The notes under the pieces: model-generated | Seen by the model: only the letters and a program-made list of their open reading frames with translations | Database searches by the model: none | What the model was told of the DNA's origin: nothing | Program-made: the position numbers and the translations under genes | Part shown: piece after piece, positions 1-35,875 of the stretch | How positions within the stretch are numbered: position 1 is the stretch's first letter | How the letters are laid out: the number at the start of each line of letters is the position of its first letter | Source of the DNA: Planctomycetota bacterium | GTDB lineage: Bacteria > Planctomycetota > Planctomycetia > Pirellulales > Lacipirellulaceae | Direction of reading: 5' to 3' | NCBI GenBank assembly: GCA_039190745.1 | Contig: JBCCXZ010000038.1 | Location: 1 to 35,875 of the forward strand | Length of the DNA stretch: 35,875 bases

Positions 1-568
1 GCCGGGTATCCCTCCGGGCGTGTTCGGGCGGCCTTCTCTGTTGACGCTTTCTCTGTACGCACTTGGGGCCACCGGAGGTCGTGCCTCGGCGGCCGCAAAC
101 TAACTATAGTGCGCGGCCCCGCGGGGTCTGGTTCAGCGGCGGGATTCTCGCTTGTGCAGTCGCACGCAGCTGGGGTTAATTCGACGCAAAACATTTAATT
201 GCAATCACTTACAATCTCTTGCCGCGTACGGGGACACGCACGCGAACCCGACGATTCCGGCCGGTAATCTGGGACATCTTCGCCCTGCCCGGGGACTCAG
301 CGAGGGCGACGCCCTTCGGAGATCGGCATCAAGGGACGCGGCGGTGCATCTTTCGCGCGCCCGGGCCTGCGGGTTGTGAGGGTTGGAAGGGTCTCGGCGG
401 TCGACTGTGCGGACCAGCCGGTCGGGATTGCGGCATTGGTAGAAAATCGGCCCGGCGACCGGCCCTTGCGGTTGGCGGCGTTCTAGATTTAGTCAGTTTC
501 ATGCCGCATCGCCCCCGGTCCGTCGATCGCCGGCCGGAGGGGTGCAAGTCACACGCTGCAGAAACCTC

Positions 569-3500
569 ATGCCTGAATTGCTCCAAGCTCCCGGCCAGAC
601 GCCTGCCGCGACGGCCGACGGCCTGCTGGTGTTGTCCGTCAGTACTCCGACCGGGGAGGTGCAGCGGCATGTGCTGGCGGTTGGCAAAAACACGATCGGC
701 TCTGGGCAACGGTGCCGCATCCAGCTGCAGGGCGACGGCGTGCTCCCGCTGCACTGCCTGATCTCTGTCGACGGCGGAGGGGCGACGGTCACGAGTTGGG
801 GTCCAGGCGCCGAGTTGAACGGAGAGCACTTTGGGTCTGCGGCACTCTGCTCCGGAGACCGGCTGGTGATCGGCGGTCACACACTAGCGCTCGACGAGTC
901 GCCGGAGGTAACAGACGCAGAACCAGCCCTCGACGAAACACCGAAGCAACGCCCGTTGCGCGCGGCGGCAGACGCCGTATCAGAATCTCAAGCTGAGTCT
1001 GAAGACCACGGTGAGAAGGCAGCGGCCCTAACAGAAGATCAGGGGGCCGAACAGCCCTCGCTAGAACCAGCCAATCCGAAAGCGGAATCCAGGGATGCAC
1101 CACTGCGGGATGCGGCCGCACAGAAGCAACCGGGATTGGAGTTGGTTGAGCCCCAAACGCCTCCGTTGGAAACGGCGGCGACAAACCCGGTTGCCGCAGT
1201 GGACTCGCTGCGGGACCTGCTTGAGGATCCTCCCCAAGAAGACCGCGAGTCGAGCGAGTTCACGGACGGACTGGAGTCCTTGAAAGCGGCGGAAGTCGAG
1301 GGACTCCGCTGCGAGGCGGAGCGGCTCAACGAGGAAGTGGCGATCCTGCGCCGGCAGCTCGCGGAGAAGTCGGCCGAGGCCGCGGGCTCGGCCCGCGACG
1401 CCACGCACTTGCAGACATCGCTGAGCGAGACGCAGGACGCCCTAGCGCAAGCGCTCACTACGGCCGCGCTGGACTCTGAAGAAACCCAACGCCTTGAAGA
1501 AGAGTTTGTCCGCCTGGGCAGGGAGCTGGAAGAAACCCGCGAGCAGATCGCCGAAGAGCGTGCCAAGGCCGGGGAGCTGCGCGAAGAGATCGCCGCGGAG
1601 CGTTCGGAGCACGTGGCGCTCTGCGAGCGGTTGAAGTCGGCCGAGGCCGAGCGTGCCTCCGCGGAGCAGAAGGCGGCGGAGCAGACGCAGGCCCTCACGG
1701 CGGCGAATTCTAAGATCGTCGAGCTGAAGTCGTTCGCCGAGAAGGAATCGGAACTCAACGACCGGATCGAGCAGCTGGAGGCCCTTAAGGCCAAACTCGA
1801 AGACTGCCTGAAGACGGCGGAGGCCGAGCGTGACCTGATGAGGCAGGAGCAGAGCGCTGTCGAGGCCCACTACACGGGGCTGAACGAACAGATCGGGCTG
1901 CTGCAGTCGACGCTTGGCAAGAAGGAATCGGAAGAGGCGCACCTCCACGAGAAGATCTCGTCGCTGGAGGCGGCGCTGCGGGGTTCGAAGGAAGCCCTTG
2001 AAAAAGCGACCAACCAGGAAAGTCAGCGGCATTCCGAAGAGGCGCAGGCCCTGCGAGCGGCAGAAGACGCACGCGAGCAGCTACGCTCGACGCGAGAAGC
2101 CCTGGAGCAAGAGGGGCTTCGCCTGGCGGAAGCGCAGGCTGAAGCCGAGCGGCAAGGGGTTGGCCTGGCGACCGCCCAAGAGCAGCTCGTGGAGTTGGAG
2201 ACCGAGAACCGCGGCTTGCGGGACGAGGTGTTCCGGCTTCAAGAGGCCGCGACGGCGGCGGCGGGCGAGATCGAACACTGGCAGCGGCAAGCCGAGGGGC
2301 GTGCCGAGGAACTCAACGCGAAGAACGCCGAACGCACAGAGCAAGCCGGGGCTTTGGCCGCGGTCGAACGCGAGCTGGCCGAGGCCCGCGCTGAACTCGA
2401 GTCCCGCAAAACTGCCGACCCGCAGCACGCCGAGCAGCTCCGGCGCCTAGAAGCAACCGCGGAGGGGCTCCGCGAAGAGCTGCGCTCGACCCGCGAGAGG
2501 CTAGAAGATCAGACGCGCGAACGTCAGGCGGCCGGTTCCGAGCTTGAACGGCTGGGGGTTGAGAAGGAACGGTCCCAGGAGCAGCTCGCGGAGCTCGAGC
2601 AGGAGAACCGGGCGCTGCGTGACGAGTCGTTCGGTCACCAAGAGTCCGCACGCGAAGCGGTCGAAGAACGTGACCGGCTGCGGAATGAACTGAGCCGGCT
2701 TGGGCAGGAAGTCGCTCAACTGCAAGCGGCTGATCAAGGTCGCGACGCGGCGGAAGCGGGGCAAGCAGACCAGCGGCAGCGTATCGAAGAGCTCGAACGA
2801 TTGCTCACGGAGCGCGACGGACAGCTCGCAGGGCTGCAGGCCGAGTTCGCTTCGGCGGCGAGTGAAACAGAGACGGTCGAGCGGCTCAAGCAAGAAATCA
2901 ACGCGCTCTCCACAACCGCGGCGGAGACGGACCGGCGGGCGTGCGAAACGCAGGAGCAGCTCGCGGCCGTGCAGGAAGCGCTTCGCGAACGCGAGGTGAG
3001 CTGCGCCGAGTTGGAAGACGCACGCACGCGGCTCACGGAGCAGGTAGAGGAGATGACTCACCGCCTGCAGGCCGCCGACTGGGCGCTCGAAGCGACCGAA
3101 GCAACCGAAGCGGGGTTGGCTGGGACTGAGGATTCTGAGCCATCGCCGGAGGAGCCGCCCGCGGAAACCCCTCCGGTGTCGGAGTTAGCATCGGACGGCG
3201 TCGAGGACGGTCGGGAAGAGGCGCCGGCGCCCGTCGAGGCCGCCGTTGACCCCGACCCGGTTGCAGACTTGTTCGCGGCGCCCGCGGAGGAGCCGTCCGA
3301 GGAGCCCGAGCCGTTCCAACCGGAATCGTTCATCGACCAGTACCAACATATGCTGCCGGATGAGAACGAGCCGATCGCCCCGGTTCCTGTCGACGAGGAG
3401 CGTCGACAAACGCCCCGGCCGGCGGGGCCGGCGGACGACGACGAGTCGGCGCTCGAGATGTACATGGAGAACCTGATGCGTCGGGTACGCGGGGAATCCA

Positions 3501-3979
3501 ACGGCGAAACGCCGCCGCCGGTCGCGGTTGAAGAGATCGAAGCCCCGGCGCCCAAGCCTGTGCAGGTCGATGCCGCTGCGGCGCGGCTCAGCTCCGTCGA
3601 GCCGTCGGTCGACAACATCGTCGAAGAGCAAGCGATGTCGCTCGAGGAATGGGCATCCACTGCTCGGAAGTCTCAGCCCTCGGGAGACCTCAACGCGATG
3701 CGGGAGTTGGCGAACAGCTCCGCCCGGCAGGCGATCGCCACACACTCCCGGCAGAGTCTGCTGGAATCGCGGGTTTACCAGGCGATCGGGTGCGCCATTC
3801 TCATCGGCGTCGGCGTCTACGTGCTGATGAGCGCACCGCGCATCGGGTTGCCGGTGGTCTTGAGCGCGGCGGCGCTCTTCGGGGCGGCTGGTTGGCTCGG
3901 CTGGCGGCTGACGCACTGTGTCGTGCGGAACCGGGCGGCAGACCCGCTCAAGCAGAACGATTCCGAGGCCCGCGGCTAG
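569..3979 (+). CDS. Large FHA-like domain / coiled-coil protein with two C-terminal transmembrane helices
   Basis: N-terminal FHA-like pattern (GKNTIGS...LPLHCLI...ELNG...GDRLVIGG), a very long E/Q/A/R-rich heptad region, an acidic Pro-rich linker and two hydrophobic helices at the C-terminus. ATG 569 preferred over GTG 542. Confidence 0.75.
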   Translation: MPELLQAPGQTPAATADGLLVLSVSTPTGEVQRHVLAVGKNTIGSGQRCRIQLQGDGVLPLHCLISVDGGGATVTSWGPGAELNGEHFGSAALCSGDRLVIGGHTLALDESPEVTDAEPALDETPKQRPLRAAADAVSESQAESEDHGEKAAALTEDQGAEQPSLEPANPKAESRDAPLRDAAAQKQPGLELVEPQTPPLETAATNPVAAVDSLRDLLEDPPQEDRESSEFTDGLESLKAAEVEGLRCEAERLNEEVAILRRQLAEKSAEAAGSARDATHLQTSLSETQDALAQALTTAALDSEETQRLEEEFVRLGRELEETREQIAEERAKAGELREEIAAERSEHVALCERLKSAEAERASAEQKAAEQTQALTAANSKIVELKSFAEKESELNDRIEQLEALKAKLEDCLKTAEAERDLMRQEQSAVEAHYTGLNEQIGLLQSTLGKKESEEAHLHEKISSLEAALRGSKEALEKATNQESQRHSEEAQALRAAEDAREQLRSTREALEQEGLRLAEAQAEAERQGVGLATAQEQLVELETENRGLRDEVFRLQEAATAAAGEIEHWQRQAEGRAEELNAKNAERTEQAGALAAVERELAEARAELESRKTADPQHAEQLRRLEATAEGLREELRSTRERLEDQTRERQAAGSELERLGVEKERSQEQLAELEQENRALRDESFGHQESAREAVEERDRLRNELSRLGQEVAQLQAADQGRDAAEAGQADQRQRIEELERLLTERDGQLAGLQAEFASAASETETVERLKQEINALSTTAAETDRRACETQEQLAAVQEALREREVSCAELEDARTRLTEQVEEMTHRLQAADWALEATEATEAGLAGTEDSEPSPEEPPAETPPVSELASDGVEDGREEAPAPVEAAVDPDPVADLFAAPAEEPSEEPEPFQPESFIDQYQHMLPDENEPIAPVPVDEERRQTPRPAGPADDDESALEMYMENLMRRVRGESNGETPPPVAVEEIEAPAPKPVQVDAAAARLSSVEPSVDNIVEEQAMSLEEWASTARKSQPSGDLNAMRELANSSARQAIATHSRQSLLESRVYQAIGCAILIGVGVYVLMSAPRIGLPVVLSAAALFGAAGWLGWRLTHCVVRNRAADPLKQNDSEARG

Positions 3980-3988
3980 CGAGGCTTG

Positions 3989-4999
3989 TTAGAACCCTCT
4001 GGCGGCGCAGACGTCCTCGAAGTCGATCAGGTGGTAGCCTAGCCCTGCGAAGTCGAGCACCCGGGTGAGCCCGCGGAGCGCGACGCCGAAACCGTCGGGG
4101 CCGCTGTAGCCTCCGTACTGCCCACCGCCTTTGACGTGCGGTTCGAGGTCGAGGAAGACGCCGGGGATCCCGCGGCGTTTGAGGCGGCGCTCAAGCTTGG
4201 GCACGTGCTGGGCGAAGTCTTTGAGGATGAGCGCGTGGGCGCTGTCACCGATGTCGGCGGGGACGAAGTTCTTGAGCTTCTCTTCGTCGACGTGCTGCTG
4301 CCGCTGCCCGCCGGGCGAGCGGTAGTCTTTGATGTGGAGCCAGCCCAGGCTGGGTCGCATCAGCAGGTACTGCTCGTAGACCTCGGTGGTCGAGTAGCCC
4401 TGGCTGATGAGGTTGCCGCCGTCGAAGATGGTGACCATAGCGGGGTGGTTCACTTTGCGGTGCAGCTCGGCGAGGAGCTGGCCCGACTGGCCGATGAGGT
4501 TGGCCTCGACCTCCAGGCCGAAGGTGAGGTCGCTGCGGTGGCAGGCCTCGGCGATCTCGCCGAGCTGGTCGACCGCCTGCGGGAGGTGGTCCCACGGGTC
4601 TTCGCCGCGGGGGTGGTAGAAGGAGAACCCGCGGATGAGCTTGGTCTCGAACGCGTGGGCGAGGTCGCAGGCGCGGGCGACTTCCCCGGCCAGGTATTTC
4701 TTAAAAGGCACGTAGCGGTTGTCGGTGCCGTCGTCGACGTTCTTGAGCTTGACCTTGCCGATGGGCGAGCCGATCGACGAGACGTTCATTCCGTACTCGT
4801 CTTCGATGTGCCGGAGCTTCGAGACCTCGGCCTTGGTGAGCTTCATCACGTTCTTGACGCCGTTGCCCAGATCCACAAACCGCAGGCTGTAGTACTGCAG
4901 CCCCAAGGCGGAGAAGGCGGCGAACTGCTCGGCGGGCGTCTTGTGGATGGCGGCCTCGTCGGCGAAGCCGGAGAGGACGATCTGCGGTTGGTCGGGCAT
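3989..4999 (-). CDS. Sugar phosphate isomerase/epimerase (xylose isomerase-like TIM barrel)
   Basis: Motifs SGFADE, SIGSPIGK, IRGFSFY, LEVE, FDGGN, HIKD, LEPH. The real start is ATG 4999 (MPDQPQIVL), not 6166 as in the ORF track. Confidence 0.8.
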   Translation of the reverse strand: MPDQPQIVLSGFADEAAIHKTPAEQFAAFSALGLQYYSLRFVDLGNGVKNVMKLTKAEVSKLRHIEDEYGMNVSSIGSPIGKVKLKNVDDGTDNRYVPFKKYLAGEVARACDLAHAFETKLIRGFSFYHPRGEDPWDHLPQAVDQLGEIAEACHRSDLTFGLEVEANLIGQSGQLLAELHRKVNHPAMVTIFDGGNLISQGYSTTEVYEQYLLMRPSLGWLHIKDYRSPGGQRQQHVDEEKLKNFVPADIGDSAHALILKDFAQHVPKLERRLKRRGIPGVFLDLEPHVKGGGQYGGYSGPDGFGVALRGLTRVLDFAGLGYHLIDFEDVCAARGF

Positions 5000-5046
5000 G
5001 GCTGGTCGCTCTGGAGAAGTGCGTGTGGAAGCGCCGAATCGGGGCT

Positions 5047-5403
5047 TCAAACGGCCGAGGCGTGTTGGGCGGTGACGATCTCGGTGATGCCGCCGCGGGC
5101 GTTGAATGACCCTTGGACCTTGATCCAACGGGGTTTGGTCACCGCGACGAGGTCGTCGAGGATGGTGTTGACGACGTTCTCGTAGAAGATGCCCTCGTTG
5201 CGGTAGGCCTGCAGGTAGAACTTGAGGCTCTTCAGCTCGACGCACAGCGCATCGGGCGTGTAGTTGATGGTGATGGTCGCAAAGTCTGGCTGCCCCGTCT
5301 TGGGGCAGACCGAGGTGAACTCGGGGCCGTTGATCTCGATCTTGTAATCCCGCTGCGGGAACTGGTTCTCGAACGTTTCGAGCGTGTCTCTGGGGACTGC
5401 CAT
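5047..5403 (-). CDS. queF: NADPH-dependent preQ0 reductase, unimodular (type I) QueF
   Basis: [16 protein letters not shown] (catalytic Cys/Asp), QueF motif [12 protein letters not shown] and ARGGI; AAGGAAAG upstream of the ATG. Confidence 0.93.
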
Positions 5404-5584
5404 GCGGTCGCTTTCCTTTTCTTGCTAGCGTCGCTTTGCGACTGGGTGGGCATTGTGCCATGATGGGAGTTGGTACGGTAGTGGCCGGGGATCGCGTCCG
5501 CCAGCGGGAAGGCCGAGCTGGGCGTTGAGGCGGTAACCGATTCGATTTTTCTGGAATAAGCCAGCTGCGGATGAGTGAGCTCGG

Positions 5585-6316
5585 ATGAGTGGGCCAAGAC
5601 AACCGGCGGTGCTCCTGCTCTCGGGCGGGCTCGATTCCGCGACGACCGGGGCTATCGCGCGGGACCAGGGGTTCGATTTGTTCGCCTTGAGCGTCGACTA
5701 CGGTCAGCGGCACCGGTTCGAACTGGAGTCTGCGGCGCGTGTCGCCGAGGCTCTGGGCGTTCAAGAACACAAGACTGTGCAGGTGGACCTCGCTTCGCTT
5801 GGCGGGAGTGCGCTCACCGATGCAATCGACGTTCCGCAGGACCGCGGCGACGAGGAGATGGCCGACGGCATCCCGGTGACCTACGTGCCAGCCCGGAACA
5901 CAGTGATGCTCTCGATTGCGTTGGGCTACGCCGAGGTGCTGGGGGCGGCCGATCTTTTTGTGGGCGTCAACGCGGTGGACTACAGCGGCTACCCCGACTG
6001 CCGGCCGGAGTTTGTGCGGGCGTTCGAGGAAGTAGCCAACCTGGCCACTAAGGCCGGGGTCGAGGGGCCCCATCGCCTGCGTGTGCACACGCCGTTGATC
6101 GACCTGACCAAAGCCGAGATCATCCGCCGCGGGACCGAGTTGGGCGTCGACTACAGCCTGACGCACACCTGCTACGCGCCCGAGGCCGACGGTTCGTCTT
6201 GCGGCCGTTGCGACGCGTGCATCCTGCGGCTGAAGGGCTTTGCTGAGGCGGGGCTGAGCGACCCCATCCGCTACGCCGCAGGCACGCCGGCGGCCGGGCA
6301 GGGGGTGAGCGGATGA
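5585..6316 (+). CDS. queC: 7-cyano-7-deazaguanine (preQ0) synthase
   Basis: SGGLDS PP-loop, [20 protein letters not shown] and Zn ligands TC...CGRCDAC. Confidence 0.96.
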
Positions 6317-6999
6317 AGGTGGCGGAGATCTATAAGTCGATCCAGGGCGAGGGCCTGCTGACCGGCGTGACGAGCGTGTTCGTCCGCACGAGCGGCTGCA
6401 ACCTGCGGTGCTGGTTCTGCGACACTCCGTGGGCGTCGTGGCAGCCCGAGGGCCGCGACTACTCGGTCGACGACATCCTGGCGGGCATCGAGGAGTGGGA
6501 CGCGAGCCACGCCGTGCTGACCGGCGGCGAACCGATGCTGTTCGCCGAGTTGATCCCGCTGACTGAGCGGTTGCGTCAGCGTCGGGTGCACGTGACCGTC
6601 GAGACCGCGGGAACGCTCTACCTGCCGGTGCATTGCGACCTGATGTCGATCAGCCCGAAGCTCGCCTCAAGCGGCCCGGGGGACGCGGCCGGGCCGGGCT
6701 GGCGGCGGCGGCACGAACGGGATCGGCTGCGCATGGACGTGCTGAACCGCCTGATCGCGGAGTACGACTACCAGCTGAAGTTTGTCGTCGACCGCGCGAG
6801 CGAACTCGACGAGGTCGAGGAACTGCTGGACGGGCTCGACACCTACGAGCCGGAGCGGGTGCTGCTGATGCCGCAGTCGCAGACGTTGGAAGAAGTGAAG
6901 CAGCGGGCCGTGTGGCTGAAGCCGCACTGCTCCGACCGCGGGTACACGTACTGCCCACGGCGGCAGCTGGAGTGGTTCGGCTCGGCGCGGGGGACCTAA
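6313..6999 (+). CDS. queE: 7-carboxy-7-deazaguanine synthase (radical SAM)
   Basis: [14 protein letters not shown] (CxxxCxxC), TGGEP, ETAG, SISPKL; ATGA overlap with queC. Confidence 0.93.
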
Positions 7000-7008
7000 G
7001 CGGCTCGC

Positions 7009-8193
7009 CTAGTTTCCGTCGTCTGCCGAGTGAGGCTTGTCGACCGATGCGTCGGTTTGGTTTTCGCCGGCAGGCTCTACAGGAGGCTCCGCCTCCTTCT
7101 GAAGCTCGGACTCTCCCTCCGGCTTCTTGGGCGGGGCCCCTTTCGGAGCGAACACCAACACCAAAGCGGCGCCGGCAACCACCAGCATCAAACCCGCGAG
7201 GAAGAGGGCGGAGACTTCGGACCACAAACCTCGTGTGAACGTCGTGAACAGCGTGTTGATCACCGGGGCGGCGCCGAACACGAGCGGCATCACGTAGACC
7301 GGTTTGCCGCCGAAGGCGAAGGCCATGATGATGCCCAGCGCACCGATGGCCCCCGCACTACCCGCCGCGAGGCTCCAAATGGTTCCCGAGAAGTTGTACA
7401 CACTCGCCTCGGGGACGACCGGCAGGACGATGTTTGGGACGATCACGGCGATCGCAAAGTAAGCCAGCCCGACACAGATGAGCGGGCGGAGGCGGCTCTG
7501 CTTCATCGCGGCCTGCCCCTTGTGGAGCACGGGGCCGTAGGCGCCCCAGCAGCATACGACCAAGGCGATCGAGGCGATCTGCAAGACAAATCGCGAGAAG
7601 AAGCCCGCCTCTTCCTCGACGGCCTGCTCGATATCGCCGTTTGCTTCTGCGTTGGCTTCATCGGTTGCCGCTGCAGCGGCTTCGGCCTCCGCGGCGGGAG
7701 GCTTGGCATCTGCTTTGGCGGGACGCGGCGCGAAGGAGAGCACCGTGACCGCTCCCATGAGCACCATGATGAGCCCGGCAATGAAAACGGGGCCGATCTC
7801 TTTGAATTTCTTGGCCCAGTAGATGGTGATGAACGAGTTGACCACCGGGGCCCCGCCGAAGACGAGCGGCATGACAAACACGGGCCGGCCGCCGAAGGTG
7901 AAAGCCATGATGATGCCCAAGGCGCCGACGGCCCCCAGGGCTCCGGCGAGGAAGCTGAGGGTGCTGCCGCGTGCGGTCCACTCGCCGGCCTCGCCGCGGG
8001 CCTTCAGCAAACCACTAGGGACGAGCACGCCGATGATGAAGTAGGCGAAGCCCACGCAGACAAACGGCCGCAGTCGGGCGTACTCGCCGATGGTCGACAT
8101 GTCGCCCTGGCCCCAATGGAGCACGGGGCCGTAGACGCCCCAGGAGAGGCCGGTCAGCGCGATCGAGGCCAGGACGAGGAGGATGCTGCGCAT
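7009..8193 (-). CDS. Internally duplicated integral membrane protein, DMT/EamA-like
   Basis: Two homologous ~150-aa multi-TM halves (WGxYGPVLHxGQ...RLRP...GALGIIMAF...VMPLVFGxAPV[VI]N) joined by an Ala/Glu linker; start ATG 8193 (MRSILL). Confidence 0.7.
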   Translation of the reverse strand: MRSILLVLASIALTGLSWGVYGPVLHWGQGDMSTIGEYARLRPFVCVGFAYFIIGVLVPSGLLKARGEAGEWTARGSTLSFLAGALGAVGALGIIMAFTFGGRPVFVMPLVFGGAPVVNSFITIYWAKKFKEIGPVFIAGLIMVLMGAVTVLSFAPRPAKADAKPPAAEAEAAAAATDEANAEANGDIEQAVEEEAGFFSRFVLQIASIALVVCCWGAYGPVLHKGQAAMKQSRLRPLICVGLAYFAIAVIVPNIVLPVVPEASVYNFSGTIWSLAAGSAGAIGALGIIMAFAFGGKPVYVMPLVFGAAPVINTLFTTFTRGLWSEVSALFLAGLMLVVAGAALVLVFAPKGAPPKKPEGESELQKEAEPPVEPAGENQTDASVDKPHSADDGN

Positions 8194-8260
8194 GGCGTGC
8201 GTCTGTCGGGGGTGGGGGGGCGGGCTTTGGGGACACTCTAGTGCAGCGGTTGCGGGGGGG

Positions 8261-11200
8261 CTAGTCGCCCCGCAGCGCCGGCACCAGCGGGGCGCGGACC
8301 GCGGTGCGAACCGCGAGCCAGCTCGCCGCGACGCCCGATACGGCCACCAGCGTGAGCAGCACGGCGAGCGTGCCCCACGGGGCCGCGGCTTCTTGTGTGA
8401 AGGCGTGCGGGAGCACCGCCGCGAGTGCGGCGAGGCACCCAAACGCGAGCCCCACGAGCAAGAGCACTAGGTTTTCACTCAGCACAAGACGGCCGAGCTG
8501 CGAGCGGGTGAACCCCACAGCGCGGAGCAACGCAAGTTCGCCGCGGCGCTCGACGACGCTGCGGAGCTGTGCGATCGCCAGGCCGACCGTGCCGAGCAGC
8601 AGCCCGAGGCCGCCAAGGGATTGGAAAGTCGAAAGGTAGGTGTTCTGCACCGCGAGGAAGCGGGCGAGCAGCGCGTTGGCGTCGATTGCGTCGAGGCCGA
8701 AGTCGCTGAGCTCGGCTTCGAGCAGTTCGCCGAGTTTGGCCGCTTGGCCATCGACCAGAAACAGGCGGCGGCCGGCGGTCTCGGGGAACAGGCGGACAAA
8801 CCATGCGTCAGAAACCATCAGCTTGCCCTGCAACACGCTGCCGGCGAGCAGGGCGACCACTTCGAGCGTGACGGGGTTGTCGGCAGCGTCGCGGATAGTG
8901 AGCCGCGAACCGACGCCGCCTAGGTGCAGGCTGTAGGCGGCGGTGTTCTTGTCGAGCACCACGGGCACAACGGGCTCGCCCCGGTCGTCCTTGCCGAGGT
9001 CGGAGCCTAGCAGGTCCCAGGGCGAGCGGTGCTGCTTGAACAACTTGGCGGTGGAGGCCCAGCCGAAGCGGTCGCCCTCGGCGAGCGACTCGGGGACGCC
9101 GAGCACCGTCGGCTGCGCGGTTTGGTAAAGGTTCAAACAGCTCGCGTCCTCGCCGTCGTGGACGCGGAAGCCCCGGACGCGGGCGTCGGCGAGCAGGTTG
9201 CCCAGTTCATTGCCCAACCCGAGTTGCTCTCGGCCTGCTTCGGCGGCGGGGTCGTAGACGATGGGCAGGTCGGCCGTCGCGTAGAGCCCGAAGCCGCCGG
9301 TGCCGGCTTCGGTCGGGGCGAGGCGGAAGGCGCTGATCGCGACGATCAGGAAGCAGGCCACGGAGGTGAGGCCGACGGCGAGCAGCGTGCGGCCGGGGTT
9401 GCGGCGGGCGGTGATCGCGGCGAGCGAACGGGCGGCGAAGCTGGTCGGGGAGGAGTCTTCCGGGCGGCGGAGCGCGGCCCGCAGCCACGCGATCATCGCC
9501 GCGAGCACCAAGGCCCCGCTGCCGAAGAAGGCGCCGGCTTGGGCCTCGCCCTCCAGCGTAAACGCCGCGACCGAAAGCGCTGCGGCTCCGGCAAGGAGCA
9601 CGGTCCGCAAAGTGCGGCCGACACGCGCGGCGGTCTTTGCCCCTGAAACTGCTTCGGTCGTCCCGGCCAGCAGTTTCCCGGGCGGCAGCTTGAGTAGCTT
9701 GCGGAGAGACGTCAGCGAGGCGGCGACGCCGAACGCGAAGCCGATCGCCCCGCCAATGAGCAGGCTGCGCGGCGGGGTGTGTAACGACAGGAACGGTACC
9801 ACCGTCGCCTCGACCCACCAGGTCGAAAGGCCGTAGATCATCACGCGGGCGTAGGCCACGCCCGTGGGGACGCCGACCAGCGTACCGACCGCGGCAACGA
9901 CGGCGGCCTCGGTCCCTGCGTAGCGGAGTTGCTTCGCTGGAGTAAGCCCGGCTGCGCCGAGCAGGCCGAATTCCTTCGCGCGGCCGTCGACGCCCAAGCG
10001 GAAGAGCAGGACGATCAGCATCACGGCCGAGGCCATCAGGAAGAAGCTGAACCCGAGAAACAGGCCCTCGAACGGCGTCGTGCCCGAGGCGGCCTGCAGG
10101 GCTTGGGCTTTGACGGGCAGAAGTTGCATGCCCAACTCGTTGGGGTCCAGCTCCGCGGCGAGGCGAGCGGCGATGCCTTCGGCTGAATCGCCTTCGGCAA
10201 GTGGAAGACGGAGCAGGCTCACGTCGCCCCACCGCGTCTGCCACAAGCGGCGGGCCAGCGGCAGCGAGACGAACGCCTTGGGTGTGGTGCGGTAGTCGTT
10301 CCAGTAGTCCTCGTCGGCCTGGCCGATGGGCTCGACCAGTTCGAAGGGCAGGTCCCAGTCGTTGATGGAGTCTTGGTCGGTCACGCCGGGTAGGGTGGGC
10401 GTGAAGGTCGCCGCGGCAATGCGGGCCGGTGCGCCGTCAGCGGTTTGCAGCGGCACCACGGCTTTGAGCTTCAGCCGCAGGGGCTCGGCGATTTCCAGGC
10501 GGCCGTGCGTGGTTTCGGGCTCGTAGTACGTTAGCCCGACATCGTCGCCTACCGCGACGCCCAAGGCGTCGGCAGCCCAGTCGTTGAGGACGACCTCGTC
10601 TTCGGCGATAGGGATTGGCTGGCCCGACTTGTCGAGCAGCGGCCCGAGGCCGGGGCGGCTCTCGATGCCGGTGACGGTGGAGTAGGGGATCGACTTGCCG
10701 CCGGCCTCGATGGTGTTGGCAAGGTAAGTGACGACCGGCAGGGGCGCGCTATCGGCAAAGACTTTCTCGGCGGTTGCCACAACGTGACTGGGCAGGACGA
10801 GCCGGTCGCTGGCGATCACCGCGACACGGCCGCCGTCGGCAGCGGTCTCTTCTTCGACGGTGAGGCCGTAATCGGTGAGCTTGGGTTTCAATGCCCCTCG
10901 GAGCGAATCGCTCGCCGCACCGGCTCCATTGCCAGCGATCAATAGGGCGTTCGCCCGGCGGGGCAAATCGAGCACGTCTTGCAGCACGACCAGTGGAACG
11001 AACACGTTCCGCGGTCGCTGCTGGCTGGGGGCCACCGAGAAGTTCGCCAAGCCGTCGTTGGGCAACACGGCGGCCACCTCGAGCCGCCGCGAGGCGGTGG
11101 CGTCGAGCTTGTCGCCGAGCACACTCTCGGCGGGGCTGGAACCGGGCCGCGGGATTTTGAGCAGGACCGTGTCGCCCACCGCCACGGCAAGCTCCTCGGC

Positions 11201-11641
11201 GACGTTGGCCGTGAGCGCGAGCTGATTGCCGTATAGCTGCGGCTGCTGGTCGGGCGCGGATTGGTTAGCACGCAAGCCCCAGAAACCGCCGGGCGCAGCC
11301 AAGACATTGAGGCCGCTAGAGCGGCGGAGATTTCCGTCCCGCTGCAGCGTCAAGGCGCCGCGGGTTAGGATCGCGGGGACGACAAGCGGCTGTTCGTTGG
11401 CTTCGAAACTCTGAGCGAGTTCTTTGCCGAGTTCGTCTCGGAACGGGCGGCCCGCGGTGAGCACGGAGTCGACTTGGCCGAGCCGGTCGAGCGCCAAGCC
11501 GCGGAGGCTGCCGCGGACGGAGTCGCCCACGACCAGCGCGCCGGTGATGACCGCGGTCGCGACTGCCACGCCCGCGGCCACTGCGAGGTGGACGCGGCGG
11601 TAGTGCCACAGGCTGGCGCGGATGAGCTGCCATGCGTTCAT
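8261..11641 (-). CDS. Large FtsX/MacB-like ABC transporter permease
   Basis: N-terminal TM (AVITGALVVGDS), two periplasmic domains and two FtsX-type TM blocks (R.KEFGLLGAAG; ERRGELALLRAVGF). ATG 11641 is supported by the promoter position. Confidence 0.85.
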   Translation of the reverse strand: MNAWQLIRASLWHYRRVHLAVAAGVAVATAVITGALVVGDSVRGSLRGLALDRLGQVDSVLTAGRPFRDELGKELAQSFEANEQPLVVPAILTRGALTLQRDGNLRRSSGLNVLAAPGGFWGLRANQSAPDQQPQLYGNQLALTANVAEELAVAVGDTVLLKIPRPGSSPAESVLGDKLDATASRRLEVAAVLPNDGLANFSVAPSQQRPRNVFVPLVVLQDVLDLPRRANALLIAGNGAGAASDSLRGALKPKLTDYGLTVEEETAADGGRVAVIASDRLVLPSHVVATAEKVFADSAPLPVVTYLANTIEAGGKSIPYSTVTGIESRPGLGPLLDKSGQPIPIAEDEVVLNDWAADALGVAVGDDVGLTYYEPETTHGRLEIAEPLRLKLKAVVPLQTADGAPARIAAATFTPTLPGVTDQDSINDWDLPFELVEPIGQADEDYWNDYRTTPKAFVSLPLARRLWQTRWGDVSLLRLPLAEGDSAEGIAARLAAELDPNELGMQLLPVKAQALQAASGTTPFEGLFLGFSFFLMASAVMLIVLLFRLGVDGRAKEFGLLGAAGLTPAKQLRYAGTEAAVVAAVGTLVGVPTGVAYARVMIYGLSTWWVEATVVPFLSLHTPPRSLLIGGAIGFAFGVAASLTSLRKLLKLPPGKLLAGTTEAVSGAKTAARVGRTLRTVLLAGAAALSVAAFTLEGEAQAGAFFGSGALVLAAMIAWLRAALRRPEDSSPTSFAARSLAAITARRNPGRTLLAVGLTSVACFLIVAISAFRLAPTEAGTGGFGLYATADLPIVYDPAAEAGREQLGLGNELGNLLADARVRGFRVHDGEDASCLNLYQTAQPTVLGVPESLAEGDRFGWASTAKLFKQHRSPWDLLGSDLGKDDRGEPVVPVVLDKNTAAYSLHLGGVGSRLTIRDAADNPVTLEVVALLAGSVLQGKLMVSDAWFVRLFPETAGRRLFLVDGQAAKLGELLEAELSDFGLDAIDANALLARFLAVQNTYLSTFQSLGGLGLLLGTVGLAIAQLRSVVERRGELALLRAVGFTRSQLGRLVLSENLVLLLVGLAFGCLAALAAVLPHAFTQEAAAPWGTLAVLLTLVAVSGVAASWLAVRTAVRAPLVPALRGD

Positions 11642-11648
11642 GCGGGGC

Positions 11649-11657
11649 ATTATGCCA
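11649..11657 (-). promoter_or_regulatory. Extended -10 element (TGGCATAAT), probable leaderless promoter of the permease
   Basis: TGn-CATAAT ends 7 nt before ATG 11641; no SD and no properly spaced -35. Confidence 0.5.
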
Positions 11658-11682
11658 AACGACGGCCCCGAGCCGCAGGCGC

Positions 11683-11718
11683 AAAAAAAAGGCCCAGCCC
11701 GCCGAAGCGGGCAGGGCC
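11683..11718 (-). terminator. Rho-independent terminator
   Basis: GGCCC-T-GCCCGC-TTCG-GCGGGC-T-GGGCC followed by T8 on the minus strand, with a C(UUCG)G tetraloop. It begins 24 nt after the TAG at 11743. Confidence 0.88.
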
Positions 11719-11742
11719 GGAGGCATCGCTAACGGCCCGCGG

Positions 11743-11994
11743 CTAGGCGGAGGCTTTGCAGCAGGGGCTGCCGCAGTCTTCGCCGCAGTCGCAGTCGTCG
11801 CATTCGCACACTTCGCAGTTGCAGTCGCTCTACGAGGCGGTGGGGCAGTCGCACTCCTCGCAGGCGCATTCAGGGCCGCAGCAGCAAGTCCCTTCGCTTG
11901 CGACACCGGCGGTTGAGGTACCGAGGTTTTGGAAGGCTAGCCCGGCAACGGCAACCAAAGTGAATAACGACAGAATCACGCGATAACGCTTCAT
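11743..11994 (-). CDS. Exported metallothionein-like Cys-rich peptide interrupted by an in-frame TAG (11830-11832): readthrough, recent nonsense allele or sequencing error
   Basis: MKRYRVILSLFTLVAVAGLAFQNLGTSTAGVASEGTCCCGPECACEECDCPTAS*SDCNCEVCECDDCDCGEDCGSPCCKASA*. GGGGAGA SD upstream, signal-peptide-like N-terminus, 7+9 Cys. Confidence 0.7.
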
Positions 11995-12102
11995 AGAAAC
12001 TATCTCCCCGGAGAGGCATTGTCTCCGAATGAAATGCTGAACCAATGAGAAAGCAAACGGTCGCGTTGAGGCCCGGCGCAATTGAAGCGCAGGGCGGCGC
12101 CG

Positions 12103-12591
12103 TTAGTTCAGCCACACGCAGAGCAGGGCGTGTCGGGAGAGGGCGTCGGGGATCTGCGTGATCCGACAGACGAGTGATTCGAGGCCCGTCGTGGGCAGCC
12201 ACGGGCGGAGCAGCGTTACGCTGGTTGCCGCAGTGGCCCGATCGATGCGTACGCTGACCGTAGTCGGCGGTTCGGTCGTTTCCCGGTCGGGCGCTGCGCA
12301 AGCACAATCGTCGCCGCAACCGCCGGCCGCGAGGCAGGGCAGGGGAGCGAGGCTCGTAGGGCAGACCGATTCGCTCTCGCAGCAGCTGGTAGTCTTGCTG
12401 CAACAAGAGGGCGTTGCCGCGGCCGGCTTCTTCGAGTTGCTGCAGCAGCCTCCGTCAGCAGCAGCCTCGGAGTCGCAGCAGGCGCAGCCCTCGCACGCGC
12501 AGACTCCCAGAGCGTCGGCCGGCACGGCGAGCGTGGTCACCGCCAGGAGGGCGGCGAAGCGGGCGAGCTGGTGAAGTCGTTGGGAGTACAT
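12103..12591 (-). CDS. Cys-rich exported protein / possible metal-sensing leader ORF
   Basis: 162 aa with a signal-peptide-like N-terminus, 18 Cys in CxC/CC clusters, a Thr/Pro-rich linker and C-terminal RHALLCVWLN. Confidence 0.65.
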   Translation of the reverse strand: MYSQRLHQLARFAALLAVTTLAVPADALGVCACEGCACCDSEAAADGGCCSNSKKPAAATPSCCSKTTSCCESESVCPTSLAPLPCLAAGGCGDDCACAAPDRETTEPPTTVSVRIDRATAATSVTLLRPWLPTTGLESLVCRITQIPDALSRHALLCVWLN

Positions 12592-12633
12592 AGGCGGAGC
12601 GCACGCATTGCGGAGAACTACTTCCTATACGCA

Positions 12634-12663
12634 AGAATACGGAACGGGGTCGGCCGGCCGCAA
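12634..12663 (-). promoter_or_regulatory. Possible sigma70-like promoter for the Cys-rich pair
   Basis: TTGCGG-N18-TATTCT about 40 nt upstream of ATG 12591. Confidence 0.3.
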
Positions 12664-12695
12664 GGGAATTTTTGGCCTGTCATACTGGGCCCTGC

Positions 12696-13970
12696 CTAGC
12701 TGACCGCTTTATCGGAGATATCCTTGCGACACCATGCCCCGTCCCAGCGGATGCACTTTACGGCGGTGTAGGCCCCGAGCTTGGCGGCGGAGATCGTGTC
12801 GCCGATGGCCGTGACGCCGAGCACGCGCCCGCCGCTGGTGACCACTTGCTCGCCCTTGAGCTTGGTTCCGGCGTGAAAGACTTTCACGTCCTCAACCTGG
12901 CCCGCGTCTGCCAAGCCGCGGATGGGGTGACCGGTGGTGTAGCGGCCCGGGTAGCCTTCGCTGGCCATGACGACGCAGACGGCCGGGCGCGGGTCCCACT
13001 CAAGCGGCTGGAGCTGATTGAGCCGCCCCTCCGCGGTCGCGAGCATCAGTTCAACCAGGTCGCTCTTCAGGCGCATCAGCAGGGGCTGGCACTCGGGGTC
13101 GCCGAAGCGGACGTTGTACTCCAGCACGCGGGGGCCACTCTTGGTGAGCATCAGCCCCGCGTACAGCACGCCGCGGAACGGCCGGCGGGCGCGCTTCATA
13201 TGGTGGACTGTCGGAACGAGCACCGTTTCTTCGATCGTGGCGAGCAAGCTGTCGGTGGCGAAAGGTGTCGGCGAGTAAGCCCCCATGCCGCCGGTGTTGG
13301 GGCCGGTGTCGCCGTCGTGGGCGGGCTTGTGGTCCTGAGCGGCGGGCAGCGTGACGATGGTCTTGCCGTCGGTCACGGCGAGTACGCTCACCTCTTGGCC
13401 GGAGAGCCGTTCTTCAATGACCAGCTTGTTGCCGGCGTCGCCGAACTCCCGGTCGCCGGCGATCCGCGCGACCGCCTCGAGCGCTTCCTCACGGTTGTCG
13501 CAAACGACAACGCCCTTGCCAGCGGCCAAGCCATCGGCCTTTACCACCACCGACGCGTCGTCACGCTCGGTGAGGTAGACCGACGCTTCGCGGGCATCGA
13601 GGAAGGTGCGGAACTCGGCGCTGGGCACGTCGGCGTGGCGGAGCAGGTTCTTGCAGAAGACCTTGCTGGCTTCGAGTTCTGCCGCTTGCTCGCTCGGGCC
13701 GAAGGCGGGGATGCCGGCTTCGGTCATCCGGTCGGCGAGCCCAGCCGCGAGCGGTGCCTCGGGGCCCACCACGGCGAGCCCGACCTGATTCTGGCGGGCA
13801 AACTCGACCAAAGCGGGCAGGTCGCTGTCGGGGATGTCGACGTTCTCCGCGTCGGAACCGGTGCCAGCATTGCCCGGGGCAACAAAAACCCGCTTGGCAA
13901 GCGGGCTCTGCGAGGCTTTCCACGCTAGAGCGTGCTCACGCCCGCCGCCGCCCACAACAAGGATGTTCAT
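12696..13970 (-). CDS. purD: Phosphoribosylamine--glycine ligase
   Basis: GGGGREHAL, APGNAG, GPEAPL, KADGLAAGKGV, QDHK...GPNTGGMGAY, EYNVRFGDPE, GGRVL. Confidence 0.98.
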   Translation of the reverse strand: MNILVVGGGGREHALAWKASQSPLAKRVFVAPGNAGTGSDAENVDIPDSDLPALVEFARQNQVGLAVVGPEAPLAAGLADRMTEAGIPAFGPSEQAAELEASKVFCKNLLRHADVPSAEFRTFLDAREASVYLTERDDASVVVKADGLAAGKGVVVCDNREEALEAVARIAGDREFGDAGNKLVIEERLSGQEVSVLAVTDGKTIVTLPAAQDHKPAHDGDTGPNTGGMGAYSPTPFATDSLLATIEETVLVPTVHHMKRARRPFRGVLYAGLMLTKSGPRVLEYNVRFGDPECQPLLMRLKSDLVELMLATAEGRLNQLQPLEWDPRPAVCVVMASEGYPGRYTTGHPIRGLADAGQVEDVKVFHAGTKLKGEQVVTSGGRVLGVTAIGDTISAAKLGAYTAVKCIRWDGAWCRKDISDKAVS

Positions 13971-14200
13971 CGGTCCTTCGTTTCTTCGGTTTCTGTTGAT
14001 GACGGCTAGGGCAACGAGCTATGCCAGATCGCTCCACACTCCGTCGGCGGTTGGACGATCTTTTGCTTCGGCCCGGAGCAGATTCTAGAGTGGTTCGGCG
14101 TCGACGCGGTAGGACGCAAGCAATGCCGGCGACAGGTGAGAGCGCGGGCTGTGGATGATTCTCAAGCCGAAAGAGGCATTGCCGACTAGGCGGTCCGTGC

Positions 14201-14230
14201 TTGACATTAGGGTGACGGGTTCGTAGATAT
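14201..14230 (+). promoter_or_regulatory. Probable promoter of the respiratory cluster
   Basis: Perfect TTGACA at 14201-14206 and, 17 nt later, an imperfect -10 (TAGATAT) in an AT-rich patch. Confidence 0.45.
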
Positions 14231-14242
14231 TAACAAGGCACT

Positions 14243-14260
14243 TTGTGAAAATTGTCACAA
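14243..14260. promoter_or_regulatory. Rex-like (or CRP-family) operator palindrome TTGTGAAAATTGTCACAA
   Basis: One mismatch to Rex consensus TTGTGAA-N4-TTCACAA and an exact TGTGA-N6-TCACA core; lies just downstream of the putative -10. Confidence 0.65.
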
Positions 14261-14417
14261 TCTCCCGCAACCGGTTGTCGGTGGACCGAAACCAGATGCG
14301 GCATGTTCTCCCAAGTGAACTGCTGGACAAGACTTAGGACTTGGTATCAAATTGGCTCCGCACATGAGGGCTCCGCGAGGTCCTGTTCAGTGCTGGCACG
14401 CAATTGAGGTGTGGTGA

Positions 14418-15500
14418 ATGGCTGATCGGCCGAAAATGTCCGTAGCTGAGATGCTGGCCGCAGCCCGCAAGGCCGATGGCGACGGCAGCGGCGAGGCAGA
14501 ACCGGCGGCAGAGCCAGTGGAAGACTCGACGCCTGCCGAAGAGGCTGCCCCGGTTCAGGACGACGGCGGCTCCGAAGCCGCGGCCGGCTCGGGCGACGCC
14601 CCGGCAAAGATTGCGATGCCTGGCTCGGCAGATCGCCCGAGCGTTTCCGACATCTTGGCGATGGCCCGCTCTGGCAAGAGCGGCGGGGAAAAGGAAAAGC
14701 CCAAACCCAAGCCGAAGGCCGCCGCCAAGAAGGCCGCCCCCGCGGCCGCGAAGCCTGCCGCGAAAGCCGGCGACTCTGCCCCCAAAGATACCGCACCCAA
14801 GGACACCGCAAGCATCCTCGCCGCCGCGCGTGGGGCCTCGAAGGCCGGCCCGATGAGCAAGGCCGAGGCCGCCGCTAAGGCGAAGGCTTCTCCGAAAGAA
14901 AAGGCGAAGCTCGTCGCCCCGCCGATGCCGGAGAAGCCGGATTACGCCAAGCCGAAGACAGAGCAGGCCGCCAAGCCCGCGGGCAAGGCGAAGGCCAAGG
15001 GCGGCGGCAAGACCGAAGAGCGGCGCGACTTCTTGTGGATCGGCATGGGGCTGCTCGGCGTCTTCAGCGGTCTTTGGTCGTTGATGTTGCTCCGCTTCTT
15101 GTTCCCCAATGTGCTGCGTGAGCCGCCGAGCAAATTCAAGGTCGGCTTCCCGGATGCGTTCGCGGCGGGCACGGTCGCGACCAAGTTCAAAGCGCAGTAC
15201 GGCGTGTGGGTGGTGAACTCCGAATACAACGGCGAGCCGCAGCTTGTGGCATTGAAGACGGTTTGCACGCACCTAGGCTGCACGCCGAGCTGGCTTGAGG
15301 CCGAACAGAAATACAAATGTCCCTGCCACGGCAGCGGCTTCTACAAAGACGGGATCAATTTTGAGGGCCCCGCGCCGCGTCCGCTCGAGCGGTACGCAAT
15401 CCGCGTGGCGGACGACGGTCAGGTCGAGATCGACAAGAGCCGGACGTTCCAAGAGGAAATGGGCCAGTGGGCCGACCAGGCCTGCTACATCCCGGTCTAG
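14418..15500 (+). CDS. qcrA: Rieske 2Fe-2S subunit of a Rieske/cytochrome b complex with a ~200-aa low-complexity N-terminal extension
   Basis: CTHLGC and CPCHGS boxes, GPAPRPL, and an internal twin-arginine motif ERRDFL followed by a TM helix. Confidence 0.92.
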   Translation: MADRPKMSVAEMLAAARKADGDGSGEAEPAAEPVEDSTPAEEAAPVQDDGGSEAAAGSGDAPAKIAMPGSADRPSVSDILAMARSGKSGGEKEKPKPKPKAAAKKAAPAAAKPAAKAGDSAPKDTAPKDTASILAAARGASKAGPMSKAEAAAKAKASPKEKAKLVAPPMPEKPDYAKPKTEQAAKPAGKAKAKGGGKTEERRDFLWIGMGLLGVFSGLWSLMLLRFLFPNVLREPPSKFKVGFPDAFAAGTVATKFKAQYGVWVVNSEYNGEPQLVALKTVCTHLGCTPSWLEAEQKYKCPCHGSGFYKDGINFEGPAPRPLERYAIRVADDGQVEIDKSRTFQEEMGQWADQACYIPV

Positions 15501-15601
15501 ACAGCACCCCGGCCTAACCGGCTTCGAGACAACAAGAAACGGCGGGCTCCCGCAAGAGTCTTTCACCCACTCCCCACACCCGCGACAGCCACCGACGCAA
15601 C

Positions 15602-16378
15602 ATGGCCTCCCTCGGCGAGATCGTCCGCGAATCCCAGATCTGGAAGAGCATCATCCGGCACCCGATGCCCGTCGACCGACGGAACCGGATCGTGGTGATG
15701 CTCACGAACTTCTTCCTGCACCTCCACCCGGTGTCGATCAAGAAGCAGGGCATCGCGCTCTCTTACACTTGGTGCATGGGCGGGGTGACGTTCTTCCTGT
15801 TCCTGGTGGAAACGGTCACCGGCGTGCTGTTGATGTTCTACTACCGCCCAACGGTCGAATGGGCGTTCACCGATATCCAGATGCTGAGGGACGTGCATTC
15901 CTTAGGCATCCTCCGCGAGATCCACCGCTGGGGCGCCCACGCGATGGTGATCACGGTCTGGCTGCATATGTACCGGGTGTTCCTCACCGGCAGCTACAAG
16001 CCGCCGCGGGAGTTCAACTGGGTGGTTGGCGTGTTCCTGCTGCTGCTCACGCTGCTGCTGTCGTTTACCGGCTACCTGCTGCCGTGGGACCAATTGGCGG
16101 TGTGGGCGATCACGGTGGGCTCGAACATGGCCCGCGCCACTCCGGTGCTGGGGCACGAAGGCCCGGGGCAGCAGCTGCTGTCACTCGGCGGGGTGGACAT
16201 GATTACCAACGCTTCCGACGCCCGCTTCGCGCTGCTGGCTGCACGCGAGGTCGGCGAGGAGACGCTCAACCGGTTTTACATTTTGCACTGCATCGCGATC
16301 CCGCTGGGGGTCGCGCTGCTGCTAGCGATCCACTTCTGGCGGGTCCGCAAAGACGGCGGCATCAGTGGGCCGCTGTAG
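15602..16378 (+). CDS. qcrB: Cytochrome b, N-terminal (b6-like, split) subunit
   Basis: HRWGAH...WLH heme ligands, [15 protein letters not shown]-x14-H in helix D, WCMGG and C-terminal GISGPL as in cytochrome b6. Confidence 0.93.
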
Positions 16379-16453
16379 GGCTGAACAACGATTCCAAGCG
16401 GCCGCAAGTCCGCACGATCCTCGTCGATCCGCACAACACGTCAACGCAATCCT

Positions 16454-17833
16454 ATGACTCACGGACTCACGGACGCACAGTTCCTGGAGATGGTCGCGGG
16501 CTTTCTTGGCCCGTTCTACATCTCATTGGCGTTGATGAACGGCGTGGCGGCCCTGTACCTGTGGCAGAGCGGCCAGCTCAAGACCTGGTTCCGCCTGGGG
16601 CTGCCCGGCGGCAAGGGCTTCGACTTCACCAACGCGGTCGGTTGGACGTTCGTGGCGGGCCTCTTCATGATCCTCGCCCCGTTCGCTTGGAGCCAGAGCG
16701 AGTGGTGGATGCCGTCGATGCCCGAGTCGGCGATGAACCTGATCGACCAGAGCACCGGGCCGGTCATCTACAGTGTGGGCACCACCCTCGGCTTGGTCGT
16801 GCTCTACCTCTTCCGGTCGTTCTTCGTGATCCCCGCGGTCGCCTGGACGATCTGGAACTTAATGTGGTTGTTCCTCGGCCTGTCGATGACCGACCGCGAC
16901 TTCTTCGAGATCGTCGCGAAGCCGGACAACGTGCCGATCGTGATGCTCGTGTTCCTGCTCGCCTTCTTCACCTGGCTGGCCACGTTCCGTGCGGTCGAGA
17001 ACGACCGCCGGAAAGAGCGTGGCGAGCCGCCGCTGGAAAAGCTGGACGACGAGAAGGTGCTGGTGTGGCCCGACTTGGTCTACACCGAGATGATCTGCAT
17101 GATCGGCCTGACCGCCTTTCTCATCTTCTGGGCAATCCTGCTGCCCGCTCCGCTGGAAGAACCGGCCAGCAGCGTGAAGACGCCGAACCCCTCGAAGGCG
17201 CCGTGGTACTTCCTCGGGCTGCAAGAGATGCTCGTGTACTACGACCCGTGGATGGCGGGCGTGGTGCTGCCAACCATGATCGTGGTGGGGCTGATGGCGA
17301 TTCCCTACATCGACTTCAACAAAGCGGGCAACGGCTACTACACGATCAAGGAACGCAAGTTCAGCTACATCGTTTGGCAAATCGGTTTCCTCGAGATGTG
17401 GGTAACCCTCATCGTGCTGGGCACACTGTTGCGGGGGCCCAACTGGAACTTCTTCGGCCCGTACGAGTATTGGGACGCCCACAAGGTGGAGGCCCTGAAC
17501 AACGTCAATCTCGCTGAGTATTTCTGGGAGAGGCTCCTCGGCATGAGCCTGCCTGTGGCGCCGCCCGACAGCAGCCAGTTAATACAATTGGGTTACATCC
17601 TGCTGCGTGAGTCCGTCGGTATCGTGCTGGTGCTCGGTTACTTCATCGCTCTGCCGCCGCTGATGGCGCTGACGGTGTTCCGCGGTTATTACAAGAAGAT
17701 GGGCTTTATCCGCTTCATGGTGCTCGCGAACTTGATCCTTTTTATGGCCTCGCTGCCCATCAAGATGGTGCTGCGGTGGGTCGTGAACCTGAAGTACCTG
17801 ATTTACATCCCCGAATACTTCCTGAACTTCTAG
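16454..17833 (+). CDS. Cytochrome b C-terminal / subunit IV-like protein, enlarged with extra TM helices
   Basis: VWPDL...PLEEPA...TPNPSKAPWYFL (position of the PEWY motif) and AIPYID; 459 aa. Confidence 0.85.
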   Translation: MTHGLTDAQFLEMVAGFLGPFYISLALMNGVAALYLWQSGQLKTWFRLGLPGGKGFDFTNAVGWTFVAGLFMILAPFAWSQSEWWMPSMPESAMNLIDQSTGPVIYSVGTTLGLVVLYLFRSFFVIPAVAWTIWNLMWLFLGLSMTDRDFFEIVAKPDNVPIVMLVFLLAFFTWLATFRAVENDRRKERGEPPLEKLDDEKVLVWPDLVYTEMICMIGLTAFLIFWAILLPAPLEEPASSVKTPNPSKAPWYFLGLQEMLVYYDPWMAGVVLPTMIVVGLMAIPYIDFNKAGNGYYTIKERKFSYIVWQIGFLEMWVTLIVLGTLLRGPNWNFFGPYEYWDAHKVEALNNVNLAEYFWERLLGMSLPVAPPDSSQLIQLGYILLRESVGIVLVLGYFIALPPLMALTVFRGYYKKMGFIRFMVLANLILFMASLPIKMVLRWVVNLKYLIYIPEYFLNF

Positions 17834-17946
17834 GAGTTCCCTGAGTTCAAGCTGCCGTAGGGCCTCGCAACCCACGTTGACAGTTCCACGCTAGCCACGG
17901 CCGCGAGCCGCGGCGGCGACCGTTTCACTTCCGACGCCTTCCAAAC

Positions 17947-20900
17947 ATGCCCGCATCAGAAGAATTCCGGTGGAATCAGAAGATTCTGCACATCGTCTTC
18001 GGCGCCACGACGGCCGTGATGGTCATCGCCAGCCTGTGGCTGGTCGCGAAAGACCACTCACGCGAGTGGAAAGACTGGCAGCTGAAAGACCGGAAGAAAG
18101 AGGCGTGGTCGATCCAGGCTCGCCGCGACTTCCTGGCGGCGACGTACGACGACAAGCTTGAGTCGTTCCAGAGCGATCTCGCTGAGGCCAAAGCAGAGCC
18201 GATCGACCCGAAGCTGATTGCCGAGTTCAAGCAGCGGGTCGTTGAGGAACGTGCGCGGCTCAGCAAGGCCGGCGAAACCCCGTCGGGCGAGGCTGCCGGC
18301 GGAGAGGCCGCCGAAACTGAAGAAGCCTCCGAAGACTCAGACGGAGTCGCCGAGGACGAGGGCTTTGAGGGCGTCGATGAGGAAGTTGCGGCGTTGGCCG
18401 AATCCTCAACACGGGCCGCCGAGTTGCGCGGCGAGTACGAAGCAGCGGGTGACGGGGCGCCGAAGAAGCTCTTCTCCCAGCTCAATGAGGCGCTTGAGCA
18501 AGCGGCTGATCAGCGGGTAAAGGTCTACGGCGAGCTGCAAGGCTACATCGCCGAGGCCAAGCGCCGTGAGAAGCAGCTCGTCGGGGCGAAAAAATTCGCG
18601 GCCGCCGACCGGACCGCGGTCGTCAGCACGCTCGGCCTCAAAATCGGCGAGGGCGCACCCGCCGAGGTGACCGACCAGCTGCAGTCCCAAACCGACAAGC
18701 TCAGCGCAGACATCGCCGACCTCACCTCCCAGATCGCCAGCGCGATCGAGTACCGCTCCGACCTGGAGGCGATCCAGCGGGCGATGGACGAAGACATCGC
18801 CACGCTGAGCAAGGACCTCGCGACGGTCGAGACCGAGCTGGCCCGGCTCGACGAGCAGGTGAAGAAAAATACCTCCAACCCGCTGGAGTGGGTCACCCGC
18901 CAGCCGGTGCTCAACGCCCTCTACGACGGAAACGTGCGGATCGACCAGATCTGGTTGCCGGACCTGACGATCAACTTCAACTTCTCGAACCCCGCGCGGT
19001 TCGACCGCTGCAAGAGCTGCCACCAAGCCATGTCGAAGACCGCGGCCGGCACCGCGACCGACCCGGCGTACCCGAACCTCCCCGAGGAAGAACGGGTGCA
19101 GGCGCTCTCCCTGCTCGCCCCGGACGATGCGCCCGAAGAGGGCGCGACTCTGGAAGAGGCCTTCGGTTTCACCGTCACGGACGAAGACATCATCGCCCGG
19201 CCGGAGACGGTGACGGTTCACTACGTCCTGCCGGAGACCCCGGCCGCGGTGGCGGGGCTGAAGTCGGGCGACGTGATCGACATGGTCGGCGACGAGCCGA
19301 TGTACACCCCAGAGAGGCTGCGTCGGAAGCTGCTCGAAGAGTCCGAGTGGGGCGAGACGGTTTCGCTTTCCATCTCGCGCGGCCTGCCGCACCCGTTTAC
19401 GAGCCACCCGCGGCTGGACCTCTACCTGACCGACCTGAGCCCGCACCCGGAAAAGAAGTTCGGCTGCACGATCTGCCACGACGGCCAGGGGAGCGGCACC
19501 GAGTTCAAGTGGACCTCGCACACGCCCGACAACTCGAAGCAAAAGAACAAGTGGCTGGAAGAGTACGAGTGGTTCGACAACCATCACTGGATCTTCCCGA
19601 TGAAGCCGGCCCGGTTTGCGGAGAGCAACTGCCTGAAGTGCCACCACGAAAAGGGCGGCCTCGAGGCCAGCCGCCGCTACCCCGACCCGCCGGCGCCGAA
19701 ACTCGTCGAGGGCTGGACGCTCGCCGAGGAGTACGGCTGCTTCGGCTGTCACGAGATCAACGGCTACGACGGCCCCGACAAGCGGGTGGGCCCCGACGTA
19801 CGTCTCGAGCCCACCTTCCACGAGTTTGCCGCGGCGATGCTCGAAGACGATGGGCTCAGCGCCGACCAACGCCGGTTGGCCGAGCAGCTGGTCCTGTACC
19901 CTTCGGACGACGCGGCGCGTAGCGCCCTGCTCACCTCGGTCGACCTGGCCGCGAAGGGCGAGTTGGACGTCGAACTTTCCGAAGCCACGTACCGCCATGC
20001 AGAAGGCCTGAAGGACGTCGAGGCGCCCGGTGTTTACCGCAAGGTGGGCCCCAGCTTACGGCACCTGTCGTCGAAGGTCGACTACCAGTGGCTCTACAGC
20101 TGGATCCGCAAGCCGGCGGACTTCCGCCCTAGCACGAAGATGCCGCAGTTCTTCGGCCTGTGGGAGCACTTGAAAGACCCCGAAGACGCCGACCAGCTGG
20201 CGAAGAGCCAGATGTTCGAGCCGATCGAGATCCGCGCGTTGACGAAGTTCCTGCTCGATAACAGCCGCGACTTCGAGTACCTCGAGCCCTCGGAAGAGGT
20301 GACCGAAACCGCCTCGGCCGAACGCGGCAAGTGGTTGTTCGAGTCGCGCGGCTGCCTGGCTTGCCACGCACACGAAGCGTTTGAAGGCATCGATTCGAAT
20401 CAAGGGCCCGAGCTGTCTCGCGTCGCGGCGAAGTTCCATGGCGAGAAGGGTGAGAAGTGGCTGTACACGTGGCTCCGCGAGCCCCACAAGTACCACTCAC
20501 GCACCAAGATGCCGGACGTGTACCTGACGCCCATCGTCGAGAAAGACGCCCAGGGAACGCCGACCGGCAAGGTGACCGACCCCGCCGCCGACATCGCCGC
20601 TTACTTGTTGAGCGTGCGTGCCGATTGGGAGCCGACCGACGTGCCGACAGACGCGGGTCTCTCCGGCGACGAGGTCGAGGCGCTCAGCAAACTGGCGGTC
20701 GAGTGGCTTGCGAGCGACACGATCCCGACAACCCGGGCGGAGCGGATTGTTTCGCTGGAAGAGACGATCCCGCCGGCGATGGAGAAGCGCCTGAAGGCCG
20801 ACGAGAAGCTGCTGGTCGGCATGACCGCGGCCAACCGTGAGGACCGGTTGCAGGAGTTTGTCGCCCGCCGCACGATCGGCAAGTACGGCTGCTTCGGCTG

Positions 20901-22548
20901 CCACGACATCCCGGGCTACGAGGCCGCGAAGCCGATCGGCGCCGCTCTGGCCGAGTGGGGCCGCAAGGAGTCGTCTAAGCTCGCTTTCGAGGGCATCCAC
21001 ACATTCCTCGAGACGCACGGGCTCCGGCCGACGATGGACTCGGAGCACGGCCATCACGACGAAGAGCACGCGGGCCACGGGCACCTCGACCCGGCCGACT
21101 TCGACGAAGACGACAGCTTCTTTATCCAGGCGCTCAACTCGCACCAGCGCGACGGGTTTATCTGGCAGAAGCTGCGGTACCCGCGGAGCTACGACTACAA
21201 GCGCACCCGCAACAAGGGCTTCAACGAGCGGCTGCGGATGCCGTTGTTCCCGTTCGACGACGAGCAGCGTGAGGCGATCATCACGTTCGTGCTTGGCCTG
21301 GTGAACGAGGCGCCCGGCGAGCAGTACATCTACAACCCGCCGCCGCGGCAAGAGGCGATCGTCCAAGGCCGGAAGGTGCTCGAGCGCTTTAACTGCGCGG
21401 GTTGCCACACGATGGCGATGGAGCAATGGAAAGTAGCGTTCAGCGAAGACGACCTCGAATCGCCCTCGGAACAGAACGACTACCCATTCCTGAAGATCCA
21501 CTTCAGCGACCGCGAGGTTGCGGAGTCTGAGGACAGGACCGAAGCGGGGCGGGTCCTGGCCGAGCTGCACGGCATGCCGGTCATCAATCAGGAAACCGGC
21601 CAGCCGCAGCTGTACGACATCGACATCATCCCGCTCGAGGAAGACGACGACGAGTCCGACCCGTACTACATGTTCACCCTCTGGGAAGACGCGCTGGTCG
21701 ATGGCGGGACCTGGGTGCAGGGCGTTCAGGACATCCTGGTGCCCGCGTCGCGCGACGAGTACGGCCCGGCCGTCGGTGAAGCCTGGAAACGCTGGGGCGG
21801 CGACCTCACGGAGTACCTGTTCCCACGGGTGATCGAGGAGACGCTCGCCAGCGGGGCCCAGGTGAACGGCGCCGAGGCGTGGGGCTGGCTGCCGCCGCCG
21901 CTGATGGCCGAGGGCGAGAAGGTGCAGACCGACTGGCTGCACGCCTTCCTGATGAACCCGAAGCCGTTGCGTCCGGCCGTGGTGATGCGGATGCCTAACT
22001 TCCGCATGTCGGCCGAGGAATCGGCCAAGCTGGTGAACTACTTCGCCGCGTCGAGCGACGTCGAGTACCCGTACGAGTACAAGGCGGTGCAGCAGGATAC
22101 CTACTTGGCGTCGATCGAAGAGGACAAGCCCGAGCACCTCGATCAGGCGATGAACATCGTGACCAACGGCAACTACTGCGTGAAGTGCCACGCGGTGGCC
22201 GACTACCAGCCCGCGGGCGAGGTGAAGACCTTCGGCCCGGCCTTGTCCGAGGTGTACCGACGGCTGCGTCCGGAGTATCTGCGGGACTGGATCGCTAACC
22301 CGAAACGCATCTTGCCGTACACGGGCATGCCGGTGAACATCCCGTACAAGGCTGAAGCCGAGCACCTGGGGGGCGTCTCGCAAGAGCTGTACGAGGGCAC
22401 GAGCCTCGAGCAGCTGAGCGGCTTGGTCGACCTGCTGATGAACTTCGACGAGTACGCCAAGCGGGGCACGTCGATCACACCCTTAGTCGAGTCCGCCGCG
22501 TCTGCCGGCGACGACCAGGCGAAGAAGCCCGGCCCGGCGACGCGCTGA
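17947..22548 (+). CDS. Membrane-anchored octaheme cytochrome c with coiled coil and PDZ-like insert
   Basis: Eight CxxCH motifs (CKSCH, CTICH, CLKCH, CFGCH, CLACH, CFGCH, CAGCH, CVKCH), an N-terminal TM, and PDZ-like ETPAAVAGLKSGDVI. Confidence 0.9.
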   Translation: MPASEEFRWNQKILHIVFGATTAVMVIASLWLVAKDHSREWKDWQLKDRKKEAWSIQARRDFLAATYDDKLESFQSDLAEAKAEPIDPKLIAEFKQRVVEERARLSKAGETPSGEAAGGEAAETEEASEDSDGVAEDEGFEGVDEEVAALAESSTRAAELRGEYEAAGDGAPKKLFSQLNEALEQAADQRVKVYGELQGYIAEAKRREKQLVGAKKFAAADRTAVVSTLGLKIGEGAPAEVTDQLQSQTDKLSADIADLTSQIASAIEYRSDLEAIQRAMDEDIATLSKDLATVETELARLDEQVKKNTSNPLEWVTRQPVLNALYDGNVRIDQIWLPDLTINFNFSNPARFDRCKSCHQAMSKTAAGTATDPAYPNLPEEERVQALSLLAPDDAPEEGATLEEAFGFTVTDEDIIARPETVTVHYVLPETPAAVAGLKSGDVIDMVGDEPMYTPERLRRKLLEESEWGETVSLSISRGLPHPFTSHPRLDLYLTDLSPHPEKKFGCTICHDGQGSGTEFKWTSHTPDNSKQKNKWLEEYEWFDNHHWIFPMKPARFAESNCLKCHHEKGGLEASRRYPDPPAPKLVEGWTLAEEYGCFGCHEINGYDGPDKRVGPDVRLEPTFHEFAAAMLEDDGLSADQRRLAEQLVLYPSDDAARSALLTSVDLAAKGELDVELSEATYRHAEGLKDVEAPGVYRKVGPSLRHLSSKVDYQWLYSWIRKPADFRPSTKMPQFFGLWEHLKDPEDADQLAKSQMFEPIEIRALTKFLLDNSRDFEYLEPSEEVTETASAERGKWLFESRGCLACHAHEAFEGIDSNQGPELSRVAAKFHGEKGEKWLYTWLREPHKYHSRTKMPDVYLTPIVEKDAQGTPTGKVTDPAADIAAYLLSVRADWEPTDVPTDAGLSGDEVEALSKLAVEWLASDTIPTTRAERIVSLEETIPPAMEKRLKADEKLLVGMTAANREDRLQEFVARRTIGKYGCFGCHDIPGYEAAKPIGAALAEWGRKESSKLAFEGIHTFLETHGLRPTMDSEHGHHDEEHAGHGHLDPADFDEDDSFFIQALNSHQRDGFIWQKLRYPRSYDYKRTRNKGFNERLRMPLFPFDDEQREAIITFVLGLVNEAPGEQYIYNPPPRQEAIVQGRKVLERFNCAGCHTMAMEQWKVAFSEDDLESPSEQNDYPFLKIHFSDREVAESEDRTEAGRVLAELHGMPVINQETGQPQLYDIDIIPLEEDDDESDPYYMFTLWEDALVDGGTWVQGVQDILVPASRDEYGPAVGEAWKRWGGDLTEYLFPRVIEETLASGAQVNGAEAWGWLPPPLMAEGEKVQTDWLHAFLMNPKPLRPAVVMRMPNFRMSAEESAKLVNYFAASSDVEYPYEYKAVQQDTYLASIEEDKPEHLDQAMNIVTNGNYCVKCHAVADYQPAGEVKTFGPALSEVYRRLRPEYLRDWIANPKRILPYTGMPVNIPYKAEAEHLGGVSQELYEGTSLEQLSGLVDLLMNFDEYAKRGTSITPLVESAASAGDDQAKKPGPATR

Positions 22549-22597
22549 TTTCCACGGTAATTGCAACTACGAATCCTTCGCGGAGGCGATAGAGACG

Positions 22598-23377
22598 ATG
22601 CACAAGACTTCCTACGGAGCCGCTTTGATAGCGATGGCCTTGGCCCCGGCGTTTGCGTCGGCGGCGGGCTGGGGCGACATCAAGGGCCGCTTCGTGCTGG
22701 ACGGCGACCCCGGCGATCCCACCGCGATTACTGTGAATAAAGACCCAGAGTTCTGCGGCGAGTTCGGGTTGAAAGAAGAGACAATCGAAGTCGGCGAAGG
22801 CAACGGACTGGCAAACGTTTTCGTGTACCTTTACCTCCGCCGCGGCAAGTCGGTCGACATCCACCCGGACCTCGCCGACCCGGGCGAGACCGCCGTGCTC
22901 GACAACAAGAATTGCCGCTTCGAGCCGCACGCGATGATCGTGCGTACCGGGCAGAAATTCGAGGTGCGGAACTCTGACGCCGGCATCGGCCACAACACGA
23001 ATGCAGCGGCGCTGGTGGCCAACACGAAGTTCAACACGATGGTCACGAACGACAAGCCCGAAGTGTTCGAGTTCGAAAAATCGGAGCCGGTTCCGCAGCA
23101 GGTGGCGTGCAACATCCACCCGTGGATGAAGGGCTACGTGCTGATCCGCGACAACCCCTACATGGCGGTCACGGATAAGGACGGCAACTTCGAGATCAAA
23201 GGCGTGCCCGAGGGCGATCACCAGTTTGTCATCTGGCACGAGGGCCCGGGCAACCTAAAGAACCTGAAGACTGACGCCGGCAAGACCGACCGTCGCGGGC
23301 GGCTGAAGGTCTCCGTAGAGGCTGATGGTTCGGTCGATCTCGGCGAGGTGAAGGTCTCTGCCTCGGCCCTGAAGTAA
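22598..23377 (+). CDS. Exported cupredoxin-like / carboxypeptidase-regulatory-like domain protein
   Basis: Signal peptide (…ASA-A), GHNTN, CNIHPWM, and C-terminal TDKDGNFEIKGVPEG...WHE. Confidence 0.7.
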   Translation: MHKTSYGAALIAMALAPAFASAAGWGDIKGRFVLDGDPGDPTAITVNKDPEFCGEFGLKEETIEVGEGNGLANVFVYLYLRRGKSVDIHPDLADPGETAVLDNKNCRFEPHAMIVRTGQKFEVRNSDAGIGHNTNAAALVANTKFNTMVTNDKPEVFEFEKSEPVPQQVACNIHPWMKGYVLIRDNPYMAVTDKDGNFEIKGVPEGDHQFVIWHEGPGNLKNLKTDAGKTDRRGRLKVSVEADGSVDLGEVKVSASALK

Positions 23378-23441
23378 ACCACCACGCAACGCAGATCACC
23401 TCAGGACAAAAGGGCGGCCAACAGCGGCCGGAGAAATCACG

Positions 23442-24359
23442 GTGTTGAGAAGCAAGCCTAAACACGCCTTCGGAGCTGTGCATGCCGCTGCCTGCGCGGC
23501 CTTGCTGCTTACCGCCGGCTGCCAGCAATCGGTGTCGCTTGGCCCGGTAGCGGACGAGGTCGCGGCGACCAAGATCCGCGAGGCATTGCTCTCGGGCGAC
23601 GGTGGCGGCGAGGTCCAGGCGGCCGAATCGGGCGGCACGGGTTGGGCGACGCTCAAGGGGCGGTTCGTCTACGAAGGCACGCCTCCGGTGATGCCGGCCT
23701 ACGACGTGAAGGGCGGCGACATGCAGGTTTGCTCGCCCGGCGGCGTGACGCCGAAGCAGGAAACGCTGGTCGTCGACCCCGAGACCGGCGGGATCGCCAA
23801 CATCGCGGTCTACGTCCGCAAGGCGCCCCGCGTACACGAGTCCGCGCAGGCGCTGACCGACTCTGTGCTCTTCGACCAGAAGGAGTGCGTGTTCCTCTCG
23901 CACGTTTTCGCGATCAACGTCGGGCAAACGATGGCGATCAAGAACAGCGACCCCGTCGGTCACAACACGAACATCGAGGGCAAGAACGCCTTCAACCAGA
24001 CCGTGCCCGCCGGCGGGACGGTCGAATGGCCAATCACGAAGGAAGAGGCCCTGCCGAAGGCGGTGCGGTGCAGTATCCACCCGTGGATGCTGTCCTACCT
24101 GCTCCCGCGGAAAGACCGGTACTTCGCCGTGACCAATGAGAAAGGTGAGTTCGAGATCGCCTACTTGCCGGCGGGGGAGGATGTCGAACTGCAGGTCTGG
24201 CACGAGAGCGCCCCCGGCAACAGCGGGGCCGTGGTGCTCAAATCGCCTGAAGCCAAAGAGTTAAGCTGGTCTTCGAAGGGCCGGTTCACTGTACGTTTAG
24301 ACCCAGACTCTACGAAGAATCTGGACCTTGCGGTTCCGTCCTCGGCTTTCGGCGGCTAA
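23442..24359 (+). CDS. Lipoprotein paralogue of the preceding cupredoxin-like protein
   Basis: Lipobox LTAGC, GHNTN, CSIHPWM, TNEKGEFEI...WHE; exact start uncertain. Confidence 0.7.
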   Translation: MLRSKPKHAFGAVHAAACAALLLTAGCQQSVSLGPVADEVAATKIREALLSGDGGGEVQAAESGGTGWATLKGRFVYEGTPPVMPAYDVKGGDMQVCSPGGVTPKQETLVVDPETGGIANIAVYVRKAPRVHESAQALTDSVLFDQKECVFLSHVFAINVGQTMAIKNSDPVGHNTNIEGKNAFNQTVPAGGTVEWPITKEEALPKAVRCSIHPWMLSYLLPRKDRYFAVTNEKGEFEIAYLPAGEDVELQVWHESAPGNSGAVVLKSPEAKELSWSSKGRFTVRLDPDSTKNLDLAVPSSAFGG

Positions 24360-24383
24360 CCACTGAAACGACTCGTTAGCACT

Positions 24384-25688
24384 GTGGCATTCACAAAGAT
24401 GGCAAACCTAAACCGCTCAATCGTGAGACTCACCGCACTCGGCGGGTTGTTGTTCAGTTTGGGCTGCGGCTCGTCCGAACCGCCCGCCTTCCGCCTGAAC
24501 ATGGTCGCGATGACCTCCGGCGAGGTCACCGTCGCCGAGGACTATCAGCAAGAAATCGCGAACGTGCTTGACGGCGTGTTCGGGACGCCGGATCACCCCC
24601 GGGTGATTTCGGAAACTGGTTTGGACCAGTCGCTGCTCGACATGGCGGCCGGCCCCGCCTGGAGCGACGACGCAGGCGCTAACTATGGCCTGTACCGCAA
24701 GCACTGCGTCCACTGCCACGGCATCAGCGGCGACGGCCGCGGCCCCACCGCCCGGTTCCTCAACCCGTACCCCCGGGACTACCGCCCCGCGGTGTTCAAG
24801 TTCAAATCCACCGTGAACGCTGCCCAGCCGACCGACGACGACTTGCACCGCGTGCTGATTAACGGCGTGCCGGGGACCTCGATGCCATCGTTCGCATTGC
24901 TCCCCTCGGGAGAGGTGGAATCGCTAGTCGAGTACGTGAAGTACCTTAGCATGCGAGGCCAACTTGAGACGGCGCTAACGAACTTCACCAACGACGAGTT
25001 GGGCGTGGACGACGGCGAGCGATTTGCGCTCGACCCTTTAAACGACCCCGAGCAGGGCGAGATCATCAAAGAGATGCTTGCCGAAATTGTTGAGGGTTGG
25101 GACGCCGCTGGCGACCAAGTGATCGCTCCCGCGGAAGAAACCGCCCCGCTCGATGATAGGTCCCCCCAAGAGATCGCCCAGTCGGTCGAGGCGGGCCGCA
25201 AGCTATTCTACGGCAAGCAGGCCAACTGCTACACCTGCCACGGTCCGACCGGCCTCGGCGACGGGCAGCAGGACGACTACCACGTCTGGAACAAGGCCAA
25301 CAAGCTGTTCATGGACGAGATCGCGAACGAGGAACTAAGAATCCAAGAGGGGTGGGAGGGCGACGACCTTACGAAGGAAGACAAAGACGACCTGAGGGCC
25401 CGTGAAGAAGCCCTCGTCGCCCGACGCGAGGTGGCGTCCACCTTGTACCCGGTGCGGAACGCGATCCCCCGGAACCTGCGGCAAGGAGTGTACCGCGGCG
25501 GCCGGAGGCCGATCGACGTGTTCCGCAAGATCCACACCGGCATCGCCGGCTCGCCGATGCCCGGCATCGGCACCACGCTCTCCGAGGAGCAGCTCTGGAA
25601 CATCGTAGATTACGTGCTGTCCTTGCCCTACGAAGCCGCCAGCCAGCCGCAACGTGCTCTCGCCGAGAACATCGCCGAGATCAATTGA
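24384..25688 (+). CDS. Diheme cytochrome c lipoprotein
   Basis: Lipobox SLGC, CVHCH...GVPGTSMP and CYTCH...GIAGSPMP (His/Met ligation); start GTG 24384 or ATG 24399. Confidence 0.88.
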   Translation: MAFTKMANLNRSIVRLTALGGLLFSLGCGSSEPPAFRLNMVAMTSGEVTVAEDYQQEIANVLDGVFGTPDHPRVISETGLDQSLLDMAAGPAWSDDAGANYGLYRKHCVHCHGISGDGRGPTARFLNPYPRDYRPAVFKFKSTVNAAQPTDDDLHRVLINGVPGTSMPSFALLPSGEVESLVEYVKYLSMRGQLETALTNFTNDELGVDDGERFALDPLNDPEQGEIIKEMLAEIVEGWDAAGDQVIAPAEETAPLDDRSPQEIAQSVEAGRKLFYGKQANCYTCHGPTGLGDGQQDDYHVWNKANKLFMDEIANEELRIQEGWEGDDLTKEDKDDLRAREEALVARREVASTLYPVRNAIPRNLRQGVYRGGRRPIDVFRKIHTGIAGSPMPGIGTTLSEEQLWNIVDYVLSLPYEAASQPQRALAENIAEIN

Positions 25689-25787
25689 CCGCCGCCGACT
25701 GAACACCATACCGATAGACCGCCGACCGAACCGCGTGCCCTCAATAAAAAAAGGGAACCACGCCCGCCCGCTAGGCAGAGGAATACC

Positions 25788-26555
25788 GTGAACCGATTCT
25801 GGAGTCTGCTGTTTCTGCTGGTGCCGATCTTTGGCGTCGCCACGTTCGTCCTTGCAGGCCAGTACAACATCTGGTTGCCGCGGGACGTGAGCACGCACGG
25901 CAGCACCATCGACGGCCTGTTCATGTTCATCCTGTACCTGACCGGCGCGGTGTTCATCGTGACCGAGCTGGTGTTGTTCTACTTCATGTGGAAGTACGAC
26001 GGCGGAAAGAACAAAGAGAAGGTGCAGTACTCGCACGGCAGCCACACGCTGGAAGTGGTGTGGACCATTATCCCGGCCGTGACGCTGCTGTTCATCGCGA
26101 TCTACCAGATGGACGCCTGGGCCTCGGCGAAGATGCGGGCGCCGGACGTGCCGATCATCTGCGAGGTGACCGGCCGGCAGTTCAACTGGGACTTCCGCTA
26201 CCCTGGCCCCGACGGCGAGCTCTACACGGTGGACGACATCGTCCGCACCGACGGCAAGCTCTACCTGCCGGTGGACGAGGAGATCCTGCTCCGCATCACC
26301 AGCGCCGACGTTTTGCACAGCTTCTTCCTGCCGAACCTGCGGATGAAGCAGGACGTGATCCCCGGCATGCAGCAGAGCATGTGGTTCAAGGCGACCGAGA
26401 CCGGCGGCTTTGACATCGTGTGCGCCGAGCTGTGCGGCTGGGGCCACTACAAGATGAAGGGCCGTGTGTACTTCATGCCGCGTCCGGAGTTTGAGGCCAA
26501 GCTGGACGAGATGGCCCGCGAACAGAATACCCGCCTTGTAGCGACCGCCGAGTAA
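25788..26555 (+). CDS. coxB: Cytochrome c oxidase subunit II (CuA)
   Basis: LEVVWTIIP, DVLHSF and CAELCGWGHYKM; no fused cytochrome c domain. Confidence 0.95.
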   Translation: MNRFWSLLFLLVPIFGVATFVLAGQYNIWLPRDVSTHGSTIDGLFMFILYLTGAVFIVTELVLFYFMWKYDGGKNKEKVQYSHGSHTLEVVWTIIPAVTLLFIAIYQMDAWASAKMRAPDVPIICEVTGRQFNWDFRYPGPDGELYTVDDIVRTDGKLYLPVDEEILLRITSADVLHSFFLPNLRMKQDVIPGMQQSMWFKATETGGFDIVCAELCGWGHYKMKGRVYFMPRPEFEAKLDEMAREQNTRLVATAE

Positions 26556-26613
26556 GCAACGCCTTACCGCGTTGCGTTGTTTTTACCCCGAACCGATTCC
26601 TCGAAAGCCACCC

Positions 26614-28401
<1,788 letters not shown>

Positions 28402-28458
28402 CGAAACCCAAGGACTGGGTCTCCGCTGTGGGATCCCGTTATTCGTCATTCCTTATTC

Positions 28459-29487
28459 GTGATTGCTAAGCAGCCCTTGAGCCCCACCAGTCTCCCACAC
28501 GCCGAGTCCCGCTGGCCACACCGCGTTGCGTGGGTGCTGGCGTGCACCACGTTCCCGCTGATCTGGGTGGGGGCGTTCGTCACGACCACCGATGCGGGCA
28601 TGGCGTTCCGAGACTGGATGACCTCCGACGGCACGTTCTTCCTGATCTACGACTGGCTGGGGTCGGCTGGAGACAAGTTCACTGAGCACGGGCACCGGCT
28701 GCTGGGCGCCGCGGCGGGGTTCCTTTCGATCGCGTTGGTCGCCGTGACCTGGCGGGTTGAGAAGCGTGATTGGGTGCGTTGGTTCTCGGTGGGGATCCTC
28801 GCCGCCGTGATCGGCCAGGGCGTGCTCGGCGGCATGCGGGTGGTACTCGACGAGCGGACGCTCGCGATGATCCACGGCTGCACGGGGCCGCTGTTCTTCT
28901 CGCTCTGCGTGGCGATGGTGGTGTTTACCTCCCGCCGCTGGGCGAAGGGGCCGACAAAAGACCCGCAATCGCAACTGGGCGGGCTCAACCGGCTCGCGTG
29001 GGCGACGTTCGGCCTGTCTTATTGCCAGCTGATGGTGGGCGCCGCCGTGCGTCACAGCCCGATGATGCTCAACGAAGCCGCCGCCTCGATGTTCCGCGCG
29101 GCCGTGTACTTCCACGTACTGCTGGCGTTGGTCATCTCCGGCCACGCACTATGGCTCGCTGCACGAAGCCTCCGCTGCCCGGGCAACCGCAGGCTGGGGC
29201 TGGCCGTCGGCGGGCTGGTCGGAGTGCAGTTCGCTCTGGGGATCGGCACCTGGGTCGTGAAGTACGGCGTCCCCGAGTGGGGCTCTCGGATCATCGGCGA
29301 GCCGACGTTTGTGAACACCGTCTCTAGCGGCCTGCTCGCTGGCATCGTCACAACGCACGTCGCGGTTGGCTCTTTGATCTTGGTCACCTCGCTGACCGCG
29401 GCGCTCTTCACCTCGCGAGAACTCGGTCACGAAACCTCCTGGAGCCGTCGCCAGATGCTCGGGCAAACGGGGGGAGCCGTCGCTTGA
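28459..29487 (+). CDS. ctaA: Heme A synthase (COX15/CtaA family)
   Basis: TDAGMA.DW, EHGHR, QGVLGG.RV, MIHG and downstream His in TM helices; lies between coxA and heme O synthase. Confidence 0.85.
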   Translation: MIAKQPLSPTSLPHAESRWPHRVAWVLACTTFPLIWVGAFVTTTDAGMAFRDWMTSDGTFFLIYDWLGSAGDKFTEHGHRLLGAAAGFLSIALVAVTWRVEKRDWVRWFSVGILAAVIGQGVLGGMRVVLDERTLAMIHGCTGPLFFSLCVAMVVFTSRRWAKGPTKDPQSQLGGLNRLAWATFGLSYCQLMVGAAVRHSPMMLNEAAASMFRAAVYFHVLLALVISGHALWLAARSLRCPGNRRLGLAVGGLVGVQFALGIGTWVVKYGVPEWGSRIIGEPTFVNTVSSGLLAGIVTTHVAVGSLILVTSLTAALFTSRELGHETSWSRRQMLGQTGGAVA

Positions 29488-30407
29488 GCACTACTTCAGC
29501 GATACCTGCTGCTGCCGCGCCTGCCTTACCGCTCTCGACGCGGCTGAGTGCTCGGCTGTCGGACTACTTAGAACTCTCCAAGCCACGGATCGTCGTTCTG
29601 GAACTGATCGTTGCCAGTGCCGCCGCGCTGATTGCTGCGCCGCACTCTTTCCAGTTCAACGTCCTGCTGGCTGCCCTCGCTGGAACGGCCTTGGTAGCAG
29701 CGAGCGCCAGCGCGGCGAACCATTTGCTCGAACGAAACACCGATGCGGCCATGCCGCGAACCGCAAACCGCCCGCTGGCTGCGGGACGCATCACGGCTGC
29801 TGAAGCGATTGTCCTCTCGTCGATCGGACTCGTCGCTGGGATGACTCTATTGCTGCTCGCGGTGAACCGCCTGACAGCATTGTTGGGCCTGGCTAGTTGG
29901 GTGCTGTACGTAGTGATCTACACACCCATGAAGCGTCGGACGCCGCAAAACACTACCGTCGGGGCCGTTGCCGGAGCACTCCCACTCTTGATGGGCTGGA
30001 CCGCCACCGGCGTACCGCTCGACCTGACCGCGCTGTCGCTCGCCTCGGTCCTGTTCCTGTGGCAGTTCCCCCATTTTATGGCGATTGCTTGGCTCTACCG
30101 AGACGATTACGCCGCCGGCGGGCACAAGATGCTCACCGTGGTCGATCCCAGCGGATTGCGGGCCGGGGTGCTCGCCGTGGTGGCCGCCGCCTTGCTGATC
30201 CCCGTAAGCCTGGTCCCGGCGTTGCCGCCCACCAGCGGGAGCCCCTGGATCTACGCGGTCTGGGCGACCGGGCTAGGGACTGTGCAGTTGTTGCTCGCGG
30301 TGCGTTTTGCGATCCGCCGCGACCACCCCTCCGCCAAGCGGCTGCTCCGAGCGACGCTGGTCTTCCTGCCCGCATGGATGGCCGTGCTGGCGATGGTCCG
30401 GGTTTGA
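29484..30407 (+). CDS. ctaB: Protoheme IX farnesyltransferase (heme O synthase)
   Basis: LSKPRI, DAAMPRTANRPL, YTPMKR, GAVAGALP, WQFPHF, DDYAAG; TTGA overlap with ctaA. Confidence 0.95.
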   Translation: MSTTSAIPAAAAPALPLSTRLSARLSDYLELSKPRIVVLELIVASAAALIAAPHSFQFNVLLAALAGTALVAASASAANHLLERNTDAAMPRTANRPLAAGRITAAEAIVLSSIGLVAGMTLLLLAVNRLTALLGLASWVLYVVIYTPMKRRTPQNTTVGAVAGALPLLMGWTATGVPLDLTALSLASVLFLWQFPHFMAIAWLYRDDYAAGGHKMLTVVDPSGLRAGVLAVVAAALLIPVSLVPALPPTSGSPWIYAVWATGLGTVQLLLAVRFAIRRDHPSAKRLLRATLVFLPAWMAVLAMVRV

Positions 30408-30463
30408 CGCCATAATCCTGCTCTTCAAGCCGAATACCCCCCTGTAACCGCCAACGACCCGAT

Positions 30464-31546
30464 ATGAGCGACCACCACACGGGCTTCGACTATCAGCCGG
30501 CCCTGCCGATCTCCAATGGCAAGGCCTTCATGTGGCTGTTCTTGTCGACGGAAATCATGTTCTTCGCCGCGTTGTTCGGCGTTTACATCGTGATTCGTTT
30601 CGGTGCGATCGCCTGGCCCAGCCCGCACGACGTGCACCTTGTCGAAATCTGGGGGGCGATCAACACGTTCGTGCTGATCTGTTCGAGCGTGACCATCGTG
30701 CTGGCGCTCGAGGCTTCGAAGACGGACGACGGCAAGCAGGCCAAGGGCTGGATGGCGCTCACGTTCGTGCTCGGCTCGATCTTCTTGGGGATCAAGGCCT
30801 ACGAGTATAAGTCGAAGTTCTCACACGGCGTCTACCCGCAGGCGCCGCACAGTGGCATCTATGAGAAAGCCGACGTCCGCTACGCTCAAGCCGTCCGGAA
30901 ACGCCTGGAAGAACTGACCCTCGAAGTGACCAACCCGCTCAACGAGCTCAAGAGCAAGCTCGACAGCGGCGATGTCGAAGAAGGAAACCTTGAGGAGTTC
31001 AAAGCGCAGATCGCCGACCTAGAGCCGAAGCAGGAAGTCATTGCCGAGATCGGCATGGAAGTCACCGAGGCCGAGATCGAACTCCGCAACAACCCCGAGG
31101 GCGTCGCCCGTTACGACGATGAGGGGAACCGCATCCCCACCGGCCGTGAGCAGCTGATGATCCTGGCCGACAAGATCTACCCACGGGCGAGCCTCCACGA
31201 AGGGCACGGGGGCGGGCACGCCGAAGAGGCCAAACCCGACCAACTGCAGACGGTGAGCCTGACGCTCACCGCCTCGGGCAGCGGCCACGTCACGGGCCTG
31301 AACGACTTGTACGAGTGGCTGAAGATGCCGATCATGATCCCCGGCGGCAACATGTGGGCCAGCACGTACTTCCTGCTCACCGGGTTCCACGCGATCCACG
31401 TGATCGTCGGACTGATCGCCTTCGCCGCGCTTCTCGGCATGAACCTTGGCAAAGTGAACTCGGGAGTCATCGAGAACGTCGGCCTGTATTGGCACTTCGT
31501 CGACCTGGTGTGGATCTTCCTGTTCCCGATGCTGTACCTGTTCTAA
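30464..31546 (+). CDS. coxC: Cytochrome c oxidase subunit III with a large soluble insertion
   Basis: [29 protein letters not shown] and [11 protein letters not shown], with a ~170-aa hydrophilic insert. Confidence 0.92.
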
Positions 31547-31572
31547 GGCACAAGAAAGGTAGCGAGAGTCCT

Positions 31573-31992
31573 ATGGCTGACGCCGAACACCACGAAGAGC
31601 ACCACGGCGGGATGGGGACCTACATGGCCGTCTTCTTCGGCTTGTGCATCCTCACCACGTTCTCGTTCCTCACCTACTTCGATTTCTGGCGTGAGAACAT
31701 CTCCGTTGAGATGAGCCGGCTGTTCATGATGGCCGTCTCCTGCACCAAGGCGATGCTGGTCATCATGTTCTTCATGCACCTCAAGTGGGAAGCCAGTTGG
31801 AAGTGGGTGCTTACGGTTCCCGCGAGCATCATGTCGGCGCTGCTGGTCTTCGCCCTGGTGCCGGACATCTACTTCCGGATGGACTACGCGTCAAACGAGC
31901 GGATGAAGTACGCCGCCGAGCGGCCGGCGGAGGTGACCGAGGCGAGCGACACGCACACCGACGGTGCCGACCACGGTGAGGGCGGGCACTAG
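31573..31992 (+). CDS. coxD: Cytochrome c oxidase subunit IV (prokaryotic COX4 family)
   Basis: Three TM helices and KAMLVIMFFMHLKWE; start ATG 31573. Confidence 0.85.
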   Translation: MADAEHHEEHHGGMGTYMAVFFGLCILTTFSFLTYFDFWRENISVEMSRLFMMAVSCTKAMLVIMFFMHLKWEASWKWVLTVPASIMSALLVFALVPDIYFRMDYASNERMKYAAERPAEVTEASDTHTDGADHGEGGH

Positions 31993-32047
31993 CCGACACG
32001 GGTCCTGAACCGCGTTTACCCCTCGGCTCCGTTACCCCTCTCCGCCG

Positions 32048-32983
32048 ATGCCGCAACCCAACGCGATCGTCGTGGAAGCACTCTCCCACCGCTACGGCGA
32101 GCGTACCGCGGTCGACGGCCTGAGCCTCACCGTGGAAGAGGGCGAAGTCTTTGTTTTCCTCGGCCCTAACGGCAGCGGGAAGACGACCCTCTTCCGGGTG
32201 CTCTCAACGCTGATCCCCATCCAATCGGGCCGCGTGGAGATGCTAGGGCACGACCTCGCCACGCAAACCAACGCCGTCCGGAATGATTTGGGCGTGGTGT
32301 TCCAGGCGCCGAGCCTCGACAAGAAGCTCACCGTCAGTGAAAACCTCCGCCACCAGGGGCGGCTCTACGGCCTGGCGGGCCAGCTGCTGCGCCAACGCAC
32401 CGAAGAAATGCTCTCTGCCGTCGGCCTGTCCGAACGAGCGGGCGACATCGTCGAAACGCTGTCCGGCGGCATGCGTCGCCGGGTGGAGCTGGCGAAGGGG
32501 TTGCTGCACAACCCGAGCCTGCTGCTGCTGGACGAGCCGAGCACCGGGCTCGACCCCGGCTCGCGGGCCGACCTCTGGCGGTACCTGCACACGATCCGCG
32601 AGCGGGACGGCGTGACGATCGTCCTCACCACACACCTGTTGGAAGAAGCGGAGCGGGCGGACAGGATCGCGATCATGGACAAAGGACGCCTCGCGGCGCT
32701 CGACACGCCCACGGCGCTGCGGGCCTCGGTCGGCGGGGACTCGATCCTGCTGCAATCGGGCGACCCGGCTGCTCTCGCTGCGGCGGTGAACGAACGCTGG
32801 TCCTGCAACGCCGCGGTGATCGGCGGTGCCGTGCGGCTCGAGCAGCCCGATGGGCACGAGTGGGTCAGTCGCCTGGCGACCGCCTTCCCCAACGAAATCG
32901 ACTCGATCACGCTTGGCAAACCGACACTGGAAGACGTGTTCATCGACCGCACCGGCCACCGCTTCTTCGGAGACCAGTCTTGA
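32048..32983 (+). CDS. ABC transporter ATP-binding protein (DrrA/NodI-like)
   Basis: GPNGSGKT, LSGGMRRR, LLLLDEP, TTH, C-terminal PTLEDVF. Confidence 0.93.
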   Translation: MPQPNAIVVEALSHRYGERTAVDGLSLTVEEGEVFVFLGPNGSGKTTLFRVLSTLIPIQSGRVEMLGHDLATQTNAVRNDLGVVFQAPSLDKKLTVSENLRHQGRLYGLAGQLLRQRTEEMLSAVGLSERAGDIVETLSGGMRRRVELAKGLLHNPSLLLLDEPSTGLDPGSRADLWRYLHTIRERDGVTIVLTTHLLEEAERADRIAIMDKGRLAALDTPTALRASVGGDSILLQSGDPAALAAAVNERWSCNAAVIGGAVRLEQPDGHEWVSRLATAFPNEIDSITLGKPTLEDVFIDRTGHRFFGDQS

Positions 32984-33780
32984 GCAGCGTCCCCAGCAAC
33001 GCGAACGCCTCGACCTTCCCGGCTTGGCCGGTTGTCTTCACCCTTGCGCAGCGAGAAGTGGTGCGTTTCCTGCGGCAGCGGAACCGCGTCTTCGGCGCCG
33101 TCGGCCAGCCGGTGATCTTCTGGCTGCTGTTCAGCGAGGGGCTCAAGCCGAACGACCTCGACTACGGGCACTTCTTCCCCGGCACGCTGGTGATGATCCT
33201 GCTGTTCACGGCGATCTTCGCGACCATCTCGGTGATCGAGGACCGCCGCGAGGGCTTCCTGCAGTCGGTGCTCGTGGCACCGGCGCCGCGTTGGGCGATG
33301 GTGTTGGGCAAGATCTTGGGCGGCGCCACGCTGGCCATGCTGCAGGCGTTGGTGTTCCTGGCGCTGGGTTGGGTCACGCTCGGTATGCAGAGCGGACCGC
33401 TGGAGCTGATCGCGGGGGTGCTACTGATGCTCGTGATCGCTGTGGCGCTCACCGGTCTGGGGTTCGTGCTCGCCTGGCGGATGGACTCCACGCAGGGCTT
33501 CCACGCAATCATGAGCGTCTTCCTGCTTCCGATGTGGCTGCTGTCCGGGGCCTTTTTCCCCGCCGGCGGCTCTGGCTGGCTCGCGTGGGTGGTGCGTTTG
33601 AACCCGCTCACCTACGGCGTCGCCGGGCTCCGAAGGCTCGTGCGGGTCGGCGAACCGGCGGTGGTTGACACCCTCCCGTCGCTTGCGGTTTGCTGGGTAG
33701 TGAGCCTCGCCTTCGCGGCGGTGCTGCTGGCCGCGAGCTGGAAGATCGCGGAGACTCGTTCGACGGGGGACCTACTGTGA
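32980..33780 (+). CDS. ABC-2 type permease
   Basis: DRREGFL...LVAP, LSGAFFP, NPLTYGV; TTG start overlapping the ATPase stop (TTGA). Confidence 0.9.
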   Translation: MSSVPSNANASTFPAWPVVFTLAQREVVRFLRQRNRVFGAVGQPVIFWLLFSEGLKPNDLDYGHFFPGTLVMILLFTAIFATISVIEDRREGFLQSVLVAPAPRWAMVLGKILGGATLAMLQALVFLALGWVTLGMQSGPLELIAGVLLMLVIAVALTGLGFVLAWRMDSTQGFHAIMSVFLLPMWLLSGAFFPAGGSGWLAWVVRLNPLTYGVAGLRRLVRVGEPAVVDTLPSLAVCWVVSLAFAAVLLAASWKIAETRSTGDLL

Positions 33781-34460
33781 ACAAGACGTTGCTGCCGTAC
33801 TGGCTCGCGGTGATGGCTGCGTTCGTGGCGTTGTACGGCGCTTACAAGTGGTGGCAGGTGCAGCAATTCGAGAACCGCCGGATGGCGGGCGGGGTGACCG
33901 CGGAGGGCCCTCCGCTGGAAGAGTTTGTCCTGACCGACAGCCGGGGTGAGAAATTCCGCTCGGAAGCGATGGACGACAAGGTGTGGGTCGTCTCCTTCTT
34001 CTTCGCGACCTGCGCCGGGACGTGCCCAAAGCTAAACGCGAACATCCAGTACCTGTACGAACAGGAAGAGCTCCAAGACGTCCACTGGGTGAGCATCTCG
34101 GTCGACCCCGTCAACGACACGCAGCAGGTGCTCCGTGAGTACGCGGAACGTTTTGGCGCCGACCCCCAGCGCTGGCACTTCGTGCGGGGCGACTTGGACT
34201 ACATCCAGCGGCTCAGCGAAGACGTGCTCAAGGTGAGCAACGTGAGCTGGCGCGTCCACAAAGACGTGGGGATCATCATCGGCCGCGACGGCGGCATCCG
34301 CGGCGTGTACGACCCGGCGAGCAGCCGGCAGCTGGAGCTGCTGCGGGAGCGTCTGCTCGAAGTCCTCGGCGAAACCGGCGGGGAAACGGACAGTACCGAA
34401 CCGACCGAGGAAGGGATGGAGCGATTCGAGCCGGAGACTCCGGCGGGGGCGACGACGTAG
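33777..34460 (+). CDS. SCO1/SenC copper chaperone
   Basis: N-terminal TM, FFATCAGTCP (CxxxC), SISVDP..D and distal His; GTGA overlap. Confidence 0.9.
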   Translation: MNKTLLPYWLAVMAAFVALYGAYKWWQVQQFENRRMAGGVTAEGPPLEEFVLTDSRGEKFRSEAMDDKVWVVSFFFATCAGTCPKLNANIQYLYEQEELQDVHWVSISVDPVNDTQQVLREYAERFGADPQRWHFVRGDLDYIQRLSEDVLKVSNVSWRVHKDVGIIIGRDGGIRGVYDPASSRQLELLRERLLEVLGETGGETDSTEPTEEGMERFEPETPAGATT

Positions 34461-34943
34461 ATGCTCGCGCCCGTTCTCGCCGGCGCCCACCCGCTGGTGC
34501 ACCTCAACGCGACGCTCAACACCGTCGCGACCGTGCTGCTGGTGCTGTCCGCGATGCGGATCAAGCAGGGCCGGGAGTCGGCCCACGGGCGGCTCATGGT
34601 CGCGGCGTTCGCGGTCTCCACGCTGTTCCTCATCAGCTACCTGACCTATCACACCATGGTCGGCCGGGTGGACTTCACGCAAACCGGCTGGCCGAGACTG
34701 ATCTACTACCCGGTGCTGATCTCGCACGTGATCCTGGCCGCGACGGTGCCGGTGCTGGCGATCCTCTCGCTGCGGCTAGGCGCGAAGTCGCTGGGCTGGT
34801 TGTCCGCGGCAGAACCGGCGGTGATGCGCGAAAAGCACCGGCGGTTGGTGAAGTGGGCTTATCCGATCTGGCTCTACGTCTCGGTCACGGGGGTGGCGGT
34901 GTACCTCATGCTCTACCACATCTGGCCGCCAGAAGGGCTGTGA
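34461..34943 (+). CDS. DUF420 family membrane protein (oxidase assembly associated)
   Basis: LNATLN, H..LM, FLISYL.YH, LISHVILA, H.R...IWLYVSVTGV.VYLMLY. Confidence 0.88.
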   Translation: MLAPVLAGAHPLVHLNATLNTVATVLLVLSAMRIKQGRESAHGRLMVAAFAVSTLFLISYLTYHTMVGRVDFTQTGWPRLIYYPVLISHVILAATVPVLAILSLRLGAKSLGWLSAAEPAVMREKHRRLVKWAYPIWLYVSVTGVAVYLMLYHIWPPEGL

Positions 34944-34958
34944 CCTAAGATAAAAAAC

Positions 34959-35270
34959 ATGACTACGCAGCTTGCCACGTTCTGTTTCCGAGCCTGCTTC
35001 CGAGCGTCGACGGCACTGGTTGCTTTGTGCGTGGTCGTCTTGCTGTCGTCCGAGGCGTTGGGTTGCCCGACGTGTAAAGACGGTCTGGCCGAGAACGACC
35101 CGCAGCAGCAGGCCATGGCGGCTGGCTACTTCTATAGCATCCTGTTCATGATGTCGATGCCCTTCCTACTGCTGGCCACGATCGGCGGCTTCGCGTACCG
35201 GGCGATTAAGCGGAGCGACCAACTAGTGATCGATCGCCAGGCGGTTGCGGCCCAGCAGCAGCACGCCTAG
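34959..35270 (+). CDS. Small CxxC membrane protein
   Basis: Signal-like segment, CPTC, then a Met-rich TM (YSILFMMSMPF); last gene of the cluster. Confidence 0.7.
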   Translation: MTTQLATFCFRACFRASTALVALCVVVLLSSEALGCPTCKDGLAENDPQQQAMAAGYFYSILFMMSMPFLLLATIGGFAYRAIKRSDQLVIDRQAVAAQQQHA

Positions 35271-35875
35271 CCCGACTTGAGCATCGGCAGCTCTTCGTAG
35301 TGCTCGGGGAACGACTTGAGGTTGTCGGGCCAAGCGTAGTCTGCGAGTTCGACTCTTTCTTGCCGTCGACCGATAATGCGCGTGTAGCCCAAGAAGCTCC
35401 CGGCGTCGGCACGGAGCGCTTCGATCTCGGCCTTGTTGTCCGGGTGAGCCTGGCTGTGCCAAGCGATCCAGACCTTCCAGCCGTCGGTCATGGGCTCAGC
35501 CGCCTCGATCTCGACGAGGCCCGTTCGCTCCCAGAGCCGCCGCCACCATCCGGCGGAGTGCAGGCACCAGAAGTCTTGGCCCCAGATAGGGGCGAGGTGC
35601 TCGGGCACGGGGCTGGTCATCTCCTGCGTAAGCGCTGCGCCGGCGACGCCGATCTGGCCGCCCTCTTTGACAAAGTTCACGAGGTAGTTGAGGTAGAGGT
35701 CATCGGTGCCGTAATAGGGGTAGCTGTCCACAGCGATGATCGCGTCGAAGAACCCCGCGGCAAACGGGAGCGAGCGGGCGTCGGCGTGCAGCGGGACGAC
35801 CTTGTCGCTGAGCCCGGCAGCGCGGATCCGCTTAGCGTTCTCGGCCGCGGAGATCCAGAGGTCGGTGGCCCAGAC
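35267..35875 (-). CDS. SAM-dependent methyltransferase (5' end outside the window)
   Basis: Frame open to the window edge: VWATDLW...HADARSLPF...FFDAIIAVDSYPYYG...VKEGG. Its stop overlaps the convergent stop of the CxxC gene (CTAG). Confidence 0.85.
   Translation of the reverse strand, partial: VWATDLWISAAENAKRIRAAGLSDKVVPLHADARSLPFAAGFFDAIIAVDSYPYYGTDDLYLNYLVNFVKEGGQIGVAGAALTQEMTSPVPEHLAPIWGQDFWCLHSAGWWRRLWERTGLVEIEAAEPMTDGWKVWIAWHSQAHPDNKAEIEALRADAGSFLGYTRIIGRRQERVELADYAWPDNLKSFPEHYEELPMLKSG

What the first reader, a model, noticed from the sequence alone, without database searches (positions are those of the whole stretch)
11743..11994. Hidden exported metallothionein-like gene with an in-frame amber codon between its two Cys clusters
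Seen: the ORF track stops at TAG 11830-11832, but the same frame continues for 28 more codons, SDCNCEVCECDDCDCGEDCGSPCCKASA*. This tail has 9 Cys, all TGC, with GC3-rich codons, and repeats the CxCxxCxC pattern of the first cluster (CACEECDC vs CNCEVCEC and CECDDCDC). The TAG falls in the Cys-free linker (PTAS*SD), and the terminator starts 24 nt after the second TAG, so the long form looks like the real gene. Known: characterised bacterial metallothioneins (SmtA/BmtA, MymT) are cytoplasmic, and amber suppression is favoured by a 3' purine (context here is UAG-A). Inference: either programmed readthrough giving 7-Cys and 16-Cys isoforms of an exported acidic metal-binding peptide, or a very recent nonsense mutation or base-call error. 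In each case annotation pipelines would truncate or miss it.
Basis: partly seen in the sequence, partly recalled or inferred. Interest (0 to 1): 0.85.

Follow-up and report, generated by a model that had tools for sequence, protein, structure and literature searches.

The report
Broken copy of exported cysteine-rich peptide
The stop codon in the middle of this small gene occurs in no relative examined, and this genome assembly has similar stray stops in core genes, so it is likely a sequence error or recent mutation rather than programmed readthrough; the gene itself belongs to an uncatalogued family of cysteine-packed peptides predicted to be exported and to bind metal.

Summary
The sequence observation holds: on the minus strand an 83-codon frame (11994-11743) has TAG at codon 55, a 28-codon tail with 9 TGC cysteines, then a terminator. 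The recoding idea does not hold. The TAG is not in a linker: it replaces a cysteine kept in 53 of 55 aligned relatives, and none of 65 other family sequences has a stop there. TAG is this genome's commonest stop; no pyrrolysine system or CUA tRNA was found. The same assembly has single in-frame stops inside map, greA, rho, uvrA and a sigma factor, whereas map is intact in 40 of 40 relatives. The TAG is therefore most likely one private lesion among about twenty. Artefact versus recent mutation is unresolved: a second assembly of the probable source run also shows it. The gene is real: a Lacipirellulaceae-centred family without Pfam or NCBIfam match, with a signal-peptide-like start, usually behind a cysteine-rich leader-like gene. 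Export and metal binding are inferred. The scan noted such exported pairs before on other DNA, including Pirellulales.

The parts
11743..11994 (-). Full reading frame of the cysteine-rich peptide gene (83 codons plus stop), interrupted at codon 55
   Evidence: 65% identity to the intact 84-aa orthologue in G001 at the same locus
11830..11832 (-). In-frame TAG at codon 55, in place of a conserved Cys codon; two base changes away from TGC or TGT
   Evidence: Cys in 53 of 55 aligned rows, TGC in 40 of 41 loci with the full pattern; same letters in a contig of run X1
11935..11994 (-). Signal-peptide-like start (basic N-terminus, hydrophobic stretch, small residues); cleavage site not determined
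   Evidence: sequence; best 12-residue hydropathy 2.8, and 1.7 or more in 60 of 63 family sequences; no signal-peptide predictor was run
11845..11886 (-). First 7 cysteines (codons 37-50)
   Evidence: 7 of 7 kept in G001
11746..11829 (-). Tail after the stop (codons 56-83), 9 cysteines, undecayed
   Evidence: 9 of 9 Cys kept in G001, GC3 0.86
12003..12009 (-). Shine-Dalgarno-like GGGGAGA, 8 nt before the ATG
   Evidence: sequence; conserved in G001
11683..11718 (-). Intrinsic-terminator-like stem-loop and T run
   Evidence: also present in G001 (z -4.74)
12103..12591 (-). Upstream 162-aa cysteine-rich gene with a hydrophobic start and a conserved C-terminal motif; candidate metal-sensing leader gene
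   Evidence: the same kind of end found upstream in 44 of 63 loci by pattern match; no Pfam or NCBIfam match
8261..11641 (-). Downstream FtsX-type ABC permease gene, a frequent neighbour beyond the terminator
   Evidence: Pfam FtsX E 1.4e-27; found downstream in 26 of 63 loci by pattern match

Best explanation
The TAG at codon 55 replaces a conserved cysteine in this genome only and is most likely an unprogrammed lesion (a sequence artefact or a recent nonsense mutation) in a conserved gene whose product is predicted to be exported and to bind metal through its cysteines. Shown: the gene, its family, the conserved Cys column, the absence of this stop in relatives, and other single stops in core genes of the same assembly. 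Inferred: if the TAG is real, release factor 1 ends translation there and a 7-Cys fragment is made; the tail looks intact only because the change is recent or not biological. Artefact and real mutation are about equally likely (roughly 0.4 and 0.45). Inferred for the intact family protein: Sec export, cleavage, then 15 to 17 cysteines per unit wrap soft metal ions (copper, zinc or cadmium) outside the cytoplasm, possibly under the control of the upstream cysteine-rich gene (about 0.55 for the metal role).
For: Cys in 53 of 55 rows at this column, no stop; no other of 63 family sequences has a patterned Cys tail behind a stop (L075 has 4 scattered Cys behind its stop), three more from the phylum search end normally. 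TAG ends 1353 of 3124 called genes; an intact RF1-type gene is present. No PylS or PylB over cut-off; no CUA tRNA among 48 tRNAs, the one sub-threshold candidate folds badly. No unusual RNA structure after the stop (z 0.32). In 1145 gene alignments to G001, single stops lie inside uvrA, a sigma-70 gene, rho, map, a short-chain reductase and a GxxExxY gene, opposite D, E, E, K, Y and E; greA as well. map has one copy in 41 of 41 genomes and a stop only in G000; greA a stop in 1 of 39. The stop classes fit random single changes (expected TAG 62%, TAA 24%, TGA 15%). Other family members carry unrelated lesions (L051, L060, L035).
Against: A contig of run X1 covers 11143-13000 without a difference at depth 8.9, so it is not a slip of one assembler; X1 may be the source, so this is not independent. 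TAG is two base changes from TGC or TGT, so a single error or mutation does not explain it unless this lineage had already lost the Cys; the preceding four residues lack the Gly found in 38 of 41 relatives. All five core-gene stops are TAG and the four accessory-gene stops outside this gene are TAA, which leaves room for amber suppression. mutY, mutM and mutS are intact, against a simple mutator. No second sample of this species was found.
Confidence: 0.86

Rival explanations
1. Organism-wide amber suppression: a suppressor tRNA missing from this assembly reads UAG, so TAG codons are tolerated inside core genes and in this gene.
For: TAG inside map, greA, rho, uvrA and a sigma factor, five of five core-gene stops; map is single-copy. 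The assembly is 95% complete and lacks several ordinary tRNAs. Glu lies opposite two of them in the G001 alignments and probably opposite the greA stop (recalled family motif).
Against: TAG ends 43% of genes, so efficient suppression would be costly; residues opposite the stops differ (D, E, E, K, C); TAA stops occur inside genes too; the class counts fit random change; no CUA tRNA found; G001 shows no such stops in recognisable genes among 1158 alignments (judged by eye).
Confidence: 0.06
2. Programmed readthrough at this codon gives a short 7-Cys and a long 16-Cys isoform, perhaps tuned by metal.
For: Tail intact, 9 of 9 Cys and GC3 0.86; terminator after the second stop; two-base distance from a Cys codon and a diverged neighbourhood would fit an older, tolerated stop; TAG present in both assemblies.
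Against: Not conserved in any of 65 other sequences, including the congener. tRNA-Cys(GCA) has two mismatches to UAG, so near-cognate readthrough would not restore the ligand (single-mismatch rule, PMC7026636 passages). No structure signal. An intact tail only bounds neutral divergence to under about 0.125 per site, which a recent change also satisfies. The assembly has a background of such stops.
Confidence: 0.04
3. Function rival: the exported family protein is a disulfide-bonded envelope or scaffold peptide, not a metal sponge.
For: Exported cysteines are usually oxidised (established knowledge); cysteine-rich envelope proteins in planctomycetes are recalled, not checked; no match to SmtA/BmtA or MymT models or structures.
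Against: Odd Cys counts in 45 of 63 sequences (kin are not independent) cannot all pair within one chain; CxC and CxxC spacing, 35% Cys, no aromatic residue in the Cys region; 2 of 26 members hit metallothionein Pfam models, 1 over cut-off; the upstream gene resembles metal-sensing leaders.
Confidence: 0.25
4. The TAG is read as pyrrolysine or selenocysteine.
For: The genome has selB and tRNA-Sec, and the codon sits at a Cys position, where selenocysteine often stands.
Against: tRNA-Sec has the UCA anticodon; no relative has TGA at this column; no PylS or PylB; no distinctive hairpin.
Confidence: 0.01

Closest known systems
Bacterial metallothioneins SmtA/BmtA and MymT (PMC7558416, section 4.3 read)
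   Same: Small, very cysteine-rich, CxC and CxxC spacing, few or no aromatic residues; easily missed by annotation, as MymT was.
   Different: Signal-peptide-like start; no His in the Cys region; strongly acidic; no profile, sequence or fold match; metal binding untested.
CutF / CruR (DUF2946) metal-sensing leader genes (PMC9973294 passages; PMC9426467 abstract)
   Same: The upstream gene has a hydrophobic start, Cys motifs and a conserved C-terminal motif, and ends 65-220 nt before a candidate metal-handling exported gene.
   Different: No DUF2946 match; the end motif is not proline-rich or RAPP; shielding of the ribosome-binding site was not above its control.
Periplasmic copper storage proteins Csp1/Csp2 (PMC7558416 passages)
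   Same: Exported, Cys-rich metal store.
   Different: Csps are Tat-exported four-helix bundles; here only 2 of 63 sequences have RR in the first 8 residues and no helical bundle is predicted.
Programmed stop-codon readthrough and Sec/Pyl recoding (PMC7026636 passages)
   Same: An in-frame stop followed by a coding-like extension.
   Different: The stop is not conserved, has no structure signal or dedicated tRNA, and cuts a conserved domain instead of adding an extension.

Membership tests
Programmed readthrough site | Stop codon conserved at the same position in relatives with a conserved extension | tested here: not met
   0 of 65 other sequences; Cys in 53 of 55 aligned rows
Programmed readthrough site | Stimulatory context or downstream RNA structure | tested here: not met
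   fold z 0.32 and -0.83; UAG-A is 179 of 1086 terminal TAG contexts; no Rfam match at gathering level
Programmed readthrough site | Measured readthrough product | not testable with these tools
   no proteomic or ribosome-profiling data available
Pyrrolysine (UAG) decoding | PylS, Pyl biosynthesis and tRNA-Pyl(CUA) | tested here: not met
   PylS and PylB below cut-off; no credible CUA tRNA; assembly 95% complete
Selenocysteine decoding | Codon matching the tRNA-Sec anticodon plus SECIS | tested here: not met
   tRNA-Sec(UCA) reads UGA, the codon is UAG; no distinctive hairpin
Genome-wide UAG reassignment | TAG depleted as stop and opposite one amino acid in conserved genes | tested here: not met
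   TAG is the commonest stop; opposite D, E, E, K, C, W; RF1-type gene intact
Metallothionein (functional superfamily) | Small, Cys-rich, CxC/CxxC motifs, few aromatics | tested here: met
   35% Cys, 0 aromatic, 0 His in residues 37-84 of G001
Metallothionein (functional superfamily) | Metal-thiolate clusters, several metal ions per chain | not testable with these tools
   needs purified protein; model pLDDT 54
SmtA/BmtA family | Sequence or fold match to the zinc-finger metallothionein | tested here: not met
   no NCBIfam hit; no bacterial metallothionein Pfam hit in 26 members at E up to 1; no PDB sequence match; fold search empty but the model is weak
Sec-exported protein | Tripartite cleavable signal peptide | tested here: inconclusive
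   basic start and hydrophobic stretch in 60 of 63 sequences; no predictor or experiment
CutF/CruR leader gene (upstream ORF) | DUF2946 match and proline-rich or RAPP C-terminus | tested here: not met
   ends in a different conserved motif
CutF/CruR leader gene (upstream ORF) | Stem-loop shielding the downstream ribosome-binding site | tested here: inconclusive
   paired in G000 and G001 folds; mean pairing 0.80 against 0.77 in shuffled-spacer controls over 45 loci, 0.62 in 120 other genes

The most novel reading that the evidence does not exclude
This planctomycete naturally reads UAG ambiguously: it keeps UAG as its main stop yet tolerates it inside map, greA, rho, uvrA, a sigma factor and this exported metallothionein-like gene through an unassembled suppressor, yielding short and long metal-binding isoforms.
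Probability: 0.06. Interest if true: 0.85.

Novelty: new variant of a known kind. Interest (0 to 1): 0.28.

Why it matters
The recoding claim, which carried most of the first score, does not stand, and other in-frame stops reported from this assembly should be read against its background of about 2 changes in 10,000 bases. What remains is an uncatalogued family (47 of 120 genomes of the family) of predicted exported metallothionein-like peptides behind a leader-like gene. If metal binding outside the cytoplasm were shown, it would extend bacterial metallothioneins beyond the cytoplasm; the intact G001 copy, not this one, is the copy to test.

Tried and rejected
Sequencing runs: no RNA holder listed; one DNA holder, possibly the source; X2 and X3 do not hold the stretch. 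Exact DNA pattern around the stop in metagenome contigs: 0 matches, near-identical records may be left out. Word-index protein searches: nothing. The look-up by exact sequence could not be made, so other records of this very protein stay unchecked. Copy of the stop region from elsewhere in the genome: no 16-base word occurs twice. Mutator: mutY, mutM, mutS intact; mutL and mutT not tested. Oxidative G-to-T signature: no asymmetry among missense differences; excess among stops not significant. Laying X1 contigs on the rho region: the rho stop is not bridged by a listed long piece, inconclusive; 5 substitutions and 1 insertion in about 16.6 kb of main pieces, 4 of 5 matching G001 and 3 of 4 coding ones silent, which looks like strain variation rather than error. 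Codon-score scans for interrupted genes were noisy (110 rows in G000, 78 in G001, mostly wrong frames) or insensitive. Loose tRNA scan: 2252 hits, noise. PF18490 was a mis-recalled accession and says nothing on pyrrolysine. Structure model weak, fold search empty. Atlas hits under 0.9 for the peptide. Leader-type shielding of the ribosome-binding site: not above control.

Full report
1. Observation. The frame is on the minus strand, ATG at 11994, TAG at codon 55 (11830-11832), 28 more sense codons with 9 TGC cysteines, TAG at 11743-11745. A Shine-Dalgarno-like GGGGAGA lies 8 nt before the ATG. A stem-loop with 8 T begins 24 nt after the last stop.

2. The gene is real and has a family. A search of 61 genomes with the read-through frame matched 18, counting G000. 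A 12-row profile matched 47 of 120 genomes of the family and 36 of 401 of the order; a 55-row profile matched 4 of 401 of the phylum, counting G000. A record title names the family Lacipirellulaceae for the congener's locus. After removing duplicates I had 63 distinct locus-derived sequences including G000, plus 3 from the phylum search. The congener G001 has the same gene order, an intact 84-aa gene with 17 Cys and the same terminator. No Pfam or NCBIfam model matches the G000 or G001 protein; 2 of 26 members tested hit eukaryotic metallothionein models, 1 over cut-off.

3. The stop replaces a conserved cysteine. G001 has TGT at codon 55. In alignment A3 (55 rows: 40 locus-derived sequences and 15 of the 29 representatives; left out were G000, most long repeat forms and broken or cut copies) the column is Cys in 53 and gap in 2; the codon is TGC in 40 of 41 loci with the full pattern. 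So the 'Cys-free linker' is made by the stop itself. Among the 63 sequences only G000 has a patterned Cys tail behind a stop; L075 has 4 scattered Cys after its stop, three others 3. Unrelated lesions occur in other members: a TAG in the signal region (L051), an early end (L060), a Cys-to-Phe change (L035).

4. No decoding machinery for UAG. TAG ends 1353 of 3124 genes called by my codon model. An RF1-type gene is intact (motif assignment recalled). PylS and PylB are below cut-off. None of 48 tRNAs has CUA; the one sub-threshold candidate has a poor cloverleaf. selB and tRNA-Sec(UCA) exist but serve UGA. The RNA after the stop folds no better than shuffles. Near-cognate readthrough uses tRNAs with one mismatch (PMC7026636, passages); tRNA-Cys has two to UAG, so the ligand would not be restored (inference).

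5. The assembly has a background of such stops. I compared 2.4 of 4.9 Mb of G001 with G000. In 1145 alignments (402,635 codons) 23 stops appeared; 10 passed a flank-identity filter: uvrA, a sigma-70 gene, rho, map, a short-chain reductase, a GxxExxY gene, this gene, one unidentified frame and two that look like wrong frames. A codon scan added greA and two accessory genes. The reverse comparison gave 30 stops in 1158 alignments, by eye all at gene ends or in wrong frames; a transposase-like frame of G001 does carry an internal TAG. map is single-copy in 41 of 41 genomes and broken only in G000; greA is broken in 1 of 39. The map stop lies before the last conserved motif, and map is essential in model bacteria (established knowledge), so at least some stops are unlikely to be true null alleles. 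Six or seven stops imply 1.6 to 1.9 changes per 10,000 bases, about twenty nonsense codons per genome (extrapolated). They are enriched in genes at least 93% identical (P 0.013 to 0.033, noticed after the fact), where metagenome assembly is most tangled (inference).

6. Artefact or mutation. A contig of run X1 spans 11143-13000 with no difference at depth 8.9; X1 may be the source. In the rho region the two assemblies differ at 5 bases and 1 insertion, mostly like strain variation, and the rho stop itself is not bridged by a listed long piece. TAG needs two changes from a Cys codon. Either this lineage lost the Cys first (the four residues before it lack the Gly of 38 of 41 relatives; divergence of the non-Cys codons alone is unremarkable, P 0.24) and one further change made the stop, or one clustered event did both; the sigma stop also has a second damaging change 21 bases on. 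The intact tail bounds neutral divergence only to under about 0.125 per site. I cannot separate the two and give them about equal weight.

7. How the intact gene likely works. Shown: hydrophobic start in 60 of 63 sequences, twin arginines in 2 of 63, odd Cys counts in 45 of 63, an upstream Cys-rich gene with a conserved end in 44 of 63 and a downstream ABC permease in 26 of 63 (pattern matches that miss some, flanks short in some). The Cys region of G001 is 35% Cys, acidic, without His or aromatic residues. Inferred: Sec export and metal-thiolate binding outside the cytoplasm (about 0.55), or disulfide-bonded envelope material (about 0.25). The upstream gene works like a CutF/CruR leader in layout (PMC9973294, passages; PMC9426467, abstract) but fails the DUF2946 and proline-rich-end tests, and shielding of the ribosome-binding site was not above control. 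The model is weak (pLDDT 54) and matched no solved structure.

8. Literature. SmtA and MymT definitions come from PMC7558416 (passages and section 4.3). PMC7387436 gave only reference-list hits. Searches in the held library for planctomycete or signal-peptide-bearing natural metallothioneins gave 0, 1, 35 and 1 papers; from the listings (20 of the 35 shown) none describes this family. A search on premature stops in assembled genomes gave 0. No supplements were read, and most subscription papers are not held, so absence from print is not shown. Earlier scan notes describe exported cysteine-rich pairs in other genomes, one in Pirellulales; they are unchecked notes, not support.

9. Verdict. The gene is real and belongs to an uncatalogued family; the amber codon is in the assembled sequence but is most likely a private lesion (0.86), not recoding. 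Interest 0.28.

Noticed in passing
G000 C33:9627, C41:15077, C23:50449, C40:3733, C35:21229 (loci L218-L222): Single in-frame TAG inside map, greA, rho, uvrA and a sigma-70 gene; a quality warning for this assembly, or a remote hint of amber suppression.
   Followed up: partly
G000 C73:14579, C17:35232, C3:26954, C8:34904 (loci L223-L226): Single in-frame TAA inside a short-chain reductase, a GxxExxY gene, an unnamed membrane protein and a large exported protein.
   Followed up: partly
window 12103-12591 (-): Cys-rich gene with hydrophobic start and a conserved end motif, found before the peptide gene in 44 of 63 loci; its last codons pair with the spacer in G000 and G001 folds. Candidate leader gene of a type without a proline-rich end.
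   Followed up: partly
L003, L008, L010, L050, L057, L058, L062, L063: Family members with internal duplications or long expansions, 29 to 42 Cys, like repeat-expanded metallothioneins.
   Followed up: no
L051:524-526; L060; L035; L075: Other damaged or odd copies: TAG in the signal region, an early end, a Cys-to-Phe change, and 4 scattered Cys behind a TAA.
   Followed up: partly
window 14418-34460 (+): Long respiratory cluster: Rieske protein, cytochrome b, a 1533-aa multi-heme cytochrome c, cytochrome c oxidase subunits, heme assembly genes, ABC transporter and SCO1/SenC; copper-demanding genes 2.5 kb from the peptide gene, linkage in relatives not checked.
   Followed up: no
G000 C4:22163 (-): In-frame TGA in a 1391-codon frame with a hairpin behind it; matches an earlier scan note on a selenoprotein.
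   Followed up: no
L218:11174-11187, 13124, 18900, 7324: The two assemblies of this population differ at a few mostly silent sites, so the sequenced population appears to hold more than one strain.
   Followed up: partly
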